Positions 1 to 64,000 of a stretch of 64,000 bases of DNA are shown here, piece by piece (the first letter of the stretch is position 1; each line of letters starts with the position of its first letter). The stretch is from assembly GCA_963675785.1 (NCBI GenBank), contig OY776562.1, forward strand, positions 1,536,001-1,600,000. The letters are read 5' to 3'. A program made the translations under genes and the position numbers. This DNA comes from Anaerolineae bacterium. Its GTDB lineage: Bacteria > Chloroflexota > Anaerolineae > UBA1429. The notes beneath the pieces are model-generated. The model was not told the origin of the DNA and ran no database searches. It saw only the letters and a list, made by a program, of their open reading frames with translations.

Positions 1-93
1 CTGGTTTCTCCTTTTTATAGCCAAGTTCAAATTCACCAGCCCTATTCAACACACCTTTTACTCCAGAGATCGAAATGGAAGAGACAATCCACG

Positions 94-309
94 TCATGAT
101 TCGCCTCCGGTAGCTCTTTTCTCTGCTATATCAAGTAGATCCTTAGCCAGATTAGACCCAGCCTTTGAATGAATCGAAGCTGAGTCCAAATGAAGACGTG
201 TTATCTGTACAATCTCTTGATCAAACTGATTGCTATCGACTAATGCCTCATCAAAGAGTTTCCGCAACAACTCAGATGCTTGAAATAACTCGGATGATTG
301 CTCAGACAT
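94..309 (-). CDS. hypothetical protein (71 aa, lower GC)
   Basis: ORF with GGAGG RBS just upstream of the ATG; no family recognised. Confidence 0.55.
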   Translation of the reverse strand: MSEQSSELFQASELLRKLFDEALVDSNQFDQEIVQITRLHLDSASIHSKAGSNLAKDLLDIAEKRATGGES

Positions 310-565
310 AAGACCTCCTTGGCAAGATTCACTAGGGAATATCCCCGCTAGTCATCAAATCGTCAGATCAAAGCAATACGAAACACAACTCACCTTAGCT
401 AAACGCCAAAACACAAAAGCCAAGTGTTCTAGTCCTCTCACACAAAAACATTATGTCTATCACTATACTCGAATCCTCTTCGATAATCAATAAAATGACT
501 TAAGACAAATAGCCTACTCGTATAGCCACCAAACTCGCCTTCCCCAACCTCACCCACCCTCACTT

Positions 566-636
566 GGAGGTACCCCATGCCCCTCACCCTGTCCGAACAC
601 CTTGCCCGCCTGCGCGCCACCCTCGGCGATTCCCCC
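566..636 (+). repeat. 71-bp direct repeat, copy 1 (identical to 1906-1976)
   Basis: ggaggtaccccatgcccctcaccctgtccgaacac...cggcgattccccc is identical at offset 1340. Confidence 0.97.
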
Positions 637-642
637 ACCTAA
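577..642 (+). pseudogene. truncated 5' fragment of the 1917-2546 gene (MPLTLSEHLARLRATLGDSPT*)
   Basis: Same RBS and first 20 codons as 1917-2546, then ACC TAA overlapping the stop of the antisense TPR gene. Confidence 0.85.
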
Positions 643-1646
643 TCTTTGGCCGCCAACTCTCTTTCGAGCGCAGAGATGCAGTCTGTTATCTCCTTCACCC
701 AGTCGTCGTACCCAAGGGTTTCTGCAATCGCCAGTGCCTGCTGGTAACACTCTTGGGCCTCGGCCAAGCTGTTCAGGGTATAGTACAAGCTGCCCATGCT
801 CACCAGTATATCCGCCTCACCCTCCAGATAGCCCACCTCGTGGGCGGTTTCTAGTGCCTGCTCATAGAGCTCCAGCGCATGATACCTCTCGGCACGATCT
901 TCGGTGTATCTTGCGCGGTTGGTGAGCGTCATCACCTCGCTAACCCCGTCGCCCGACTCTCGGGCCAGCGTGAGCGCTTGCTCATAGATTTCCAGAGCAT
1001 CTTCCTTTGAGCTCATCCAGGCGATGTTGTTGAGTGCCATAACCTCACCTGCCGAGTCGCCGATTTCACGAGAAATCGCGAGCGATTGCTCATAGGCGTC
1101 CAGGGCCTTGTCGTACTGCAACTGATCGAGGTGCACCTGGCCAATAGTGTTGAGCAGCATCGCTTGGATCCTCGGGATGCCCAGTTCACGGATGACGTCG
1201 AGCGACTGCTCATAGAATTCCAGGGCCTTGTCATACTCTTCCTGCAAATACCACGTAGCGGCAATGTTCCAGAGCGAGTCCCCCTCGGCGTATGGGTCGT
1301 CCGCCTCGCGGGCTAGCGTCAGCGCCCGTTGGTAATAGGCCCGCGCCTTGCGGTAGCGGCCCTCCTGGTAGGCGGCATTGCCGGCGGCGGCCACATCCTC
1401 AAACGTGTCGTTCATTGTGGTTATAGCGACTGTCGTGGTGGCAAGACCATCCAGTCTTTCGCTCACCCAGGCCCGTGGCCGGGGATCTGTGGCCATTCCT
1501 ATCAGAAACAGAACCACAAGCAGGGCCGCAAAAAGAATGATCCTCCTGAAAAGCCATGATTCGTGCTGCCAGCAGTAGCGTCGCCCTGGCACGGCTCGTC
1601 TTTTACATGCGTCACCATTGCTCATCAAGAACTGGCATTGTTTCAT
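639..1646 (-). CDS. TPR protein with N-terminal C-C-C-H zinc-finger-like motif and one TM helix
   Basis: CQFLMSNGDACKRRAVPGRRYCWQH, hydrophobic IILFAALLVVLFLIGM, then MalT-type TPRs (ALEFYEQSLDVIRELG). Confidence 0.85.
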   Translation of the reverse strand: MKQCQFLMSNGDACKRRAVPGRRYCWQHESWLFRRIILFAALLVVLFLIGMATDPRPRAWVSERLDGLATTTVAITTMNDTFEDVAAAGNAAYQEGRYRKARAYYQRALTLAREADDPYAEGDSLWNIAATWYLQEEYDKALEFYEQSLDVIRELGIPRIQAMLLNTIGQVHLDQLQYDKALDAYEQSLAISREIGDSAGEVMALNNIAWMSSKEDALEIYEQALTLARESGDGVSEVMTLTNRARYTEDRAERYHALELYEQALETAHEVGYLEGEADILVSMGSLYYTLNSLAEAQECYQQALAIAETLGYDDWVKEITDCISALERELAAKD

Positions 1647-1905
1647 CTTTACCTCTGGGTAATAGCAATCTACTTGTCCCGGCCATCGTTGTAGCGCCTG
1701 CTTCTCGAAATCGCATCTACAAGGGACAGGGCGAATCTGCGATGTGTCGCAATAGTTGGGCTAGAATGGCACCAAAAGGCCGATACAGGAACCGAGTAGC
1801 ATTCTAGCGTTGCCCAGGTTCATCCGCAAGCGTTCCCCTAAAAGGACACGCTTCTAGAGTAAACCATCGCACCCCACTCAACCACCATCCATCCGCCCCT
1901 CACAA

Positions 1906-1976
1906 GGAGGTACCCCATGCCCCTCACCCTGTCCGAACACCTTGCCCGCCTGCGCGCCACCCTCGGCGATTCCCCC
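1906..1976 (+). repeat. 71-bp direct repeat, copy 2 (RBS and 5' end of the intact gene)
   Basis: Identical to 566-636. Confidence 0.97.
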
Positions 1977-2546
1977 GCCGAACTCTGGACCGACGACCAG
2001 CTCACCGACTGCCTGCGCACCGCCCTGGCCCGCCTCGATCAGTCCCTTCCCAGCCAGCAGCAAGCCGTCCTCACCCTCATCCCCGGCACCCCCACCGTCG
2101 ATCTCTCCTCCCTCGGCCCGGACGTCCGCCCCTACGCCGTCGTCTACCCCTACGACCCCGCTTCCCCGCAAAATTTTCAAAACCGTGTCGGCTGGCACCA
2201 AATCGAGAATATACTCCATATACTCGGTATACTAACTATAGATAAAATGTTGCTTCTTTGTTACGAATGCCCCTACGCCCTCTCTGGCCTGGATGGCGCC
2301 ACCTCAACCACCCTCCCCGCCCCCTACGAAGCCGCCTTGCAGGTGGGCGCCTGCGCCCAGGCCTTCAACCTGGCCCTCATCGGGGCCGTCAACCGTGCCG
2401 CCGTCAACCGCCCCTACGCGTATTACCGTGAGGCAAAGTCCGCTGCCGAAAGCACCTTCACCCGCTGGCTCGACGCCCAGGTGCGCCAGCAGTGCCAATC
2501 CCTCAACAACACCCTCTCCTGGGAGCAAGGAGCGCACCATGGCTAA
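1917..2546 (+). CDS. phage head-tail adaptor/connector-like protein
   Basis: GGAGG RBS; LxxLRxxLGD...WTDDQL...AL and STTLP...LxxGA patterns typical of adaptor proteins; first gene of an overlapping 3-gene operon. Confidence 0.6.
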   Translation: MPLTLSEHLARLRATLGDSPAELWTDDQLTDCLRTALARLDQSLPSQQQAVLTLIPGTPTVDLSSLGPDVRPYAVVYPYDPASPQNFQNRVGWHQIENILHILGILTIDKMLLLCYECPYALSGLDGATSTTLPAPYEAALQVGACAQAFNLALIGAVNRAAVNRPYAYYREAKSAAESTFTRWLDAQVRQQCQSLNNTLSWEQGAHHG

Positions 2547-2757
2547 AGTCGCCCGAGCCCGCATCATCAGCTACAACGAATCCACCCACCGCGCCGCCTT
2601 GCTGCTGCTGGCCAACCCCCAGGTGCGCCTGGAGGGCGTGCCCGTAGTGCGCGGCCTCACCGGCCTGGCCCCCGGCGATCATGCCGTGGCCCTCGTCTGG
2701 CCCGAGGCCAGCGCCCTGGTGTTGGCCCTCTGGGATGAGAGCGAGGTGGGCGCATGA
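2539..2757 (+). CDS. small phage-like beta protein (72 aa, MAKVARARIISYNES...)
   Basis: AAGGAG RBS, ATG at 2539, overlaps both neighbours; LEGVPV motif resembles baseplate/gpV-N OB folds (inference). Confidence 0.6.
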   Translation: MAKVARARIISYNESTHRAALLLLANPQVRLEGVPVVRGLTGLAPGDHAVALVWPEASALVLALWDESEVGA

Positions 2758-4697
2758 GAACCCTATCACCGACCTTGCAGGCGGCGCTGGCCGCCAAGCA
2801 GCCTCGCCCGGTCGTCTCGCTGGAGGTGGAGGACCACCGCCGACGCCTGCGCCCCCTGGGCAGCGGCGCCGCCTCCTCGCTGCCCCACCACATGCTGGCC
2901 CTGGGCGGCTCCCTGCTGCGCTGCTGTCTGCAAAGCGGGGGCCTCTATTGGGCCGTGGTGGCCGATCCCGCGGAGGAGGCCAACTGGCCGCCTGTTTGGC
3001 AGCTTGCGGTCAGCGATGGCGCCATCCAAGCCGGAGATGTGGCCCTTGCCGTGGCCCCCGCCCAGCCCGACCGTTGGCTGGTGGCTTATCAACAGCTCAG
3101 CGGAGCCATCCGGGTGGCCTACACCGAGGATGCTGGCACCACCTGGGCCACCCCTTTTACCGCCGCCACCGCCGAGGTGGGTGCCAGCATCGCCCTGGCG
3201 GGCAGCCTGGCCCTCTACAACGTGGGCGGCACCCTCTATGCGCGGCCCTGCCGCAACGACCTGGGCGCCCCCATCGCCTGGAGCGGGGGTCGGGCGCTCA
3301 ACCCCGATTTGCCAGCCTTTACGGCCGTGCAGGGTTTGGCCGCTTGCCCAGAGCCCGGCACCGCCGCGGGTTACCTCTGCTTGGCCTGCCTGGACGGCGC
3401 CCTTTACGGCTTTCGCTACAACCTGGCGGCGGAGACCCTGAGCGATCTGGCTGCCCTGCTGCCCGGCGGCGATGCCCCCGCATCGGCCTTGGCCAAACGC
3501 TGCCTGCCCGCCCTGTGCATCCGCAACACAGAGGTGTATGCCACCGTGCTAGATGCCTTTGGCGACAGCGACCTGACCGCCTGGATGCAGCCGCTGCTGT
3601 TGGGCGGCGAGGTGAGCCGGTTCCCGCGGATGGCGCGCCTGGCCGCGCCGGATATGGCCTGCACCCAGGAGGAGCGGGTGGTGCCGGCGGTGCTGGCCAG
3701 CGGAGAGCGGGCGGGGTGGCTGTTCCTGGCAGATCAGGGGCGGGGGATGGTTAGCCCGGCCTACAGCGCCGAGGAGAACCGCCTGGGGGCGCTGGTGCCC
3801 AGCCAGTTGAGCCTGCAGGTGGATGAAGGGGGCTCGCGATTGAGCGTGCAGGTGCCCAACTGCGCGGGGTGGCTGACCCCGCAAGAGCTGCCAGCCTGCC
3901 AGCCCCTGGCAGAGGTGCGGGCCACCCGCGGACTGTGGACGGCCAGCGGCGCGGAGACCAGCCCACTGCCTCCCCATTACCTGACGCGCGTGGAGGTAAC
4001 GGCGGAGGTGGTGCAGCTGGAGGCAGTGGACGGTTTGGGGCTGCTGGCGCGGGTGCACCCGGCAGAGACGCTGGTGTACCAGGGGCGCACGCTGGGCCAC
4101 ATTGCAGAGGAACTGGCGGCCTTGGCGGGCCTGGAAGTGGTGGGCAGCAGTGACGCGCTAGAGATGATGGTTCCCCGCTATGCCCTGGCACCGAGCCGCT
4201 CGGCGGGTGAGGCACTGGTGGCCCTGCTGCGTGACTACGGCCTGGGCGCCCGTTGCGACACCGCTGGCCGCCTGCAGCTAATCGACCTGGGCGCGGCCAC
4301 TACCGCCAACCTGACGCTGGCAGCGGGCGACCTGCTGGATTGGCGCTGGTCCACCACCCTGCCAGAGGCCAACACGGTGCGGGTGCTGGGCGGCGAAGGC
4401 GACGGCCTGCTGTGGAGCGCGGGCACGGGCGCGGGGCTGAACAGCGGCCTGCTGCTGCCGCAGGTGCTCACCGATGAGACGCTGTGCAGCGAGGCGCAGG
4501 TGCGGGCCAGGGCCGAGGCCCTGTGGCAGGCGGCGCAAGCCAGCACTGGCGGTGCAGAGGTGGTGCTGCGCCTGCACCCCGCCCTAGAGTGGGGCGACGC
4601 GGTAAGTGTGAGGGGCGTGGTGCGGCGGGTGCAAGGGCTGAGGGAGAGGTGGGTGGCAGGAAAGAGGGTGTGGCAGAGTGTGCTGGTGTTGGGGTAG
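2754..4697 (+). CDS. phage tail/baseplate hub-like protein
   Basis: ATGA overlap; MRTLSxxL N-terminus, LEAVDGLGLL, NTVRVLG and HPALEWGDxV C-terminus typical of tail-hub proteins. Confidence 0.6.
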   Translation: MRTLSPTLQAALAAKQPRPVVSLEVEDHRRRLRPLGSGAASSLPHHMLALGGSLLRCCLQSGGLYWAVVADPAEEANWPPVWQLAVSDGAIQAGDVALAVAPAQPDRWLVAYQQLSGAIRVAYTEDAGTTWATPFTAATAEVGASIALAGSLALYNVGGTLYARPCRNDLGAPIAWSGGRALNPDLPAFTAVQGLAACPEPGTAAGYLCLACLDGALYGFRYNLAAETLSDLAALLPGGDAPASALAKRCLPALCIRNTEVYATVLDAFGDSDLTAWMQPLLLGGEVSRFPRMARLAAPDMACTQEERVVPAVLASGERAGWLFLADQGRGMVSPAYSAEENRLGALVPSQLSLQVDEGGSRLSVQVPNCAGWLTPQELPACQPLAEVRATRGLWTASGAETSPLPPHYLTRVEVTAEVVQLEAVDGLGLLARVHPAETLVYQGRTLGHIAEELAALAGLEVVGSSDALEMMVPRYALAPSRSAGEALVALLRDYGLGARCDTAGRLQLIDLGAATTANLTLAAGDLLDWRWSTTLPEANTVRVLGGEGDGLLWSAGTGAGLNSGLLLPQVLTDETLCSEAQVRARAEALWQAAQASTGGAEVVLRLHPALEWGDAVSVRGVVRRVQGLRERWVAGKRVWQSVLVLG

Positions 4698-4950
4698 TGT
4701 GTTTATGCGCTTCGCCAGGGACTGGACGCCACAAGCGGCGTCTGGTGTCTCCTGGCGGGGAAGAGCGTCCTGCGGACGCCAAGCGAGGAGAAGGTCATCG
4801 CTGAACGCGTGCACCAGGCTAAATGCGAACTCTGCGAGTTCGCTTGTGAGAAAGGATGCAAGAGCAAGCTTTGCATCCTTTCTCAAAGACAAGGCCAGGC
4901 CTTGTCAGTGCTACGATTGCAAAGCCTGCTCTGCGGGCAGGCTCTAGGAG
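4698..4950. repeat. REP-like palindrome mosaic A
   Basis: Stacked hairpins (gacgcc-acaagc-ggcgtc, cgaactc-tgc-gagttcg, gaaaggatgcaa..ttgcatcctttc, gacaaggcc-a-ggccttgtc with GTAG foot); modules recur at 7.1, 10.4-11.0 and 12.1 kb. Confidence 0.9.
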
Positions 4951-5071
4951 TTTGGGCGAGGAGAGAAGTGTAAGGGGCATGTTTATCGTTTCGCCAGAGA
5001 AGATTATCGCACAAGGAGAAAAAGTTAGTGCTGGCGAGAGTAAAGCGCTACTCGAACAAAACAGAGGGGCC

Positions 5072-6982
5072 TTAATCGGCCCCATCCAGTCGCTCATATT
5101 CGGCCTGATCAGCCGCAGCTAACCCATCTTCACCAAGAGCAGCATAGGCCAAGCTGCGATAATAATAGGCCAGAGAGAAATCCGGATCAAGTCGGATAGC
5201 CTTCGAATAGTCATCAACCGCTTGCTCTAGATCGCCTTGGTAAGCGTAAGCAACGCCTCTATTTAGATAAGCAGCTACATACTTGTAATCAAGATGAATA
5301 GCTTCAGTAGAGTCTCTAATAGCGCTCTCGCTGTCCCCCAGAGCTAAATACATAACACTGCGGTTAAAATAGCCTGTAGCATCTTCGGGCATAAGGCGGA
5401 TAGCTTCTGTGTAATCCTGAATTGCTTGCTCATAATTCTCTAGCATGCCTTGATAAAAAGCACGATTATGAAAAGCAGCAGCATAACCTGGCTCAAGCCG
5501 AATAGCCTCATCACAATCCTGAATAGCTAATTCGTATTCGCCTTGATCACCATGGGCAAGCCCACGATTGTAATAAGCTTCCACATAATCTGGTTCTAAA
5601 CAAATAGTTTCCGTGTAATCTTGAATGGCTTTATCGTATTCTCCTTGGATGTAATAAGTAACCCCACGGAAAAAATAGCTATATGCATGGGTAGGGTCTA
5701 GTTCAATAACCCTAGTGTAATCTAAGATAGCTCCATCATATTGAGCTTGCTCGCCTAAAACTGATCCGCGATAAAAATAAGCCTTTGCAAAATCAGGTTC
5801 AAGTTGAATAGCTTCTGAAAAGTATTGAATAGCTTGCTCATAGTCATTCTGGAGAAAATAGATATAGCCACATTGATAATAAGCCATTGCACTATTTGCC
5901 TGCAGGTGAATGGTACTGTCACAATCTTGAAGTGCTTGATCATTATTGCCCTGGCTGCTATATGCAATCCCACGATTCAAGTAAGCTGAAGCATAATTAG
6001 GTTCAAGCTGTAAGGCTTTTGTATATGCAGTAATCGCTTGCGCAGAATTTCCCGTGGTTTGGTAAAGCCAGCCCAGCTGAAAATAAACTTCCTCTGAATT
6101 ATCTGGCACCGAGCTTTCAACTATTGAGTCACTAGCTCTCTTAATGGCCTGAAGAGCATTTGTATAATCCATAACAGAAATATAAGACTGACCAATGCCG
6201 AAAAAAGAGAGATAGGGTAGCTGTGTCGACAAATCATCTTGAGACAGCGTGCAAAAACAATACGTACTGGGGGTGGCGAGGCCACTGTACTTGATATCAC
6301 TAATCGGCGTCGCCGGATCAAAATCTGAATCTACGAGATTCAGGTAATTCACAGTGATTCGCGAACCTGTATCACTCCCCCAGATTACCATCCTTGCGCC
6401 ATAACGCTGCCCTAAGGCTTCGGCCCCCTCACGATCGTTCATCTCTAAATTGAGGGCATGGCGCTCAACACGAAAATCAGACAATCCTAAAGATTCGGAA
6501 GCATTCGCGATTTCGCGATAAATTTCACTATCGACATCTGTATCTATTGCCCCTTTAGCAACATCAAAATCTGCAATAAGAATCAGCACTCCGCCTTCAC
6601 TCGCCGGCTTCACCACGGTGAGCAATGGATCCCACTCTCGCCATAGCTCCTTGGGAGATTTCCAACCCAATGAAAAGCCAGCTATGACTATCACCGCAAT
6701 GAGCAAAGGTAATGCTATGCCCAGGTAAAAAGTCCAACGATGTTTGGGGACATCTGGCGGGACGGGCGTGGGAGCACTTGATGTAGTATTCTGGTGCAGC
6801 CAAGCCTTTATTGCCGTTTCTGGTATGTGCCAGCATCCACGGCTATCTTTTTCAACACCCGGAAGATGGCCATCACGACAGTAACGACGTACGACATCTT
6901 CTGCCACACCCATACGTCGAGCAGCTTCAGCCACATCAAGATACATCAATTCTTCAGACGTATTTTCTGTGCTCTCAGCCAT
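5072..6982 (-). CDS. excisionase-type HTH + TM + multi-TPR protein
   Basis: YLDVAEAARRMGVAEDVVRRYCRDGHLPG (HTH_17-like), TM FYLGIALPLLIAVIVIAGF, about 10 AYxNRG-type TPRs; lower GC. Confidence 0.9.
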   Translation of the reverse strand: MAESTENTSEELMYLDVAEAARRMGVAEDVVRRYCRDGHLPGVEKDSRGCWHIPETAIKAWLHQNTTSSAPTPVPPDVPKHRWTFYLGIALPLLIAVIVIAGFSLGWKSPKELWREWDPLLTVVKPASEGGVLILIADFDVAKGAIDTDVDSEIYREIANASESLGLSDFRVERHALNLEMNDREGAEALGQRYGARMVIWGSDTGSRITVNYLNLVDSDFDPATPISDIKYSGLATPSTYCFCTLSQDDLSTQLPYLSFFGIGQSYISVMDYTNALQAIKRASDSIVESSVPDNSEEVYFQLGWLYQTTGNSAQAITAYTKALQLEPNYASAYLNRGIAYSSQGNNDQALQDCDSTIHLQANSAMAYYQCGYIYFLQNDYEQAIQYFSEAIQLEPDFAKAYFYRGSVLGEQAQYDGAILDYTRVIELDPTHAYSYFFRGVTYYIQGEYDKAIQDYTETICLEPDYVEAYYNRGLAHGDQGEYELAIQDCDEAIRLEPGYAAAFHNRAFYQGMLENYEQAIQDYTEAIRLMPEDATGYFNRSVMYLALGDSESAIRDSTEAIHLDYKYVAAYLNRGVAYAYQGDLEQAVDDYSKAIRLDPDFSLAYYYRSLAYAALGEDGLAAADQAEYERLDGAD

Positions 6983-7101
6983 GTCTCCCCTCCTGAAGGT
7001 CTACTTGATCCATTATAGTAGACTTTTACCTATAAATCTATGCAATAAAGTCCTGGGGGCTATCATTTTGTAGAGAAATGGTACACGTAGGAATTGATTC
7101 C

Positions 7102-7395
7102 TCGTAAGGGGTGTATTTATGCGCTTCGCCAGGGACTGGACGCCGCAGGCGGCGTCTGACGTCTCCTGGCTAGGCCAAGCGCGTCCTACGGACGCCGAGT
7201 GGGGAGAAGGTTATCGCCAAAGGAAAGCAAGCCTAGCCAAAATGCACGTCAGACTGAATTGCCTTGCTACGCAGGGCTAGGCGCTGCGGTAGCAAAGTCT
7301 CTGCGAGGCTCTAGGAGTTAGCCTTGCTGATACGAGCCTCCGACCAAAGGTCGGAGGGTTGGCTAACCTAGCACTGGGGTTTTGTCTAGTGCGCC
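7102..7395. repeat. REP-like palindrome mosaic B
   Basis: Shares the leader tttatgcgcttcgccagggactggacgcc with 4702; also cctccgacc-aaa-ggtcggagg. Confidence 0.9.
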
Positions 7396-7593
7396 GCGCT
7401 GTATAAACTCATTCGTGTAAAATCAAAGTCCGACAAGAATTATGAGAAATAATTCAATCCAGACATTAAGAATACGCAAAATATTAACGAATTGATAAAA
7501 TTATGTCTACTAAATGCAGTATACTTACAATGTTGGTTTAGTAGAAGGAAGGCAAAGATGTCTGTAAAGTTATTGAGCCGACTAGAGGACAGC

Positions 7594-8802
7594 ATGTCTA
7601 AATACCGTTCAAGACTACGGAAATCAACTTTTGCTTGCAGTCTAATAAGTGCCCTCGTCCTTTCAGGGTGTCAGGTGCCTGCAACAGTGACACCCGTGCC
7701 AGAGGCCACATCTGCACCCACAGAAACGCCTATCGCGACTCTTGCCACTACGGAAACCGCCACGACCACGCCAACCAACACTGCCTCCCCCACAGCGACC
7801 GCAAAACCCACGGTGGTCATCAGCGATGAAAAACCCTTTACTATAGGCATGCCTATTTTCTACGTTAGCGGCGGTGATTTGTGGTGCAGTGATTTGGAGG
7901 GAGAAAACGCCTTGCAGCTCACTGAAGACGATGCTCTTGATTTAGTGGCACCTCCTCCAGCAAGTGGTGTAAATACTACATTGAGCTCAATATGCAAACC
8001 CAGCGTTTCTCCAGATGGTCTTTGGGTTTCCTATCATCCTCGTACAGAGTTTGGATCTACAATGGTCTTGATACCTACTGTAAAAGGAGTATCTACGCGA
8101 AGAATCGATAACACCTGCTATGGCGTCTGGTCCCCTGATTCGACCAGACTAGCTTACACACCCCACATGGATATTGAATCGGTAATTTATGTGTATGATG
8201 TTTATACACACAACAGAATTAGTTACTATCCACCAGATAATGAAAATACATGGTACTTTGCAAATCCTCTTCTCTGGGCGCCAGATGGCCAAGCGTTATT
8301 TTTCAGAGGTACAACAGAACCTCTTAATACAGAAGATACCGAAATTGATTATAATATACATAATGTCATTAGACTAGATATTCAAACGGGCATAAGCCAG
8401 GTAGTCGGTACAGTACGAACAAGTATTGCCAGCAGTCAAACTTTCTGCCTAGATAGCAAGGGTAATTTTACTACCGATATCGAGAATGGAGCTATCTGCT
8501 CTAAAGACCGCAACTATCCAATTTCGCCAAATGGCTTGTGGATTTATCAAGTCTCCTCTGAAGCCCAAAATACGACGATCAGCATGATGGATGTTGAAAG
8601 GAACGTGATCTGGGAGCGTGAGCTCGATTTTGGGACCTCACAATCTAGGGTTCATTGGTCGCTTGATGGGGAATATTTGTTAATTGACGATTATAGCATG
8701 ACCACCCCCATCTGGCGGCTGGCCAGCGATGGCAGTAGCGAGTTGGAGCAGGTGGTAGATGAGGGGTATCTGCTGGATGTAGTGTCTTCCTGGACAGAGT
8801 AA
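7594..8802 (+). CDS. lipoprotein with Thr/Pro linker and TolB/PD40-like beta-propeller (paralog 1)
   Basis: Lipobox LSGC; T/P-rich linker; SPDG, WSPDS and WAPDG repeats; start chosen by RBS and paralog alignment. Confidence 0.85.
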   Translation: MSKYRSRLRKSTFACSLISALVLSGCQVPATVTPVPEATSAPTETPIATLATTETATTTPTNTASPTATAKPTVVISDEKPFTIGMPIFYVSGGDLWCSDLEGENALQLTEDDALDLVAPPPASGVNTTLSSICKPSVSPDGLWVSYHPRTEFGSTMVLIPTVKGVSTRRIDNTCYGVWSPDSTRLAYTPHMDIESVIYVYDVYTHNRISYYPPDNENTWYFANPLLWAPDGQALFFRGTTEPLNTEDTEIDYNIHNVIRLDIQTGISQVVGTVRTSIASSQTFCLDSKGNFTTDIENGAICSKDRNYPISPNGLWIYQVSSEAQNTTISMMDVERNVIWERELDFGTSQSRVHWSLDGEYLLIDDYSMTTPIWRLASDGSSELEQVVDEGYLLDVVSSWTE

Positions 8803-8829
8803 ATCTGACAGAGCTTCATGTGCGAGTAG

Positions 8830-8867
8830 AGGTCGAGAGGGGACGATCCCTCTCGACCTTTGGTTTT
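8830..8867 (+). terminator. rho-independent terminator
   Basis: aggtcgagaggg/ccctctcgacct stem plus T-rich tail. Confidence 0.7.
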
Positions 8868-9060
8868 AGGATGGGGTTCGATGTATTGTTGAGGATGTGA
8901 TCGTGCGGTTCGCCAGAGATTTGCATTCACTCATGACCACCCCCGGATCCCCTAGCAATAATGTTAAAAATACGCAAATTATCGCCAAATTGATAGAATT
9001 ATACCCACTAGAATATAGTATAATCATGGTGTACAAGTAGATTTTAAGAGGGGACTAACA

Positions 9061-10293
9061 ATGTTTATTTGCCGTACCAGCCTTGGTAAAGCATTGATCA
9101 TTTGTGGCTTGATAAGCACACTCGTCCTTTCAGGATGTCAGGGGACTGCAACAGTGACACCAGTCCCAGAAACCACATCTGCACCCACTGAAACAACTAT
9201 CGCGACTCTTGCCCCTACGGAAACCGCCACAACCAAGCCGACCAACACTGCATCCCCCACAGCGACCGCAAAACCCACAGTAGTACTCAGCGATGAAGCC
9301 CCCTTTACCCTGGGCATGCCCGTTTTGTATGCCAAAGGCGGCGACCTGTGGTGCAGCAGCTTAGACGGCGAAAACATTTTGCAACTCACCCAAGACGACG
9401 CTCTCAATTTGGTAGCACCGCCGCCCCCAAGTGGTGTGGGACCTGCACTATCATGGACATGTAAACCCAACGTTTCCCCCGACGGACGCTGGATCGCCTA
9501 TAATCCTTATTCGGGCCAAGATTCAACACGCATCATCCTATTGTCCACCGTCGAGGGAATGTCCCCTCAAACGGTCATGCGTACCTGCTATGGCGTCTGG
9601 TCTCCCGATTCGACTCGACTGGCTTTTGCACCTAATTTGGAGAATCCTTTCAACAAGGACTTACGCCCCTCGGTCTACGTATATGATCTCACCACACAAT
9701 CCTCCACCATCTATTACCCGAACGAAGGGGATGAAGCGGCTTGGGGAAAGATCAATACTTTTCTATGGGCGCCCGATGGAAATTCGATAACCTTCAGGGG
9801 CTTGGCGGATTTCGAAACTGAGGGAGAACAGCCCGATAGTCACGAGGCTCAAGTCTTTACGATTGACCTGACCAGCGGAAGCAGTGAAGCAGTAGGTGAA
9901 GTTTGGGTGAGTATTGCCAGCAATCAGACTTTTTGCCTGGACAGCGAGGGTAACTTTACGACGGATGCTGACAGCGGCGTCATCTGCTCCCTCGACTATA
10001 GCTATTTCACGTCACCCAACGGGTTGTGGACCTACAGTCGTCGTCAATCTAGCGAAAATGAAGGGGCGACAACAATTGCAGTCCTAGATGCCGATGAAAA
10101 TGTGCTCTGGGAACGAGACCTTGAATTTTCTCCTGGCAAAGTTCGCTGGTCGTCCGATGGAGCCTATTTGTTGATTGATGGAGATGATATGACGGGGCCT
10201 ATCTGGCGGCTAGCCAGCGATGGCAGCGGTGAGTTGGAGCAGGTGGTGGACGAAGGGTATTTGTTGGATGTGGTAGCTGATTGGGCAGAATGA
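9061..10293 (+). CDS. lipoprotein with TolB/PD40-like beta-propeller (paralog 2)
   Basis: Lipobox LSGC; N- and C-termini nearly identical to 7594-8802. Confidence 0.88.
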   Translation: MFICRTSLGKALIICGLISTLVLSGCQGTATVTPVPETTSAPTETTIATLAPTETATTKPTNTASPTATAKPTVVLSDEAPFTLGMPVLYAKGGDLWCSSLDGENILQLTQDDALNLVAPPPPSGVGPALSWTCKPNVSPDGRWIAYNPYSGQDSTRIILLSTVEGMSPQTVMRTCYGVWSPDSTRLAFAPNLENPFNKDLRPSVYVYDLTTQSSTIYYPNEGDEAAWGKINTFLWAPDGNSITFRGLADFETEGEQPDSHEAQVFTIDLTSGSSEAVGEVWVSIASNQTFCLDSEGNFTTDADSGVICSLDYSYFTSPNGLWTYSRRQSSENEGATTIAVLDADENVLWERDLEFSPGKVRWSSDGAYLLIDGDDMTGPIWRLASDGSGELEQVVDEGYLLDVVADWAE

Positions 10294-10345
10294 ACCAAGC
10301 AGACGTGGGGTTAGAAACCCCACGCTGAGCAAGCTACAAAAACAG

Positions 10346-10382
10346 AGGACGAGAGGGTTCAAACCCTCTCGTCCTTATTTTT
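10346..10382 (+). terminator. rho-independent terminator (paralog of 8830)
   Basis: aggacgagagggtt/aaccctctcgtcct stem plus T tract. Confidence 0.75.
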
Positions 10383-10404
10383 GGCGATGAGGTTCAATCT
10401 ATTG

Positions 10405-11002
10405 TACGGGGTGTGTTTATGCGGTTCGCCAGGGATTTGCGATCACGGCGATGCAACGCTAGGGGAAAGCGTCCTGCGGACGCCGAGCAAGGAGAAAACT
10501 AAAGCTCACTAGCGCACTAGGCTAAATGCGAACTCTACGAGTTCGCTTGTGAGAAAGGATGCAAGAGCAAGCTTTGTCAGTGCTACATATGCAAACCCTG
10601 CCCTACGGGCAGGCTCTAGGAGCTCGTCTTGCTGATACGAGCCTCCGACTTACTCCCCGCCCAGCGTCCGCAGGACACCTTTACTAGCCAGGCGATGTCA
10701 GGCGCCGCTTGCGGCGTCCAATCCCTGGCGATACAGATAAACACACCCCTTACGATTGTTTGTTGCAGATACCTAGACGCATCGGGCTGAACCCCGATGC
10801 TACATATGCAAACCCTGCCCTACGGGCAGGCTCTAGGAGTTCGTCTTGTTGATATGAGCCTCCGACCAAAGGTCGGAGGGTTGGCTAATGTAGCATTGAC
10901 AAAGCCAAGGCTTTGTCGAGCGAACTCGTAGAGTTCGCATTTAGCCTGAGGCGTTGTAGATGGCGCTTTTAGTCACACCGCCAGGGATTGGACGCCGCAG
11001 CC
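10405..11002. repeat. REP-like palindrome mosaic C, containing an inverted leader copy
   Basis: Leader at 10412 and inverted copy about 10662-10754; GTAG-footed palindromes at 10779-10803 (-) and 10890-10917 (+); duplicated tgctacatatgcaaaccctgccctacgggcaggctctaggag. Confidence 0.9.
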
Positions 11003-11007
11003 CCTTA

Positions 11008-12024
11008 TCACCCCAACCTACCTTGCAACAGGACAATCTCAGCCTCGATGAGGCGGGAGAGATCGTGGAGGCCAATGGCGTTGTCGAGTTGGAGGGCCTG
11101 CTGCAGGTTCTCCAGAGCCTGCGGGTAGCGGCCCTGGGCCTCGTAGAGAAGGCCGATATTGGCGAGGACGGCGGCTTCGCCCGCGCGGTTGCCCACCTCA
11201 CGATAGATCGATAGAGCCTGCTGGTAGTTCGGCAAGGCCTGTTCGTACTGTCCCTGACCAAAGTGGACCATGGCGATGTTGTTGAGGGCGTGGGCCTCTC
11301 CGGCGCGATCGCCTATCTCGCGCAGAATGAGGAGAGCCTGGGTATCGTGCTCCAAAGCCTGTTCGGGCAGACCCAGGTTGTCGCAAGCGCTGCCGATGCT
11401 ATCGAGGGCATTGGCCTCGCCCCGTTGATCGCCCAGATCACGCATGATTCGCAAATCCTGCTGATAGCCCACCAACGCTTGTTCGTAACGCCCCTGCGCC
11501 TCGTACACCCCGGCGATGTTGTGGAGCGTGCCAGCCTCACCCGAGAGGTCACCGACCTCATGGCGGATCTCCAAAGCCTGGCGATAGTACGCTAGCGCCC
11601 GCTCATAGTCGTCGAGGTTGTAATAGGCGACGCCAATGTCGTTGAGGGTAAGGCCCTCTCCTGCGCGGTCGCCCACCTCACGACGAAGGAGCAGGGCCTG
11701 CTGGTAGTATTCCAGGGCCTGGGCATAATCCCCCTGGCTGTCATAGATGCCGCCGATGCTGTTGATGGTGGCAGCCTGGCCAACACGATCGCCCATCTCG
11801 CGCATCACCGCCAGGGCCTGTTGGTAGAGGTCCAGGGCACGAGCATAGGCGCACAGGTAGTCGTACATGCTGGCCATGTTGTGAAGGGCGGTGCTCTCCT
11901 CCTGGCGGTTGCCCTGGGCGCGGGCGAGTTCCAGGTTTTTGCTAAAGTGTGACAGGGCCTCGGGGTAGTTGCCCTGGCGATAGGCGGACAGCGCTGCTTG
12001 TTCGTGGCGGTCGTATTTTGACAT
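11008..12024 (-). CDS. MalT-type TPR repeat protein
   Basis: Repeated ALxYYQQALxIxREVGDRxGE units. Confidence 0.9.
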   Translation of the reverse strand: MSKYDRHEQAALSAYRQGNYPEALSHFSKNLELARAQGNRQEESTALHNMASMYDYLCAYARALDLYQQALAVMREMGDRVGQAATINSIGGIYDSQGDYAQALEYYQQALLLRREVGDRAGEGLTLNDIGVAYYNLDDYERALAYYRQALEIRHEVGDLSGEAGTLHNIAGVYEAQGRYEQALVGYQQDLRIMRDLGDQRGEANALDSIGSACDNLGLPEQALEHDTQALLILREIGDRAGEAHALNNIAMVHFGQGQYEQALPNYQQALSIYREVGNRAGEAAVLANIGLLYEAQGRYPQALENLQQALQLDNAIGLHDLSRLIEAEIVLLQGRLG

Positions 12025-12099
12025 GTGCCCCTGCTTTATGTTGGATGGCTAGGACTATAGCTGAAACGGGTGGGGGTTTCAATGAAGGGGGGGAGGGGG

Positions 12100-12174
12100 T
12101 GTGGTGCGATTCGCCAGGGATTTGCGATCACGGCGATGCGACGCTAGGACAGGCGCGTCCTGCGGACGCCAAGC
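12100..12174 (+). repeat. repeat leader copy D
   Basis: ttcgccagggatttgcgatcacggcgatgc..cgctagg..gcgtcctgcggacgcc matches about 10425-10484. Confidence 0.85.
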
Positions 12175-12274
12175 ATGGAGTAAGTTGACGTCTATGCGTA
12201 TCCCTTGCAATCACGCTGGGGCTGGCTAATATACGACGCAAGTGCATTCAACCAACGGCAAAGGAACGGCGATT

Positions 12275-13543
12275 ATGAGTGAGAGTCTCAGCCCATGGCA
12301 AGCGGGCGAGTTGGATATCCACCACATTAGCACGGGGCGCGGCGAAAGCACGTTTTTCATTTTGCCGGACGGCACGACGATGCTGATCGATGCCGGGGAG
12401 ATGGACCCCACCAACCCACGCACGACGGGGCCGCGTAGCACGCCGGCACGTCCCAGCGACGAGCGGCTGCCCTACGAATGGCTGGTGCGCTATATCCAGC
12501 GGGTGCATCCGAATCCGCAGGCACCGACGTTGGATTACGCGGTATTGAGCCACTTTCACGACGATCATCTGGGGATGGTGCATCCACTCTCTCCGTTGGC
12601 CGAGTGCGGAGCCTATTCTCTGACGGGTCTGGTCGGTGTGGGGGATGCGTTCTCTATCGGCACCCTGCTCGATCGCGGGTATCCCACTTATGATTACCCG
12701 ATGGGGTTGGAGGATCCGCGCCTGCTGGCCTGGCTGGAGGGGAGCTCCAAGTCTCAAGAGGAATACGGCAAGCAAAAGCGGACTATCGACAATTATCGGG
12801 CGTTCATCGCCTGGCAGCAGGATCATCAAGGGATGAAAGCGGAACGGTTCCGCGCAGGGAGCAAGACGCAGATCAAGCTGCAGCACGCGCCGGAGCGATA
12901 TCCCGGCTTTGAGGTGCAGAACATTGCGGTGAACGGCGAGGTGTGGACGGGGCACAACGAGGAGACTGAGAAGCGGATTCCGCCGGTGGAAACGTTGAGG
13001 CCACAGGATATGCTCAACGAGAACCTCTACAGCACGGTGATGGTGATGCAGTATGGGCGATTCCGCTATTACACGGGCGGCGACATTGCCGGGAACGTGG
13101 ACCTGGGTGAACCCAAGTGGGTGGATTTGGAGACGCCGGTGGCACGCGTGGTGGGCGCGGTGGACGTGATGAAGATGAACCACCACGGCAACCGCAGTTC
13201 GTCCAATGCGTTTTTCGTGAGCACATTGCAACCACGGGTGGTGACGCAGAACGTGTGGTGTTCTAACCATCCGGGCGAGGACGTGCTGCGACGGCACGTC
13301 TCTAGGTATTTGTACCCCGGCGACCGCGACCTGTTCGCCAACGACATGTCGGAGGCCAACCGCGCAGTCATTGGGCCGCTAGTGGATCGCTCTTATGCCA
13401 GTATGCACGGGCACACGGTGCTGCGTGTAGCTGAGGGGGGCGAATCCTATAGGGTGTACACTGTCGAAGATCGGGATGAGTCGATGCGGGTTACCGGCGT
13501 GTTTGGGCCGTACGAGGCGCACACCGGCTCGACCGAGGATTAG
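12275..13543 (+). CDS. MBL-fold metallo-hydrolase (ComEC/Rec2-like)
   Basis: GRGES, LIDAG, SHFHDDHLG, GGD and NHHG motifs. Confidence 0.88.
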   Translation: MSESLSPWQAGELDIHHISTGRGESTFFILPDGTTMLIDAGEMDPTNPRTTGPRSTPARPSDERLPYEWLVRYIQRVHPNPQAPTLDYAVLSHFHDDHLGMVHPLSPLAECGAYSLTGLVGVGDAFSIGTLLDRGYPTYDYPMGLEDPRLLAWLEGSSKSQEEYGKQKRTIDNYRAFIAWQQDHQGMKAERFRAGSKTQIKLQHAPERYPGFEVQNIAVNGEVWTGHNEETEKRIPPVETLRPQDMLNENLYSTVMVMQYGRFRYYTGGDIAGNVDLGEPKWVDLETPVARVVGAVDVMKMNHHGNRSSSNAFFVSTLQPRVVTQNVWCSNHPGEDVLRRHVSRYLYPGDRDLFANDMSEANRAVIGPLVDRSYASMHGHTVLRVAEGGESYRVYTVEDRDESMRVTGVFGPYEAHTGSTED

Positions 13544-13560
13544 TTGAGCAGCGCCAATCC

Positions 13561-13601
13561 AAAAGAAAAACAAGGCCGGAAGCGAGATGCTCCCGGCCTT
13601 G
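13561..13601. terminator. terminator between convergent genes
   Basis: caaggccgg/ccggccttg stem with A tract on the left. Confidence 0.65.
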
Positions 13602-13643
13602 ACATAGATCGGCGCCCAATCGCCATCGCTGCCCACGTAAATT

Positions 13644-14084
13644 CTATTTCGGGGGGCGCGGGGTGAGTTTGATCTGGATTAGCTTGCAGACATCGACCAG
13701 GTCGTCATCGTCGAGGACGCGGTAGTGCAACCAACCGCCCTGCTCGCCGCAGGGGTAGCGCTTGGCCCACAGCTCACGGGTTTTGAGGAGAAGAGAATCG
13801 AGTTGGGCGATCAGGGCGGGCATACAGTCATCGCCGAGCTGGAGCATGACCGTAAAAGCGCCCTCCTCGAAAAAGGCATAGCAGAAGTGCTTGCTCTTGT
13901 GGCCGTATTTATAGCCCCAGCCGTATTTGTTGCCAAAGGGGAATTTGAGAGCATGGGTGAGGCTGTAGTTGGCATTCAAGAAAGCCTCGAACTGGTTAAG
14001 GCGCGCGTAGGCCGCGGAGGTCAACGTGTCACGGATGGCCTGTTCATCAGGTTGTTCGGCTTTGTTGAGCATTCTCTCGTACAT
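13644..14084 (-). CDS. DUF3788-like protein
   Basis: MYERMLNK, FPFGNKYGWGYKY, GGWLHYRV, LIQIK. Confidence 0.8.
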   Translation of the reverse strand: MYERMLNKAEQPDEQAIRDTLTSAAYARLNQFEAFLNANYSLTHALKFPFGNKYGWGYKYGHKSKHFCYAFFEEGAFTVMLQLGDDCMPALIAQLDSLLLKTRELWAKRYPCGEQGGWLHYRVLDDDDLVDVCKLIQIKLTPRPPK

Positions 14085-14215
14085 GGGGGTTCCTCCCAGT
14101 GTATACCTTACGTTGCTATACATGTGGGAGGAGTATAACACGTGATTTTGGCGAATGCTTGCCACAAAAAAAGGGCACCCCATGGGCACCCTTTTTATTC
14201 TGCTGCGCGGGACGA

Positions 14216-14782
14216 TCAGATCATGATGCCCACATCGAGGAGCGAGGCAGCGACAAACAGGGGCAGGCCCAAAAGCACACCAAGCTCTTGCCAGATGGTA
14301 AAGGCGCCGTCGTTGCGACCGCGAAAGCGATTCAAAAAGCGCTCCAGGGCAATGCCCATGATGTTAGCTACCATCATCATCGAGGCATAGGCGCGAATAT
14401 CGCGAGCCAGTTCCTCGCCGTAAAGATGCACCAGCCTGGCGTCCGCCTCGGGGTCGGGCTGACCACCAGATTCGGCATAATGTTGGGCGTACAAAAGGGC
14501 CACGCGCTCCCATTCGGGGGCGGTGCTGATATCGCCGCCGAGCATCCCCTCGACCTCTTGCTCACTCATGCCGGTCTTGAGGGCCATGCCAGTGTGGGCA
14601 TAGCTGCAATAACGGCAACCGTTCACTTCGGTGACGGCCAACATGATACGCTCACGAAAAGCAGGGGAAACACGCCCTGCCTTGTTAGCTCGGTGCAGGG
14701 CACGCATGTTCGAGACTAGATCATGGACATATCGTTCAAAGGTGGGTACTTCCACCATACGTTTTTGAGATTGTAGTGCCAC
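14216..14782 (-). CDS. AhpD/carboxymuconolactone decarboxylase family protein
   Basis: RERIMLAVTEVNGCRYCSYAH (CxxC) motif. Confidence 0.88.
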   Translation of the reverse strand: MALQSQKRMVEVPTFERYVHDLVSNMRALHRANKAGRVSPAFRERIMLAVTEVNGCRYCSYAHTGMALKTGMSEQEVEGMLGGDISTAPEWERVALLYAQHYAESGGQPDPEADARLVHLYGEELARDIRAYASMMMVANIMGIALERFLNRFRGRNDGAFTIWQELGVLLGLPLFVAASLLDVGIMI

Positions 14783-14882
14783 TTTTGCTGCTCCTGAATG
14801 AAAATTTACCCCTGCAGGGTATTTTGTTAGGATACACCCAATGGCCCGACAAGGTCAAAAACCAGTGGAATTGTATACCGCA

Positions 14883-15356
14883 TCAAGCCGCATCAACACG
14901 CAAGGCCGCCAGCGAAGAAAACAGCATGATCGCAAAGGTTACGCCAGAGAGTGCCCAGGCCAGCGAGCCTAGCTCCCAGAGGGTGCCCCACATCATCAAC
15001 AGGCCGCCAAAGAGCAGGATAAACAAGGGCACCACGACGCCAGAGCGATGCATTCTACTGTTTTTATCACCGGGAATGACGCTAAAGGCGAAAGTAGCTA
15101 CGCAAAACAAGGCATACACCAGCGGCGAGATCCAATACAAGGCGCCGAAATCATAGGCGGAGGAATAGCCACTGAGCAGGCCGACCACGGCCGTCATTAA
15201 AGCAGGCAACCCCATGATGAGGGCCAGGTTACGCCAAAGCTTGGGGTGTCCGGTTTTGCGGGTGCGAGCGATGAACATGGCGCCGTTAAAGAGATTGGCC
15301 AGCACCGCAATGACGCAGATGCTCCAGAGGTAAGTTTCAAGGGGGAACGGAAACAT
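14883..15356 (-). CDS. integral membrane protein (tandem paralog of 15486-15959)
   Basis: Several TM helices; shares GYSSAY.GALYW and GLxMMWG.LW. Confidence 0.8.
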   Translation of the reverse strand: MFPFPLETYLWSICVIAVLANLFNGAMFIARTRKTGHPKLWRNLALIMGLPALMTAVVGLLSGYSSAYDFGALYWISPLVYALFCVATFAFSVIPGDKNSRMHRSGVVVPLFILLFGGLLMMWGTLWELGSLAWALSGVTFAIMLFSSLAALRVDAA

Positions 15357-15485
15357 ACGAGCCTCCTGACTGCAGACAGATGGGCTTGTCCGACGGATGT
15401 AGTTTGGCTCGCAGCATCCATATACAGTATAGCACAGGAGCAGGTGCGTTCCCAGTCAGTCAGATTGCCTCGGACGCACTTTTTT

Positions 15486-15959
15486 TTAACCCACGCCGTT
15501 GCGTAAGGCGTAAATAGAGGCCCACACCATGGCAAAATAGCTCAGCCCGGCGATGGCCCAGGGGAGAAGGCCCAGGTTCCAGAGCATACCCCACATCATC
15601 ATCAGACCCACATAGAACAGTACAAGATAGGGCGCCAGAATGGCCGACCGGCGGGGGTTGCGAAACTCGATGTGCAGGATGTAATCGAGGAAGAGATCGA
15701 GCAGGCAAAAGGCGGCATAGATGAGCGGGGCAAGCCAATAGAGGGCGCCACCCTCATAAGCCGAGGAATAGCCGCCCAACAGCCCGCCCAGGGCCAGTAA
15801 CAGAGCAGGCACGCCCATCAGCAGAGATAGTATGCCCCACAGTTTCGCCCGTTCGGGGCGTTTGACACGACAATAGAACATGGCCGCAATAAAGAGATTG
15901 GCGAGAGTGCAGACGCCAAAGATCGCCCAGAGATAGACCGTCAGAGATATTGTGTTCAT
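15486..15959 (-). CDS. integral membrane protein
   Basis: GGAGG RBS before MNTISL; LDYILHIEFRNPRR..LAPYLVLFY. Confidence 0.8.
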   Translation of the reverse strand: MNTISLTVYLWAIFGVCTLANLFIAAMFYCRVKRPERAKLWGILSLLMGVPALLLALGGLLGGYSSAYEGGALYWLAPLIYAAFCLLDLFLDYILHIEFRNPRRSAILAPYLVLFYVGLMMMWGMLWNLGLLPWAIAGLSYFAMVWASIYALRNGVG

Positions 15960-16015
15960 AGGCCCTCCTGCGCCCAGATTAGCACAAGAGGGCCTCGATG
16001 TCATCTGGTGTTATG

Positions 16016-17311
16016 TCACCCAAGCGGTAGCTCATAGACGCGCAACTCGGAAGGAGCGGGTGCGCCATCCTCATAAGGACGATCACGATGCTCGGGACGG
16101 GTCTCCCAGCGGAGGGCATAGCGCTTGTCGGCGTTGGCGATAGTACCGCGATCAGTGAGCCAGTGTACCTCGATGGGGCCATCCCAAGCGAGGGTGGGTG
16201 TGGCCAGATCCTCGGGCAGGTCGTCCAGCGAGAAGGGATAGCTGCCGATGATCTCGAGGGTGTCGGGAGCCAGCTTCCAGACGCCGCGACCATAGACGAC
16301 ATGCTCCCAGGGGAGCGCCAAGCCGCCATCGGGTTGGACGGTGAGGCCACGCAGGGCAATCTCACCAATGACGCAACCGCCGCCCTGGAAGGCCCAGCGG
16401 TAATCCCAATGGGTGAGCTGATAAAAGGCCCAATGGCCATCTTCCAAGCGGGCGCAATAGACCTGGGAGTTACCGTCCTCATCGTACTTGGTATAGGCGA
16501 TGACGGGGCGACCAAGAGCATCCAGGCCCATATCCTGCACCATGTTGATGATGCCAGCACCCGCAGGCACGGGGTCGATGATGGCACCGCTCTGCAGGGT
16601 GATGGGCAGCGTCAGCGGACGGCCGTCGCCGGTCTCCCAGTGCAGTAGATCGCGGCTGCGGGCGTAGGAAAGGTCGTGGTTGGTGGCGCAGTCGGGGGTA
16701 TCGCGCCAGACCCAGTTCATGTGATACCAGCCATCGGGGCCGAGCAGTGGCGGATGGGCATAGGCGTTCATCAAGCCTTGACCATCAGTGAGGGGCACAT
16801 CCACCAGACGGCGCCAGGTGCGCGTCTCGGCTTCGTAGACGTTATAGATGTCGTTGCCATTGCCGCTAGAGCCATCACGATAGCGGAAAACGAGCTCACT
16901 CGCCGGGCCAGTGATGAACACCGGGTAGGTGCAGCGGGTCTCTAGCTCGCCGGTCATGAAATCGACCTGCTCAAAGGTGGTGACATCCAAGGGCACGTTG
17001 GTGCGGAAGTAGATGAGGGGATCGACGTGCATGTTGCCAGAGAGGTGCAGATAGCCCAAGCTGTCAATGGCCAGGGTGACATAGTTGTGGCTATCCCAGG
17101 CGAGCTGGCTGGAAAGACGCCCGCGCTGCTCTAGCCAGACACCCTGAGGATGAGCCAATGTCCAATCGGTGGAACCCAGATGGCGCGAAGCTACGGTCAT
17201 GTTCCGATCGGCATCATAAAAGGCGGCGAACTGGTAATCGCCATGGGTCAACAAATCGAAACCAACAGGGTGCCCCGACCAAGTGGTCGTGAGCAAGTGA
17301 GATGTGTACAT
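16016..17311 (-). CDS. BNR repeat-containing protein (BNR_4 family)
   Basis: WDSHNY, HLSGNMH, TYPVF, FRYRDGSSGNG, NHDLSYARSRD motifs. Confidence 0.85.
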   Translation of the reverse strand: MYTSHLLTTTWSGHPVGFDLLTHGDYQFAAFYDADRNMTVASRHLGSTDWTLAHPQGVWLEQRGRLSSQLAWDSHNYVTLAIDSLGYLHLSGNMHVDPLIYFRTNVPLDVTTFEQVDFMTGELETRCTYPVFITGPASELVFRYRDGSSGNGNDIYNVYEAETRTWRRLVDVPLTDGQGLMNAYAHPPLLGPDGWYHMNWVWRDTPDCATNHDLSYARSRDLLHWETGDGRPLTLPITLQSGAIIDPVPAGAGIINMVQDMGLDALGRPVIAYTKYDEDGNSQVYCARLEDGHWAFYQLTHWDYRWAFQGGGCVIGEIALRGLTVQPDGGLALPWEHVVYGRGVWKLAPDTLEIIGSYPFSLDDLPEDLATPTLAWDGPIEVHWLTDRGTIANADKRYALRWETRPEHRDRPYEDGAPAPSELRVYELPLG

Positions 17312-17400
17312 ATCTCCTCCAAGTGAGGTGAAAACAACAACCTGTGCTCGGTACTGCATGAGCACAGGTTGTAAGCGTAAGCCAAGGTGGTGTCAAGCGG

Positions 17401-18366
17401 CTAGTCGTTCATGAGGCGCCGTTCGCCGAACTGCTTGTAGTAGGCCGCAGAGGTCAACGTAGGTCGGAACCCGATATGCTGGTAGAACGTCTTTTCGGTG
17501 CCTACCCAAACCTCGTTGCAGCCGCGGGCGCGGGCCCGACGGGCGGCCTCGTAGACCACCTCACGGCCAAAGCCCTGCAGGCGATAATCGGGATGGGTGC
17601 CTACTGGTTCGAGAATGCCGATCTTGTTGTGTTCATCGACCCAAATACCGCACATGGCCACGCCCTGCCCCTCGGGGCCAATGACGACCAGGTCCAGGTC
17701 GGGGTCATAATCGGGGGCCTTGCATTGCTCACGATAGGTATAAGCATTGACGAACTCGCGCGGATCGGTGTGACCAAAAGCACGCCCCTTGACCTCGGCG
17801 TGAAAGGCGGGATTGCCGGTTTCAGCCACCGAGCGAATAACCCAGCCCTCGGGCAAGCCGTAGGGCGGAACGTCGCAAGTACGCAGCATAGCATCATGCT
17901 CTATGTATTTGGGATCCATGAGGTAGCCGCGCCGCCAGACGGCATCCAGCAGGGGCTGGTCGTAATCATAAACGAGCACCAAGAGCCGTCCCTTGTCCGA
18001 AACAAGGTTTTGCTCGGCCCATTCCAGCATCTCGGGGAAAAGAAACTCGTAGCCGGGGCGACGCTGAATCCAGACTGCGCCCGGACGGGGATCCTCAGCA
18101 TGGGCCAAGGCGACGATGCGGCCGTAAGCGTCTGCCCAAACCATGGCGTGGGATTCCCACCAGCCGATGCCGGCCTGTTCGGCAACGCCCTCAGGGGCGT
18201 CGAGGTCATCGAAACGAGCCAGGAGCGGAGCGACCATGTAGCGGGCGTAATTCCAGCGCTCCAGACGCCAGTTGATTTGACGGGGCCAGGCGCGATAGGT
18301 TTCGATGAGCATGTCGCGCACGGGCATGAAATCAGCCGGGGTGTAGGGGCGACAAATCGTCTTCAT
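17401..18366 (-). CDS. GNAT family N-acetyltransferase
   Basis: EPVGTHPDYRLQGFG motif A; GGAGG RBS before MKTICR. Confidence 0.88.
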   Translation of the reverse strand: MKTICRPYTPADFMPVRDMLIETYRAWPRQINWRLERWNYARYMVAPLLARFDDLDAPEGVAEQAGIGWWESHAMVWADAYGRIVALAHAEDPRPGAVWIQRRPGYEFLFPEMLEWAEQNLVSDKGRLLVLVYDYDQPLLDAVWRRGYLMDPKYIEHDAMLRTCDVPPYGLPEGWVIRSVAETGNPAFHAEVKGRAFGHTDPREFVNAYTYREQCKAPDYDPDLDLVVIGPEGQGVAMCGIWVDEHNKIGILEPVGTHPDYRLQGFGREVVYEAARRARARGCNEVWVGTEKTFYQHIGFRPTLTSAAYYKQFGERRLMND

Positions 18367-18451
18367 GACATTTCCTCCAACGGATGTATGCGCCGCTACG
18401 ATAACACAACCAGGCGATTGTGCCAATCGTATTTGTGATGAAAGGACAGCC

Positions 18452-19072
18452 ATGCCCGACGATGTTTTGCTGACGCTGCTGGACGGATTGACCCTACCCG
18501 ATACGCTGAGTGAGGCGGTGCCCCTGCTGCTGCGCGCGCACGACCATCCCAAGACGGCGGTACACAGCGCCGCGGTAGCCGCGGAGGCCCGCCAGATGGC
18601 GGAACGCTTCGGTATAGACCCCGACAAGGCGGAGACGGGCGGCTGGCTGCACGACATTAGCGCGGCTTTTGCTCGTGACCAGCGTTTACCAGCGGCCAAG
18701 GCCCTGGGGCTGGAAATTCTGCCGGAAGAAGAGCTAGTGCCGATGATCGTCCACCAAAAGCTCTCGGCAGAGATGGCCCAGCAGTTATTTGGGGTGAACG
18801 ATGAGGGTGTGCTGAGCGCGATTCGCTGCCATACGACGCTACGGCCCGGCGCGACGCCGCTGGATATGGTGGTGTTTTTGGCGGACAAGATCGCCTGGGA
18901 CAGGGAATACCGTCCGCCCTTTTTGGAGGAGCTGCTGCAGGCGCTGAATGACGAGGGTCTGCCGGGCGGGTGTTTGGTGTATATGCGCTGGCTGAAAGGC
19001 GAGATCGTGGTGGTGCATCCGTGGTTTGCGGCGGCGCTGGAAGAGTTGGAGAGAGAGGCTTCGGAGAGATAG
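18452..19072 (+). CDS. yqeK: HD-domain bis(5'-nucleosyl)-tetraphosphatase, YqeK-like
   Basis: HSxxVA, LHDIS, HQKLS, AIRCHTTLR, FLADKI. Confidence 0.8.
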   Translation: MPDDVLLTLLDGLTLPDTLSEAVPLLLRAHDHPKTAVHSAAVAAEARQMAERFGIDPDKAETGGWLHDISAAFARDQRLPAAKALGLEILPEEELVPMIVHQKLSAEMAQQLFGVNDEGVLSAIRCHTTLRPGATPLDMVVFLADKIAWDREYRPPFLEELLQALNDEGLPGGCLVYMRWLKGEIVVVHPWFAAALEELEREASER

Positions 19073-19189
19073 AGAAACATTCTCGTTTGGCCGGGACTCG
19101 TGGTCATACTGACCACTGACGTCTCCGGCCTAGGTTAGGGCCTCCTTCGGAGGAAATGTTTTACGTGGAAGTGTCCTTTGACACCGCAT

Positions 19190-19760
19190 ACGGCAGGTCG
19201 AGGGCTCGGGAGCGTGAGATTAGCTGATAGAGATTGCCCAAAGGCAGGCTGAAGACCCAGGGCTAATGACCGAACCTACGGATCGGTTGGGGATATTGCC
19301 CAGGGCTAAAGCCCTGGGCTTAGCAAGATATGCCATCTACGATGGCAGGATGCAGCGCGGCTTTGCAAGCAAAGCTGGGTTAGCCCGAAGCGTGTAGCGC
19401 GGCATCCGTGCGAGGAAGAAGGTTCAATGAAGGCACCAGACTAAAGTCTGGTGCTGCGGGAGCAAAGCCTCCAGCCATAGGCTGGAGGCTCGTATTTGTG
19501 AGTTTGGCTGATAGAGCCTGCCCGAAGGGGCAGATTTTGCTAAGCCCGAGGCTTTAGCCTCGGGAGACAGAACACGCAGAAAAGACACACTGGGCTAATG
19601 ATCGAACCATAGGTTCGGTTGAGGATATTGCCCAGGGCTAAAGCCCTGGGCTTAGCAAGATATGCCATCTACGATGGCAGGTGTAGCGCGGCTTTGCAAG
19701 CAAAGCAGGTTCAGCCTGGCGTGTGTAGAGCAGGTGCGACGGGTTTCAACCCCACGCCTG
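19190..19760. repeat. REP-like palindrome mosaic E
   Basis: cccagggctaaagccctggg plus tgccatctacgatggca at about 19299 and 19631; about 125-bp near-duplicate 19260-19385 vs 19592-19716. Confidence 0.9.
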
Positions 19761-19868
19761 TTCATGAATACGATGCAACGCCCCACAAACAAAGAACATC
19801 TCCCGAAGCGCGATCTGGCGAGTGCGACCGGCCCCGGGAGATGTGGGGGTGTAAAAACTACCGCTGTG

Positions 19869-20420
19869 TTAGCGCAAGAATTTGCTGACAAATGGCGAGG
19901 TTTCGCCGCGCCGCATAAAGTGCCCCGAAGGGCCCTCACCCAGGAACTCACTGAACCAGCTCTCATGCTCGATCTCTTCATTTAGAATAGCCAACGAAAG
20001 ATCATAGGTGCGATGATCCTTGCCTGCCGTCAGGTTGCAGATGGCGTTATAGCCCTGCACCGCACAGCGTTCGGCGTTGACCAGCACCTTGAGCATGGCC
20101 TTGGTATCGGTGGGATCGGCGGGCAGGCTGGCTGGTGGACAGGCAGTCATGTCGTGAAAGACTTTCATGTCACCGGGCAATGCGCCGCCCAGTTCATAAA
20201 TGCGGGGCACAAGGGCCTCAAAGTGGTTGCGGTCCTCTACACGTGCCACCTCGGCGATCTCTTTGATTCCCTCGCCCTCTAGCCCGATGAGGTTCACCCG
20301 AAGAACGGTATAGTAATAGTATGTGGTGAGCTCAGCAGAAGCATTTTTGACGAGCAAATTTACCAGAACGTCAAGGTCGATGCCAGCGTTCTCTACCATC
20401 TTACGTGCCATTTTAGCCAT
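19869..20420 (-). CDS. dps: Dps-like (DPSL) ferritin-superfamily protein
   Basis: AELTTYYYYTVLR, EDRNHFEALVPRIYELGG, ACPPA, AERCA, EEIEHESWF. Confidence 0.92.
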   Translation of the reverse strand: MAKMARKMVENAGIDLDVLVNLLVKNASAELTTYYYYTVLRVNLIGLEGEGIKEIAEVARVEDRNHFEALVPRIYELGGALPGDMKVFHDMTACPPASLPADPTDTKAMLKVLVNAERCAVQGYNAICNLTAGKDHRTYDLSLAILNEEIEHESWFSEFLGEGPSGHFMRRGETSPFVSKFLR

Positions 20421-20562
20421 GTGGTTTCTCCTGTATAAAGCGGCATACCATTATGTTAACTGAAAAGAAGGCTCAGCGCAAGAGGCAATTGCACAAAAAG
20501 GGGAAAGATAGGGCTATTTGCACAAAAGGGGAGGGCTTTAGGCTTGGGGAATAGAACTCGCA

Positions 20563-20975
20563 GGGCTTGCAACACCAGGTTGAAATCTGGTGTTGCAAGA
20601 GCCAAGTCCCCGACCTGCGGTCGGAGGCTAGGGAGAGTGAGTATCCCTCGGAGATGCCAGTTTGGGACGCGCGAATGCCCAGGGCTGAAGCCCTGGGCTC
20701 AGGAAGATCTGCCATCTGCGATGGCAGGATGCAGCGCGGTTTTGCAAGCAAAGCAGGTTCAGCCTGACGCGTGTAGCGTGGCATCCGTGAGAGGAAGAAG
20801 GTTTAATGAAGGCACCAGACTAAAGTCTGGTGCTGCGGGACCAAAGCCCCCGACCATGGGTCGGGGGCTGGGAGTAGTGAGAATATCCCTTGGAGACGCC
20901 AGTTTGGGACGCGCGAACGCCCAGGGCTAAAGCCCTGGGCTCAGCAATATCTGCCATCGTAGATGGCAGATGTAT
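20563..20975. repeat. REP-like palindrome mosaic F
   Basis: About 200 bp (20677-20880) similar to 19298-19502; further module at 20919. Confidence 0.9.
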
Positions 20976-20989
20976 GAAGCGACAAGTCA

Positions 20990-21604
20990 TTAGCAAAAAC
21001 CGGCCTCTTGTTTGATCGTGTTATACAGTTCGGGGAAAGAGCAAGGTTTGGCTCCAATTGCCAAGAGCCCAGACAAGGCAATGTTTTTCTGTTTGGGAAC
21101 GACTGCATTCAAAGTAGATGTCGCCAAGACGTAAAAGGCCCATTGTGATAAGTCCAATGGATTCAAAGTTACTTGGTCTTTGTGTTTGAGGACACAGAAC
21201 ACATAGACATCCGCCTGACGCTTTTCTTCTTTAGCGTACAAGCCAGTTTCTTCATCCCAAGCATGGGTTGGCCCGATGCCAAAACGCAGTGCAGAGAAAC
21301 GCCATTGTTTCCAAGTTTGGATGTATGCGCTCGTCTTGATCTCAATACGGATACCCTCTTTCGATAACAAATCATAGTTATCCCAAGTCATCGAAAGCTG
21401 ATCTTCGACGCCAAGGGCCATGGCGACGATATATTCAGCCAGTTTTCCCCGCTCTGTGTTGTCAACCAGATCAGAATGTGCCCATGCCCAGTAATCTTTT
21501 AGCGAGTTGGTGTGCCCTTCAGCATTCAGGAAAAGCTCATCCCCCGTTTTGAGGCAAGGCTGGATCGTTCCAAGTTCGTTGTTTGAGAGATTGTTATCAG
21601 TCAT
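20990..21604 (-). CDS. PD-(D/E)XK nuclease-like hypothetical protein
   Basis: RGKLAEYIV...YDL...IEIKTSAY and ADVYVFC; lower GC; start MTDNN. Confidence 0.7.
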   Translation of the reverse strand: MTDNNLSNNELGTIQPCLKTGDELFLNAEGHTNSLKDYWAWAHSDLVDNTERGKLAEYIVAMALGVEDQLSMTWDNYDLLSKEGIRIEIKTSAYIQTWKQWRFSALRFGIGPTHAWDEETGLYAKEEKRQADVYVFCVLKHKDQVTLNPLDLSQWAFYVLATSTLNAVVPKQKNIALSGLLAIGAKPCSFPELYNTIKQEAGFC

Positions 21605-21643
21605 TGATTTTCCTAGTTGAGAGGCACAATACATTGAAGTAAT

Positions 21644-21978
21644 GCCCAAGGCCAAAGCTCTGGGCATAGTAATATCTGCCATCTGTGATGGCAAGCGTAT
21701 TCGAAAGTGCACTGGACCAATGAACAAACCTACGGTTTGTTTTGGGAGAATCGGTAAACCGATTCTCCAAGACAAAGCCAAAGGCTTTGTCAGTGCTAGG
21801 CATACAAACCCTCCGACCTACGGTCGGAGGCTAGAGATAGAGAGATTAGCTAGTAGAGCCTGCCCAAAGGGCAGGGTTGGCGACCCTAGCGTCAGGGTTC
21901 AGCCTGACGCGCACGCGAAGACACCCAGGGCTAAAGCCCTGGGCTCAGTAAGATCTGCCATCTGCGATGGGAGGTATG
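21644..21978. repeat. REP-like palindrome mosaic G
   Basis: Modules at 21644 and 21923; gagaatcggt-aa-accgattctc; gacaaagcc-aaa-ggctttgtc; cctccgacc-tac-ggtcggagg. Confidence 0.9.
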
Positions 21979-21993
21979 TTTGAGAAACTTTTC

Positions 21994-22332
21994 TTAGCGC
22001 TCAGGCCTGATGCTACCGCTACAAGCTATTCCCCACTTTGTCATTGCGTTGTTTAGATGTCCACTGACCACGAAATCTACAAAACGACCATCCTTCAACT
22101 CAAGAGTTAGTGTATTCGCTCCCAAAAAATCAAACAGATTATTGCCCTCTTCAGCAATAAAGCCTCTTCGATCAACCAGACCAGGCAGCTCTTGTTTTGG
22201 GCTTCCCCCACGAGGCTGAATACTTGTAAACTCTTGCCATTCTGTGATCTCGTAGTCTACTGTAGCAACCTGTTCTTCCCCACTCCATACTTTTCCTCGG
22301 CCATTTAATAAATCAATCTTCTTTCTCGGCAT
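21994..22332 (-). CDS. hypothetical protein (112 aa, lower GC)
   Basis: AAGGAGG RBS; no family recognised. Confidence 0.7.
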   Translation of the reverse strand: MPRKKIDLLNGRGKVWSGEEQVATVDYEITEWQEFTSIQPRGGSPKQELPGLVDRRGFIAEEGNNLFDFLGANTLTLELKDGRFVDFVVSGHLNNAMTKWGIACSGSIRPER

Positions 22333-22463
22333 CTATAGCCTCCTTCTTGAGCAATTTCTCACCGCTAATTAACTTGATGTGATTCTATCTTCACCATCCA
22401 GTCCTCCGCAACCAAAAACGCCCCCGACGCGTAAAGAACATAACCTCACCCAAAGGAGCACAC

Positions 22464-22622
22464 ATGGCCCTGCGCATCGCTGGCAGCCTCATCGTCCTGC
22501 TGCTCGTCGCCTTTATCGTATTCACCTTTATGTCGGAGCAGCTCTTGGCCATTGCCGCCCTGGTAGGCGTGGTCATTATTCTGTGGGGCATACACATGCA
22601 CACTCGCGGAGGCGCTGACTAA
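22464..22622 (+). CDS. small 2-TM membrane protein (52 aa; not in ORF track)
   Basis: AAAGGAG RBS; MALRIAGSLIVLLLVAFIVFTFMSEQLLAIAALVGVVIILWGIHMHTRGGAD. Confidence 0.65.
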   Translation: MALRIAGSLIVLLLVAFIVFTFMSEQLLAIAALVGVVIILWGIHMHTRGGAD

Positions 22623-22623
22623 T

Positions 22624-22713
22624 ATGAGTCACCCCCTCTGGGCGCTAGTCCTCTCGTTTATTGTGTTGGTTGTATTTATGTTAACTTACCACCGTATGCG
22701 CCGCCGCGATTGA
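22624..22713 (+). CDS. small membrane peptide (29 aa)
   Basis: GGAGG inside the upstream ORF; MSHPLWALVLSFIVLVVFMLTYHRMRRRD. Confidence 0.4.
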   Translation: MSHPLWALVLSFIVLVVFMLTYHRMRRRD

Positions 22714-22773
22714 CTTGCGCTACCCCGCCCCAGCGCGCTAGAATAAGGCACGCATACAAATAGGAGGCGAGGA

Positions 22774-23805
22774 ATGCAATACACAGAGCTTGGCAGAAGC
22801 GGCCTACGCGTCAGCCGCCTCTGTTTGGGAACCATGAATTTTGGCGTACGCACCTCGGAAGAGGAATCCCAGGCCATTATGGACCGCGCTTTTGAGCTAG
22901 GCCTCAACTTTTACGATACCGCCGACCGTTACGGCACCCCGATGGGCCAAGGCGTCACGGAGCAGATCGTGGGGCGCTGGCTCCAAGCCTCGGGCAAGCG
23001 CGACGAGATTGTGTTGGCCACCAAGGTATTCGGCCCGATGGGCGCGGGCGCCAACAATCGCGGGCTTTCGGCTTATCACCTGCGCCGGGGCTGCAATGCC
23101 AGCCTAGAGCGCCTGCAAACCGACCACATTGACCTCTACCAAATGCACCACATCGATTTGGGCACGGTTGCGCCACATCATAAAGAGATCCTCGGTGAAC
23201 AGGTCGATTTCTACGACGGGCCGTGTGCGCGTCCGGGAACACCGTGGGCTGAGGTGTGGCAAGGATTCGGGCAGCTCATCAACGAAGGCAAGATCACTTA
23301 TGTGGGTTCCAGCAACTTTGCCGCGTGGAACATTGCCCAAGCCAATGAGACGGCAGCAGCCCGGCAGATGCTGGGTTTGGTGAGCGAGCAGAGCAAGTAC
23401 AATCTGAGTATGAGATTGCTGGAGCTGGAGGTCATCCCCGCCTGTAAGGCTTACGGCGTGGGCCTGATGTGCTACAGCCCGCTGGGTGGCGGCTATTTGG
23501 CTGGCGCACTGCAAAGCGAGAAGGAAGGCCGCCGGGCCACGCTGAACGTGAGCCCCCAGCAGCGCAAACAGCTCGAAGATTACGAGGGGCTCTGTGCTGA
23601 TATCGGCGAAAAGCCGGCCCAGGTAGCCCTGGCCTGGCTGCTGCACCAGCCCGTGGTGACCTGCCCTATCATCGGGCCGCGCACCATGGAGCAGTTGGAG
23701 AGCGCCGTGGCTGCTATGGAGATCAAGCTTTCGGCCAGCACGCTGGCCCGGTTGGATGAGATATTCCCGGGGTACAAGCAGGCCCCCATGGAGTACGCCT
23801 GGTAA
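22774..23805 (+). CDS. aldo/keto reductase
   Basis: LGRSGLRVSRLCLGTM, DTADRY, SLERLQTDHIDLYQMH, YSPLGGG. Confidence 0.95.
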   Translation: MQYTELGRSGLRVSRLCLGTMNFGVRTSEEESQAIMDRAFELGLNFYDTADRYGTPMGQGVTEQIVGRWLQASGKRDEIVLATKVFGPMGAGANNRGLSAYHLRRGCNASLERLQTDHIDLYQMHHIDLGTVAPHHKEILGEQVDFYDGPCARPGTPWAEVWQGFGQLINEGKITYVGSSNFAAWNIAQANETAAARQMLGLVSEQSKYNLSMRLLELEVIPACKAYGVGLMCYSPLGGGYLAGALQSEKEGRRATLNVSPQQRKQLEDYEGLCADIGEKPAQVALAWLLHQPVVTCPIIGPRTMEQLESAVAAMEIKLSASTLARLDEIFPGYKQAPMEYAW

Positions 23806-23838
23806 GCAACTTTTAGCACGCTCAATGAGGATACGCCC

Positions 23839-24555
23839 GTGACAAGTGAGAAACGCCGCAAGTTCCTGTTGCCCGTCGTTGTTGCCGCCATTGTCTTTTT
23901 GGGATTGCTGCCCAGCCGTGTTCAAATCTGGCTGCCGGATAGCTGGCTGGGCAATGCTTATGTCGATGAGTTGCTCAAGACACAGGTACTGGGCCTGGCC
24001 GCCCCACTTTTGGTGGTGCTGAGTGCTCTGTTGGCAGGCCGCCTGACCGCCCAGCGCTACCTGACACTTGGGGATCGCGATGCCGATATCGAACCCATGC
24101 CGCGCATCGGCCTGACACTCGATCTCTCTTATGACTGGAAGAAAATGGGCACGGCCCTGTCGCAGATCCTCACCTCGTTCACGGCCATTGTGGCCTATTT
24201 CGGTATCATTCGCGGCAATGTCATCGCCCTACACAATGTCGGCCTGGTTCCCTGGATATTTGTTTTTGCGGCGCTCACCGCCCTTACCCAGGAACTGGTC
24301 ATTCGCTATGGGCTGGTTACTTCTCTGGTGGGGTTGGTGCCCGACAGTTGGATCCACTGGACCTCGGCCGGGGTGTCCGCAATTCTGGCTGTCTTTCTCA
24401 CCAAGGCGGGGTTGGCCGGATTCCTGCTGGGCGGCATCTATGGCTACTTTATGGCCAAGGCCGTGCTAGAAACCCGCGGTCTCTACTGGGCCTGGTTCCT
24501 GCGCTTTTGGCAGCAAGTCATCCTCTATGGCGCACTGTTCGCCATTTACCTCTAA
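23839..24555 (+). CDS. CPBP/Abi-like membrane protein (degenerate motifs)
   Basis: Multi-TM; QELVIRYG and ETRGLYWAWFL resemble EExxxR and ETxG..H motifs. Confidence 0.6.
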   Translation: MTSEKRRKFLLPVVVAAIVFLGLLPSRVQIWLPDSWLGNAYVDELLKTQVLGLAAPLLVVLSALLAGRLTAQRYLTLGDRDADIEPMPRIGLTLDLSYDWKKMGTALSQILTSFTAIVAYFGIIRGNVIALHNVGLVPWIFVFAALTALTQELVIRYGLVTSLVGLVPDSWIHWTSAGVSAILAVFLTKAGLAGFLLGGIYGYFMAKAVLETRGLYWAWFLRFWQQVILYGALFAIYL

Positions 24556-24559
24556 CCAG

Positions 24560-24598
24560 AACTGCCCCGTCATGGCCTCACGACGGGGCAGTTTTTTT
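24560..24598 (+). terminator. rho-independent terminator
   Basis: aactgccccgt/acggggcagtt plus T7. Confidence 0.85.
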
Positions 24599-24847
24599 GT
24601 GGTATCCTCCTGCGAATCTACGTTCCATTGCATCCTTGACAACATCTTGTTGGCCGCTTAACCACCTCTTAATTCCTCTTGAACAACTCTTCCGTAGAAT
24701 TGGCAAAGCAAGGTACACAGCAGGGTTTGCCTTGTAGCGATTGAGCGTGGAGGGGGCCAAATTGCAGCTCGTTTGTGCTGCAATTTGGCAATATAAGATG
24801 AAGACCTATCAACCCGGCGACAGAGAGCATCACACAACCATAGCCTC

Positions 24848-26653
24848 ATGCTAATTGACTCGCGGAATCAGGTACGCTCACCGCTGGAGCGAGAGCGCCG
24901 TTCGACTCTACTCAAGTTTGGAGCGGCTGCCTTGCTAGTCAGCGGCATGCTGACCCTCTACAGCCTCTACCCCGTCTTTGCCGAACCACGCACCATTCAG
25001 GCTACGCCCTCCGCTGGCTATTACGACGCAGCCGTCGAGATTGAGCTGGAAAACGTGCTGCCCATCATCTATACGCTAGATGGCAGCGTGCCCACAGAAG
25101 AAAACCACATCGCCTATGAAGAACCCATCGCTCTGGAGACAGGCACCGTCATCACCATCCAGGCGCGCACACTCGCCCCTTCTGGCAAACTAGGCGACGT
25201 GCAGACCTTTTTTTACGCCGTCGGCACCGACACCACCTTGCCTATTCTCGCTATCACCTCGGATCCCGAGGGCCTATGGGGCGAAGAAGACGGTATCCTT
25301 ACCAACTATGGCGAAAAGGGAACCGAGTGGGAGCGACTGACACTGATCACCTATTTGGATTACGGCTATAGCGACGGCACGGCCCCCTCGTTCTCGGTAT
25401 GGGCGGGGCTGCGCGTCCACGGCGATTACAGCCGGCAATTCGAAAAGCGCTCGTTACGCATCTATATGCGTCGCGAATACGGCCAGTCAGCGTTGGTTTA
25501 CCCTCTTTTTGATGAGACCACGGTGGATACGTTCGAATCGTTGGTCATCCATGCTGGCGGAGAAGACTGGCAATCTGTGCCAGACCGCGAATGGTCAATA
25601 CTGTGCAATCAACTGGCCGCAGACCTTGCCTTTGACCTGGACTTGGCAGCCACCCACTCGCAACCCGTGCTGCTTTACATCAATGGCGAACCCTGGGGCA
25701 TCTATTACTTGCGCGAACGCCCGGATGCACAGTGGTTAGCCAGCGAGTACGGCATCACCAATTCGGACATGATCGACGCCGCCGAACACACCGAGGATCG
25801 CAATGTGGTCAATGGCAGCATTGAGGATTGGGATGCGCTCATTGATTATCTAAATGAGGCCGATCTCAGTGATCCTGAAGCGTATGCTTATACAGCCTCT
25901 CAGGTGGACTTGGAGAGCCTCACGAACTGCTATTGGCTGCAAATCTATGCCAACAACGCCGATTGGCCCCAGCACAACAACCTTACCTACCGCGATCTCG
26001 ATGGCAGCGATAACCGCTGGAAGTTTGCCGTATGGGACACGGACCACGGGTGGGATATCGACTGTGTCAAAGATTTCGATATGGTGGCCTGGCTCTACGC
26101 GGAACACCCCCACACTGTGGATCGCCAGGATACGGTGCTCATCCGCGCCCTGTTAGAAAACGACGATTTTCGCGAAGCGTTCATCGCTCGAGGTTGCGAC
26201 TTGCTCAATACCTATTTCGAGGCCGACGGCGTCATCAGCCGCATCGACGAGTTGGCCGCCGAGATTGCACCCGACATCGAGATAGAGGAAGAACGCTGGG
26301 AGAGCACCACCGAGTGGAGCGACCACATCCAGCGCATGAAGGACTTTTGCGTAACACGTCCTGATGTCGTACGTGAAGATATACAGCAGCAGTTCGGCCT
26401 GGGCGCGATGTGGACATTCACTATGACTGGCTTGGACGAATCCGCCGGCCAGGTGTTGGTCAATGGGATTGTGCTAGCAAGCAGCGATTTCGAGGGCACC
26501 TATTTTGAGGGAATGGAAGTAACGGTAGAAGCTATTGCCGCCGATGGTTATACATTCGTGGGTTGGGAGGGCTATGAGAGCCAAGCGGCGACGATTACGC
26601 TCACTGAGCCCATCGCGTTACAACCTTTGTTTGAAGAATCCCAAACCGATTGA
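24848..26653 (+). CDS. CotH kinase family protein with Fn3-associated domain
   Basis: YTLDGSVP, GLRVHGDYSR..KRSLR, INGEPWGIY.LRE, DWPQHN, WDTD. Confidence 0.9.
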   Translation: MLIDSRNQVRSPLERERRSTLLKFGAAALLVSGMLTLYSLYPVFAEPRTIQATPSAGYYDAAVEIELENVLPIIYTLDGSVPTEENHIAYEEPIALETGTVITIQARTLAPSGKLGDVQTFFYAVGTDTTLPILAITSDPEGLWGEEDGILTNYGEKGTEWERLTLITYLDYGYSDGTAPSFSVWAGLRVHGDYSRQFEKRSLRIYMRREYGQSALVYPLFDETTVDTFESLVIHAGGEDWQSVPDREWSILCNQLAADLAFDLDLAATHSQPVLLYINGEPWGIYYLRERPDAQWLASEYGITNSDMIDAAEHTEDRNVVNGSIEDWDALIDYLNEADLSDPEAYAYTASQVDLESLTNCYWLQIYANNADWPQHNNLTYRDLDGSDNRWKFAVWDTDHGWDIDCVKDFDMVAWLYAEHPHTVDRQDTVLIRALLENDDFREAFIARGCDLLNTYFEADGVISRIDELAAEIAPDIEIEEERWESTTEWSDHIQRMKDFCVTRPDVVREDIQQQFGLGAMWTFTMTGLDESAGQVLVNGIVLASSDFEGTYFEGMEVTVEAIAADGYTFVGWEGYESQAATITLTEPIALQPLFEESQTD

Positions 26654-26673
26654 GCAAGTAAAAAGGATTATTC

Positions 26674-27357
26674 GTGGACGACATCGATATCACTCAGCTT
26701 CTTTCATCCAGCGAACCGGTTGACCTCTGGCTTCTCGTGATCGAGATGGTGCTTTGCGCCATCATGGCTTTTATCCTGGAGCGCGTCTATATCCAGTGTG
26801 CGCAGACCTTTAGCAACCGCGCCAAATTCGCCCGTAACTTTTACCTACTCTCGCTGACCATGGTGGTCATCATCAACGCCATCAAGAGCTCGATCGCCCT
26901 TTCGCTGGGGCTGGTGGGCGCGCTCTCTATTGTGCGCTTTCGCACAGCCGTCAAAGAGCCCGAAGAGCTGATGTACCTGTTCATTGCCATCGCGCTGGGC
27001 CTTGGCCTGGGGGCCAATCTCATCGCCGAGACTGCGGTGTCCCTGGGCATCATCATTGTCTTTATCCTGTTGCGGCACTTGATGAGTGCCAAGCGCCGGG
27101 CGCGTGCCGTCTACTATTTGGATATCAGCAGCACCGACAAGGATATCCTCGAACGTTCTCGGCAGGTTCTATCCAAATATGCCGCCCAGTGGAAAACCAC
27201 CCGCTATGATCAGACAGACAACCGCATTGAGCTTACCTATTTGATTGGCAACATACGCGACGATGAATTGAACCCCTTGTTGAACCTGCTACAGGAAGCC
27301 CTGGGGGTAGAGAGCGATATCCACCTGATTGCCCAGGACAGCGCGCTGGAGGTTTAG
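26674..27357 (+). CDS. DUF4956 membrane protein
   Basis: SSIALSLGLVGALSIVRFRTAVKEP. Confidence 0.92.
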   Translation: MDDIDITQLLSSSEPVDLWLLVIEMVLCAIMAFILERVYIQCAQTFSNRAKFARNFYLLSLTMVVIINAIKSSIALSLGLVGALSIVRFRTAVKEPEELMYLFIAIALGLGLGANLIAETAVSLGIIIVFILLRHLMSAKRRARAVYYLDISSTDKDILERSRQVLSKYAAQWKTTRYDQTDNRIELTYLIGNIRDDELNPLLNLLQEALGVESDIHLIAQDSALEV

Positions 27358-27359
27358 TC

Positions 27360-28043
27360 TTGGATGATCTACGGTATGAGATCAAAGCCACCTGCCCGGC
27401 AGCGCTGCGCCCTTACCTTCTGGTGCGCTTGAGGGAATGCGGCATGCGCAACCTCTACCCCGTGCGTACGGTCAATTCGCTTTATTGGGATACCCCCAAC
27501 GGCGGTGCTCTGGCAGCCAACCTGAGCGGCCTAGCCAATCGCGACAAACTGCGCCTGCGTTGGTATGGTGAACACGACATCCATGAGCCGCTGCTCGAGC
27601 TAAAATACAAGTGTGGATCAGTTGGCGGCAAAGAACAATTCGTCCTGAACCGAGGTATTGACCTCACTGCAAGCTATAGGATCATTCGCCAACAGCTTTT
27701 GGAAGAGGTACCGACGGGAATTTGGCGAGCGCGGCTAAAGCAGTATCCTCGCCCGGCGCTCATCGAACGCTATGTGCGCACCTATTACGGCTTGCCCAAC
27801 AGTGAGCTACGCGTCACCATTGACGAGGGGCTCACCTCGTATCCGCAACAGACAGCCAGCAGCCCCAACCTATCCCGCTATAACCCACAGTCTGCCGCAT
27901 TGGTCGTGGAGATCAAGGCACCCAGCGATGATCTACTCCGCCTCACGCGCCTTGCGGGAATTTTGGGATTGGATTACGCCAAGCACAGCAAGTTCGTCCG
28001 GGGGCTCATCAGCGATTATACTGGCAGTGTGCCAGCGGTATAA
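27360..28043 (+). CDS. VTC-domain polyphosphate polymerase-like protein
   Basis: RYEIK, SLYWDT, KLRLRWY, LELKYK, RVTID, EIK, SKF. Confidence 0.9.
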   Translation: MDDLRYEIKATCPAALRPYLLVRLRECGMRNLYPVRTVNSLYWDTPNGGALAANLSGLANRDKLRLRWYGEHDIHEPLLELKYKCGSVGGKEQFVLNRGIDLTASYRIIRQQLLEEVPTGIWRARLKQYPRPALIERYVRTYYGLPNSELRVTIDEGLTSYPQQTASSPNLSRYNPQSAALVVEIKAPSDDLLRLTRLAGILGLDYAKHSKFVRGLISDYTGSVPAV

Positions 28044-28151
28044 TACTGGTAACGCATGGTTGAAATGTCAGTGCCTCTCCGAAGGTAAACGAGGAGTTGA
28101 ATCATCGGCCGCACGCGTCCTTCCCTTACACAACTATGGATAGCTCTGGGG

Positions 28152-30224
28152 TTGTTCACATTAGCAGCCCTGGGCTTTATGCTGTTGACTCCGCCACTCG
28201 ATGCACCCGATGCCCCCGGCCACCTGGCCTATGCTGCCTACTTGGCCGAAGGCGGCGGACTGGTAACGCTGCAAGAGGCTGCCGAAATCTCTCACGAGAT
28301 GGTACAGCAGCCACCGCTCTATTATGCCCTGGCGGCACTGTTCGATCACAACGGCTCGATGGCGCTGGCCCTGCAGTATGCGCCAGAGAACCCCTATATC
28401 GTCGATTGCGTAGGCCACAAGACCACCGTGCTCTTGCCCGATATGCCCTCTCTGGCGCAGATCGGCTTTCTCATCCCTCGGCTGTTGAGCCTGCTGGGCG
28501 GCCTGTTGGCCGTGGCCGGGTGCTGGTTGTGGCTGGCGCGCGCACTGCCCGAAAAGAAGGGCAAGCCGCATCCCGCAGCATTCGGCGCCGCCCTGCTGCT
28601 GGGCTTAACGCCCATGTTCGCTTACGAATCGGCGGCCATCACCAACGACATTCTCACGGTGGGGCTGGCTGTTTGCGCTGTAGTGCTGGGCATGGCTAGC
28701 TATCGCGACAATCGCTGGTGGCAGTGGTTGGCCGCTGGCGCGCTGGCGGGGTGTGCTGCCCTGACGAAATACAGCGGCCTATTGGCCATCGTGCCACTTG
28801 GCGTCATTTGGCTGTGGCATTTATCCGAGGATCGTTCCTGGCGCGCTGCCAAGCCAGCACTGCTGATGATCGGCGGGTTTGCCGCCGTGGCCGGCTGGTG
28901 GTTCGTACGCAATATGGCGCTCTATGGCGAATTGGTGCCCATGACGACGCTAGAACCCTTATTACCCGGCTTGATACGCACTGACAACCTTACCTTGAGC
29001 GCGCTATTTGCGCAGTTTGGCAGCACCTGGCGGAGCTTTTTCGGCATCTATGCCTGCGGCATTGCGGCCCCAGAGTGGTTGATGTGGGGCTGGGCCGGGC
29101 TGTCGCTTGCCGGATTGGTGGGGCTGGTGGTTGGCATCCTACGGAAAAAGCTGGACAAGCGGCGCTGGATCGTAGTGAGCAGCTCCTCCGCCTGGCTAAT
29201 CGCCTCTCTGTTAATGATGGCCGTGTGGGCCAACAGCCTGCTGTACACCGACCAAGGCCGTTTGCTGTTCATCGCCGCACCGGCTTTTTATGCTCTGGTA
29301 GCCCTGGGCTGGGACTGCCTCATCGATACCAGCCATAAGCTGGGGCGCATTGCCCTTATCGCCTGGCTCATCATCAGCCTGGTGTTCAGCGGTGTGCAGC
29401 TCTATGCTGTGTATGGCCCGGTGGAAACGCTGGCGGCGGTGGCGGCCGACTATCCCGTGGAGGTTACGCTAGACAGCGGCATTCGCATCGTGGGGGTGGA
29501 CATGCCCGAGGGCGCAGCCCTCTCGACGCCGGGCGAGCTGCCTATCACCATCTACCTCAGTGCCGACCAGCAGATCAACGCCTTTTACACGCTCTATGTG
29601 CAACTGGTGCTGGACGATGACACGCGTGTTTACAGTTGGAGCGGCCTGGCCAGCAACGGGCGGCTAACCACCATCGAGTGGCCGGTGGGGGAGATCATCA
29701 CCCTCGACCTGAACCTCAGCGTGGATGAGCCCATCGACGATCTGGCCACGCTGGTGATCGGCGCCTATCCCGAAGGTGAGCTCGAACAGAGCGAGACCGT
29801 ACGCGCCGCGCGGGTGCGCCTGCTCGATGAGACAGCATTGACTGGCTGGGATGACAACATCGCGCCACTGGTGACCTGGGACAACGGCATCGCCTTACTT
29901 GAGGCCGAGCCCCTGCTTAGTGATGATGGCTCGTTACTGGGCGCCACCCTGCACTGGGGGGCCCAACAGAACATCACCACCGATTACACTGTCTCGCTGC
30001 AAGTGTTGGGCGCTGATAACCAACTGCTGGCTCAGCGCGATCAGGCGCCACAAAACGGAATCTACCCGACCTCCACCTGGACTACGGGATTGCATTTGGA
30101 GGAGACCTACACCTATGACCAAGCTGTGGAGGATTGGCAGCAACTCATCGTATTGCTGTACGACGCTCAAGGGCAACGCCTTATGGTGAACGGCAGCGAC
30201 TATTACGTCATCGCCAGCCGCTAG
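28152..30224 (+). CDS. ArnT/PMT-like (GT39/GT83) membrane glycosyltransferase
   Basis: PDxxxH, QQPPLYY, ITND, ALTKYSG, WWFVRN, QGRLLF; true start may be upstream (see findings). Confidence 0.85.
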   Translation: MFTLAALGFMLLTPPLDAPDAPGHLAYAAYLAEGGGLVTLQEAAEISHEMVQQPPLYYALAALFDHNGSMALALQYAPENPYIVDCVGHKTTVLLPDMPSLAQIGFLIPRLLSLLGGLLAVAGCWLWLARALPEKKGKPHPAAFGAALLLGLTPMFAYESAAITNDILTVGLAVCAVVLGMASYRDNRWWQWLAAGALAGCAALTKYSGLLAIVPLGVIWLWHLSEDRSWRAAKPALLMIGGFAAVAGWWFVRNMALYGELVPMTTLEPLLPGLIRTDNLTLSALFAQFGSTWRSFFGIYACGIAAPEWLMWGWAGLSLAGLVGLVVGILRKKLDKRRWIVVSSSSAWLIASLLMMAVWANSLLYTDQGRLLFIAAPAFYALVALGWDCLIDTSHKLGRIALIAWLIISLVFSGVQLYAVYGPVETLAAVAADYPVEVTLDSGIRIVGVDMPEGAALSTPGELPITIYLSADQQINAFYTLYVQLVLDDDTRVYSWSGLASNGRLTTIEWPVGEIITLDLNLSVDEPIDDLATLVIGAYPEGELEQSETVRAARVRLLDETALTGWDDNIAPLVTWDNGIALLEAEPLLSDDGSLLGATLHWGAQQNITTDYTVSLQVLGADNQLLAQRDQAPQNGIYPTSTWTTGLHLEETYTYDQAVEDWQQLIVLLYDAQGQRLMVNGSDYYVIASR

Positions 30225-30246
30225 CCGTTTTAACAACAATAAAAAC

Positions 30247-30281
30247 AGCGCCCCTGCATGGTTCATGCAGGGGCGCTTTCT
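30247..30281. terminator. bidirectional terminator
   Basis: agcgcccctgcatg/catgcaggggcgct between convergent genes. Confidence 0.8.
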
Positions 30282-30297
30282 TGTAAGCAGAGGGCTG

Positions 30298-31863
30298 CTA
30301 GATCTCTTGCCGCTCGATGACCGCCACCGAACCGACCAGAGCCAGTTCCATCAAGGCGAAAGCCACGACTAGAGCACCACCGGCGGCAACACCTGTGGGC
30401 ATCGGCGCATCTACCGGAATAGCCAGTGCCCAGCTGGTGAGTGCGCCGGGCGCATAGGGTGACAGTGCCGGAATGCTGCCCAGCGTCATCACCAGGATGC
30501 ACAATCCCAGGGCAAACCCTGCAGCACTGCCGATGTTTTTGCCCAGTGTGCTGCCCAACAGAGTGAGCGTAGAGTAGACCATGGCCCAGACATACATCAG
30601 GCCGGTAGCAGCGAGAACAGAGCCAAATTGGGCCGTACCGTAGAGCTGCCAGATGTAGAACCAGGCGCAAAGCATGGAACCGGCAAAGCCCAGGGCATAG
30701 ACCCCCATCTGAGCGACCCATTTGGCCAGCACAAAGGTGCTGCGCGACAGGGGTTTGGAGAGTATCATCGGGGCCGTACCGCGCATCTTTTCACCCGCCA
30801 CAGCCGTCATCCCCACCAAAATGATGACCATAAAACCCGTCTGGGTGACATTCTGCACGTACTCGCTCATGGCATCGGCCGGAGAAGGATCGGCGAACAG
30901 CCCAGCGATCTGCTCATAACCCTCGACACCACTGAGGATCTGCGGCAGAAAATAGGCCATCAGGGGTGAGAGAATGCCAAAAAGCACCAGCACCACCACA
31001 ATGACCAGCAACCGTCGCGTACGCCACATCTCTGTAAGCTCTTTGCGCAGCTGCCAAAAGAACAGACGGCGTTGTGAAACCAATGGCGCTGGCACAACAT
31101 CATCCCTAGCGGGGCGCGGCCAAAAGTGAGCCACAATCGCCCAGGCGACAACCGCCAACAACGCTTCGGCCACAGCCAGCCAGCCCAGGCTCAGCTTGGC
31201 CGCGGCATACACCGCACCGGCATCCACCGCGGCGTGGGCTAACACAGCCAAGAGGACAAAAGCCGCACCCTTGAAGGCACTGCGCTGCCTAAAGGCTTGC
31301 AGCACCAGCAACGAAAGACCGATGTGTATGCCCAGAGTCATCAGACGCTCCAAGGCGGGCAACAGGGCAATCAGCGGCTGTGCCTTTAGAAGACTGAGTT
31401 GCCCCGACACAACGGCAAGTTGCGCCGCGCTGAGGCCCAACGTCGTCAGATCAGCATTCCACAAGGACCACATCTGCCCCAGACTAGAGCCCAGCATCAC
31501 AGCGACGAGTCCGATGCACTCGATGCCGCCATGGCCAATGCCCAGCATCAGGCCATCGGCCGTATCGCGGCGATTCTTGAGCAGGGCAAAGGCACCGGCC
31601 CGAGCCAGCTCTTCGCAGAGGCCCGCGGTCAGGCCAGCTATCAAAGCCGTTTGCCAAAGCGGCGCCGTAGCGCTGAGCCAACCGATATCGGATAACCAGT
31701 TGTTCAGCGGAATATGCACCGCCTGTGAGACGGCAAAAGTGGCCGCCCCCACCAGAAACAAGTACCAGGGCGTGCCCCGGCGCCGACGCCGCAACAACGA
31801 GGCGGCGGCAATGGGCAACGCCATGATGATCAGAATGGATACTATATATAACCAGAGGGCCAT
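30298..31863 (-). CDS. YhfC-type intramembrane metalloprotease fused to ABC-2 permease
   Basis: AGLCEELAR, GHGGIE, ER, H.AVD in the N-half; KELTEMWRT, AGEK.RGT..LSKPLSR..FVLAK in the C-half. Confidence 0.85.
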   Translation of the reverse strand: MALWLYIVSILIIMALPIAAASLLRRRRRGTPWYLFLVGAATFAVSQAVHIPLNNWLSDIGWLSATAPLWQTALIAGLTAGLCEELARAGAFALLKNRRDTADGLMLGIGHGGIECIGLVAVMLGSSLGQMWSLWNADLTTLGLSAAQLAVVSGQLSLLKAQPLIALLPALERLMTLGIHIGLSLLVLQAFRQRSAFKGAAFVLLAVLAHAAVDAGAVYAAAKLSLGWLAVAEALLAVVAWAIVAHFWPRPARDDVVPAPLVSQRRLFFWQLRKELTEMWRTRRLLVIVVVLVLFGILSPLMAYFLPQILSGVEGYEQIAGLFADPSPADAMSEYVQNVTQTGFMVIILVGMTAVAGEKMRGTAPMILSKPLSRSTFVLAKWVAQMGVYALGFAGSMLCAWFYIWQLYGTAQFGSVLAATGLMYVWAMVYSTLTLLGSTLGKNIGSAAGFALGLCILVMTLGSIPALSPYAPGALTSWALAIPVDAPMPTGVAAGGALVVAFALMELALVGSVAVIERQEI

Positions 31864-32798
31864 CAGGCGCTTACCTCCAAAAAGATATCTTCCAGGGAGG
31901 GTCTCACCCAGCGGAAAGAGTCCAACACGATACCTTGAGACACCACCAGTGGCAGCAGGCCCACCCGAGCCGCCTCCATGTCCAGAACTTGTACATGCAG
32001 CTCGGTTCCGCCGTTATGGACCCGCTCTACCCAGGGCTGTTGAGCGATGAGCGCCTCCAGGCTTGCCACCTGGTCGGCGCTCTCATGCGCCACCTCTAGC
32101 ACGGCCTCGTCTACAGCATAGCGGTCGAGCAGTTCCTGACGAGGCAGCACAAACAGCAGCCTCCCCTTGTGGATGACCCCCACCGTATCGCAGATGCGGT
32201 CCACATCGGCGATGATATGGCTGGAAAGGAACACCGTGACGCTGCCGCGCAACCGGCTGATCATCTCCAACACCTCATGGCGGCCTGCGGGGTCCAAGGC
32301 ACTGGTGGGTTCGTCCAAAAAGAGCACCGACGGTTCATGGATGAGGGCCTGGGCCACACCCAAACGCTGTTTCATGCCGCCCGAATAGCCCTGCACACGG
32401 CGATCGGCCGCCTCTTTCAGATTGACCAGTTCCAACAGTTCATCGGTGCGGCGATTGCGGTTACCAACCGAAAGGCCGTATAGACCGCCAACATAGTCCA
32501 GATACTCACGGCCCGTCATCCAGCCATAAAAAGCAGATTCCTGCGGCAAATAGCCATAGGCCGCACGCGAGCGGCCATCACCCGCCGTCACCTGGCAGCC
32601 GGCCACCCAAGCCGAGCCATACGTGGGCCGAGCCAAGCCGGTGAGCAGGCGCATGGTGGTGGTTTTGCCGGCGCCATTGCGCCCCAAAAAGCCAAATATC
32701 GAGCCGTGCTGCACTTCTAAATCGAGATCATCCAGGGCTAACACATCGCCATAACGGCGGGTCAGGTGGCTGGTGCGCACTGCCAGTTCAGCAGCCAT
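31863..32798 (-). CDS. ABC transporter ATP-binding protein
   Basis: GRNGAGKTT, YSGGMKQR, LDEP, SSH. Confidence 0.97.
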   Translation of the reverse strand: MAAELAVRTSHLTRRYGDVLALDDLDLEVQHGSIFGFLGRNGAGKTTTMRLLTGLARPTYGSAWVAGCQVTAGDGRSRAAYGYLPQESAFYGWMTGREYLDYVGGLYGLSVGNRNRRTDELLELVNLKEAADRRVQGYSGGMKQRLGVAQALIHEPSVLFLDEPTSALDPAGRHEVLEMISRLRGSVTVFLSSHIIADVDRICDTVGVIHKGRLLFVLPRQELLDRYAVDEAVLEVAHESADQVASLEALIAQQPWVERVHNGGTELHVQVLDMEAARVGLLPLVVSQGIVLDSFRWVRPSLEDIFLEVSA

Positions 32799-33020
32799 CT
32801 AGGCCTCCTCGCGCCCGATCAACAGATACGCGATCGGACCCAACATGTTGACGAACAGAATGATCAATGCCCACATCCATTTTGGCCCCCGCGTGGGGCG
32901 CTTGGTACGGATGAGGTCGATGAGGGCGTAGAGCATGAGGCCCACCTGCAGCAAAAACAAAGGCAGAATGAGTATCAGGTTGTCACGCAAAAAAGTCATG
33001 GCATCAAATCCAGTGGTCAC
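32799..33020 (-). CDS. PLDc_N-domain small membrane protein
   Basis: ALIDLIR...KWMWALIILFVNMLGPIAYLLIGR. Confidence 0.9.
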   Translation of the reverse strand: MTTGFDAMTFLRDNLILILPLFLLQVGLMLYALIDLIRTKRPTRGPKWMWALIILFVNMLGPIAYLLIGREEA

Positions 33021-33547
33021 GTTTTATCTCCTTCAGGATGAGTGATGAAAGCAATCTTTCGGCGGCGCCGCGTTTCGCCGGGACCATTGACGAGCAACGG
33101 AGCAATCAGGCTGTTGATTCCGGCGGCAAACTCGGTCATCTCTTGCTCAGTGGCATAAAAAAATGCTTCGGTATAACCCGCTAAATCGTGCGCCAGGTCC
33201 GGCGGTTCTTCGTGCAGCACGTAGCGCTCGAAACCGTCGATCAACGAGGCAGCATAGATGACAAAAGAACGCACGTGATCCTGCGGCTGCAGGTGCTGCA
33301 CGTCTTTCTCACTGACATGGTAGGTGTCTATGAGACGATACGCCTTTTCACGCGGGTCGGTTGTGTCGATAGATTCATCGTATTCGATGAGGCCCCCATC
33401 GACGAGATGCTTGATGTGGCGATAGATAGACGAACGCGGCACCTCTGGCATGGCCTCGGCCAGGGCGTCGGTCGTAGCTGGCCCAGCAGTTAGCAACTGC
33501 AAAATGCGCAAACGCACCGGGTGAAGAATGAGGTTTGAACGGTCCAT
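33017..33547 (-). CDS. ArsR-like helix-turn-helix regulator
   Basis: LILHPVRLRILQ, SIYRHIKHL. Confidence 0.9.
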   Translation of the reverse strand: MDRSNLILHPVRLRILQLLTAGPATTDALAEAMPEVPRSSIYRHIKHLVDGGLIEYDESIDTTDPREKAYRLIDTYHVSEKDVQHLQPQDHVRSFVIYAASLIDGFERYVLHEEPPDLAHDLAGYTEAFFYATEQEMTEFAAGINSLIAPLLVNGPGETRRRRKIAFITHPEGDKT

Positions 33548-33556
33548 GTCTCACTC

Positions 33557-33605
33557 CTATTATCATTATCAATAATGATAATAGCCACTTTTAGTTTCCT
33601 GTCAA
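33557..33605 (-). promoter_or_regulatory. promoter with 13-bp-arm palindromic operator
   Basis: CTATTATCATTAT-ca-ATAATGATAATAG (33557-33584) overlapping the TATTAT -10; TTGACA at 33600-33605 (-). Confidence 0.75.
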
Positions 33606-33700
33606 ACCTAAAATTTGCATAAATTACGTTAATTTTTGCTTACATTTGTTTGACGCTTTCTTCACGCAGGACTATGCTAGACAAGCATGGGGGAAAGAGA

Positions 33701-34282
33701 ATGATGGAAGAGTGGACTTTTAGCTATCGCGTCAATGCTGAGGATATCCTGGAAAGCTATAACGAAGCATTTGGTGACTTTGCCCGACAAAATGGTGCTG
33801 CCGCTCTATTGGAAGGACTGTTAGGAACGCCGCTCAAACAACACATCCAAGGAGACAGCGTCCTACAGCTCTATGTTGACATCATGGAAAAGGCGCGCAC
33901 ACGAGGCAAGAGCATTGAGCTGCCCTTCCGCTGCGATTCCCCCGTTATGCGGCGTTATATGACCATGCGCGTTGAACCGTTACGCGATGGCGCCGTGCAA
34001 TTCTGGACACGCGTCGAGCGCACCGAGCGTTTCGAGCTGCCCGTTCCGCTGCTGGATACCATCACCCCGCGCAACCAGGAAACCCTGACCATGTGTGCCT
34101 GGTGTAAGAATATATTGATCGACGATGAATGGTACGAGATCGAAGATGGCGTCCGCAAACTAGAGTTGTTCGACGAACCCACCTGCCCCGAGATTACTCA
34201 CTCACTTTGCCACACATGCAATGAGACTCTGTATAAAGAACTAGCAGCACTTGACAAAGCACAAGAGGTTGAGCAAAGCTAA
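33701..34282 (+). CDS. PAS-like hypothetical protein with C-terminal CxWC/H.xCxxC motif
   Basis: FRCDSP..RR.M, MCAWCK, ITHSLCHTC. Confidence 0.75.
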   Translation: MMEEWTFSYRVNAEDILESYNEAFGDFARQNGAAALLEGLLGTPLKQHIQGDSVLQLYVDIMEKARTRGKSIELPFRCDSPVMRRYMTMRVEPLRDGAVQFWTRVERTERFELPVPLLDTITPRNQETLTMCAWCKNILIDDEWYEIEDGVRKLELFDEPTCPEITHSLCHTCNETLYKELAALDKAQEVEQS

Positions 34283-34321
34283 ACAAGTAGGATCACTTGC
34301 CAATATCATCGGGAGAAAGCC

Positions 34322-34903
34322 GTGAGACTTTTCGATCACTTTGACCTCCTGGCTCCGCTGATGGACAGGGCGCCCGCGCCAGACCCTGACCGGATGCGGA
34401 GCCTTTTAGATTTGCCCTGCCGGGAATTGCTGCTGGACGCGGGTGGGGGTACGGGGCGAGTCATTCATCAGCTTGCCCAAGAAACTGCTGGCGTACTGGT
34501 GGTGGATATCTCGCAAGGCATGCTCAAGAAGGTATTAACCCACTACCCCAACAGCACCGACCGCGTGCACCCGCTGAGAGCCTCGGTTAACCAGCTGCCT
34601 TTCCCCGATGGAAGCTTTAGCCGCATTCTCGTCGTCGATGCCTGGCATCACTTTGCCGATCAGGCAGGAGCTGCCGATGAGCTTGTTCGTGTGCTGGCAC
34701 ACGGTGGCCGCCTCATCATTGGTGAGCCCAACGGTGACACCACCGGCGCGCGTATCATGAGCTTTATCGAGCGCCTGGCTTTGATGTACAGCCATGTGTT
34801 ACCCATCCAAGAGCTGGCCGACATGCTGCGTACCCGCGGGTTGGAGGTTACTGTGCAAATTCAGGGTATGAGCGCCACCTGCATCTGCATCAAGCCAGCA
34901 TAG
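34322..34903 (+). CDS. class I SAM-dependent methyltransferase
   Basis: LLDAGGGTG, LPFPDGSF, RVL..GG. Confidence 0.9.
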   Translation: MRLFDHFDLLAPLMDRAPAPDPDRMRSLLDLPCRELLLDAGGGTGRVIHQLAQETAGVLVVDISQGMLKKVLTHYPNSTDRVHPLRASVNQLPFPDGSFSRILVVDAWHHFADQAGAADELVRVLAHGGRLIIGEPNGDTTGARIMSFIERLALMYSHVLPIQELADMLRTRGLEVTVQIQGMSATCICIKPA

Positions 34904-35095
34904 GGCATATTGGCATCAAAAGATGGTGGCAAACGTATGCCTTTGTTTGATTATGTCCACTCATATTTCCCAACCCACTGGTAGAGCCCAGCGTAAATTT
35001 CCCTACGTTTTTTGCCCGCGACGCCTTGCATAGCCCCCACAGACGCGTTAGCATGCTCCTGTTCTACCTTGTCGACCGCAGATAGAGGGGGAAAC

Positions 35096-36316
35096 ATGAC
35101 ACGCAAAGGTGATACCTGGAACGAATCGCGAACCTACCTAGACCCATTCACGCTGCGCAGGGTGCGCCAGTTCACCACCGCCGGCGCCTACAACTATCAT
35201 CCCGCCTACCATACCAGCACCGCCTGGACCGCCGACGGCAAACGATTTATCTTTATGAGCGGGCGTGCTAACAAGAGCACGATTTTTTGCGGCAATGTAG
35301 AGACCGGCGAGATCACCCAACTGCTGGATTGGGTGGACGGCTGGATGATCAACATCATCACCGGCGCCTCGGGAAATTTCAGCCACGGCGTGGGCACACC
35401 CTGCCTCGATCGGAATAGCGGCTGGGTGTACTACAGCATCGATCAAACGCTACGTGCTGTGAATATCGACACACTGGAAGAACGTACACTCATTGAGGAT
35501 TCAGGCGTGTGGGCCTATGGCACTCCCACGGTGAGTCCTGACAGCGCCTATGTGGCCGTTCCCGCCAATATTATCCCCGAGGCTATGGCCAATGTCGACC
35601 CAACCCGCCCGCTCGACACTGCCGAGGTGCGCGCCATCTATGCCGAGCCAGAGGGCAAGGGCTCGCACTATCGCATCGAAGTGATCAACACTCTGGGCGA
35701 CACCCAGCGTGAGGTTGTGTATGATGAACTCGATTCGCGCTGCAACCACCTGCAATGGAACCCGGTCAAAATGGATTGGCTGCACACCGACCGCGACATG
35801 CCCCCCGATTTTTGGGGCGGCTCTGACGGCGTGACAAACCGCGTGTGGACCCTTCATCTCCCCGATAAGCGGCTGGTCGAGCAGCCCTCGCCCAGTGGGC
35901 GCACCTTCCAAGTGCATTCCGTGTGGAGCTGGGATGGCGAAGATGTGCTTTACCATTGCCCTGGCGGACCAGGGCGCGGCGGCCCCGGTTACGTCATCGG
36001 CGTGAACGACATCGAAGGAAATAACATTGTCGAGTGGGGCAGCGACGCCTGGACCAACTATGGTCATGTGGGCGCTGTAGCCGGGCGTAAGGCGGTCATG
36101 ATCGACGGCAACATCACCAACGACATGATTTTGTGGCTGTATTATGACGATCCCAAGCATCTGCGCATCGAGGCCATCTGCAAGCACGGCACCAACTGGG
36201 GCGGCAGCGAGTGGCAGTATCCGCATCCGCACCCACAGTGCGACCCAACCGGCAGCCGCATCGTCTACAACGCCGCCGCTGGCGGGCGTAGCGATGTGTT
36301 CGTGGTAGAGATCTAG
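35096..36316 (+). CDS. oligogalacturonate lyase-like beta-propeller
   Basis: Y.DP.T, NHLQWNP, HPHPQ motifs. Confidence 0.75.
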   Translation: MTRKGDTWNESRTYLDPFTLRRVRQFTTAGAYNYHPAYHTSTAWTADGKRFIFMSGRANKSTIFCGNVETGEITQLLDWVDGWMINIITGASGNFSHGVGTPCLDRNSGWVYYSIDQTLRAVNIDTLEERTLIEDSGVWAYGTPTVSPDSAYVAVPANIIPEAMANVDPTRPLDTAEVRAIYAEPEGKGSHYRIEVINTLGDTQREVVYDELDSRCNHLQWNPVKMDWLHTDRDMPPDFWGGSDGVTNRVWTLHLPDKRLVEQPSPSGRTFQVHSVWSWDGEDVLYHCPGGPGRGGPGYVIGVNDIEGNNIVEWGSDAWTNYGHVGAVAGRKAVMIDGNITNDMILWLYYDDPKHLRIEAICKHGTNWGGSEWQYPHPHPQCDPTGSRIVYNAAAGGRSDVFVVEI

Positions 36317-36419
36317 CGAGGAACCAAGCCAGTTACAGAGGCGTCTTGTGGGCGACCAGATTATTCTTCCTCTGGTCGCCCCTTTCAAAAAGATGCCCCA
36401 GGGCTGGAGGAGACCAAAT

Positions 36420-37031
36420 ATGACGCGATTCGACAAGTACCTAGGGTATTTCATCTTGGGCCCAATTGCTCCACTACTGTTTCTGATCATCGGTTGGTGG
36501 AGCAGTCTCTCCTTTGTGGCGGAAGAGTACGTCCGCTGGTACGCCCTGGCGGGCTGGGGGCTGGGCTGCACGCTCGACTTCCTTTTTCTTCCCCGCTGGG
36601 TAGCCCGCTTCTACGACCTCTCTCCTCTGGCCTATATGCTAATCTATTTCTTTTACTCGATCGGCGTCTATGGCATGTTCATGGGGTTCCCTGTGATAAA
36701 CCTGGTGCCGGGAATTGCCGCCGGCCTCTATATGGGGCGCAGGTATCTCGCTGACCCCCTCAAAAAGAGAGAGCGAATTCTCAAACGCACCAGTTGGTTC
36801 ACCACTCTGGTGATTGCCATAGTTTGCTGCACCACTGCATGGATGGCCATCAACGAACCTACCATGCCGCTCGAATTGCAGGGCATGTTGGGGTTACCCT
36901 TTACTGTGACCTGGACGATGATCTATTGGTTGATTGGAGTCGGCGGCATCCTGCTCATCGCCGTCCAATATGGGCTTACACTCCTCGCTGGGAAACTGGC
37001 CATGAGGCGAGGCGCTCTCCTGCCCGCATGA
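36420..37031 (+). CDS. hypothetical membrane protein
   Basis: GGAGG RBS; multiple TMs; GMFMGFPV.N. Confidence 0.75.
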   Translation: MTRFDKYLGYFILGPIAPLLFLIIGWWSSLSFVAEEYVRWYALAGWGLGCTLDFLFLPRWVARFYDLSPLAYMLIYFFYSIGVYGMFMGFPVINLVPGIAAGLYMGRRYLADPLKKRERILKRTSWFTTLVIAIVCCTTAWMAINEPTMPLELQGMLGLPFTVTWTMIYWLIGVGGILLIAVQYGLTLLAGKLAMRRGALLPA

Positions 37032-37035
37032 CACA

Positions 37036-37074
37036 AAAGCAGCCAACAAGGTTAAGGGCTTTGTTGGCTGCTTT
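37036..37074. terminator. bidirectional terminator
   Basis: aaagcagccaacaa/ttgttggctgcttt. Confidence 0.8.
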
Positions 37075-37153
37075 ATTTCAACACAGAACTGGCTTGTCTG
37101 GAAAACTTTGACTGCTCGTGATCTTGTTATACAGCAGCCGATTCAGCGAAACC

Positions 37154-37927
37154 TCATCCCAGTAGTGTACGGCGCACATCTTCGATGCGCACCAAACCAC
37201 AAGCATGCATCTCTTCTAACAGGGCAGTCGCCTCGCGTTCATCCTCGGCACTAACCAGTGCTGATGCGCCGTTGCGGTGAAAAGTCCCCAGCCCATCGCC
37301 AGCCCACAACAAGAACTCGCCTTCATAAACATGGCGCACCCAACGGTGCACACCACCGGCAATGGCGCGTTCTGCACCCAGATAAAGCTTGAGCTGCACC
37401 GCTGCCAAGTCGGCAGGCTCTACATCGTTTTCTATCCCCTGGGGTGTACCCACGTGTGCGCAAAGCTGCGTGCGGGTCTCGTGAAGGGTATCTGCATGCA
37501 GATTCGTAGCGATGAGATGCCCAGCACCGGCCAGTGCAAAAAAGCTGCGGGCCTGCGGGCCCCAAACATAGGCATAGTAACTGCCAGCACCGACCTCGTG
37601 GGCCACATAGCAAGTACGCAGTCCATTGGAAGCCACAATGGGGGCCGAAAGTGCAGCATCGAGTACGGATGAGCTGCCTACAGCCTTTAGCGATACATCA
37701 TCGGGCACCAGATTGAGCAGCGCACACATGACGGTGGTTTTGCCAGCACCGCCAAACTTTGCCCCTACTAGCAAGCTGACGCCTCGCCGCATGACCGCCA
37801 ACAGGTAGGCAGCCAAGGGTAAATCCACTGAGCCAGCCTCCCACAAATCTATGATGGAGAGCATTCGTCCACCCCGCTGGTTGCAGGCGTTCAAGGCACT
37901 CACATGAGCATTTAGATCAGCTTGCAT
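37154..37927 (-). CDS. short CpaF/VirB11-like P-loop ATPase
   Basis: GGAGKTT Walker A, AHEV, TNLHAD His-box. Confidence 0.7.
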   Translation of the reverse strand: MQADLNAHVSALNACNQRGGRMLSIIDLWEAGSVDLPLAAYLLAVMRRGVSLLVGAKFGGAGKTTVMCALLNLVPDDVSLKAVGSSSVLDAALSAPIVASNGLRTCYVAHEVGAGSYYAYVWGPQARSFFALAGAGHLIATNLHADTLHETRTQLCAHVGTPQGIENDVEPADLAAVQLKLYLGAERAIAGGVHRWVRHVYEGEFLLWAGDGLGTFHRNGASALVSAEDEREATALLEEMHACGLVRIEDVRRTLLG

Positions 37928-37988
37928 ATAGTCTCCTAAATAAAAGCAGCAGGCCAGGCATACCGGCCTGCTGCCAAATCGATAAAGT

Positions 37989-38828
37989 TCAACTACGATG
38001 GGCCATCATCCAATCGTACACAGCCTGGTAAACCTCAAATCGAGCCGAGGGCTCATTGTGAATCTCGTGATACAGGCCGGGCCAAATGCGCAACGTGGTT
38101 TGGGTGCTGGCACGGGCGGCAAATTTCTTGCTGCCCTCCGGCGAGGTGATATGGTCATCGCCGCCGTGCATGAGCAGCAGAGGCAGATTGAGTTCAGAAG
38201 CATGTTCCAAGGCGTAATCGGCAGCATCATTGAGCGAGCCATAGAGCCCCAGGGTTACATCGCTGTGGTTAAGAGGGTCCTCGTCGGTCAACATGGCCCA
38301 TTCAGCGTCATGTGACATGCCCCCGGTATCCAAGTTGGACTGTTGCGTAAAAGTAGGCCAGATGCTGCGGAGGACGCTGGCCATAACTTTTTGCCAGCCG
38401 GGTAGTTGAAAGCCCAGAATAAGCCAGGGCCCGGTGGCGATGATCCCTTCCACCTCCGGCGATTGGCGCAAGGCATAGTTTAGCACAATATTGCCGCCCA
38501 TGCTGTGCCCGTAAAGAAATCCCTTGTTCTCACAAGGTACATGCTCGCGCCCTGCGGCAATGACCCGGGTGAGATCGTCCATGAGCGAATCATAATCGGG
38601 CGAATGACCGCGTTTGCCCTGCGATTTACCATGACCGCGCAGATCAAAAGCTGCTACAGCCACGCCTCTCTCGCAAAACCACTCTGCCATGCGATCGTAG
38701 CGGGTAGAATGCTCACCGATGCCGTGCACAAAATGAATGATCTCGACAGTATCACCTTCGGGCAGCCAGGCATGTCCATAGAGCTCGAGGCCGTCATGGG
38801 TCATGATTGGATATTCGATGTGCTTCAT
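37989..38828 (-). CDS. lysophospholipase (alpha/beta hydrolase)
   Basis: HGIGEH, DLRGHG, GHSMGG, HEIHNE. Confidence 0.93.
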   Translation of the reverse strand: MKHIEYPIMTHDGLELYGHAWLPEGDTVEIIHFVHGIGEHSTRYDRMAEWFCERGVAVAAFDLRGHGKSQGKRGHSPDYDSLMDDLTRVIAAGREHVPCENKGFLYGHSMGGNIVLNYALRQSPEVEGIIATGPWLILGFQLPGWQKVMASVLRSIWPTFTQQSNLDTGGMSHDAEWAMLTDEDPLNHSDVTLGLYGSLNDAADYALEHASELNLPLLLMHGGDDHITSPEGSKKFAARASTQTTLRIWPGLYHEIHNEPSARFEVYQAVYDWMMAHRS

Positions 38829-38834
38829 TGAATG

Positions 38835-39854
38835 TCAGCCCTCCTGCGATGCCCAAAAGCGATTGAGTGCCTGCATGGTATCGGCCAGAGCGTCAATCTG
38901 CGGCAATCCAGCCGACGGAGCAATACGGTCAGTATGCCAATTGGTATGCTCTTGCACAAAAGACCCCAGGCTCTCAAAAGATGTATTGGGATCCTGGTCA
39001 TAGATAACCTGCACTGGCACATCGAGTTGCGCATAGACCTTGTTGCGAACGCCTGGCGTGAACAGCTTGCCGCTTAAGAAGGTCATGGGCGCATATTGTG
39101 CCCCAAGCTGATGGGCCGTATCGTAGGCGTAATCCACCAGTTCGTCATCCAGTGGGCCTACCAGGTTCTTGCGCAAGAACCATTCAATGCTGGGGCGCGT
39201 GGTGAGCAAATCATAAAGAGGCCGAGACCAGATGGGCGCACTTAGTGCACGATGCACCCAATCCGATACCTCACCATAACGAGTCAGGGGTACCTGGTCA
39301 AGTGCAGCAGCCCTGGTGCCAAACCCTGTTGGCGAGATGAGCGTCAGGCTGTGAAAAGCCTCAGGGTGTTCGAGGGCAGCCATCGCTGCAAACTCGCTGG
39401 TCAGGGAGAGGGCCACCACATCGGCTGGTTCCTGAACCATGCGCTGCAGCAGATCGAGGATGGCATTCACATAGAGACGCGGTGTATAGCGCTTGTGCTT
39501 GCGATAGGAGAATCCAAAGCCAGGCAGATCCAGCGCCCAAACGGGCCGTTGACTTGCATAAGCATCAAAGAGCGAGCGCATCTCGCGGGGTGAGGGGGCT
39601 GCGTGAATAGCGTGCAGCAAAACCAAGGGGCGACCACCATCCTGGCGGCGATGGTACACGTGCAGCCGGCCCGAGCGCTCGGTGGAGAACATGGTACGAT
39701 CCGCATTGATGGCTGGAGCCAGGGGCACATCGTGCTCGATATAAAAATGGCTATAGGCTAACCAGGCGCCTGCTGCAACGGCCGGCAGTGTCAGGAGACC
39801 CAGGCCGCCGCATCGTCGTTGACGCTTTTGCGTTCGCTCTTGAACTCTTGCCAC
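38835..39854 (-). CDS. alpha/beta hydrolase fold protein
   Basis: LVLLH, DLPGFGFS, VALSL. Confidence 0.85.
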   Translation of the reverse strand: MARVQERTQKRQRRCGGLGLLTLPAVAAGAWLAYSHFYIEHDVPLAPAINADRTMFSTERSGRLHVYHRRQDGGRPLVLLHAIHAAPSPREMRSLFDAYASQRPVWALDLPGFGFSYRKHKRYTPRLYVNAILDLLQRMVQEPADVVALSLTSEFAAMAALEHPEAFHSLTLISPTGFGTRAAALDQVPLTRYGEVSDWVHRALSAPIWSRPLYDLLTTRPSIEWFLRKNLVGPLDDELVDYAYDTAHQLGAQYAPMTFLSGKLFTPGVRNKVYAQLDVPVQVIYDQDPNTSFESLGSFVQEHTNWHTDRIAPSAGLPQIDALADTMQALNRFWASQEG

Positions 39855-39915
39855 GAGTGCCTCCTCTTTTTCTATTCTTTACCATGATACAACCGCAAGC
39901 CGCAGGGCTCAAGTG

Positions 39916-41088
39916 CTAAATGTAACGATTGAGCCGGTCATCGATCCCGGTCAGACGGTGAAAGGTGATGGCATTGGAATCGTGAAAGTTGTGTGCGCCG
40001 TGATAAGCTCGGCGAACAAGGTAAAGCAGATCGTCGCCATCAAACAGCCAATCTACATACTGAAAGCCCACCTGGGCGATAGATTCGTCGCCATCCAGCG
40101 AATCGTCAATGATGAGCGTTTCGGCAACCTTCCAGTGCCACAGATCACGTGAGACGCTGAGTGAAAGCACGTTGCGCTGGCGCGGTTTGGCGGGCACAGT
40201 GTTGTTGTTCACCAGGGAGACATAAAGACCGGTGGGCTCGTGCCGACGAATGACAAATTTGGTCATACCGCCGGGGAATGAGAAAAGCACACCTTGAGCG
40301 GGAGCAGAGAGTTGTGTGCCATCTGGCGAGAGAGACAAACGAGCGGCCAGATCGACCCGCGGCTCGCTGTGAACGCGCAGCACATCCCACAGGCCGCCCT
40401 GGGGATCAACTACCACATTGCCCTCTAGCCAGCTTGGATCAAGCATACCAGCCAGCTCTTGTGGATCCACACTCTCTTCCAAGTCCACCGGATTGGTCAT
40501 GGTCCAATTAGCGGCCTGCAATAGATCGCTATCCTGCGCAGCCGAGATCACCACAGCCCCAAAACGGCGGCGGTGCAGGTCACGATTACGCGACTCAAAG
40601 GCGCGGTAGATACGCCCATTGGCCTTTACCACCGATACCGGCGCACCATGGTACGAAGGAGGCTCTTTGCCGGGGCCAGCAGAGAATAGCAAGCCGCTGT
40701 TCTCGTCAAGGGGACGCGACCAGGTATAGCCGCCATCCGCGCTGCACCAAATAACAATAGCGCCATATTCGGCTGAACAGCCCAACAGATAGGCGGCACC
40801 ATTATGTTCAAAAAGGCTGGCCCAGTAAGCACCGGGCAGGTGATTGATCTCGATCCAGGTACGCCCCTCATCCTCCGAGCGATAGACGCTGGTAAGAAAC
40901 TCCATGGCGTAAGGATTGTGAGGGGAACCAGGGCCAAAATAGTCGTGGCAAACGAGCAAGGCACCATCGGCCAGACGAAGCAGAGTCGGGCTACCCAGGT
41001 AGGTGCACGTTCGGGCATCCAAGTAACGCACGATGCTGACATAGCCGCAGTGCGAGCCCTCAGGAGGATAGTCTTGGCTAAAAGACAT
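39916..41088 (-). CDS. sialidase/BNR family protein
   Basis: Asp-boxes SEDEGRTW and SADGGYTW; FQYVDW. Confidence 0.85.
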   Translation of the reverse strand: MSFSQDYPPEGSHCGYVSIVRYLDARTCTYLGSPTLLRLADGALLVCHDYFGPGSPHNPYAMEFLTSVYRSEDEGRTWIEINHLPGAYWASLFEHNGAAYLLGCSAEYGAIVIWCSADGGYTWSRPLDENSGLLFSAGPGKEPPSYHGAPVSVVKANGRIYRAFESRNRDLHRRRFGAVVISAAQDSDLLQAANWTMTNPVDLEESVDPQELAGMLDPSWLEGNVVVDPQGGLWDVLRVHSEPRVDLAARLSLSPDGTQLSAPAQGVLFSFPGGMTKFVIRRHEPTGLYVSLVNNNTVPAKPRQRNVLSLSVSRDLWHWKVAETLIIDDSLDGDESIAQVGFQYVDWLFDGDDLLYLVRRAYHGAHNFHDSNAITFHRLTGIDDRLNRYI

Positions 41089-41089
41089 G

Positions 41090-41536
41090 CTACACACTTT
41101 CTTGACAGTCAGCGAGAGTCCTGGCAAGCACAGCAGCCATTGCATCCAACTGAGCACGGGGTGCATGCGTATAAGGGCCATCGACATGGACATGAAATGG
41201 ATCACCGACATATCGCGGGATGACATGCAGATGGACGTGAAAAACATCCTGACCAGCCACAGTGCCATTGGCCAGCCACAGGTTGACTCCTTCGCAGCGC
41301 ACGCCGCCTTTGCCATCAAGCAGTACCTGAGCAATGCGCTGAGCCACCACAAACATCTGAGCACCCGTCGCGGGCGGCAGATCGGTGAGGTCGCAGGCAT
41401 GGATTACGGGGATAACCAGCACATGGCCGGGCGTGATGGGCTGAATATCCATCATGGCCATTATCAGCTCATCGCGATAGATAATACTGGCGGGTTGTTC
41501 TCCCGCCAGTATCTCGCAGAATATGCAAGGGTGCAT
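41090..41536 (-). CDS. HIT family protein
   Basis: CIFC, GHVLVIP, HVHLHVIPR. Confidence 0.95.
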   Translation of the reverse strand: MHPCIFCEILAGEQPASIIYRDELIMAMMDIQPITPGHVLVIPVIHACDLTDLPPATGAQMFVVAQRIAQVLLDGKGGVRCEGVNLWLANGTVAGQDVFHVHLHVIPRYVGDPFHVHVDGPYTHAPRAQLDAMAAVLARTLADCQESV

Positions 41537-41539
41537 GGG

Positions 41540-42448
41540 TCAGTTCATGATGCGAGGCACGTTTTCGCCCTGCACCTTTTTGAGATGAATGCCCACATAC
41601 CAGCCGGGCATCAGCCTGACACGCTTGCGCTTGCCGGTTACCAAACGCACATAGGCATAGGTGGTGGAGGTGGTATCCCCCTCGTCATCGGTGCTGGTGA
41701 CAGTGCGGATATCTTCTACGGTGCCCTCCCAAGCCGATGATTTTTGTACAATCGTGACGATAAAAGAGATCGCCGCTGCCAAGCAAAGGCCCAGTGACAA
41801 GAAATACCATTCGTCCATGTCGGCTGCTATCGCGATGATGCTTCCTATGACAATGACTGCGCCCCAAATGAGTACACTTGTAATGATCGTCTTGGCTAGC
41901 CAACCGCTGGGTGCAGGCGCATCAGCTTCTGCAGCGCCATAGCGGTTTTTCTTGGCTTTGGCCGTGGTATCCCCCAATTGAGCCGGACCATCGCCCTGTC
42001 GTGCCTTGGCACGCAAACGGTCTGCCCCAGCAGTGCTGCTGCTCTTTTGTGCGGTCATGCTGCGACTGGAAGCACCGCTCACCACGCCACTGCCTGATTT
42101 GGAGGACATGATGCGTGTTGACGACGCAGAGGGCCGTACAGGATCAGGTATGACGGCAGTCGGCGAATCAAAGACGGGGGCATCAGTCGCATCGAGATCG
42201 GCTGGAATAGGTGGAATGCCGCCATCTTCCCCAGGCTGCTCAAAGGCGGGCGGCGTAGCCGCCTGCCAGGCGTTTCCATCCCACTTGACCCAACGGCCGC
42301 TGTGGGGCGCACGTGTCCAGATGTTGCCGTTCTCATCCTCAACCTGCAATTTGCCCACTTGTTCGCGAAAGTCATCCTGGCTAAGGGTGCCATCTCGCAC
42401 CAGCTCGGCGAGCATCTTGTACCGTTCATCAAGTTGGTAGAAATCCAT
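41540..42448 (-). CDS. hypothetical 2-TM protein with low-complexity linker
   Basis: Start MDFYQL with RBS; C-terminal W.G.VED..G..K..G domain. Confidence 0.7.
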   Translation of the reverse strand: MDFYQLDERYKMLAELVRDGTLSQDDFREQVGKLQVEDENGNIWTRAPHSGRWVKWDGNAWQAATPPAFEQPGEDGGIPPIPADLDATDAPVFDSPTAVIPDPVRPSASSTRIMSSKSGSGVVSGASSRSMTAQKSSSTAGADRLRAKARQGDGPAQLGDTTAKAKKNRYGAAEADAPAPSGWLAKTIITSVLIWGAVIVIGSIIAIAADMDEWYFLSLGLCLAAAISFIVTIVQKSSAWEGTVEDIRTVTSTDDEGDTTSTTYAYVRLVTGKRKRVRLMPGWYVGIHLKKVQGENVPRIMN

Positions 42449-42622
42449 GCGATCTCCCTCTATGTAGGTTGAACAAATTGTAGAGATAAGCGCTCCTTGC
42501 GCATTATAGCAAGGGATGCACAAAATGCCTAGAGACCTTTTCATAGGAAGAAGTATGGGGCATAATAGGGACAGCCTTGAATTGCCCATTGCACCCCGGG
42601 CCCTCACAGGAGGAACGTACTC

Positions 42623-42898
42623 ATGCCTGATGAACTGGTCACCGTCTATGCCTCGCAAGGCCCCATGCAAGCCGAGGTTATCAAGGGCCTGCTCGAAAGC
42701 ATGGGCATCCCCGCTATTCTGCACTATCAGGCCATCGGCCAAATATACGGTATCACCGTCAACGGTGTAGGCCGGGTTGAGGTGCAAGTGCGCCCGCAAG
42801 ATCAGGGTGCCGCCCGCGAGATCATTGCTGCCGAACCTGATTTCTCCGAGTTCGACGAGCAAGTTGACGAGGGAATCAAAGATGATGGAGAGGAATGA
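42623..42898 (+). CDS. DUF2007 (putative signal transducing) protein
   Basis: AEVIKGLLESMGIP, VEVQV...AREII. Confidence 0.85.
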   Translation: MPDELVTVYASQGPMQAEVIKGLLESMGIPAILHYQAIGQIYGITVNGVGRVEVQVRPQDQGAAREIIAAEPDFSEFDEQVDEGIKDDGEE

Positions 42899-43865
42899 TT
42901 CGCGCCCAGCCCTGTGGATGCGTCTGATTGGCTTGTTAATCCTATCCATCGGATTGGTGGGGCTGTATTACGGCCCGCTAGAGATCTATTGCTTTTACAT
43001 GTTCTCTCCCGGCGGCGTGTTGGAAATGACAAATTTCAACATTGGCACGCTGATGTTCACCTACCTGGCCATTCAGAACATGGGCTATTACGCCGTGGCT
43101 GCTCTGGCACTGCCAATGGGCATCGGTATCATCCGGGGGCGCGCCTGGGCCCGTCGGTTGGGTGTTGCCGCCTGCGTTTTGTGGCTCATTTTGGGGACCA
43201 CGCTACTGGTGGAATACGCCGTTCTATTACCTTATCTACGCGATAGCATTGAACTCGGCACGCTGCTACTGAGCGGAGCAGGCGTGCTGGTGTTGGGACT
43301 ACTCATCCCACTGGCTCTCATTGGAGTATTGCACCTTCCCTCTGTCGAGAGGAACTTGGAGAACAATGGCAAGAATGGTCAGGCTGGATTGGGTATAGCG
43401 GCCTTGACGGCCATCTGCCTGAATGTGATTGGCACATTGGTCATTCACGGCGCTGTATTCGCCCGGGGTGCCGTACCAGCTTTTGGTGAGTGGATCAGTG
43501 GCCGCGAAGGTGTTTACATTCTATCGGGGCTCTTTGTGGTTTTGGTCGTGCTCATTTGGGGGCAAGCAGAAGGAAAATTCTGGGCATCGTTAGCTAACTT
43601 GCTGGCCTGGGGCGCGGCTGGAGCCTCTTTAGGAATGACCGTTTGGGGTCAAAGCCTATCCGATCTGCTGATAGCCATTGGCTTTGGCAGCCAAGAGATA
43701 AACGAGCTTTTGCCCCAAGCTGATACGTTGTGGAATATGCCCATGACGCCATTGCTGTTGGTGCCTTTTGCTTCCATGCTCGTTCTACAGATTTGGGGGA
43801 TGTACGAACGGCGACAGGCTCGACGACGGGCGCAAGCCGCCCAAGTCAGACGATTGAGGGGCTGA
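42882..43865 (+). CDS. hypothetical multi-pass membrane protein
   Basis: Many TMs; GPLEIYCFY.FS.GG. Confidence 0.8.
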   Translation: MMERNDSRPALWMRLIGLLILSIGLVGLYYGPLEIYCFYMFSPGGVLEMTNFNIGTLMFTYLAIQNMGYYAVAALALPMGIGIIRGRAWARRLGVAACVLWLILGTTLLVEYAVLLPYLRDSIELGTLLLSGAGVLVLGLLIPLALIGVLHLPSVERNLENNGKNGQAGLGIAALTAICLNVIGTLVIHGAVFARGAVPAFGEWISGREGVYILSGLFVVLVVLIWGQAEGKFWASLANLLAWGAAGASLGMTVWGQSLSDLLIAIGFGSQEINELLPQADTLWNMPMTPLLLVPFASMLVLQIWGMYERRQARRRAQAAQVRRLRG

Positions 43866-44293
43866 TGGAACTCGTAGAGGCGTTGCAACAAGTCAGTCTT
43901 CCTTCTGGTGTGAGCATACAGGCATTTCAAGAAGAACATTTTGAGGCCCTACAAGCTCTATGCCAAGCCGAGGGATGGACATCCTTCATTCATAGACCGG
44001 ACGAGGCCCTTGCAGCGCTGCTAAACTCGCAGGTGGCCCTGGTCGCGTTCAAAAATGACCAGGTAGTAGGTTATCTTCGGGCCATCAGCGATGGCTTTAT
44101 CACCACCTATCTGGCCGAGATTTTGGTGAACCCAGAAGCCAGGGGGCAACACATCGGCAGCCTGCTGTTGGACGTTTGCCACGCGATGTACCCACGTACT
44201 CGTATCGATCTGCTATCCACCGAATTGGCCGGTGGCTTTTATAAAGGCTATGGTTTCCGAGAGTATTCTGGCTTTAGAAAAAGCTATGTGTGA
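43865..44293 (+). CDS. GNAT family N-acetyltransferase
   Basis: V.PEARGQHIG, RIDLLS, FY..GF. Confidence 0.9.
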   Translation: MELVEALQQVSLPSGVSIQAFQEEHFEALQALCQAEGWTSFIHRPDEALAALLNSQVALVAFKNDQVVGYLRAISDGFITTYLAEILVNPEARGQHIGSLLLDVCHAMYPRTRIDLLSTELAGGFYKGYGFREYSGFRKSYV

Positions 44294-44409
44294 GGCGATA
44301 CTCTAGAATTCGAATTCGTTTAATTTGCCGAGGTACCTTTTCTTTTTGTGCGCCTTCAGGTATGATGCAAGTAATGCTGGTCGGGATGGTTTGGTTGTTC
44401 CATCAGACC

Positions 44410-44434
44410 GGAACCTTTTTCACGTAGCAACGTT
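44410..44434 (+). promoter_or_regulatory. putative ECF-sigma promoter GGAAC-N16-CGTT
   Basis: ggaac-ctttttcacgtagcaa-cgtt about 95 bp upstream of the lipoprotein ATG. Confidence 0.5.
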
Positions 44435-44529
44435 CCCTTTACGATAGCAACGTTCCCTGCTACAGCGACGCCCATTAACCGTGATTACACCTGTTGCACC
44501 ATTGCATGAATGACCTCAGGGGGAAAACC

Positions 44530-45087
44530 ATGAAGCACCGGCATGTCTCTGTTCTAAAGATAGTTACTGCAACGCTTGTACTGTGCGCCGCCATGATTGG
44601 CGCCAGCAGTTGCGACATGCTTGGCCTGGGCGAAACAGGTCCAGTGGCTACCAACACGCCGCCCCCAACGATTCGCATCATCCCTACATGGACACCCATA
44701 CCTACCGCAACGGTTCGCCCCACCGAAACACCCGTGGTCAACACTGAGCTGGAAGGCTGCAACCTGGACGCTACCTATCGCGATGACGTCACTATCCCCG
44801 ACGGCACCGTATTGGCAGCTGGTGAAGAATTCACCAAGACCTGGGCCGTTGAGAACAGCGGTGATTGCGCCTGGGGTGCTGGCTTTGAGCTGGTCTGGGT
44901 CGAAAAGACTCAGATGGGCGATGTTGTATCCGTTCAGGTGCCAGAGGCTGAGCCTGGCGATGTCATCCAAATTTCAGTGCCCCTAGTGGCGCCAGCAACA
45001 GCCGGAGAATATCAAAGCTACTGGCAGATGCGGGTCAACGGCGAAGTGTTTGGCGACAAGATCTATTTGATGATCGTTGTAGAATAA
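44530..45087 (+). CDS. exported protein with NBR1-Ig-like domain
   Basis: Signal peptide/possible lipobox ASSC; DVTIPDGT...FTKTW.V.NSG.C.W, G.Y.SYWQM. Confidence 0.88.
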   Translation: MKHRHVSVLKIVTATLVLCAAMIGASSCDMLGLGETGPVATNTPPPTIRIIPTWTPIPTATVRPTETPVVNTELEGCNLDATYRDDVTIPDGTVLAAGEEFTKTWAVENSGDCAWGAGFELVWVEKTQMGDVVSVQVPEAEPGDVIQISVPLVAPATAGEYQSYWQMRVNGEVFGDKIYLMIVVE

Positions 45088-45098
45088 ACACTGCACAT

Positions 45099-45135
45099 AA
45101 AAAAGAGAGTCTGACAAGTCAGACTCTCTTTTTTT
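45099..45135. terminator. bidirectional terminator
   Basis: A6-gagagtctgac-aa-gtcagactctc-T7. Confidence 0.88.
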
Positions 45136-45138
45136 GTT

Positions 45139-45828
45139 CTAGTTGGACGACGTATGAATGCGCTGCTCAATCTGCGGCGCCAGCCAGTTGGCCAATGCGG
45201 CAGTAGAACGGGTTTGCAGCAGCAAACGCCCCGGTCCGCGGAACTCGGCCACCAGCCCCTCACCAGAAAAGACCGTACTGGCCAAGCCGCCCACGGCGCG
45301 CACGTTGTAGGTCAGATCGGCATCCCAGGCAACCAAGTGTCCGGTGTCCACAGTATAAACCTGGCCAGCACTCAGTTCGACCTCATGGATGGCGCCATAG
45401 GAAGAAAGCAACAGATGCCCTTCGCCTTCACAGCGCAGCACAAACAGGCCTTCGCTGGCGAAAAAGGTCTTGGCGCCGCCCCACTTGGTATCCACATCCA
45501 CGCCACCCGAAGAGGCGACATACGAACCAGATTGCACCAACAGCGGCCTGCCGGCCATCTCATAGGCAAACATATCGCCGGGCAACGCCGGGGCGACTGT
45601 TACCTCGCCGCCAGCTGCCGAGGCCTGAAAGTCGTTGACAAAAAAGCTCTCGCCACCCAGCACGCTACGTTTGAGAGCCTTGAACAAACCGCCGGCCGCC
45701 TTGGTTTGAATGGTAACACCTTCGGAATAGGAGACCATGGCGCCCGCTTCTACGCGAACCTGCTCATTGGGCTCCAGATGAATAACCCCCAACGAATAGG
45801 AGGGACGATACAAAATTTCAGTGTTCAT
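45139..45828 (-). CDS. TIGR00266/AIM24 family protein
   Basis: EAGAMV, GGESFF, GEGL, VDTGHLVAW. Confidence 0.92.
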   Translation of the reverse strand: MNTEILYRPSYSLGVIHLEPNEQVRVEAGAMVSYSEGVTIQTKAAGGLFKALKRSVLGGESFFVNDFQASAAGGEVTVAPALPGDMFAYEMAGRPLLVQSGSYVASSGGVDVDTKWGGAKTFFASEGLFVLRCEGEGHLLLSSYGAIHEVELSAGQVYTVDTGHLVAWDADLTYNVRAVGGLASTVFSGEGLVAEFRGPGRLLLQTRSTAALANWLAPQIEQRIHTSSN

Positions 45829-47303
45829 GCTTGCTCCTGTTTTTCATAGACCAGCCGCCCTTCGATACGGCTGATGGCGTTTTGATGCTCGCGCAAGTAT
45901 TCCTGGATGACGTCGCGCATGGAGGTAGCCACCACCCGAGGGGACGATACGCGACTCAACTCCTCCAGGGTTACGCCCAGTCCCTCTTGACAGTGGCGCA
46001 CGTGGTAACCCTGCAGCACGAGCGAATACAATTGCTCATCCTCGACACGGCGTCCATTCACGCTCAGGTCTGTAACGCACGAGACAGAGATATCATAGCG
46101 AGCCCGTACGCTGCTGTTTACCTGATAGAATTCGCCGCGATGAATGGCCACCTCTGGTTCCATAAAGTAGGCAAAAATGCGCTTGAGCAGCTCTCCATTG
46201 ACCGTGAACCAGTTGAGAGAATCTTCAAAGGGATAGCCGGAAAGCAGTGTGCTCATGTTCACCAAGGGACCCATGCGCTGCAGGCGAATGGAACCCGAAC
46301 CCACCAGCACCACATCGCAACCGGTCATCCAGGCGATGGCATCGGCCGTCAGGTTGCCCACGGTGGTCTCTTGCCAGCGGCCGGGATGGGTCAATTCACG
46401 CCCCAGCTTGGCTACAATGGCGTTATAGCGGCGATCGTCCTCTCCGCCCAACGACTCGCAATAGATGGGGAATTCCTTATCCACCGGCGCGGTGTCTTCG
46501 TTAATGGGCACCAATGACCACCTATAGTCGGCGATACGGTTGATCTCGTCATCGACCTCGAGATCAAAACGGCCGATTTGGGTGATACCTTCCCCGGCCT
46601 GGGCAATGAGGATGTCGTTGACCATGGCCGGCTCGCGCAGTACCGTGCCGGTATGCCCGCCGATGATCATGTCCACTCCCCAGGTAGGATCAAGCATGGC
46701 GGCCAGGCGCAAATCCTCTTCGAACCCGATATGGGTGAGGATGATAGTAAGATCGATATCCTCGGTGTTGTAGGCGTTGGTGATGCGGCCAATTTCGGCG
46801 TTGGCCTGCTCCAAGCTGAGGGTTGGCGCCAAACCAACTTCGCGAGGTATGCGCTCAATAGCTTGGGCCGTGATGATACCAATGACCAAAATGGCCAACC
46901 CGTCCCGCCGAATGATGTGGTAAGGGCGCATGAGCCGTTTGTGGTAGGGCTGGATGTAGAGGTTGGCGTTGACGATGGGGAAATTGGCTACTTTTTCCAG
47001 AAACAAGAGCTGTGGCAAGCCGTAATCAAACTCGTGATTGCCCAAAGTAGCCACATCGGGCGCCAAGTAATTCATGATTTCCACCGTCGAGATGGTGCCC
47101 GGGGCGGGATTCATGACGTTGCCTTGGAGCATATCGCCAGCCACGGCATAGATGACGGCATCATTGTCCTGGCGTTCGCGGCTGATATAGCCCGACAACA
47201 GCGAAAGCCGATGGATGAGCTCGGCACGCTCATCACGCATGGCGCGGTCGAAATCTTCGTGCATATCATTGGAATGCAGAATGGTGAGCTTTTTTCGGGT
47301 CAA
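45825..47303 (-). CDS. bifunctional metallophosphatase/5'-nucleotidase
   Basis: HSNDMH, AGD, LGNHEFDYG, THIG, GGHT. Confidence 0.93.
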   Translation of the reverse strand: MTRKKLTILHSNDMHEDFDRAMRDERAELIHRLSLLSGYISRERQDNDAVIYAVAGDMLQGNVMNPAPGTISTVEIMNYLAPDVATLGNHEFDYGLPQLLFLEKVANFPIVNANLYIQPYHKRLMRPYHIIRRDGLAILVIGIITAQAIERIPREVGLAPTLSLEQANAEIGRITNAYNTEDIDLTIILTHIGFEEDLRLAAMLDPTWGVDMIIGGHTGTVLREPAMVNDILIAQAGEGITQIGRFDLEVDDEINRIADYRWSLVPINEDTAPVDKEFPIYCESLGGEDDRRYNAIVAKLGRELTHPGRWQETTVGNLTADAIAWMTGCDVVLVGSGSIRLQRMGPLVNMSTLLSGYPFEDSLNWFTVNGELLKRIFAYFMEPEVAIHRGEFYQVNSSVRARYDISVSCVTDLSVNGRRVEDEQLYSLVLQGYHVRHCQEGLGVTLEELSRVSSPRVVATSMRDVIQEYLREHQNAISRIEGRLVYEKQEQA

Positions 47304-47476
47304 GGGGTTCCCTCCAATTCCTGCATAATCTACGACAACCAGGCGAGACAGGTTGCAACCGCTCGCCGCCTCATTATATCACCCTGTAAGCCTTGACGCC
47401 TGCTATAAAAGCCTTTTATATTGGTTAGGCAATTGTTAAGATCAGCAACGCCAAGCTCACCCAAGGAGGCCCACCC

Positions 47477-48160
47477 ATGTTGCCCACACCTCCCGTCGGT
47501 CAACCGCGTGCGCGACTGATCCGCGCCCTAGCTTCGGCCGGCCTGCTCCTCAGCCTGGCCGTAACACTCGCTGGCTGCTGCGGCGTTATTCAGGATGCCG
47601 TCGGCGGTCTGGTGGATATCACCGTAACCACCGCCACCCCAAGCGCGCCAGCCAGCCCCGCGCCCTATGAGGACGACACGCCCTCACCAACAGCTACGCC
47701 CACGCGCGATCCGAATCAGCTCAGCGATCGCAGCCGCATTCTGGATATCTATGGCTATCCAGATACATTCACGGCAGCCTTTAGTCCAGAAGAAGATCTA
47801 CGCATCGAAGCATGGAATTTCTATCAGCAGGGCGTTACCTGGCTGTTCAACGACGATACCTGCACCGGCTTTGATGTTTGCCCGCTGAGCGATTACTTGC
47901 CACCTTACTATACACTGATACCCGACGACGTGGACGCTGACACTACGCTGAACGACCTTGCAGAGTGGTTCCGAGAGGAACCGGAAGCTGGTCTCATTCT
48001 CGACGGCGCGCTCGCCACAGAACTAGGCGGCGAAGACCTGGCTGTGTACTGGTTCGGCGATGGTGTGATGGTCATATGCGAAGGGGAGATGTTACGCTAT
48101 GTAAGCACCACCAGTGTGGCTCAACCCGTCGTTGCCTTGCCAGAAGGAGAGGAGGGCTGA
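47477..48160 (+). CDS. hypothetical lipoprotein
   Basis: AAGGAGG RBS; LAGC lipobox; T/P linker; YGYPD. Confidence 0.8.
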   Translation: MLPTPPVGQPRARLIRALASAGLLLSLAVTLAGCCGVIQDAVGGLVDITVTTATPSAPASPAPYEDDTPSPTATPTRDPNQLSDRSRILDIYGYPDTFTAAFSPEEDLRIEAWNFYQQGVTWLFNDDTCTGFDVCPLSDYLPPYYTLIPDDVDADTTLNDLAEWFREEPEAGLILDGALATELGGEDLAVYWFGDGVMVICEGEMLRYVSTTSVAQPVVALPEGEEG

Positions 48161-48161
48161 G

Positions 48162-49541
48162 ATGAGACTAGATTCACTTGCAGAACGATGGCAAAAGACC
48201 CTTCAGGGACGGCGGATCCTACGTGCCGCCCGACTGCACCCCACTCCGATAATTGATCTGGTTAGTATTCTGGCCATTGCCGGGCTTATCGGCGCACTCA
48301 TTGCCACTGGCGAAGCCGCCTATACAAAGTACCAGTCGAATCAGGCCGTTGCCGCCGCCGAGCAAATGGTGGCCTCTTTTGAAGATCGGCTGGGCCAACT
48401 GCAGGCCGACGACGCACCCGCCTATCAGATTCGCTTTGCCCAAACCCGGTTGGATGCCGCTAACACCCTGCTCAAGCGCATCCGCGCCGACGAACGCGCC
48501 TATCTGGATGCTTATGGGGAAGGGGCTACGCAAGCGGCGTTAATCAACTATATCAAGGGCAAGCTCATTACCTCGGATTTCCTATCGGCAGCTGAGAATG
48601 CCTTTAATAACGCCGTAGGGCTATCCAACGCCTACAGCGCCAAGCCCGGTGAGATTCAGCAGAACTATGAGAACGCCGTGACCCGCCTGTTGGGCAACGA
48701 CACTACCCTACAAGGGGATGCACTGGATCGTTATATCGCCGTGGCTGAATACCAAAACTTGGTACGGCTACTGCAGGCCAAGGGATACAATCCCAACGAC
48801 CCAGCCTTTGTGAACACGGTACGTCGCTTTGCTCAAGATTATTATATGGGAGATGGCGAAACGCCACCCCCGGCTCAGGTGCGTACTATCATGGATCAGC
48901 TCATTGCTGAGACCTACGGCCTGCCCATGCCCGACGACGTAGAGGGTGAATCCACCGATTGGATGACGGTTGAGCTGCCCGATACGCTGGTGGAACAAAC
49001 CGACCTGATCTTTCCTGATACGGACAGCGACTTGATTCCCACACCCTACACCCAGCCCACGGTGGCTGAAACACCAACAGAGTCGGTCGAGGTTGAACTG
49101 GGTGAGATACCCGATTTATCAGCATCGTATCACGCATTCTACCAACGCTGCCTTGACCAGTATAACGAATGCATCGATCGACGTTGCGCCATGATGGGCA
49201 ACGTCAGCAGTTGTAGCTGGTATTGTCCCGAATTCAGTGCCGAAGCACCGGGGCTCATCTATGATAGTAGATGGTGGTGGATGGACCCATCATACCATTC
49301 GTGTGCTGAAGCAGCGGGGGATCGCTATCTGGCGGCACTACAAGTTGATGTGGAGGCGTTCTTAGCCGGAACTATAGATGTTACGGACTATATGATTAGT
49401 GGAGAAACCATCCTTGAGACGCTCCGCTCAGAAATTGCAGCTTGCCGGGCTACTGCCTGCCAGAATAGCTGCACGGCCAACGGACAGGTCGGCGTATATA
49501 CCGGCACGCCGAACATTGACGATCGTTGCGATTGCCAATAA
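48162..49541 (+). CDS. hypothetical membrane-anchored protein with Cys-rich C-terminus
   Basis: One N-terminal TM, helical middle region, about 12 Cys in the last about 135 aa. Confidence 0.75.
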   Translation: MRLDSLAERWQKTLQGRRILRAARLHPTPIIDLVSILAIAGLIGALIATGEAAYTKYQSNQAVAAAEQMVASFEDRLGQLQADDAPAYQIRFAQTRLDAANTLLKRIRADERAYLDAYGEGATQAALINYIKGKLITSDFLSAAENAFNNAVGLSNAYSAKPGEIQQNYENAVTRLLGNDTTLQGDALDRYIAVAEYQNLVRLLQAKGYNPNDPAFVNTVRRFAQDYYMGDGETPPPAQVRTIMDQLIAETYGLPMPDDVEGESTDWMTVELPDTLVEQTDLIFPDTDSDLIPTPYTQPTVAETPTESVEVELGEIPDLSASYHAFYQRCLDQYNECIDRRCAMMGNVSSCSWYCPEFSAEAPGLIYDSRWWWMDPSYHSCAEAAGDRYLAALQVDVEAFLAGTIDVTDYMISGETILETLRSEIAACRATACQNSCTANGQVGVYTGTPNIDDRCDCQ

Positions 49542-49560
49542 GTCAGAGGTGTTCTTAAAG

Positions 49561-49591
49561 TAAAGAGCGGTGGATGACTCCACCGCTCTTT
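49561..49591. terminator. bidirectional terminator
   Basis: taaagagcggtgga/tccaccgctcttta. Confidence 0.8.
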
Positions 49592-49606
49592 ACATATACA
49601 TGCTTA

Positions 49607-50581
49607 TCAGGTCACTTCGAGATAAGCTGGCATGATGGGAAGACCGATGGGCCGCGCACCTTTGGCTACATTACGCACGTACTCTGCCGCCGGAGTGCAA
49701 TCAGCGTCGAGTAGAGCTATCATGCAGGCATCCCAGGCGGTCTGCTCGGTTCTGCCATTGTTACAGAACCAGTTTTGCACGGCGCGGGAACCGGGTACTA
49801 AAGGAAGCGCGAGTTCTTTCGAGCCCTCGGGCGCCAGCCAGGCTACCATAGACGCCGCAGCCTCGGCGTCAGCAGCCAAGAACAGAATCACTTGCGGGCT
49901 TGTTCCATGGCGAGGATGCAAATTGTAGCGCGCATAGCCGACGATTTGACCAGCGCGTTCGAACACGCTGGCTCGTATATTACTCGTGTGGCTCATCCAG
50001 CCCAAAAGGGAATCACCGGGATCCACGGCCAGGTCCACATCAACGAACCAAGTACGCCAGAGTTTGGCCAAAGCTGGCGCATCAGCGGCCACAACGGGAT
50101 GCGTCTCTAAGGTTATGGGCGCAGGAACGACGGATACTGTTACATTGCATGCGCCAAACATGCGCGGCTGATAGCCAAACCGCGGATAATAGCTGGGATG
50201 GCCCCAAAGAAAAGAGAGGGCATAACCACGCTCGACGGCTCGACGATGCCCCTCGCGCATCAAAAGGGTGCCCACACCCTGCCGCTGCCAATCGGCAGCA
50301 ACTACCAAAGGGGCCAACAGCACAGCAGGTACAACCTCCCCGCCGATGTACATGGTCAAGGGATTAAAGAGGACCTGGCCGATAACGCGATCTTGCACAC
50401 AGGCCGCCAGCGCCAGCTCAGGGTCGAACTGTGGATTATGTCGAGCCATATCTACTAGCGCCACCTCGGGAACAAAATCGTATGCGGGTGGCATGGCCGT
50501 GCCTGGCCCAAAAGCCCGCGCGTTGATCTCGGCAATGCGACTATAATCAGCGGGTGTCTCGCTGCGAACTAGAATGTTCAT
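49607..50581 (-). CDS. GNAT family N-acetyltransferase
   Basis: LAPL.V...QRQGVG, GHPSYYPRFGY. Confidence 0.9.
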   Translation of the reverse strand: MNILVRSETPADYSRIAEINARAFGPGTAMPPAYDFVPEVALVDMARHNPQFDPELALAACVQDRVIGQVLFNPLTMYIGGEVVPAVLLAPLVVAADWQRQGVGTLLMREGHRRAVERGYALSFLWGHPSYYPRFGYQPRMFGACNVTVSVVPAPITLETHPVVAADAPALAKLWRTWFVDVDLAVDPGDSLLGWMSHTSNIRASVFERAGQIVGYARYNLHPRHGTSPQVILFLAADAEAAASMVAWLAPEGSKELALPLVPGSRAVQNWFCNNGRTEQTAWDACMIALLDADCTPAAEYVRNVAKGARPIGLPIMPAYLEVT

Positions 50582-50713
50582 GCGACTCCTCGTGTATTGT
50601 TTCGATGCCTTCAGTATAGTCCTCTGCCGCACCTGTACCACTCCGCAAACGCTGTATGGTCAGGCGCTGCAACAGTTTTTGTTCATGTGGTGAACGCTGA
50701 ATAGACTCTCGTT

Positions 50714-51352
50714 TCATGATACCCTCCCTTTACTACCATGCTTGGCAGTCAGACGCTGACGCAAACGTTTGCGCGCTGAATAGATACGGCAATAAGCGGC
50801 GTTGGGGTTGAGTAATTGCAGCTCTCGGGCAATTTGCACCCCAGAATAGCCCATGACCACACGCATATACAGAGCGCGGCGATCCAAAGCTGGTAGCTCT
50901 GCCCAGGCCTCGTGCAGGGCATCCTCCAGCTCGGAAGAATCCGCCTCGGGCACCTCAATGAGTGCCTCCAGGGCATGGTATGACAGGCGTTGAGCGTCAC
51001 CCTCACCCACATAGGCATCGAGGGCCAACACAGTAGGATCGACAGGCTCTTCGGGTGGCTGCCATAAACGATAGGGCTTGCGACGGATGATGCGCCGAGC
51101 ACCGCCCCACAGCACGCTACGCCAGCGCTCCCACAGCGGCTCGAGGTCATCGCAATTGCCGCCCTCTTGCAGCCAACGGCGCACGGTATCATGAAACTCG
51201 ATATAGAGATCTTGCAAGAGGTCATCGCTGGTGTAAAGGCCGCCATCGCCGCGATTGAGGCGGTGCATGGTGCGCCCACAACAGCGCAGGGCCGTGGCGC
51301 GGGCCTGCGGCCAGAGCTGATTGACGATTCGGGTCAGAGCATTGGTAGGCAT
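50714..51352 (-). CDS. ECF-like sigma-70 family factor
   Basis: DDLLQD (region 2); LP..DRR...GYS..QIA..L......RIYSARKRLR (region 4.2); AAAGGAG RBS. Confidence 0.8.
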   Translation of the reverse strand: MPTNALTRIVNQLWPQARATALRCCGRTMHRLNRGDGGLYTSDDLLQDLYIEFHDTVRRWLQEGGNCDDLEPLWERWRSVLWGGARRIIRRKPYRLWQPPEEPVDPTVLALDAYVGEGDAQRLSYHALEALIEVPEADSSELEDALHEAWAELPALDRRALYMRVVMGYSGVQIARELQLLNPNAAYCRIYSARKRLRQRLTAKHGSKGRVS

Positions 51353-51414
51353 GTTGCTGCTCCTTTCGTATCGGCCTCACGGCCGATCTTCATGCAACAC
51401 GTGCAAACACAAAC

Positions 51415-52887
51415 TTAGTATTGTGCTGACAGGGGGTCGGAGACCTCGATCACGGCGGATTCGGTGGGCAAAGACACCGCACGAGCCTCCAACACGGCAC
51501 ACAAAGCTGCCGAAATGAGCAGGTCATCGTGAATGGTGGGATCAACCACACCCCAGCGCATGCGCTTGAGGGCGCCGTCATAGACCTCGTAGGTGGCGGC
51601 GCGCACCTGCTGCCAAAAGGCGGCATACTGCTCGCTGCCGTCATCGGCGTGATCGAGAAAACGGCCCGACGAGCAGATACCGAGAAATCCCCAACCGAGG
51701 TCGCTCTTGACGCCAGCGTTGAAAGTGACGGGATTGATCCGTTGTCCCAGATGACGCTGCAGCGAAGAAGCCAAGCCAGCGCCTAAACCGGTGGCATCCA
51801 CCACCAAGGTTTGGGCCTGCCAGCAGTCGGCAAGGGCCAACAGCACGCCCAACAGCTCATCCTGGTAGCGGCCCGTCCACAAGTGGCGATCCATCACCAG
51901 ATAGCGGTTCATGCCTTGCTCAGTCTGGTCCAGTTCAATAACGGTGACGGCGGTGCTATCTTTGCGAGGCTGAGCCTCGCGCAGGGCCGCATCGCGCAAG
52001 GATTCCTCGGCGCCGCCCGCTACGTCGATAAGCAGAGCGTAACACCGCCCTTCGGTGGGGCCGCGTTGACGCAGGTGGCTGCCTTGCATCAAGGCACGCA
52101 CATCCACGGAAAACATACCAGCGGCCTCGTCGATCTCTTCCAGGCAGTATTGGGTCTTGATGAGGGGATGCTGACGGCCCAAGCGCTCGATCTCGCCGCG
52201 CACAAAGGTGCCATAGGCGGGCACGCACTCTGCAACCTGCTGCCAAGGCACACGAAAGACGCGCAGTTGGCCATCGCGCAGCTCTTGCGCCTCCAAAACG
52301 CGCATGGTGCGGGCCAGCAGAGTGTTACTCGTCCAGGCGGTGCCCCAGAGCACGGTGGTGGCATTGGTGCTGGCCGCCATGGGCCGAAAGTCGCGGTTCC
52401 AGATGGTCTCATCGATGTTCTGGGCCTCGTCGGCCTCTAGCAACAGATCGGCGGTGGCGCCCACCACGTTGGCCTGCAGTCCTGCCGAATAAAAGGAGGC
52501 CCTGGCCAGGCCTACACGCAGCATACGCCCCTGTTCGCGCACAGGTTTGAGGCCGGGGAGGCGGCTGCCCTGCAGCAGGGATTCCAAGCGCATGAGGCTG
52601 GTGTAGGCCTGGGGCTGAAAGGTGGGCGCGGCTTTGACAATAGTGCCGCCCCGTCGATAGGCGCGAGCCAGCAGAAAAGCCTCTACATGGGAGGCGGTCT
52701 CGTTTTTGCCGGCCTGGCGTGACATCATCACAGCAAAGGTGCGACCTTGACCAGTAAGCGCCGAGTGGACGATGGCAGCCGCTGGTTCGACTTGATAAGG
52801 GCGCAAGGTGCGGCCCAGCACTATACGAGAAAAAAGCATCGGGCTGGCTAACACGCGGCGCAAGGCGTTATGGCTAATGTCGGGCAC
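51415..52887 (-). CDS. terL: phage terminase large subunit
   Basis: LRPYQ, Walker A SRQAGKNET, Walker B LEADEAQ, GTAW coupling motif, RNaseH acidic motifs IDVAG, VVDATGLG, HDD. Confidence 0.9.
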   Translation of the reverse strand: MPDISHNALRRVLASPMLFSRIVLGRTLRPYQVEPAAAIVHSALTGQGRTFAVMMSRQAGKNETASHVEAFLLARAYRRGGTIVKAAPTFQPQAYTSLMRLESLLQGSRLPGLKPVREQGRMLRVGLARASFYSAGLQANVVGATADLLLEADEAQNIDETIWNRDFRPMAASTNATTVLWGTAWTSNTLLARTMRVLEAQELRDGQLRVFRVPWQQVAECVPAYGTFVRGEIERLGRQHPLIKTQYCLEEIDEAAGMFSVDVRALMQGSHLRQRGPTEGRCYALLIDVAGGAEESLRDAALREAQPRKDSTAVTVIELDQTEQGMNRYLVMDRHLWTGRYQDELLGVLLALADCWQAQTLVVDATGLGAGLASSLQRHLGQRINPVTFNAGVKSDLGWGFLGICSSGRFLDHADDGSEQYAAFWQQVRAATYEVYDGALKRMRWGVVDPTIHDDLLISAALCAVLEARAVSLPTESAVIEVSDPLSAQY

Positions 52888-53266
52888 GGCCAGCCTCCTC
52901 GTCCAATTCTTTCAACACTTGGTCGAACAAGGTATCGAGTCCGGCATCGGTGGGTTGTAGTTGCTTGCGAGCTCGCAACAGTTGGATCACGCGTGCGGTC
53001 GAATCGTTCCAGGCACGCAGATACTGCGCCGGGCTGGTTGAACGAGAATCTCCCGCGCGGCGCAGTTCGGCGATCCAGTCGCAGAAATAACGGCGAGCCT
53101 GGAGTAGATCGACCAACTCTTGCTCGATGACGCAGCTGTCATCGTCCTCAGCCAAGGCACGTGCGAGCGCCTCCGTGCCCTCCGAGGCGCGCATCAACGC
53201 GGCGAGGGCATCATGTTGAGCTGCATGGCGTCCTTGCTGCCCGGCATTCCGAGTCTGTTTGGACAT
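52874..53266 (-). CDS. helical protein, putative terminase small subunit
   Basis: GGAGG RBS before MSKQTR; overlaps the terL start; position and helical C-terminus only. Confidence 0.5.
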   Translation of the reverse strand: MSKQTRNAGQQGRHAAQHDALAALMRASEGTEALARALAEDDDSCVIEQELVDLLQARRYFCDWIAELRRAGDSRSTSPAQYLRAWNDSTARVIQLLRARKQLQPTDAGLDTLFDQVLKELDEEAGRARH

Positions 53267-53284
53267 GCATCCTCCTTCATGAAT

Positions 53285-53300
53285 TAGAACATTTGTTCTA
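53285..53300. promoter_or_regulatory. LexA (SOS) box TAGAAC-ATTT-GTTCTA
   Basis: Perfect GAAC-N4-GTTC palindrome, the Gram-positive/Chloroflexota-type LexA site, between the -10 and the RBS. Confidence 0.8.
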
Positions 53301-53304
53301 GTCC

Positions 53305-53333
53305 ATAATATGTCCAAACCAGGGGAATGTCAA
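53305..53333 (-). promoter_or_regulatory. sigma70 promoter of the terminase operon (TTGACA-N17-TATTAT)
   Basis: tgtcaa 53328-53333 and ataata 53305-53310 on +, 17-bp spacer. Confidence 0.8.
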
Positions 53334-53383
53334 ATGAAAAAAAGGAATAAAGGGGGAAGGAAATAAAGATTTTTACAGCTGTA

Positions 53384-53412
53384 TTGACAGACAGTTACGC
53401 ATCGTTTATGCT
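53384..53412 (+). promoter_or_regulatory. divergent sigma70 promoter (TTGACA-N17-TATGCT)
   Basis: Consensus hexamers with 17-bp spacer upstream of the response regulator. Confidence 0.7.
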
Positions 53413-53460
53413 ACCTCGCAGGTCAAACACAGGTTGCGCTAGCATCAAGGACGTACTCCA

Positions 53461-53871
53461 ATGGCTTACAAACCCTCAATCCTGATCGCAGAAGATGATG
53501 AGCTGGTGCTCGCACTTTTTCAGCGTCTATTGCGCAGCAAAGGCTGGCAGGTCACAGCCGTAAACAATGGCTATGATGCCCTGCGCGAGTGGAAGAACCG
53601 CGATGGCTATGATTTGACCATTCTCGATGTGCGCATGCCCAAAATGGATGGATACACCGCCTACCAGCAAATGCGTAAGATCAAGCCAAATTCGCGATTT
53701 GTGTTTGTGAGTGGCTATTCAAACGAGACCGTGGAATTTCAGGTGCATGATGTGGACGGCGTGCCCTATCTGCAAAAGCCGTTCGACTCGCTCGAGTTCC
53801 TGAGGGTCGTCGGGGAAATCATGGCAGAACTCGAGCTGGCCGCTTGCACAAACCAGACTCTGGCAGACTAG
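53461..53871 (+). CDS. stand-alone response regulator receiver
   Basis: ILIAEDD, LDVRMP.MDG, SG, KPF. Confidence 0.93.
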   Translation: MAYKPSILIAEDDELVLALFQRLLRSKGWQVTAVNNGYDALREWKNRDGYDLTILDVRMPKMDGYTAYQQMRKIKPNSRFVFVSGYSNETVEFQVHDVDGVPYLQKPFDSLEFLRVVGEIMAELELAACTNQTLAD

Positions 53872-54539
53872 AGGGTAAAAAAGGTCAGCACCAGGTTGGC
53901 CACAACTGCCGCGCAAAATCCCGGCCAAATGCTGTGCGTTCTACTGGCCACCCAGCCGCTAACAAGCCCGCGGGCAAACCCCTGATAGGCCAACAGATAG
54001 AACAATCCGTGTGACCAAGGCAATGCCAGCGCAACCGGCAGGGTCGTCAAAACAAAGAACACCATCTGCAGCGCTACCGCCCAACCAGTTGACATATGCG
54101 TCAGCAGTTTTTCCAAGAGCCAACCCCGGAAGAACACCTCTTGCGCCAAGATGACCACCCCACTGCCGTACACCGCCATACCGATCAACCCAGCAGAGCC
54201 GCCCATGACCCCCAGCCAGGCATAGGCCGAATCGGTGATGCTGCCATCTACAGCCAGTGCCAGCAAATCAGAACAACAGCCCGATAGCAGCTCCAGCAGG
54301 GCCATAATGCCCAGCAGCAACAAGAGGTTGGCCGCCGCATAACGCCCAAAATCGCGGGGAGAGAGCGGGCGCAGGCCCAAATCAGCGGGCATGGCCCCGC
54401 GTATCAGCGCGACAGCCGGGATGATCAGGGCCACCAGTGTGAACACGGGAAAGGCGCAATCCAGCCGCACCCAGGTGAGCAGGGCCAGCATGGCAGCAAC
54501 AGTTAACCAAACCAGGGCGTTACGCGTTCGATAAAACAT
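53868..54539 (-). CDS. CPBP/Abi family membrane protein
   Basis: QEVFFRGWL, RT.SIWP. Confidence 0.8.
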   Translation of the reverse strand: MFYRTRNALVWLTVAAMLALLTWVRLDCAFPVFTLVALIIPAVALIRGAMPADLGLRPLSPRDFGRYAAANLLLLLGIMALLELLSGCCSDLLALAVDGSITDSAYAWLGVMGGSAGLIGMAVYGSGVVILAQEVFFRGWLLEKLLTHMSTGWAVALQMVFFVLTTLPVALALPWSHGLFYLLAYQGFARGLVSGWVASRTHSIWPGFCAAVVANLVLTFFTL

Positions 54540-54705
54540 ATCCCTCGTTCCCAGCGTGTAAGCACAATACGCCCATTCTAGTGTGATATGTAACAGGGTC
54601 AAACTAAAAAGTCTGATATATTTCGCATTTTCAGCCAGCACATTGGCCCAAAGACAAAAAAACAGGAGGATGGACAGACCATCCCCCTGCTGTGAGCCAA
54701 ACCCT

Positions 54706-56169
54706 TTAACGTGCGATGGTCATCTTGAAATGCGTGGCATTGGAGTAGTTCAGGTTCATGGTAAGGCCGCAGGGCACGATCTCTAGCCCGCCCTCGGCTT
54801 CGATAGCGGCGCTCAGGCCGGGCAGATTCCAGTCAGAGGCCGAGATATCCAGGCTGGCGGCACCGGGCACATAGATCTCAAAGGCGAGGCCGGGCTCGGA
54901 GGCGATAATCTCCAACGTGCCCTGGCTGGCACGGGCGTTGGCGCCCACACCCGCCACCAACCTCATCCAGCCAATGCGCCCATCCGGCGTACGCCAGTGC
55001 ATGGTGGCCGGGTGGAACTGACCTACAGCATTACGCGAGCCGCTGTAATCCGCCGCGCCAATCATCACCTCATCGGCCAACCAGGCCGTTGCCGTCGCCT
55101 TGGGTTCCGACTGAATCACTTTTTCGGCGGTGTGCTCGCCGGGGAAACTCTCTAGCACGCGCTGCACATCCTCTGGCACGCGCACGCCCACCGTGGCCAA
55201 GCAAGCACCGTATTCCATATCGCCAGTGTGGCCCATAAACAGGGCCGGATCGGGATAGGGGGCTTTGTCTCGGCCCACGGCCAGCCAAATCGCCTGCCCC
55301 AAGATGGCCACATAGCGGGTCATGTCCATGCCATAGCTGCGGATATAGGGCCCGCAAAAGTTGCGTAGGCCAGCATGGTAATACTGGGCGATGTCGCGCC
55401 ACAAGGTCTCTTCGATTTCGGCGCCCATTTGCTTTATGCGCTCTGTGGGGCCACAGGATCGCCAATAGGCAAGGGCATACAAGTCGGGACCGTAATAGGT
55501 GGGCGAGTTGTACTCGAGAAAAGTGTCGTTGGCCTTGAACAGTGTGTAAATATCCTCAGCCATGGTGTTACCGTATTCGATGAAATCCTGGCGGCCGTAA
55601 CGCTGGCCACACCACACCGCCAACGGCGCGTTCATCAAGGCAATATTGGTATAAGAGGCCACCAAACGCCCCTGTTTCATCTCGCCCTCGATGGCACGAG
55701 GCAGTGCCGCATCGATGCGGGCAATGAGTGCGGGCGAGAGTTCGTCAGCATAGCCATCGACGATCTGGGCCAGACTCAGGCCGATGAACTGCCGCCAGTT
55801 GGGATCGTAATCGCGCCACATCACCGGCTCACAGGGCGGTTCCGGCTCCTGGGGGTAGCGGCGAAAGGTGCCGTAATAGACTGTCTCTGGGTTGATGAAT
55901 TGGTTATCGAGAATGCGGCCCAGCACACGAATGGCTCGGGCAATGTCATCGCCGTTACGGCGCATGAGCAACCCCTGGGCGTACCAAGCGGCGCCACGTA
56001 CGGAATGGCGATCCTTCACTACTTGACGACTCACCGGGTCTACATCGGGGATATCACTGAACCCACCGATGAGGCCCATCTCTTCATCCCAGGCGCTGTC
56101 CATGTAGAGCATACTGGACATGACCAGGTCGCGGGCATTGGGCGAAAGGGCAGTTAGTTTCAGCTTCAT
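54706..56169 (-). CDS. hypothetical alpha-toroid protein (possible lyase/hydrolase)
   Basis: YDPNWRQF, YTNIALM, EYNSPTYYG, GPY.RSYG. Confidence 0.7.
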   Translation of the reverse strand: MKLKLTALSPNARDLVMSSMLYMDSAWDEEMGLIGGFSDIPDVDPVSRQVVKDRHSVRGAAWYAQGLLMRRNGDDIARAIRVLGRILDNQFINPETVYYGTFRRYPQEPEPPCEPVMWRDYDPNWRQFIGLSLAQIVDGYADELSPALIARIDAALPRAIEGEMKQGRLVASYTNIALMNAPLAVWCGQRYGRQDFIEYGNTMAEDIYTLFKANDTFLEYNSPTYYGPDLYALAYWRSCGPTERIKQMGAEIEETLWRDIAQYYHAGLRNFCGPYIRSYGMDMTRYVAILGQAIWLAVGRDKAPYPDPALFMGHTGDMEYGACLATVGVRVPEDVQRVLESFPGEHTAEKVIQSEPKATATAWLADEVMIGAADYSGSRNAVGQFHPATMHWRTPDGRIGWMRLVAGVGANARASQGTLEIIASEPGLAFEIYVPGAASLDISASDWNLPGLSAAIEAEGGLEIVPCGLTMNLNYSNATHFKMTIAR

Positions 56170-56325
56170 ACAGTCAACTCCTCCATTGCAGGACAACCCG
56201 TGCAGTGTATCACCATTGACTGAACTGGCAAGTAACCAGGGGCAAATTCCCCATTTGCCTTGACGACTCTATCGTTCCCTACCATACTTTTCCTAGCGTG
56301 ATGATACCTTACGCAAAGGAGTATT

Positions 56326-56997
56326 ATGTCAACTCATCGCATTTTGTTTATCGGCAACAGCTATACCTACTTTAACGAACTCCCCGACATGTTCGGTCAG
56401 TTGGCTCGCGCCGCCGGGCTTGGTGTGGAAACGGCCTCCGTCACCAGCGGCGGTAAAGATTTTGAATGGCACTGGTATAACCCGGAGACGCTGGACACCA
56501 TTGCTGCTGGCGGCTGGAACCACGTGGTGCTGCAGGAACATAGTGTTGGCGCGGTGGAAAGGCCCGAGCACATGCAGCAGGTGGCGGCGCGTCTTGTGGC
56601 GCGTATCCGCGCTGTGGGCGCCCAGCCCGTGTTTTACATGACTTGGGCCCGCCAGCATATTCCAGAGATGCAGCAGCCCATTACCACAACCTATCGGCGC
56701 CTGGGACGCGAATTAGGAGCCCTGGTAGCGCCTGTGGGCGAGGCCTGGCAGTTGGCCCTGCAGCGCAATCCCGAACTGGTGCTGCACACACCCGACCGCA
56801 GCCACCCCAATGTGCTGGGCAGCTACCTGGCGGCCTGCGTGTTCTACGGCACGTTATTCGGCGCCGAACCCACCGAGCTGCCCAACAGCTATGCGCAGGG
56901 GCCACGCGTCAGTGCCGTCATCGAGGCAGACACCGCCCGCTTTTTGCAAGAGGTCGCCCGCGACGCCCTGCTGGCAGAGGCCGACCAGGCAGGATAG
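56326..56997 (+). CDS. SGNH/GDSL hydrolase
   Basis: LFIGNSYT, VVLQE, DRSHP..GSYL. Confidence 0.9.
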   Translation: MSTHRILFIGNSYTYFNELPDMFGQLARAAGLGVETASVTSGGKDFEWHWYNPETLDTIAAGGWNHVVLQEHSVGAVERPEHMQQVAARLVARIRAVGAQPVFYMTWARQHIPEMQQPITTTYRRLGRELGALVAPVGEAWQLALQRNPELVLHTPDRSHPNVLGSYLAACVFYGTLFGAEPTELPNSYAQGPRVSAVIEADTARFLQEVARDALLAEADQAG

Positions 56998-57007
56998 TGT
57001 AGGGGAA

Positions 57008-57052
57008 TAAAGAGAAGAGGTTCGACCATCAGGTCGAACCTCTTCTCTTTTT
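57008..57052. terminator. bidirectional terminator
   Basis: aaagagaagaggttcgacc/ggtcgaacctcttctcttt. Confidence 0.88.
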
Positions 57053-57073
57053 ATGTTGAGGCAGCACAAACCT

Positions 57074-58138
57074 TTAGTACCGACCCGCCTCTTTGGCCTC
57101 GGCCACAATGTCGCGAAAATCCGTCAGGCTGACGGTATCGGGCACCGAGTGGTCGGAGGAAAAGATATAGCCGCCGTCCTGTTTCATCACCGGCACCACG
57201 CGGGCAATCTCCTCGCGAATGGCCTCGGGCTGATCCCAGAGCACGGCGTTGATGCCACCCCGAAAAGTGAGCTGATTGCCATAGGCTGCCTTGAGAGCCA
57301 GTGGGTCCATGCCCGCCTTGACCTCGAGGGGGTTCAGGCCGTCCAAGCCGATACCCACCAGCTCGGGCACAAAGGGGGTGATGTTGCCGCAGGAATGGAG
57401 CTCGGTTACCACACCCTTGTCATGAGCCCATTCAATGGCACGCTCGTGGTAGGGTTTGAGCAACTTGCGGTAGGTGCGCAAGGAAAAGAACTGGTGCTCT
57501 TTGTAGCCCATGTCGTCGGGCCAGCGCACGGCGTCAAAATGATAACCCGCATCCCAAACCATGTCCAGCAGGGTTAGGTTGAGGTCCAACATGTGAGAGA
57601 ACATGTCGCGACACCAGTCAGGCTGCTCCAACAGGGCCATGAGCAGGCGCTCGGTGCCCACGAACCAGGAATGGGTCACGTCAAAGCCGAACCAAAGGCC
57701 GGCCACGATCCAATCGCCCCGTTCCACCCAGGGGGCGTACTCTTTTTTCAGGCGATCCCAGGGGATGCGGTCGGGGTCGGGCTGCATACGTGCCTTGGCC
57801 TCTGCCCATATCTCGGGGTTGACCACAGTATGGGCGATCATCTCTGGCGTGGAGGTGGCGTGCTTCCAGGTGCGCTGGGTCACGCCCCAGCGGGTGGTCT
57901 CGGTGATATAGCGGTCGGTCTCTTCCAGCACACGGGTGGGATAGCGCGGCGAATTATCGACGCCAAAGCGTGAGACGCGATCCAAGCCGAAATAGTCCTG
58001 AAAATCGACATCCTCGGGCATACCCTCACGGTGCCAGCGCTCAATGGTGGTGCGCCAGGGCTCGTCCGTGATGGGGATGCGATCGGCGGGCTGATGGCGG
58101 TACATCAACCCAAAACGTTCTTTGGAAGTAAGGGCCAT
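57074..58138 (-). CDS. uroporphyrinogen decarboxylase family (MtaA/CmuA-like) protein
   Basis: DR.P, DDMG, LHSCG, GGYIFSSDHSVP. Confidence 0.9.
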   Translation of the reverse strand: MALTSKERFGLMYRHQPADRIPITDEPWRTTIERWHREGMPEDVDFQDYFGLDRVSRFGVDNSPRYPTRVLEETDRYITETTRWGVTQRTWKHATSTPEMIAHTVVNPEIWAEAKARMQPDPDRIPWDRLKKEYAPWVERGDWIVAGLWFGFDVTHSWFVGTERLLMALLEQPDWCRDMFSHMLDLNLTLLDMVWDAGYHFDAVRWPDDMGYKEHQFFSLRTYRKLLKPYHERAIEWAHDKGVVTELHSCGNITPFVPELVGIGLDGLNPLEVKAGMDPLALKAAYGNQLTFRGGINAVLWDQPEAIREEIARVVPVMKQDGGYIFSSDHSVPDTVSLTDFRDIVAEAKEAGRY

Positions 58139-58166
58139 TCTATCTGCCTCCCCTAACGAATACGTT

Positions 58167-59180
58167 CTACAGTTCCACCGGCAGGTGGCCGTGGGTGAGG
58201 GTGAGGTGCGGCGTCGAATGGTCGGCGGTCATGGGCCGACGACGGGCCACGCTTTCCTCCAGGGCGGGCATATCCCAGCGGTTCAGCAGAATCTCCCAAT
58301 AGCTGATGTACTCGTAGCCACCGACGGGACGTGTATGCTCTGGTTCGAGATAAGGGAATGCCTTGCAGTTTTCGACCCAAGGAGCAATCCACTCTACGGC
58401 CTGGCGCAGGGTACGTCCCGAGGACGAGACGTAATCGAACAAATCAGTGCCGCGCAGACGCAGCACCTCAGCAGCCAGAGTTTGGGGCATGAGAGAGAAA
58501 TGGGTGTACCAAATACCGCTGCTGCCCTGATTGCGGTGTATCTCGTGAGGCATGTAGCCTTCCTCGGCAATCTGGCTCTCGATGAATGACTTCCAGCGCG
58601 CCTCGGCATCCGCCAGCAGTTGAAGATCGTCCAAATAGGCGCCGATGGCCGTGACCAACAGCAGCCCCCAGTTGCCCCAGTTGTTATCGCGATCCATGGT
58701 GTTGAGGGGCAGGGCATAGAGCATGAGAAAAGCTTTGAAGCGATTCTCCATGTCCCCCGTCCATGCTGCGGTGCCGCGCAACAGGTCGGCGGCAAAGAGC
58801 ATGGCCGGAAAGTGGTAGCTAAAGCAGAGCGTGGAATCGTCCTTGAGGGAATAACGGCGGAACAGGCTGGCCCAGCCATCGGCCAGGTGCGCCGCCTTGC
58901 GAGCCGCTTCCTCGTCGCCGGTCAACCGCGCATAGAGAGCCAGAGCATAGGCGTGGTTGGCGTCGTTCATCAACACGCCCTTTTTCGTCTGGTGTCCCTC
59001 GGCATCGCGGTAATAGCCGGGCACGTACCAATCCTCCGGCACCTGCGGCTCCAGCTCGCCCAAGGCCGTTACCTCAGCCTGCAGGGCTTGAAAGGCACTC
59101 CAAGTGGGCTCGACGCGGTCGGTGATGCGCTGGCGTAACGCAGCCAGTCTTGCTTCAGTGAGGAATACCGGGGTTGTCAT
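58167..59180 (-). CDS. alginate lyase family protein
   Basis: NNWGNW, E..R..G..Y..F pattern; no signal peptide. Confidence 0.8.
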   Translation of the reverse strand: MTTPVFLTEARLAALRQRITDRVEPTWSAFQALQAEVTALGELEPQVPEDWYVPGYYRDAEGHQTKKGVLMNDANHAYALALYARLTGDEEAARKAAHLADGWASLFRRYSLKDDSTLCFSYHFPAMLFAADLLRGTAAWTGDMENRFKAFLMLYALPLNTMDRDNNWGNWGLLLVTAIGAYLDDLQLLADAEARWKSFIESQIAEEGYMPHEIHRNQGSSGIWYTHFSLMPQTLAAEVLRLRGTDLFDYVSSSGRTLRQAVEWIAPWVENCKAFPYLEPEHTRPVGGYEYISYWEILLNRWDMPALEESVARRRPMTADHSTPHLTLTHGHLPVEL

Positions 59181-59204
59181 GTCGCCATCTCTCCAATGCG
59201 CCAA

Positions 59205-59963
59205 CTAGCGCTTGTTCACAATGAGCAGCTCACGATGTTCGTTGGTCTCGATGCCCTGCGGCGTACTGTGCTGTTCGAGTAGCCGATTGACGCCGTGCCA
59301 ATGCTTTTCAATGTCGAACGGCTCGGGCAGAGGCACCGCCTTGAGCCAAAACAGCAGCGATTCCAGATCGAGGAACCAATAGCGCAGGTCGTATTCGGCG
59401 CGAGCTACCACGCGACAGCCCTCTCTCTCGAAGACAGTCGCCAGTTCATCCACTGACTGAAACCAGTCCGAGCCAAAGCTATCGGGCGTCCAGCCAAAGG
59501 CCTCCAGCACGCTGAGGCTGTTGCGCTGCCCAACCTGCTGGGTAATGAAATAGCCGCCCGAACGCAGCACGCGGGCTACGCCGACGGCATCCACCGAGCA
59601 ATGGCGGTTGAACACCATGTCAAACTCGCCCTCGCCAAAGGGAAGGTTGCTGCCATCCACCATGGCAAACTCGACGCCTTGCACGCCCCAGGCCACCTTG
59701 TTGCGTTGGGCCTGAGCGATCATCTCGGCGTTAATGTCGATACCCAGCCCCTCGCCATAATAAGAGGCCAAAGCCAGAAAGCGTTCACCGCCGCCGGTGC
59801 CAATGTCCAGCACACGATCAGAGGGGCTAAGATAACGGCGGACGACCTCGGCGTAATTCCAGGGGGCCGGCTCGCGGGCATCACGCACACGTGAGAAATC
59901 CCAGCCGCTACGTTCGCCCACACTCTCGGCCGTTTGCCGCAATTGTTCGAGGGTCAAAGACAT
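59205..59963 (-). CDS. class I SAM-dependent methyltransferase
   Basis: GWDFS, LDIGTGGGE, GG.FITQQVG. Confidence 0.9.
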   Translation of the reverse strand: MSLTLEQLRQTAESVGERSGWDFSRVRDAREPAPWNYAEVVRRYLSPSDRVLDIGTGGGERFLALASYYGEGLGIDINAEMIAQAQRNKVAWGVQGVEFAMVDGSNLPFGEGEFDMVFNRHCSVDAVGVARVLRSGGYFITQQVGQRNSLSVLEAFGWTPDSFGSDWFQSVDELATVFEREGCRVVARAEYDLRYWFLDLESLLFWLKAVPLPEPFDIEKHWHGVNRLLEQHSTPQGIETNEHRELLIVNKR

Positions 59964-59997
59964 GATGAGCCTTTCTGCCAGATGCGGTGGAACGTGC

Positions 59998-61005
59998 TTA
60001 TGTGCTACGCAAATAGCGTTCACGGTCAAAGACGAACTGAAGCGGCTCCCCAGCCTGAAAGCGACGCAAGTTCTCCAGGCAAACCTCCTGATAGCGCTCC
60101 AGGCGGGTCGGTTCCTGGCCGTAGGTAGGATGAGTGCGGCTGATGTGGTGAGCCGTGAAAATGACATTGGGCCACTTGCGGGCGGGATGATCCACCGGCA
60201 AAAGATCGGGTTCCAGCACATCCAGCCCGGCGCGCAGCCGGCCGCTCTCAAGTTCGGCAAAGAGGGCCTGCTGATTAAAAATGGCGCCGCGCGCGGTATT
60301 CACCACCGGCGCATGATCGGGGAGCAGGGCCAGCAGTTCGGCGGTGATGCTACCCCGGGTTTCCTCCGAAAGGCCGGCATGGATGACCAACGCCTCGCTG
60401 TGGCGGCAGAGGGTCTCCAGAGACTCCTCACGGATGCAATCTTCGGGCAGCTCGGTCACATAGGGGTCATAGACATGGAGGATGGGTTCAAAGGGGCGAA
60501 TCAGCTCGACAAAGCGCCGACCGATGACGCCCATGCCATAGATGCCCACATGCAGCTTGTAGAGCGTGCCGCCGCAAAAGCCCTCTATGGCGCCCCAACC
60601 GCCCGCCTCGACCCGCTCGACCTGCTCGTGAATATCTTTGAGCGTGGACAGCAGCAAAGCCATGGCGCCTTCGGCAATACCCACCGAGAGTGCGTCGCCC
60701 CAGTTGGTAACGGGCAAGCCCGATTCGATCAGCTCCAGAGGCACCCACTGACGTATGGTACCGGTCACATTGCAGATATATTTGAGATTACCGGGGTTCT
60801 CGACGATTTGCAGCGGGATGGGCATAGAATCCCAGGCGGTGAGCAGCACGTCGCAGCCACGAATGAGAGCCACGCGCTGTTTCTCACTGAGTTCATCGCC
60901 ATTGCGCACCATCTCAAAGTCGCCCAATTCTTGCAGAGCCTGGATAAAGACGCCGGTCCAGCAGCGCTTGACGGCGTCATCGCGCAGAATGGTAAGGAGT
61001 TTCAT
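59998..61005 (-). CDS. D-2-hydroxyacid dehydrogenase
   Basis: GIYGMGVIG, NTARG, LDV..P, H. Confidence 0.92.
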   Translation of the reverse strand: MKLLTILRDDAVKRCWTGVFIQALQELGDFEMVRNGDELSEKQRVALIRGCDVLLTAWDSMPIPLQIVENPGNLKYICNVTGTIRQWVPLELIESGLPVTNWGDALSVGIAEGAMALLLSTLKDIHEQVERVEAGGWGAIEGFCGGTLYKLHVGIYGMGVIGRRFVELIRPFEPILHVYDPYVTELPEDCIREESLETLCRHSEALVIHAGLSEETRGSITAELLALLPDHAPVVNTARGAIFNQQALFAELESGRLRAGLDVLEPDLLPVDHPARKWPNVIFTAHHISRTHPTYGQEPTRLERYQEVCLENLRRFQAGEPLQFVFDRERYLRST

Positions 61006-61772
61006 GCTAGTGCCTCCCGCAAGAATTCCAGGTCACGCAGAGCGTTATCAAACATCACGGCGATATGCTCATCGGGCTGGTTGGTGCCAGCGGTGAACTC
61101 TAAAGTGAACGAGCCCTTGAAACCATAATCCAGGAGCAAGTCCAGGGCCTGGCGCACCTCGCCGGGGCGCTCATCCAGACGCAGGCAGTTGCGCTGGTTA
61201 TCGCGAGCCTGCATGTGAGCGTGGATCACCAAGCTGCCAAAGCAATCGAGAAAGCCGCGCATCCGCTCCAAGCCGCCCAAGGGATGCACGACATAGCGGT
61301 AATCCTCCAGGCCCAGCTCCTCAAAGATGGCCAGCGCCTGCTCGGGGTGCTCTGCTGGGGTGCCAGGGTGGCATTCACACCATGCCGCCATACCCTCTGG
61401 CAAGGCAGCGCGCCAGGCGGTTACAGCCTCCGCCTCAATGAGCGAGAGAGTCTCGCCGCGATTGAAATTCCACTTGATGGCCGCAGCCCCCAAACGTTGG
61501 GCCAACTGGGTAGCGCGGGGCGGGGTGCCGCTGTCATCGGCAAAGGTGCAATAGCTGTTGAGCACCGTGATGGGCACTGGAGAGGCCTCCAGTGCAGCCA
61601 ATTCGACCTCATCAGCCAAGGCGGCGTGGTTCTCCCACAACTCGATGCCGTCGAATCCGGCGGCGGCGATGCGCGGCAGCCAATCGCTCACCTTGAATGT
61701 GGGCAAGTGCCCCGGCTTGTGGCGATTTCGCTCCAACAGAATGGTGCCCAAATAGATGGGATGGGCGTTCAT
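61002..61772 (-). CDS. sugar phosphate isomerase/epimerase (TIM barrel)
   Basis: GFDGIELW, ECH, HAH.Q, TLEF. Confidence 0.85.
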   Translation of the reverse strand: MNAHPIYLGTILLERNRHKPGHLPTFKVSDWLPRIAAAGFDGIELWENHAALADEVELAALEASPVPITVLNSYCTFADDSGTPPRATQLAQRLGAAAIKWNFNRGETLSLIEAEAVTAWRAALPEGMAAWCECHPGTPAEHPEQALAIFEELGLEDYRYVVHPLGGLERMRGFLDCFGSLVIHAHMQARDNQRNCLRLDERPGEVRQALDLLLDYGFKGSFTLEFTAGTNQPDEHIAVMFDNALRDLEFLREALA

Positions 61773-61776
61773 CGTC

Positions 61777-62685
61777 CTACTCCCTTTCGATCAGCCCCAG
61801 TATCCAGGGCAGATCGACATAGTCCTCGGTTTGTTGCTCGCGCAATAGCCCCTGAATGAGCCAGCGCGGATGAGTGTCGTCATATTCCATGTGCTGGTCG
61901 CAGCCCAGACGCAAAGCCTCGCCATGGCTGACCTCACGCGTCCATACGGACACGCCCTCTGGGTAGACCAATTGGCTCCCCACGGCGTAGGCGTCGGTCT
62001 CTTTGCGCCAGGAGCCAGCCAGTTCATCGGCCACTGCCAAACCGAAAGAGCGCTCGCCCGTAGCCGAAGCCCCAGCATTGCACTCGTAAACCATATGGTA
62101 GGCGCCGCTAGACTGGGCCTTGTAGATATGCACAGCCTCGTGGACGCCGGAGTAGGCCACCTGCCAATCGCCCCAACCATTGGGGAAATCCGCCAGACTG
62201 GTGGTGCGGTAGACCACATCGTGGTGGGCGCGGGTGTAGAACAGGTAGACGCGCGTCTCGTCCGCAATCACCCAAAAGTCGATCCATTTGGCGGATTCGT
62301 CTTTGGGCAGCAAGGGACGGAATTCGCTCCAACTGGCGGGATCGGCGATGGTGGCGGTGGTGCAGTAACACGGCATATAGTTGGCATCGCGGTTCTGGAA
62401 GAGCAGGTACCACAAGCCCTGCGGCGCATAATAGAACACCTGCGGTGCACAGCCATAGCGTTCGGCGGTGCTGCGCACCATGGGCAACTCGTGATGCTGA
62501 GCGGTACGCAACCCTTCCAGCGTGGGGGCCGAAGCATAGCCGGTAAGGGTGGCTGACGGGCTGATGGCGGTGTAGAACAGATGCCAGGCGCCCTCGGCAT
62601 AGACGATAGAAGGATCTTTGACGGCGATGCTGTCCCAAGCGGTCTGGGGCGTGAACAGGGGTGCGGATACGGTCCAGCGGGTCAT
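61777..62685 (-). CDS. GH62-like alpha-L-arabinofuranosidase
   Basis: VKDPSIV, APQVFY, IDFWVI.D, EA..IYK, SHGE. Confidence 0.8.
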   Translation of the reverse strand: MTRWTVSAPLFTPQTAWDSIAVKDPSIVYAEGAWHLFYTAISPSATLTGYASAPTLEGLRTAQHHELPMVRSTAERYGCAPQVFYYAPQGLWYLLFQNRDANYMPCYCTTATIADPASWSEFRPLLPKDESAKWIDFWVIADETRVYLFYTRAHHDVVYRTTSLADFPNGWGDWQVAYSGVHEAVHIYKAQSSGAYHMVYECNAGASATGERSFGLAVADELAGSWRKETDAYAVGSQLVYPEGVSVWTREVSHGEALRLGCDQHMEYDDTHPRWLIQGLLREQQTEDYVDLPWILGLIERE

Positions 62686-63548
62686 ATGCGCTCCTCGTCG
62701 GTCGGTGCTGAGCCCCCAGGCGCGAGCTGCCCCTGCCAATCGGCGGGGTTGACGTGCCAAAGGGGTTGTTTGCGGGCCATTCGCCTCATAAAGGCCCAGC
62801 CAAAGGGACCAGAGAGGCGGCGGATGACGCGATTGAAAAAGCCGGGGACGGATACGGCTTGGCCACGATGCAAATCGCGCAGCGAGGCCGCCACCAGGTC
62901 TTCGGCGGTCATCCAGGCGAATTTAGGCACCCAGGAAAAGTCTGTGCCTTCTTTTTCCTGGAACTCGGTGGGGACGAACCCCGGGCAAAGGGCCTGCATG
63001 TGCACGCCGGTGCCCTGCAGCTCTAGCGCCACCGACCGCGACCAGGCCAGGATATAGCTTTTGGTGCCAGCATAGCCCACATAGCCGGGCAGAGGCGCAA
63101 AGGCCCCCAGCGAAGAGAGATTGACAATGCCGCCCTCGCCAGCTTGCAGCATGTAGGGCAGCGCCGCACGAGACAAACATACCGGCGCCACCACGTGAAG
63201 GTTGATCATGTTCAGTTCGCAGGTGATGTCGCAAGCGGCAAAAGGCTGCTCGATGCCAAAGCCGGCGGCATTGATGAGATAGGCTAACTTGTCTACGCCA
63301 GCCATGTGTTCGATGAGAGCCTGCACATCATCGGCTTGGGTCAGATCGGCCTGAAAAGCGACCGCCTTGATATCGTAACGTTCCTTCAAATCGGCAGCCA
63401 GGCTCACCAAACGGCCTGTACGCCGAGCTACCAGGGTCACGTTACAGCCTGCGCGGGCCAACTGCCAGGCGAATTCCTGACCAATGCCGCTGGATGCCCC
63501 GGTGATAATGGCGTGCCCTTTGTAGAAACCCTCTTGACGACGCATCAA
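62682..63548 (-). CDS. SDR family oxidoreductase
   Basis: TGASSGIG, Y...K, LCPG. Confidence 0.95.
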   Translation of the reverse strand: MMRRQEGFYKGHAIITGASSGIGQEFAWQLARAGCNVTLVARRTGRLVSLAADLKERYDIKAVAFQADLTQADDVQALIEHMAGVDKLAYLINAAGFGIEQPFAACDITCELNMINLHVVAPVCLSRAALPYMLQAGEGGIVNLSSLGAFAPLPGYVGYAGTKSYILAWSRSVALELQGTGVHMQALCPGFVPTEFQEKEGTDFSWVPKFAWMTAEDLVAASLRDLHRGQAVSVPGFFNRVIRRLSGPFGWAFMRRMARKQPLWHVNPADWQGQLAPGGSAPTDEERI

Positions 63549-63565
63549 TCAACCTCCAGTTGCTG

Positions 63566-64000
63566 TCAATCGATATCGACGATATCGCCGATTTCGACCA
63601 GATACTGCTGCCGACCCAAGCCCTCGTGGGTGGAATCGATGAGCACATAACGACCATCCGGCGTGCTGCGCGGATGCAGATCGCAACGCCATTCGCCGGT
63701 GTACTCGGGCGGCTCGTAAAAGCTGCCCAGCTCGATGCGTACATCATCCGCCGGGCGGTACAGGTAGAGCACTTGCTCGCGTTCAGCGTTGGGGTAGGCG
63801 TCGTTGAGAATGTATTCGTTGCCCGGCAGATAGGTGCAGTGACCGTTGACGGGCATTTTCTCCAGGCCCACCACCTCGGGCGTGGGGTCGGCCTCATCGG
63901 GGTAGAGGTAAAAAGCATAACCGTGACTGGGGTGGGTGGCCCAAGCCAGAATGTGGTCGGCATCTCGCCAGATGAAATGCGAGGTATCGCCCCAACCATC
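63566..64000 (-). CDS. beta-propeller/Ogl-like protein, C-terminal part (starts beyond the window)
   Basis: Frame open to the window edge; SHFIW, GHCTY, RCDLHPR, IDS. Confidence 0.8.
   Translation of the reverse strand, partial: DGWGDTSHFIWRDADHILAWATHPSHGYAFYLYPDEADPTPEVVGLEKMPVNGHCTYLPGNEYILNDAYPNAEREQVLYLYRPADDVRIELGSFYEPPEYTGEWRCDLHPRSTPDGRYVLIDSTHEGLGRQQYLVEIGDIVDID

What the first reader, a model, noticed from the sequence alone, without database searches (positions are those of the whole stretch)
1917..4697. Isolated, intact head-tail/tail mini-operon 47 kb from the terminase
Seen: three translationally coupled ORFs (209, 72 and 647 aa) without frameshifts, flanked by TPR accessory genes rather than other phage genes. 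Inference from motifs: adaptor/connector, small OB-fold and tail-hub-like proteins. From memory, not verified, they resemble a phage-derived gene set conserved in Dehalococcoidia. Intact structural genes scattered in the chromosome fit a domesticated particle (GTA or tailocin-like) better than prophage decay. They are likely targets of the sigma factor at 50714-51352.
Basis: partly seen in the sequence, partly recalled or inferred. Interest (0 to 1): 0.72.

Follow-up and report, generated by a model that had tools for sequence, protein, structure and literature searches.

The report
Conserved phage-derived particle genes in Anaerolineae
The three genes are the neck and tail-tip half of an old, host-inherited set of phage particle genes shared by one family of Anaerolineae bacteria, and it may be a new kind of gene transfer agent switched on by DNA damage.

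Summary
The three overlapping ORFs exist exactly as described: an SU10-type head-tail adaptor, a 72-aa OB-fold protein, and a 647-aa beta-propeller plus gp27/gp44-type tail hub.

They are not isolated. A portal, a protease-capsid fusion and a small membrane protein lie 6.4-9.6 kb to the left, just outside the window. A 6.4-kb insertion (Lamassu-like LmuB gene, TPR gene) cuts them off. Both TPR genes look like strain-variable insertions.

The six-gene structural module and a separate module (small helical protein, TerL, ECF-like sigma) co-occur in 25 of 36 genomes of one Anaerolineae family. In the six genomes where both sit on one contig they are 10-140 kb apart. G000 has no recombinase gene nearby.

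Both modules track the host RpoB tree (0 of 2000 permutations reach the observed agreement). In the one congeneric pair tested, dN/dS is 0.18-0.49. A perfect LexA box precedes the TerL operon in 8 of 8 family loci.

Best reading: a domesticated, SOS-induced, short-tailed DNA-packaging particle, GTA-like. No particle, packaged DNA or sigma-dependent promoter was shown.

The taxon is Anaerolineae, not Dehalococcoidia. The scan had noted the TerL operon and the TPR duplication on this same genome only.

The parts
557..642 (+). Left copy of an 86-nt duplication: RBS plus the first 21 codons of the adaptor gene, ending in TAA that abuts the stop of the antisense TPR gene. It marks the old 5' end of the adaptor gene before the TPR1 insertion.
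   Evidence: blastn gives 95.3% identity over 86 nt to 1897-1982, and only these two copies exist in the genome. Sequence read. Repeat family D1.
639..1646 (-). TPR1, a 335-aa TPR protein. It is an insertion inside the module and not part of it.
   Evidence: TPR_12 E 1.2e-31. It is bracketed by the 86-nt duplication. One variant contig in run X6 has a 27-letter loose end before position 1871. By eye this resembles the DNA left of the left repeat copy (~507-533, read), so TPR1 appears absent there.
1917..2546 (+). Head-to-tail adaptor, 209 aa, SU10 type.
   Evidence: PF24175 SU10_adaptor E 9.6e-9, 36.4 bits against cut-off 27, residues 4-180 on profile 2-181 of 194. Orthologues (fam3) follow the capsid gene in 7 of 7 genome regions clustered; blastp E<=1e-3 hits in 5 of 6 relatives.
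2539..2757 (+). 72-aa OB-fold protein. Candidate base of a central spike or plug sitting on the hub.
   Evidence: AF2 pLDDT 92.9, five-stranded barrel. Foldseek finds generic OB folds (IF1, E 3e-3) and the OB domains of Mu baseplate chain 9ki1_V (7.5e-3), P2 gpV (0.03) and PVC spikes; no hit reaches E<=1e-3. A conserved family with short (65-77 aa) and long (107-312 aa) forms sits between adaptor and hub.
2754..4697 (+). 647-aa tail-tip protein: N-terminal beta-propeller (about residues 1-335) fused to a gp27/gp44/VgrG-type hub (about 340-647).
   Evidence: AF2 pLDDT 87.4, pTM 0.84. Foldseek PDB: eCIS, Mu gp44, VgrG and gp27 hubs at E 1e-17 to 1e-9 over about 330 columns; six-bladed lectin 4d52 at 7e-9. 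phrog_177 baseplate hub 6.1e-5 at residues 436-521. The family has 54 representatives at E<=1e-3 among 1.84e9 proteins.
4697..4767 (+). Hairpin-forming dispersed repeat directly after the hub stop. Likely transcript end or REP-like element. Also the left border of the TPR2 cassette.
   Evidence: 86% copy at 7111-7181. Further copies at genome 1512797, 1086610, 1546746 and elsewhere. RNA fold -47.3 kcal/mol, z -2.45.
5072..6982 (-). TPR2, a 636-aa HTH_17 plus TPR protein. A strain-variable cassette, not part of the module.
   Evidence: Pfam. GC3 0.36, z -3.2 against long ORFs of the genome. Contigs of runs X5 and X6 join 4751 to 7170 and skip it.
53284..53333 (-). Promoter TTGACA-N17-TATTAT followed by the palindrome CTAGAAC-N4-GTTCTAA (LexA/Cheo-type box), 32 nt before the start of the small helical gene.
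   Evidence: sequence. The box is present upstream in 8 of 8 family TerL loci. The same type of box sits at the organism's own lexA gene.
52874..53266 (-). 130-aa helical protein, first gene of the packaging operon. Candidate small terminase by position only.
   Evidence: Homologue present in 10 of 11 TerL regions; the G019 copy was not called separately. No Pfam or PHROG family. Most relatives carry an N-terminal Cys/His motif that G000 lacks.
51415..52887 (-). Large terminase (TerL), 490 aa.
   Evidence: phrog_38 'terminase large subunit' 5.8e-9 and phrog_5909 2e-5. Terminase_6C E 0.0011, below cut-off. 54-66% identical full-length matches in same-family relatives; present in 26 of 36. Invariant GKNE and LLEADEAQ blocks in 11 sequences.
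50714..51352 (-). 212-aa ECF-like sigma factor, last gene of the packaging operon.
   Evidence: Sigma70_r4_2 27.5 bits against cut-off 25.7. phrog_1740 2.3e-7. A profile of 8 orthologues hits region 4 of ECF sigmas in the PDB (SigE 1.5e-7). Follows TerL in 8 of 8 family loci and 0 of 3 other loci.

Best explanation
The adaptor/OB/hub operon is the distal half of a six-gene structural module. The gene order is portal, prohead-protease/major-capsid fusion, small one-pass membrane protein, SU10-type adaptor, OB-fold protein, propeller-hub. This module belongs to a phage-derived element that one family of Anaerolineae has inherited vertically and keeps under selection. A second module elsewhere on the chromosome (small helical protein, TerL, ECF-like sigma) supplies packaging and control.

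Proposed working:
1. DNA damage removes LexA from the box on the TerL-operon promoter.
2. TerL, its small partner and the sigma factor are made.
3. The sigma factor turns on the structural operon.
4. Portal and capsid fusion build a procapsid, and the protease part matures it.
5. TerL fills it with DNA.
6. The adaptor ring closes the portal and carries a very short tail made of the OB protein and a hub trimer.
7. The hub's propeller domains bind the target cell surface.

The two modules lie 10-140 kb apart and no integrase or replication gene was found with them. The particle therefore cannot carry the whole element, so it would act like a gene transfer agent.

Shown: gene identities and folds, conservation, co-occurrence, co-divergence with the host, dN/dS below 1 in one congeneric pair, and the conserved LexA box. 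Inferred: every step of expression, assembly, packaging and transfer.

In this genome a 6.4-kb insertion (Lamassu-like LmuB and neighbours, then TPR1) has split the module. An 86-nt duplication leaves the adaptor gene with an intact 5' end.
For: 1. Module defined by comparison. Portal, capsid fusion, adaptor, small protein and hub are the only gene families shared by all 7 genome regions compared. A small membrane protein follows the capsid gene in 5 of 7.

2. Identities.
- Portal: phrog_10963, 3.6e-29.
- Capsid fusion: Phage_capsid_4 8.5e-30; phrog_4523 'major head and protease protein' 1.1e-44.
- Adaptor: PF24175, above cut-off.
- Hub and OB folds: see parts.

3. Second module. Helical protein, TerL and sigma occur together in 8 of 8 family loci.

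4. Co-occurrence in 36 same-family genomes: capsid 27, TerL 26, both 25, capsid only 2, TerL only 1 (a contig-end fragment), neither 8.

5. Separation. Where both modules sit on one contig they are about 10, 17, 44, 47, 128 and 137 kb apart (G008, G028, G020, G000, G019, G014).

6. Co-divergence over 21 genomes.
- Spearman of pairwise distances: RpoB-TerL 0.76, RpoB-capsid 0.68; 0 of 2000 permutations as high.
- FastTree trees share 8 of 18 (TerL) and 7 of 18 (capsid) bipartitions with RpoB; 0 of 2000 label shuffles reach this, maximum 4.

7. dN/dS for G020 against G027: portal 0.18, TerL 0.23, capsid 0.27, hub 0.34, adaptor 0.39, helical 0.41, sigma 0.49; dS 0.31-0.43. RpoB is 0.05.

8. LexA box. 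A perfect GAAC-N4-GTTC palindrome lies right after the -10 in 8 of 8 family TerL loci. Among 24 other TerL loci with enough upstream DNA, 2 have a match (L070 at -334; L036 at -1101) and 22 have none. The same type of box sits on G000's lexA gene and between an AlkZ glycosylase gene and an O6-methylguanine methyltransferase gene.

9. No mobility genes near. G000 has only two tyrosine recombinases, at 1.19 and 3.05 Mb, and no serine recombinase. No tRNA gene lies in the 32 kb around the module.

10. Insertions at three different module positions (G000 and G020 between capsid and adaptor, G028 between portal and capsid) have left the full-length frames open.

11. GC is above host RpoB in all 7 genomes. 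Passages read in PMC7360931 report elevated GC for RcGTA-like clusters.
Against: - No particle, packaged DNA or transcript was seen. No RNA run holds the stretch.
- No lysis enzyme, tail fibre, tube or tape-measure gene is known for the element, so the gene set may be incomplete or the particle may need help.
- Presence is patchy inside genera for the capsid query (g3 1 of 4, g8 2 of 4, g20 2 of 3). This also fits gain and loss of a mobile element.
- Flanking genes are not conserved between genera.
- Related elements in other Anaerolineae and in IMG/VR contigs have TerL next to portal and capsid, like a phage. G004 carries a second, contiguous and longer copy.
- Some copies have in-frame stops. 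The G033 hub stop was verified. Capsid matches in G007 and G036 were flagged and not checked.
- In G000 the structural genes keep GC3 of 0.78-0.86 against a genome mean of 0.60, while TerL-module GC3 is near the mean. That is odd for long residence and differs from RcGTA, where GC1 and GC2 carry the excess.
- No sigma-type promoter shared by the portal or adaptor upstream regions was found.
- The Mantel and tree tests use related genomes, and three congeneric groups drive part of the signal. Phages confined to one host lineage could mimic it.
- dN/dS was measured in only one pair, on frames extended to the upstream stop.
Confidence: 0.6

Rival explanations
1. A lineage of small temperate phages or phage satellites specific to Anaerolineae (capsid-forming, helper-dependent for the missing functions). 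These would persist in, and co-diverge with, their hosts. The G000 copy would be one such element, rearranged and carrying defence cargo.
For: - Contiguous TerL-portal-capsid-adaptor(-hub) versions exist (L070, L080, L084-L086, L103, L107, L108, L110, L111), as do portal-capsid-adaptor-TerL versions (L081, L088, L089, L096-L099, L130).
- 53 IMG/VR contigs carry a capsid relative.
- Presence is patchy within genera.
- G004 and G008/G028 hold second TerL copies.
- A Lamassu-like gene sits inside the module, as is common in prophages and satellites.
- SOS control is the classic prophage switch.
Against: - G000 has no integrase (tyrosine or serine) near either module. No replication or repressor gene was recognised in the family loci.
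- The two modules are 10-140 kb apart in six genomes, so they cannot excise or be packaged as one unit.
- Trees and distances follow host RpoB across genera.
- The IMG/VR contigs closest to G000 are short, at most about 25 kb. The two inspected (L098, L107) were read only as ORF tables, without family annotation.
Confidence: 0.2
2. A domesticated particle with a use other than gene transfer. Examples: an SOS-induced killing or adhesion particle (bacteriocin-like), or a device for releasing DNA or cell contents into the community. DNA packaging would be incidental.
For: - The tail tip is a hub of the kind that carries membrane-piercing spikes, plus an OB domain like the spike bases of Mu and P2.
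- SOS-induced phage-tail bacteriocins are a well-known class (established knowledge, recalled).
- The hub is the fastest-diverging part, at 27-33% identity against 49-66% for capsid and TerL, as expected of a surface-recognition protein.
Against: - Intact TerL, portal and capsid genes under purifying selection imply that filled heads matter. Known tail bacteriocins lack heads.
- There is no sheath, tube or toxin domain.
Confidence: 0.12
3. A decaying prophage remnant with no present function. Its pieces would survive by chance, split by later insertions.
For: - The module is interrupted by 6.4 kb of foreign DNA and flanked by variable cassettes.
- No tail shaft, fibre or lysis genes are recognisable.
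- One relative has an in-frame stop in the hub.
- The composition is foreign-looking.
Against: - All eight recognisable genes are full-length in G000.
- Orthologues are kept in 25-27 of 36 family genomes at 27-66% identity, a divergence at which unselected frames would be gone.
- dN/dS is 0.18-0.49.
- The LexA box is conserved to the base in 8 of 8 loci.
- An 86-nt duplication bracketing the TPR1 insertion leaves the adaptor gene with an intact 5' end.
Confidence: 0.08

Closest known systems
Gene transfer agents of the RcGTA type (Alphaproteobacteria)
   Same: Phage-derived head, neck and tail genes held in the host chromosome, spread over more than one locus, inherited with the host and slowly evolving. 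They have elevated GC relative to the host (passages of PMC7360931 read). They are under host regulatory control and have no integrase.
   Different: - A different phylum, with no sequence relationship tested.
- Here there are six structural genes with no tube, tape measure or Dit. The tail tip is a propeller-hub on a podovirus-type adaptor.
- Control is by a LexA box and an element-encoded ECF-like sigma.
- The GC excess includes GC3, whereas in RcGTA it lies in GC1 and GC2.
- Particle production and random packaging are not shown here.
Podophage SU10 (Kuravirus) neck: portal, adaptor, nozzle, tail needle
   Same: The adaptor belongs to the Pfam family built on the SU10 adaptor. The tail lacks tube and sheath genes, as in short-tailed phages. 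[quoted passage not shown]
   Different: No nozzle or needle homologue was found. The protein after the adaptor is a gp27/gp44-type hub, which is typical of long-tailed phages and contractile systems. The head protein is a protease-capsid fusion.
Mu gp44 / P2 gpD / T4 gp27 / VgrG hubs with gp45 / gpV / gp5 spikes
   Same: The fold of the C-terminal ~310 residues of the 647-aa protein (Foldseek E 2.6e-16 to 1wru, TM 0.66 on the target). An OB-fold protein is encoded beside it, and its weak structural matches include the Mu and P2 spike proteins.
   Different: - The sequence match to Pfam Gp44-like_2nd is below cut-off (14.1 against 27 bits).
- An N-terminal six-bladed propeller is fused on.
- The 72-aa OB protein has no beta-helix or apex.
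- There are no baseplate wedge, tube or sheath genes.
Capsid-forming phage-inducible chromosomal islands (cf-PICIs)
   Same: A compact set of capsid, portal, connector and terminase genes without tail-shaft genes (recalled, no paper read here).
   Different: cf-PICIs carry an integrase, regulators and a replication module, and they move between strains. Here no integrase was found, the two modules are far apart, and inheritance follows the host.

Membership tests
Gene transfer agent (functional class) | Phage-derived structural genes resident in the host genome, inherited vertically and under purifying selection | tested here: met
   Mantel correlations 0.76 and 0.68, with 0 of 2000 permutations as high. 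Trees share 8 of 18 and 7 of 18 bipartitions with RpoB. dN/dS 0.18-0.49 in one congeneric pair. Caveat: kin are not independent and flanks are not syntenic between genera.
Gene transfer agent (functional class) | Particles package host DNA rather than the element's own genome, and cannot transmit the whole element | not testable with these tools
   Only indirect evidence: the two modules are 10-140 kb apart in six genomes. Head capacity and packaged DNA are unknown.
Gene transfer agent (functional class) | No integrase, excision or replication module | tested here: met
   PF00589 matches only at 1.19 and 3.05 Mb; PF00239 has no match in G000. No tRNA gene nearby. Replication genes were not searched by family.
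Gene transfer agent (functional class) | Production under host regulatory control | tested here: inconclusive
   A conserved LexA-type box in 8 of 8 loci, with the same box type at lexA. Binding and induction were not tested.
Pfam PF24175 SU10_adaptor | Score above the curated gathering threshold over most of the profile | tested here: met
   36.4 bits against 27; profile positions 2-181 of 194.
gp27/gp44/VgrG baseplate-hub fold | Structural match over the whole hub fold | tested here: met
   Foldseek probability 1.00, E 1e-17 to 1e-9, about 330 aligned columns, TM 0.6-0.73 on ~325-aa hub targets. Model pLDDT 87.4.
gp27/gp44/VgrG baseplate-hub fold | Sequence membership (Pfam Gp44-like_2nd, PHROG baseplate hub) | tested here: not met
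   PF22255 scores 14.1 bits against cut-off 27. phrog_177 at 6.1e-5 covers only residues 436-521.
Central spike proteins (P2 gpV, Mu gp45, T4 gp5) | N-terminal OB domain followed by a trimeric beta-helix or apex | tested here: inconclusive
   OB fold present, but the best matches are generic (IF1, 3e-3). Mu chain 9ki1_V 7.5e-3, gpV 0.03. G000 has no C-terminal part. 8 of the 18 aligned family members are long forms of 107-312 aa; their folds were not examined.
ECF (group 4) sigma factors | Sigma region 4 and region 2 | tested here: inconclusive
   Region 4 is met: Sigma70_r4_2 27.5 against 25.7 bits, and profile hits to ECF sigmas in the PDB. Region 2 is not detected by any model. A conserved DDLLQDLFLEF block resembles region 2.2 by recall only.
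Intact temperate prophage | Contiguous genome with integrase/att, lysogeny, replication, lysis and complete tail modules | tested here: not met
   Modules are split. No recombinase nearby. Pfam scans of the neighbours at L005:8037-19935 returned no phage family besides portal and capsid.
Capsid-forming PICI / phage satellite | Integrase plus regulatory and replication genes next to the packaging module | tested here: not met
   Same searches as above. Flanks of the 7 regions share no such gene family.
Large terminase (TerL) | ATPase and nuclease domains recognised by curated models | tested here: inconclusive
   phrog_38 5.8e-9. Pfam Terminase_6C 19.5 against 22.6 bits. No PDB sequence hit, even with a profile. 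Invariant GKNE and DEAQ blocks read as Walker A and B by recall.

The most novel reading that the evidence does not exclude
An independently evolved gene transfer agent of Chloroflexota. It would be a minimal particle that packages DNA and has a hub-tipped short tail. It would be encoded by two separated loci, switched on by LexA release and driven by its own ECF-like sigma factor. It would be maintained by one Anaerolineae family since the family's origin.
Probability: 0.3. Interest if true: 0.9.

Novelty: new variant of a known kind. Interest (0 to 1): 0.72.

Why it matters
By recall, experimentally supported gene transfer agents come from only a handful of lineages.

A host-inherited, SOS-wired particle system in Anaerolineae would add a new phylum and a new architecture: a podovirus-type adaptor carrying a gp27-type hub, with no tail shaft, and with its own sigma factor. 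By recall, Anaerolineae are abundant in anaerobic digesters and sediments.

It would also give a testable route for gene exchange in a group that is hard to culture and has few known phages.

The regulatory prediction (LexA box, then sigma, then structural operon) and the structural prediction (adaptor ring, OB protein, hub trimer) can each be tested with ordinary methods.

Even if it proves to be a satellite or phage lineage, the conserved split layout and the conserved operator are unusual.

Tried and rejected
Promoter for the sigma factor.
- Exact k-mers shared by 22 portal upstream regions gave only the ribosome-binding site.
- A Gibbs sampler gave a weak 30-nt pattern: information 14.6 against 11.7-12.2 in 4 shuffles. 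I do not count this as shown.
- An ECF-like GGAAC-N15-CGTT upstream of the adaptor gene (about 1781-1806, read) has a counterpart in only 1 of 22 portal upstream regions (L041, at -225) and none in G000's.

LexA box at the structural operon. An exact box lies upstream of the portal in 5 of 42 distinct loci, plus one with a single mismatch. It is absent from G000. Direct SOS control of this operon is therefore rejected for G000.

Binding of the OB protein to the hub. The complex job returned no answer. I draw no conclusion.

Expression. No RNA holder was listed. I draw no conclusion.

Sequence searches that found nothing.
- TerL, alone and as a profile, against the PDB.
- The 72-aa protein, the 130-aa helical protein and the 57-aa membrane protein against Pfam; the 72-aa protein and the 147-aa long form of the helical ORF against PHROGs.

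DGR reading of the repeats. Rejected: the mismatches are not adenine-specific and the repeats are non-coding.

G004 second copy and L070. Pfam of 10 neighbouring ORFs gave only a Laminin_G_3 domain and host enzymes, so no fuller phage model was obtained.

Word-index protein search. It found only 2 hub relatives. The full HMMER scan found 54.

Literature. Four searches found no report of such an element:
- Anaerolineae + gene transfer agent
- Chloroflexi + gene transfer agent + capsid
- Anaerolineae + prophage + terminase + portal
- Chloroflexota / domesticated / phage-like particles
Subscription journals are not covered. I asked for no supplementary files.

Rows dropped.
- The congruence tests use the 21 genomes that had RpoB, TerL and capsid. 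G018, G022, G030 and G046 were left out for partial or missing genes.
- G014's capsid is in two pieces.
- dN/dS for the small protein failed because tblastn found no hit.

Full report
OBSERVATION.

The + strand carries three uninterrupted ORFs: 1917-2546 (209 aa), 2539-2757 (72 aa) and 2754-4697 (647 aa). They overlap by 8 nt (ATGGCTAA) and 4 nt (ATGA).

The block is 67-73% G+C in 250-nt steps. Its flanks are 38-50% and the genome mean is 53.6%. It is the only 3-kb window of the 3.2-Mb genome at or above 66%.

Both neighbours are TPR genes on the other strand. The window is G000:C1:1536001-1600000.

WHAT THE THREE PROTEINS ARE.

The 209-aa protein matches Pfam SU10_adaptor above the curated cut-off (36.4 against 27 bits, almost full profile length).

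The 647-aa protein has a rare family: 54 cluster representatives at E<=1e-3 among 1.84 billion, nearly all 645-680 aa.
- With 32 aligned members, AlphaFold2 gave pLDDT 87.4 and pTM 0.84.
- Foldseek against the PDB puts baseplate hubs first, over about 330 columns: Algoriphagus and Anabaena eCIS at 1e-17 and 2e-16, Mu gp44 at 2.6e-16, then VgrG, PVC, pyocin R2 and T4 gp27.
- Six-bladed propeller lectins follow (4d52, 7e-9). BFVD gives phage tail proteins.
- Together with the PHROG hub match at residues 436-521, I read it as an N-terminal propeller (about 1-335) fused to a gp27/gp44-type hub (about 340-647).

The 72-aa protein folds as a five-stranded OB barrel (pLDDT 92.9).
- Its structural matches are weak and mostly generic (IF1, 3e-3).
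- They include the OB domains of a Mu baseplate chain (9ki1_V, 7.5e-3), P2 gpV (0.03) and PVC spikes. No hit reaches 1e-3.

NOT ISOLATED.

The 20 kb left of the window (L005) also has a high-GC stretch. It holds three genes:
- a 381-aa portal (phrog_10963, 3.6e-29);
- a 706-aa ORF whose C-terminal 300 residues are Phage_capsid_4 (8.5e-30), and which as a whole matches 'major head and protease protein' (phrog_4523, 1.1e-44);
- directly after it, a 57-aa one-pass membrane protein.

In six relatives fetched around their hub genes, the same families occur in the same order: portal, capsid fusion, adaptor, small protein, hub. These are the only families shared by all seven regions. The small membrane protein is recognisable in 5 of 7.

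In G000, 6359 nt separate the membrane-protein gene from the adaptor gene. That stretch holds:
- a 415-aa unknown;
- a 107-aa ORF and a 773-aa SMC-like ATPase that matches Lamassu LmuB (PADLOC 5.8e-31), both low in GC3;
- a 71-aa ORF;
- TPR1.

G020 has a different ~5-kb insertion at the same junction. G028 has ~1.9 kb between portal and capsid.

THE TPR GENES ARE LATER INSERTIONS.

An 86-nt stretch holds the ribosome-binding site and the first 21 codons of the adaptor gene. It is repeated at 557-642 (95% identity, the only two copies in the genome). The left copy runs into a stop that abuts the end of TPR1.

A 71-nt hairpin repeat follows the hub stop and recurs at 7111-7181 and at other places in the genome.

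Public contigs of two other studies join 4751 to 7170, leaving TPR2 out. One variant contig's 27-letter loose end before 1871 resembles, by eye, the DNA that in G000 lies left of the left repeat copy. TPR1 therefore appears absent there too.

THE SECOND MODULE.

The 490-aa ORF at 51415-52887(-) is a large terminase by PHROGs (5.8e-9). It is just under the Pfam cut-off.

In 8 of 8 same-family loci it is preceded by a small helical protein and followed by a ~210-300-aa protein. The C-terminus of that protein is sigma region 4 (Pfam above cut-off; a profile of 8 members hits ECF sigmas in the PDB, best 1.5e-7).

Second TerL copies in G008 and G028, and the copy in another family (G048), lack the sigma gene.

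DISTRIBUTION.

Among 36 genomes of the same family:
- hub found in 19;
- TerL in 26;
- capsid fusion in 27.

25 genomes have both TerL and capsid, 2 capsid only, 1 a TerL fragment only, and 8 neither. In 24 genomes of other families of the class the counts are 0, 7 and 4. The hub is the most diverged gene, and in at least two capsid-positive loci (L037, L039) the contig ends before it.

All 45 related loci in the species-level genome collection carry Anaerolineae, Anaerolineales, Chloroflexota or (one) Chloroflexia titles. None is labelled Dehalococcoidia.

Where both modules lie on one contig they are about 10, 17, 44, 47, 128 and 137 kb apart.

INHERITANCE AND SELECTION.

For the 21 genomes with RpoB, TerL and capsid:
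- Pairwise protein distances correlate with Spearman 0.76 (RpoB-TerL) and 0.68 (RpoB-capsid); 0 of 2000 matrix permutations are as high.
- FastTree trees share 8 of 18 and 7 of 18 bipartitions with the RpoB tree, including clades that join genera; 0 of 2000 label shuffles exceed 4.

Between the congeners G020 and G027, Nei-Gojobori dN/dS is 0.18-0.49 for seven genes at dS 0.31-0.43. RpoB gives 0.05.

G000 has only two tyrosine recombinases, both more than 340 kb away, and no serine recombinase. No tRNA gene lies near.

REGULATION.

I tested it.
- A perfect (T/C)AGAAC-N4-GTTC(T/G)A lies immediately after a -10 element, 25-54 nt before the start of the helical gene, in 7 of 7 loci with a defined start. 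An eighth locus (G019) has it within 1 kb upstream of TerL.
- Among 24 other TerL loci with enough upstream DNA, 2 have a match (L070 at -334; L036 at -1101, far upstream) and 22 have none.
- G000 has 39 GAAC-N4-GTTC sites in all. One sits on the start of its lexA gene (Peptidase_S24 plus LexA_DNA_bind). One lies between an AlkZ-like glycosylase gene and an O6-methylguanine methyltransferase gene.

I therefore read the box as this organism's SOS operator.

The structural operon has no such box in G000. An exact one precedes the portal in 5 of 42 distinct loci.

I could not establish a promoter motif for the sigma factor. The sigma-to-operon link rests on the fixed association of the sigma gene with TerL and on co-occurrence.

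MECHANISM PROPOSED.

DNA damage releases LexA. The helical protein, TerL and the sigma factor are made. The sigma factor drives the portal-to-hub genes. A procapsid forms and matures, and TerL fills it. The adaptor closes the portal and carries the OB protein and a hub trimer, whose propellers bind the target surface.

The element's genes are split over distant loci and no integrase or replication gene was found with them. The particle would therefore move host DNA rather than itself, which is GTA-like. Only the genomic facts are shown. Every biochemical step is inferred.

AGAINST THIS READING.

- No particle, packaged DNA or transcript is known.
- No lysis enzyme, fibre or tail shaft is identified.
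- Presence is patchy within genera, and flanks are not syntenic between genera.
- Contiguous, phage-like versions exist in other lineages and in IMG/VR. G004 has a second, longer copy.
- The hub of G033 has an in-frame stop.
- In G000 the structural genes keep GC3 of 0.78-0.86 against a genome mean of 0.60, while the TerL module's GC3 is near the mean. I cannot explain this. In RcGTA-like clusters the GC excess lies in codon positions 1 and 2 (PMC7360931, passages read).
- The congruence tests use related genomes and are partly driven by three congeneric groups.

COMPARISON AND NOVELTY.

- It works most like an RcGTA-type gene transfer agent, but has no shown membership of any known GTA family.
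- Its neck is of the SU10 podophage type.
- Its tip is of the Mu gp44/gp45 type.
- It fails the tests for an intact prophage and for a capsid-forming satellite.

Four literature searches found no description. I rate it a new variant of a known kind.

Noticed in passing
L005:15728-19935 (window -4272 to -65): A Lamassu-like set sits inside the particle module, all on the minus strand. It comprises a 773-aa SMC-type ATPase matching LmuB (PADLOC 5.8e-31), a 107-aa ORF and a 415-aa unknown. The ATPase has GC3 0.43 (z -2.3); the 415-aa gene is GC-rich.
   Followed up: partly
window 4697-4767, 7111-7181, about 10646-10746; genome 1512797, 1086610: A dispersed hairpin repeat family brackets single genes. 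Contigs from two other studies join 4751 to 7170 with 22 other letters between, so the TPR2 cassette is present or absent between strains.
   Followed up: partly
window 639-1646 (N-terminus of TPR1), and the helical proteins of relatives (L027, L029, L030, L032, L033): Most relatives' TerL-partner proteins start with a C-x6-7-C...C-x2-H motif (MPRNP.KR.C..PGC.AWA..G...C.SH). G000's own copy lacks it. A look-alike Cys/His motif opens the inserted TPR1 protein. Seen by eye only.
   Followed up: no
L005:about 12010-12330 (upstream of the portal start): About five short stem-loops in a row fill the 300 nt before the portal ribosome-binding site (sequence printed).
   Followed up: no
L199 (G004:C264:30001-46160): A second, more distant copy in one relative. 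TerL, portal and capsid are adjacent and are followed by six further co-directional ORFs, one with a Laminin_G_3 domain, before an adaptor-like region. It may be a fuller phage relative.
   Followed up: partly
window 50714-53266 versus 1917-4697 and L005:12356-15371: In G000 the structural genes have GC3 of 0.78-0.86 (z 2.6-3.7). The TerL-module genes have GC3 of 0.63-0.72 (z 0.5-1.7). GC1 and GC2 are raised in both. The two modules may have different histories in this lineage.
   Followed up: partly
L043, L054, L063, L048, L047, L038, L042, L059 (small-protein orthologues): 8 of the 18 aligned small-protein family members carry a 40-240-aa C-terminal extension after the OB domain (107-312 aa in total). 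The other 10, including G000's, stop at 65-77 aa.
   Followed up: no
G000 genome 2621444, 2347819, 2498100, 2567492, 1388396: Other strong LexA-type boxes mark a candidate SOS regulon: lexA itself, AlkZ-like glycosylase with O6-methylguanine methyltransferase, a DUF3800 protein, an RNase_H_2-domain protein and a PAS protein.
   Followed up: partly
L005:10090-11711: A 206-aa RelA_SpoT-domain protein (Pfam 5.9e-13; PADLOC candidate PDC-S33 2.4e-10) and a 334-aa unknown lie on the minus strand just upstream of the portal gene.
   Followed up: no
L201 (G033:C163), hub gene: One in-frame stop in the N-terminal propeller part of the G033 hub orthologue. This is either decay or an assembly error.
   Followed up: partly

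Follow-up and report, generated by a model that had tools for sequence, protein, structure and literature searches.

What is a large terminase gene for in a bacterial chromosome when no portal or capsid gene lies next to it, when a sigma factor gene follows it and when a presumptive LexA operator covers its predicted transcription start? This question is raised by an operon (locus P) in a 64,000-nucleotide stretch of DNA, hereafter the window, from an Anaerolineae bacterium of the Chloroflexota. The original prediction saw in it the switch of an SOS-inducible gene transfer agent (GTA), in which DNA damage derepresses packaging genes together with a sigma factor that activates structural operons elsewhere. 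In this study, we have analysed the operon, the rest of its genome and its relatives, and we report portal, capsid, adaptor and tail protein genes at two further loci, H and T. On balance, we consider it somewhat probable that the operon is the SOS-controlled packaging and regulator arm of a three-locus, phage-derived particle system, domesticated in the manner of a GTA or of PBSX.

The terminase operon, its promoter and its regulator

Three ORFs in the same direction on the minus strand make up the operon, which was confirmed: a small helical protein of 130 aa (52874-53266, its ATG behind GGAGG), the large terminase TerL of 490 aa (51415-52887), composed of an ATPase part and a putative RNase-H-like nuclease part, and an ECF-like (group IV-like) sigma factor of 212 aa (50714-51352). 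As first described, the small gene and TerL overlap (by 14 nt) and the sigma gene follows after a gap of 62 nt, in which a scan for terminator-like sites found none. A 56-aa ORF on the same strand (50547-50717) overlaps the sigma stop codon by 4 nt; it has no Pfam match, host genes come directly after the sigma gene in the related genomes G075 and G116, with no counterpart to it, and we regard it as a doubtful gene. Pfam also recovers the GNAT and response regulator genes that had been noticed nearby, and neither the GNAT gene nor a 496-aa neighbour has a syntenic counterpart in five genomes of family f1, the family of this genome. The operon occurs in contigs of four sequencing runs, whole in two and fragmented in the two others. 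One whole copy is identical, the other has 12 differences in 2901 bases with no indels, and one of the two fragmented copies is ~95% alike.

The identity of TerL was borne out by PHROGs (phrog_38, terminase large subunit, 5.8e-9) and by a tblastn match to an annotated phage terminase (5e-36). Its Pfam match is weak (Terminase_6C, E 1.1e-3, 19.5 bits, below the cut-off of 22.6), some of its homologues carry PF17289, and its profile had 0 matches among PDB sequences. Residues R57, Q58, G60, K61, N62, E151, D153, E154, G182, T183, W185 and T186, and further D288, D364, H453, D454 and D455, are invariant in 18 homologues; we take these to be the Walker A, Walker B, coupling and nuclease motifs. 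The small protein matches nothing in Pfam or PHROGs, and its family gave nothing useful against PDB sequences. It has orthologues in G150, G116 and G075, and it aligns by hhalign (probability 62%, E 7.7e-5) with the c1 family of small proteins, which is present in 56 of 80 loci from the IMG/VR viral collection and opens related clusters; an N-terminal Cys-rich motif is common to the G150 orthologue and the c1 family. We treat it as a divergent c1 member and, judged by position only, as a candidate small terminase or packaging specificity factor.

The sigma factor assignment was borne out for region 4: Sigma70_r4_2 (PF08281) scores 27.5 bits (cut-off 25.7), PDB entries of ECF sigma factors match at 1.8e-10 in region 4 only, and the PHROGs match is phrog_1740. 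The protein in the window has no Pfam region-2 match, and its homologue in G057 has both Sigma70_r2 (31.7 bits) and Sigma70_ECF. In a five-sequence alignment Y40, D44, Q47, D48 and F53 are invariant, in a stretch that presumably corresponds to sigma region 2. Among 201 genomes of the class this family gave 9 matches, 8 of them strong (E <= 1e-24), and 7 of these 8 stand directly after TerL or portal genes. The sigma gene is translationally coupled to or overlaps TerL in three of four f1 genomes, and a word-based homologue search with it returned the self-match only. Judged from these genes, the sigma factor is specific to this element family.

Upstream of the small gene, also on the minus strand, lies a sigma-70-type promoter (53305-53333), with the -35 hexamer TTGACA at 53333-53328, a spacer of 17 nt and the -10 hexamer TATTAT at 53310-53305. 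It matches in 11 of 12 positions, and the region holds 3 promoter-like sites where 0.9 are expected. The presumptive LexA operator TAGAAC-N4-GTTCTA (53285-53300), a perfect palindrome, starts 4 nt downstream of the -10 hexamer; both elements are therefore present as predicted within 53285-53333. By a base-composition estimate, ~0.14 copies of this 16-mer are expected in the 3.22 Mb of the genome, and 2 occur, each directly behind a sigma-70-like -10 hexamer and ahead of a gene; the second copy stands before an SSB-family gene (C1:1388396), where the promoter is laid out identically. Related boxes stand before the genome's own lexA (whose product was checked to be LexA) and before SSB-family, ogt and RNase_H_2 genes, which agrees with the proposal that the box is a LexA operator. 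Because recA has no canonical box in this genome, the LexA regulon is known only in part.

The box recurs upstream of orthologous genes, as had been anticipated. Of 30 loci, 7 have a perfect GAAC-N4-GTTC no more than 1.3 kb ahead of TerL, and the 4 loci of family f1 are all among these 7. In 20-kb loci (13 sites in 490 kb in total), boxes stand at the cluster starts in families f13, f17, f53 and f41, and in family f18 one lies 127 bp before the portal gene; among IMG/VR loci, 11 of 76 have a box within 4 kb. Most likely, LexA would bind this box, which lies across the transcription start, and so repress locus P.

Portal, capsid and tail genes at two further loci

The terminase had been called an orphan, and this is true in that no portal or capsid gene adjoins it and locus P has no head module of its own. 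It is not true of the genome: a portal gene and a gene for a 706-aa fusion of protease/scaffold and major capsid protein form locus H (C1:1528356-1531371), 4.6-7.6 kb to the left of the window and 55-61 kb from the operon. Misleadingly, a search of this genome with the Pfam models for portal and capsid (PF05133, PF04860 and PF05065) came back empty, and the two genes were recovered by tblastn with relatives' proteins. The portal matches phrog_10963 (3.6e-29), the fusion matches PF25209 (8.5e-30) and phrog_4523 (1.1e-44), and family HMMs retrieve the two at 5e-138 and 1.5e-155. Absence of portal and capsid genes from the whole genome would have counted against the original prediction; both are present. 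More generally, an apparently orphan terminase can belong to a split system, to whose other parts the standard models are blind.

Locus T lies at the left end of the window on the plus strand. The tail adaptor (d2, 209 aa, 1917-2546) was found by its family HMM (3.2e-27) and matches PF24175 SU10_adaptor (E 9.6e-9, 36.4 bits, cut-off 27), as do 6 of 12 family members; it is also an Atlas lead, its gene adjoins the capsid gene in relatives, and its profile gave nothing useful against the PDB. A 72-aa ORF follows (2539-2757), its stop overlapping the next start (ATGA); it has no Pfam match, and G075 and G116 have a gene of 74-77 aa at the same place. The tail protein (d3, 647 aa, 2754-4697; family HMM 1.1e-28) has Asp-box (BNR) motifs in its N-terminal half, a stretch that matches sialidases at 1.7e-6. 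It has no Pfam match over cut-off and no match to an SU10-like nozzle or needle, and Atlas gives leads only (Chloroflexota 'phage tail protein' clusters 0.98, Sipho_Gp37 0.91). It is a candidate nozzle, hub or receptor-binding protein, with the nozzle reading a guess from sequence. With these two gene pairs, the dispersed structural operons that had been predicted are in hand.

The three loci lie within ~61 kb. Of 10 genes tested between them, 9 have cellular-type domains (among them TPR, BNR, GNAT, CotH, glycosyltransferase, ABC transporter and 5'-nucleotidase) and the tenth is the tail protein itself. We reject a single 60-kb prophage, because the interior genes are cellular and because orientation and spacing differ among relatives.

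In the mechanism that we propose, DNA damage would remove LexA, TerL with its small partner and the sigma factor would be made, the sigma factor would switch on loci H and T, and the assembly of a short-tailed (podovirus-like) capsid and its loading with DNA would follow. In this genome the LexA box is found at locus P only, loci H and T having none, and the original claim that the sigma factor activates the structural loci drew no support from their promoters. In 9 upstream regions before portal, adaptor and tail genes of four f1 genomes, no promoter motif rose above shuffled controls, in a test of low power: the best bipartite word occurs in 5 of the 9 sequences, and the shuffled maximum was 5 or 6 in 25 of 30 runs. 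Likewise, 10-mers in common and hairpins in this genome made no case for sigma targets. In genus g3, a rare palindrome, TTCAC-N4-GTGAA, is present at both loci, which indicates a dimeric regulator there and not a sigma factor.

Layout, inheritance and rival explanations

The same split is seen in G075, G116 and G150, with TerL and capsid genes 132 kb or 53 kb apart or on separate contigs. Across f1 the loci are 46-132 kb apart in changing orientation, too scattered to leave the chromosome in one piece. In a search that covered tyrosine recombinases and a subset of the neighbouring genes, loci P, H and T came without integrase, replication or repressor genes, and the whole genome has only two tyrosine recombinases, at 1.19 and 3.05 Mb. 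Because these genes were not found and because the layout is inherited within the family, we read the set as a domesticated, host-controlled particle system of the GTA or PBSX kind and not as a live prophage.

An unlikely reading, though one with weight, is that the genes are inert leftovers of an old LexA-controlled temperate phage of Anaerolineae, scattered by insertions and rearrangements and forming no particles, with the box a former phage switch. Relatives elsewhere are contiguous phage-like clusters, many opening with a LexA box and some with extra phage genes such as a Dam methylase and a depolymerase, as such a past would leave. Insertions separate capsid and adaptor genes in G000, G150 and G116, and family HMMs found in the f1 set none of the connector-like proteins d7, c8 and d6 of fuller clusters, nor was a lysis gene found; this reduced set may be unable to build a working particle. 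Furthermore, the GC content, which had been called host-like, is not: the three genes of locus P have 59.6-62.1%, beyond the 95th percentile of 1.5-kb windows of the genome (mean 53.6%, 5th-95th percentile 48.5-58.9%), and the element genes together are outliers at 60-71%. Decay, however, is not what the genes themselves suggest. In four genomes spanning three genera, each of the 27 ORFs checked is open; the operator and the promoter are perfect; and near-identical strains keep the box and the open frames of locus P. Between G075 and G116, at dS of 0.6-1.1, dN/dS is 0.20-0.46 for the system genes and 0.13-0.57 for flanking host genes, comparable values that point to purifying selection. Finally, the TerL and capsid loci are retained or lost jointly: in the sample of 201 genomes, TerL is found in 44 and the capsid gene in 46; 35 genomes have both, 9 have TerL alone, 11 have the capsid gene alone and 146 have neither, and two other f1 genomes are without both.

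It is improbable, in our estimation, that the genes belong to a selfish mobile element, either a satellite-like or helper-dependent element, such as a capsid-forming island, or a phage with its remaining genes elsewhere, escaping at a time set by the SOS response. Its relatives do look mobile in places: 272 are in the IMG/VR collection, many are found on short contigs or as multiple copies (G178 has 6 matches), and type C loci encode an Xre repressor together with a protein that has a DnaA_N-like domain. The distribution is also patchy (44 of 201 genomes). Here too, the f1 genomes speak otherwise, with genes too far apart and too variable in orientation for joint excision, no tyrosine recombinase close to the loci, and an adaptor and tail protein of their own, unlike capsid-only islands. 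A satellite or capsid-forming island would hold integrase, repressor and replication genes in one excisable island, and no such island is seen. The flanks are stable between G075 and G116, which belong to one genus and share flanking genes at both loci; a comparison with empty sites added little, as G180 is also without the flank marker and G032 shares just one flank gene. The concern that the orthologues would be sporadic and inside complete prophages was thus justified as to patchiness and the many phage-like clusters, but not as to the f1 genomes, which have the split set without an integrase.

Very improbable is a third reading, that TerL and the sigma factor were repurposed for an SOS-triggered, particle-free cell function such as DNA cutting or abortive defence and that the capsid loci are unrelated survivors: it would suit the restriction of the LexA box to locus P, the capsid fusion of G057 (which has TerL, portal and sigma genes), matched solely in its N-terminal protease part, and G012, with TerL and portal genes and no capsid match, but it sits badly with the strong co-occurrence of TerL and capsid genes and with all canonical relatives holding TerL in a head module (portal gene beside it in 73 of 80 IMG/VR loci, capsid gene in 64 of 80).

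How far the domesticated system that we favour has been inherited vertically is a matter on which the evidence divides. In a quick TerL tree, all 8 host families with at least 2 rows form one clade each, and host-family labels change 13 times, the lowest number possible, against a mean of 23.2 for shuffled labels, with 0 of 200 shuffles as low; in this comparison, which the original prediction had asked for, the TerL phylogeny follows host families. This tree, the dN/dS ratios and the open ORFs point one way, and the patchiness, the GC offset and the TerL identities between families point the other. The GC offset makes a later acquisition possible; across the four f1 genomes, element GC tracks host GC. 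TerL of this genome is 56-60% identical to f1 relatives and 57-59% to family f13, so that f1 is not set apart, and RecA has nearly the same pattern (75-80% and 75-77%).

Comparison with known particle systems

Our results fit a GTA in two respects. Chromosomal head, tail and packaging genes occur in this genome and its f1 relatives with no genes for replication, integration or lysogeny among the neighbours scanned, and the predicted LexA operator would place them, in silico, under a host regulator. Of the original GTA-like interpretation, the LexA box and the dispersed loci found support in silico, the sigma link drew none of a direct kind, and the host-like GC was not confirmed. The further-reaching proposal, that Anaerolineae have a GTA of their own through independent domestication of a short-tailed phage, with three loci, LexA gating the terminase operon and the sigma factor relaying the SOS signal, is for now tentative and rather doubtful. 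If it is true, DNA damage would set off packaging and export of chromosomal DNA in Anaerolineae. To our knowledge, GTAs demonstrated by experiment are confined to a few lineages, chiefly of Alphaproteobacteria. In a full-text literature search, the titles and opening lines of abstracts held no description of such a system in Chloroflexota, and the GTA literature that surfaced there fits the mostly alphaproteobacterial picture. How general the domestication of phage particles is across bacteria is a wider question, to which this operon brings a concrete candidate, from a poorly studied phylum abundant in sludge, sediments and the subsurface, with all of its parts mapped (operator, packaging genes, regulator, capsid, adaptor and tail protein) and with a simple proposed circuit from LexA through the sigma factor to the structural loci.

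The closest parallels are with RcGTA of Rhodobacter capsulatus and other alphaproteobacterial GTAs, which are likewise chromosomal sets of phage-derived genes for head, tail and packaging that lack replication and integration genes. Published accounts describe RcGTA genes as dispersed over several loci, as here (PMC5026251), and as being under host control that includes an SOS/LexA circuit and a dedicated activator, GafA, which acts via RNA polymerase (PMC6363796, PMC9638019). Inheritance along host lineages is a further likeness, and the phylum, Chloroflexota here, is a difference. RcGTA has a siphovirus-like tail and is controlled by LexA indirectly, whereas the genes here predict a short tail of the SU10-adaptor type and an apparently direct action of LexA on the terminase operon. 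The regulator is GafA in RcGTA, with no homologue in that role here, and an ECF-like sigma factor behind TerL in our system. The defining traits of a GTA, particles that carry random host DNA in amounts too small to encode the particle and that deliver it to recipient cells, are a prediction here; random packaging and transfer have been shown for RcGTA.

PBSX of Bacillus subtilis is similar in another way. Its positive control factor Xpf is an element-linked, sigma-like factor of group IV (sigma2 plus sigma4) (PMC10141391). PBSX is a DNA-damage-induced, defective particle encoded in the host chromosome, a likeness that here is predicted from genes. Its genes are contiguous and include an Xre repressor, and its tail is contractile, in contrast to the three loci, the short tail and the lack of any visible element repressor in f1; and xpf precedes the PBSX late operon, whereas the sigma gene here follows the terminase. 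By role only, the sigma factor may also be compared with the RinA, ArpU and LtrC superfamily, small phage regulators that are needed to transcribe the packaging/morphogenesis operon starting at terS (PMC3152322, PMC3753634). Their genes lie upstream of terS in complete phages, unlike the regulator here, which is downstream of TerL and would have to act in trans on genes tens of kb away.

Two phages complete the comparison. The tail of Escherichia phage SU10 (Kuravirus) is built of portal, adaptor, nozzle and needle (PMC9509320). The adaptor family is the part matched here over its curated cut-off, and TerL, portal and capsid are from other families. The prophage GIL01 of Bacillus thuringiensis uses host LexA, rather than a CI-type repressor, on a phage promoter; phages of that type are complete and self-replicating, whereas in our system LexA would gate the packaging genes of a split, non-replicating set.

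The terminase operon and its presumptive operator

The operon described in the original prediction is real: between 50714 and 53333 on the minus strand, three open reading frames run in the same direction behind a promoter and a palindromic box. The first encodes a 130-residue small protein (52874-53266), its ATG preceded by GGAGG, and overlaps by 14 nucleotides the gene of a 490-residue large terminase, TerL (51415-52887). A 62-nucleotide gap, in which a scan found no terminator-like site, separates TerL from the gene of a 212-residue sigma-like protein (50714-51352). The promoter scan placed TTGACA-17-TATTAT at 53333->53305 on the minus strand (11/12 matches), and TAGAACAAATGTTCTA lies at 53285-53300 on that strand, 4 bases downstream of the -10 hexamer, as the window's single perfect AGAAC-N4-GTTCT. 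In silico, all three genes are predicted to be driven by this strong promoter, whose start is covered by a LexA-type operator. The operon's neighbours are a GNAT acetyltransferase, whose likeliest start is the ATG at 50581, preceded by GAGGAG, rather than the GTG at 50641, and a receiver-domain protein; a 56-residue frame overlapping the GNAT gene (50547-50717) is probably not a gene.

TerL scored 19.5 bits against Pfam Terminase_6C, under the cut-off of 22.6, and matched phrog_38 'terminase large subunit' (E 5.8e-9) and the annotated terminase of Bacillus phage vB_BboS-125 (33% identity, 71% query coverage, E 5e-36). In the protein collection 8000 candidates were scored and 2276 proved homologous; identity is 50-66% for the best of them, of which those carrying a name are Chloroflexi or Anaerolineae. 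The residues invariant in an 18-homologue alignment (R57, Q58, G60, K61, N62; E151, D153, E154; G182, T183, W185, T186; D288; D364; H453, D454, D455) we take to be the Walker A, Walker B and coupling motifs and the nuclease acidic residues. A sequence search of solved structures with the family profile gave no match. The 212-residue protein matches Sigma70_r4_2 above cut-off as well as phrog_1740, and in the PDB its profile aligns with region 4 of ECF sigma factors (1.8e-10); Y40, D44, Q47, D48 and F53 are invariant among five sequences, and a homologue in the relative G057 matches Sigma70_r2 and Sigma70_ECF. The small protein, which has orthologues in three relatives, matched nothing among Pfam and PHROG families. 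There is moderate support for its kinship with a small-protein family, c1 (hhalign probability 62%, E 7.7e-5), which provides the first gene of most related clusters (56/80 IMG/VR loci). Judged by its position only, it would be the small terminase.

The box was also placed in the context of the whole genome, a single contig (C1) of 3.22 Mb and 53.6% GC. GAAC-N4-GTTC occurs there at 39 sites, no excess over control spacings (60 and 57), and only two of the 39 have the form TAGAAC-N4-GTTCTA. The second of these, outside the window at C1:1388396 (locus L047:3396-3411), is the identical 16-mer TAGAACAAATGTTCTA, with TTGACA-N17-TATAAT upstream and a 132-residue SSB-family gene downstream (PF00436, 3.7e-10), which appears to encode a second, separately SOS-controlled SSB-like protein. 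An AT-spacer box precedes a gene (C1:2620754-2621407) whose product matches LexA structures from end to end (3k2z, 3.6e-27), and such boxes also stand before genes for an ogt-type methyltransferase, an RNase_H_2-superfamily protein and a DUF3800 protein. recA (C1:2783288-2784331, locus L076) lacks a canonical GAAC-N4-GTTC box in the preceding 330 bases, where GAAC and GTTC words occur at other spacings. We regard the box at 53285-53300 as a presumptive LexA operator.

Dispersed structural loci

The operon had been called an orphan, a description that fits its immediate neighbourhood only. Pfam portal and capsid models matched nothing in the genome, but the proteins of relatives' loci, used as queries, located both genes 4.6-7.6 kb left of the window, 55-61 kb from the terminase operon. 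The portal (C1:1528356-1529501) matches phrog_10963 (3.6e-29). The gene after it encodes a 706-residue capsid fusion (C1:1529251-1531371), in which a major capsid protein makes up the C-terminal half (PF25209, 8.5e-30); over its full length it is similar to 'major head and protease' proteins (phrog_4523, 1.1e-44). A third locus lies within the window at 1917-4697: an SU10-type tail adaptor (1917-2546; PF24175, 36.4 bits vs a cut-off of 27), a 72-residue frame and a 647-residue protein (2754-4697) whose counterparts in relatives come after the adaptor (family HMM 1.1e-28). The latter carries Asp-box motifs, and its atlas neighbours are labelled phage tail proteins, which we treat as a lead only. 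Seven consecutive GC-rich hairpins lie in the 350 bases before the portal (C1:1528006-1528355, L053:12006-12355), and intergenic DNA of the relative G150 has similar hairpin words; these could represent a family of repeats or a structured leader.

A single prophage spanning these loci was rejected. Nine of the ten inter-locus genes tested have cellular-type domains (TPR, BNR, GNAT, CotH, glycosyltransferase, ABC transporter, 5'-nucleotidase), the tenth being the tail protein itself, and the genome's only two tyrosine recombinases lie at 1.19 and 3.05 Mb; the three loci are therefore not one prophage. Genes for a 794-residue SMC_N/AAA_21 ATPase (C1:1533614-1535998) and for a TPR protein (window 639-1646) lie in the 6-kb stretch between capsid and adaptor genes, and the pair looks like a defence-like insertion.

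Distribution among relatives

In a class sample of 201 genomes, TerL was found in 44 and the capsid fusion in 46: 35 have both, 9 TerL alone, 11 the capsid alone and 146 neither. About 10 genomes with both would be expected under independence, a descriptive figure as kin are not independent. Within the window's own family, f1, G075, G116 and G150 have both genes and G032 and G180 neither. All three positive relatives have the split layout: the small gene, TerL and sigma gene followed by host genes (nitroreductase, amine oxidase and Band 7 protein in G075 and G116) and, at a second site, portal, capsid, small frame, adaptor, small frame and tail protein. The distance from TerL to capsid is 132 kb in G075 and 53 kb in G150, the two are on separate contigs in G116, and their orientations vary. 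Every frame checked across the four f1 genomes is open (27/27). G075 and G116, which belong to one genus (g3), have flanking genes in common at both loci; there, by Nei-Gojobori, dN/dS is 0.20-0.46 for the system genes (amino-acid identity 51-76%) and 0.13-0.57 for seven flanking host genes (48-81%), with dS, at 0.6-1.1, near saturation. A quick maximum-likelihood tree was built from 30 TerL sequences; all 8 host families that contribute two or more of them come out as single clades, and the 13 label changes are the minimum (shuffled mean 23.2; 0/200 shuffles as low). Identities poorly separate f1 from other families: TerL is 56-60% identical to the window's protein in f1 vs 57-59% in family f13, and RecA 75-80% identical to the genome's own in f1 vs 75-77% in families f2 and f29. 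Based on these genomes, selection appears to maintain both the SOS operator and the scattered structural loci in f1.

A few features of single relatives were also noted. In G116, an N6_N4_Mtase DNA methylase and a ResIII helicase-type gene, about 1000 residues each (L034:12144-18088), sit among conserved host genes just downstream of sigma and are absent there in G075. G150 encodes a 411-residue Xre-type HTH-Peptidase_M78 (ImmA/IrrE-like) fusion about 1 kb downstream of sigma on the same strand (L031:6920-8155). Elsewhere in the class, G012 and G057 (L033, L035) have TerL and portal; the capsid query matches nothing in G012 and only the N-terminal protease part in G057, the gene being either lost or of another family.

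Several observations weigh against a simple domestication story. GC content had been judged host-like, whereas the element genes have 59.6-71.1% vs 53.6% for the genome, in which just 0.9% of 4-kb windows lie above 60%. On the other hand, element GC is 3-8 points over the flanks in each of the four f1 genomes and tracks host GC from 54% to 72%. The f1 gene set is also reduced: the connector-like families d6, d7 and c8 of fuller clusters have no match in it, and no lysis gene was identified in it. Finally, the distribution in the class is patchy, with many relatives on short contigs or multi-copy, as expected of active phages.

The usual order in 80 IMG/VR loci is small-TerL-portal-capsid-...-adaptor-tail protein; some have small-portal-capsid-d7-c8-adaptor-TerL-...-tail protein, found in G134, where the cluster spans 15 kb and includes an amidase. 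Some relatives resemble fuller phages, one with Dam methylase and depolymerase, and one TerL relative adjoins a portal of the SPP1 type together with a different capsid gene. LexA-type boxes open clusters in families f13, f17, f53 and f41, and an f18 genome, with TerL on a separate contig, has one 127 bp ahead of its portal. With a box at most 1.3 kb upstream of TerL in 7/30 loci and at most 4 kb upstream in 11/76 IMG/VR loci, LexA control would be frequent in the family, not universal. The sigma family, with 9 matches in the 201 genomes (8 strong) and none across the 80 IMG/VR loci, is rare and seems element-bound: of the strong matches, four in f1 and two in f45 directly follow TerL, one in f11 directly follows portal, and one more is in f11.

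Proposed control and particle

The idea of an SOS-inducible gene transfer agent stands in part: the SOS operator and dispersed structural loci are present, while a sigma relay and GTA function are hypotheses. The SOS response would derepress the small-TerL-sigma operon, and the sigma factor might then, speculatively, switch on the capsid and tail loci. Going by the adaptor family, the particle would have a short tail, and its role could be random DNA transfer, killing or DNA release. Its nearest counterparts among known systems are the multi-locus RcGTA and PBSX, which has the sigma-like Xpf. Unlike these, the present system belongs to another phylum, has a predicted short tail and a LexA gate that seems to act directly on the terminase operon, and places its sigma gene behind TerL.

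The capsid and tail loci of the window's genome have no LexA box, even allowing one mismatch, and nine regions upstream of portal, adaptor and tail genes in the four f1 genomes yielded no common promoter motif above shuffled controls. In genus g3, a rare palindrome, TTCAC-N4-GTGAA, present as a single copy in the entire 3.2-Mb window genome, occurs in 3/4 upstream regions: before both the terminase operon and the portal in G116 (L034:8612, L068:7616) and before the portal in G075 (L067:12574), whose terminase operon has the similar TTCGC-N4-GCGAA. Its occurrence at both loci points to another regulator, and suggests that in this genus a dimeric regulator may be common to the two.
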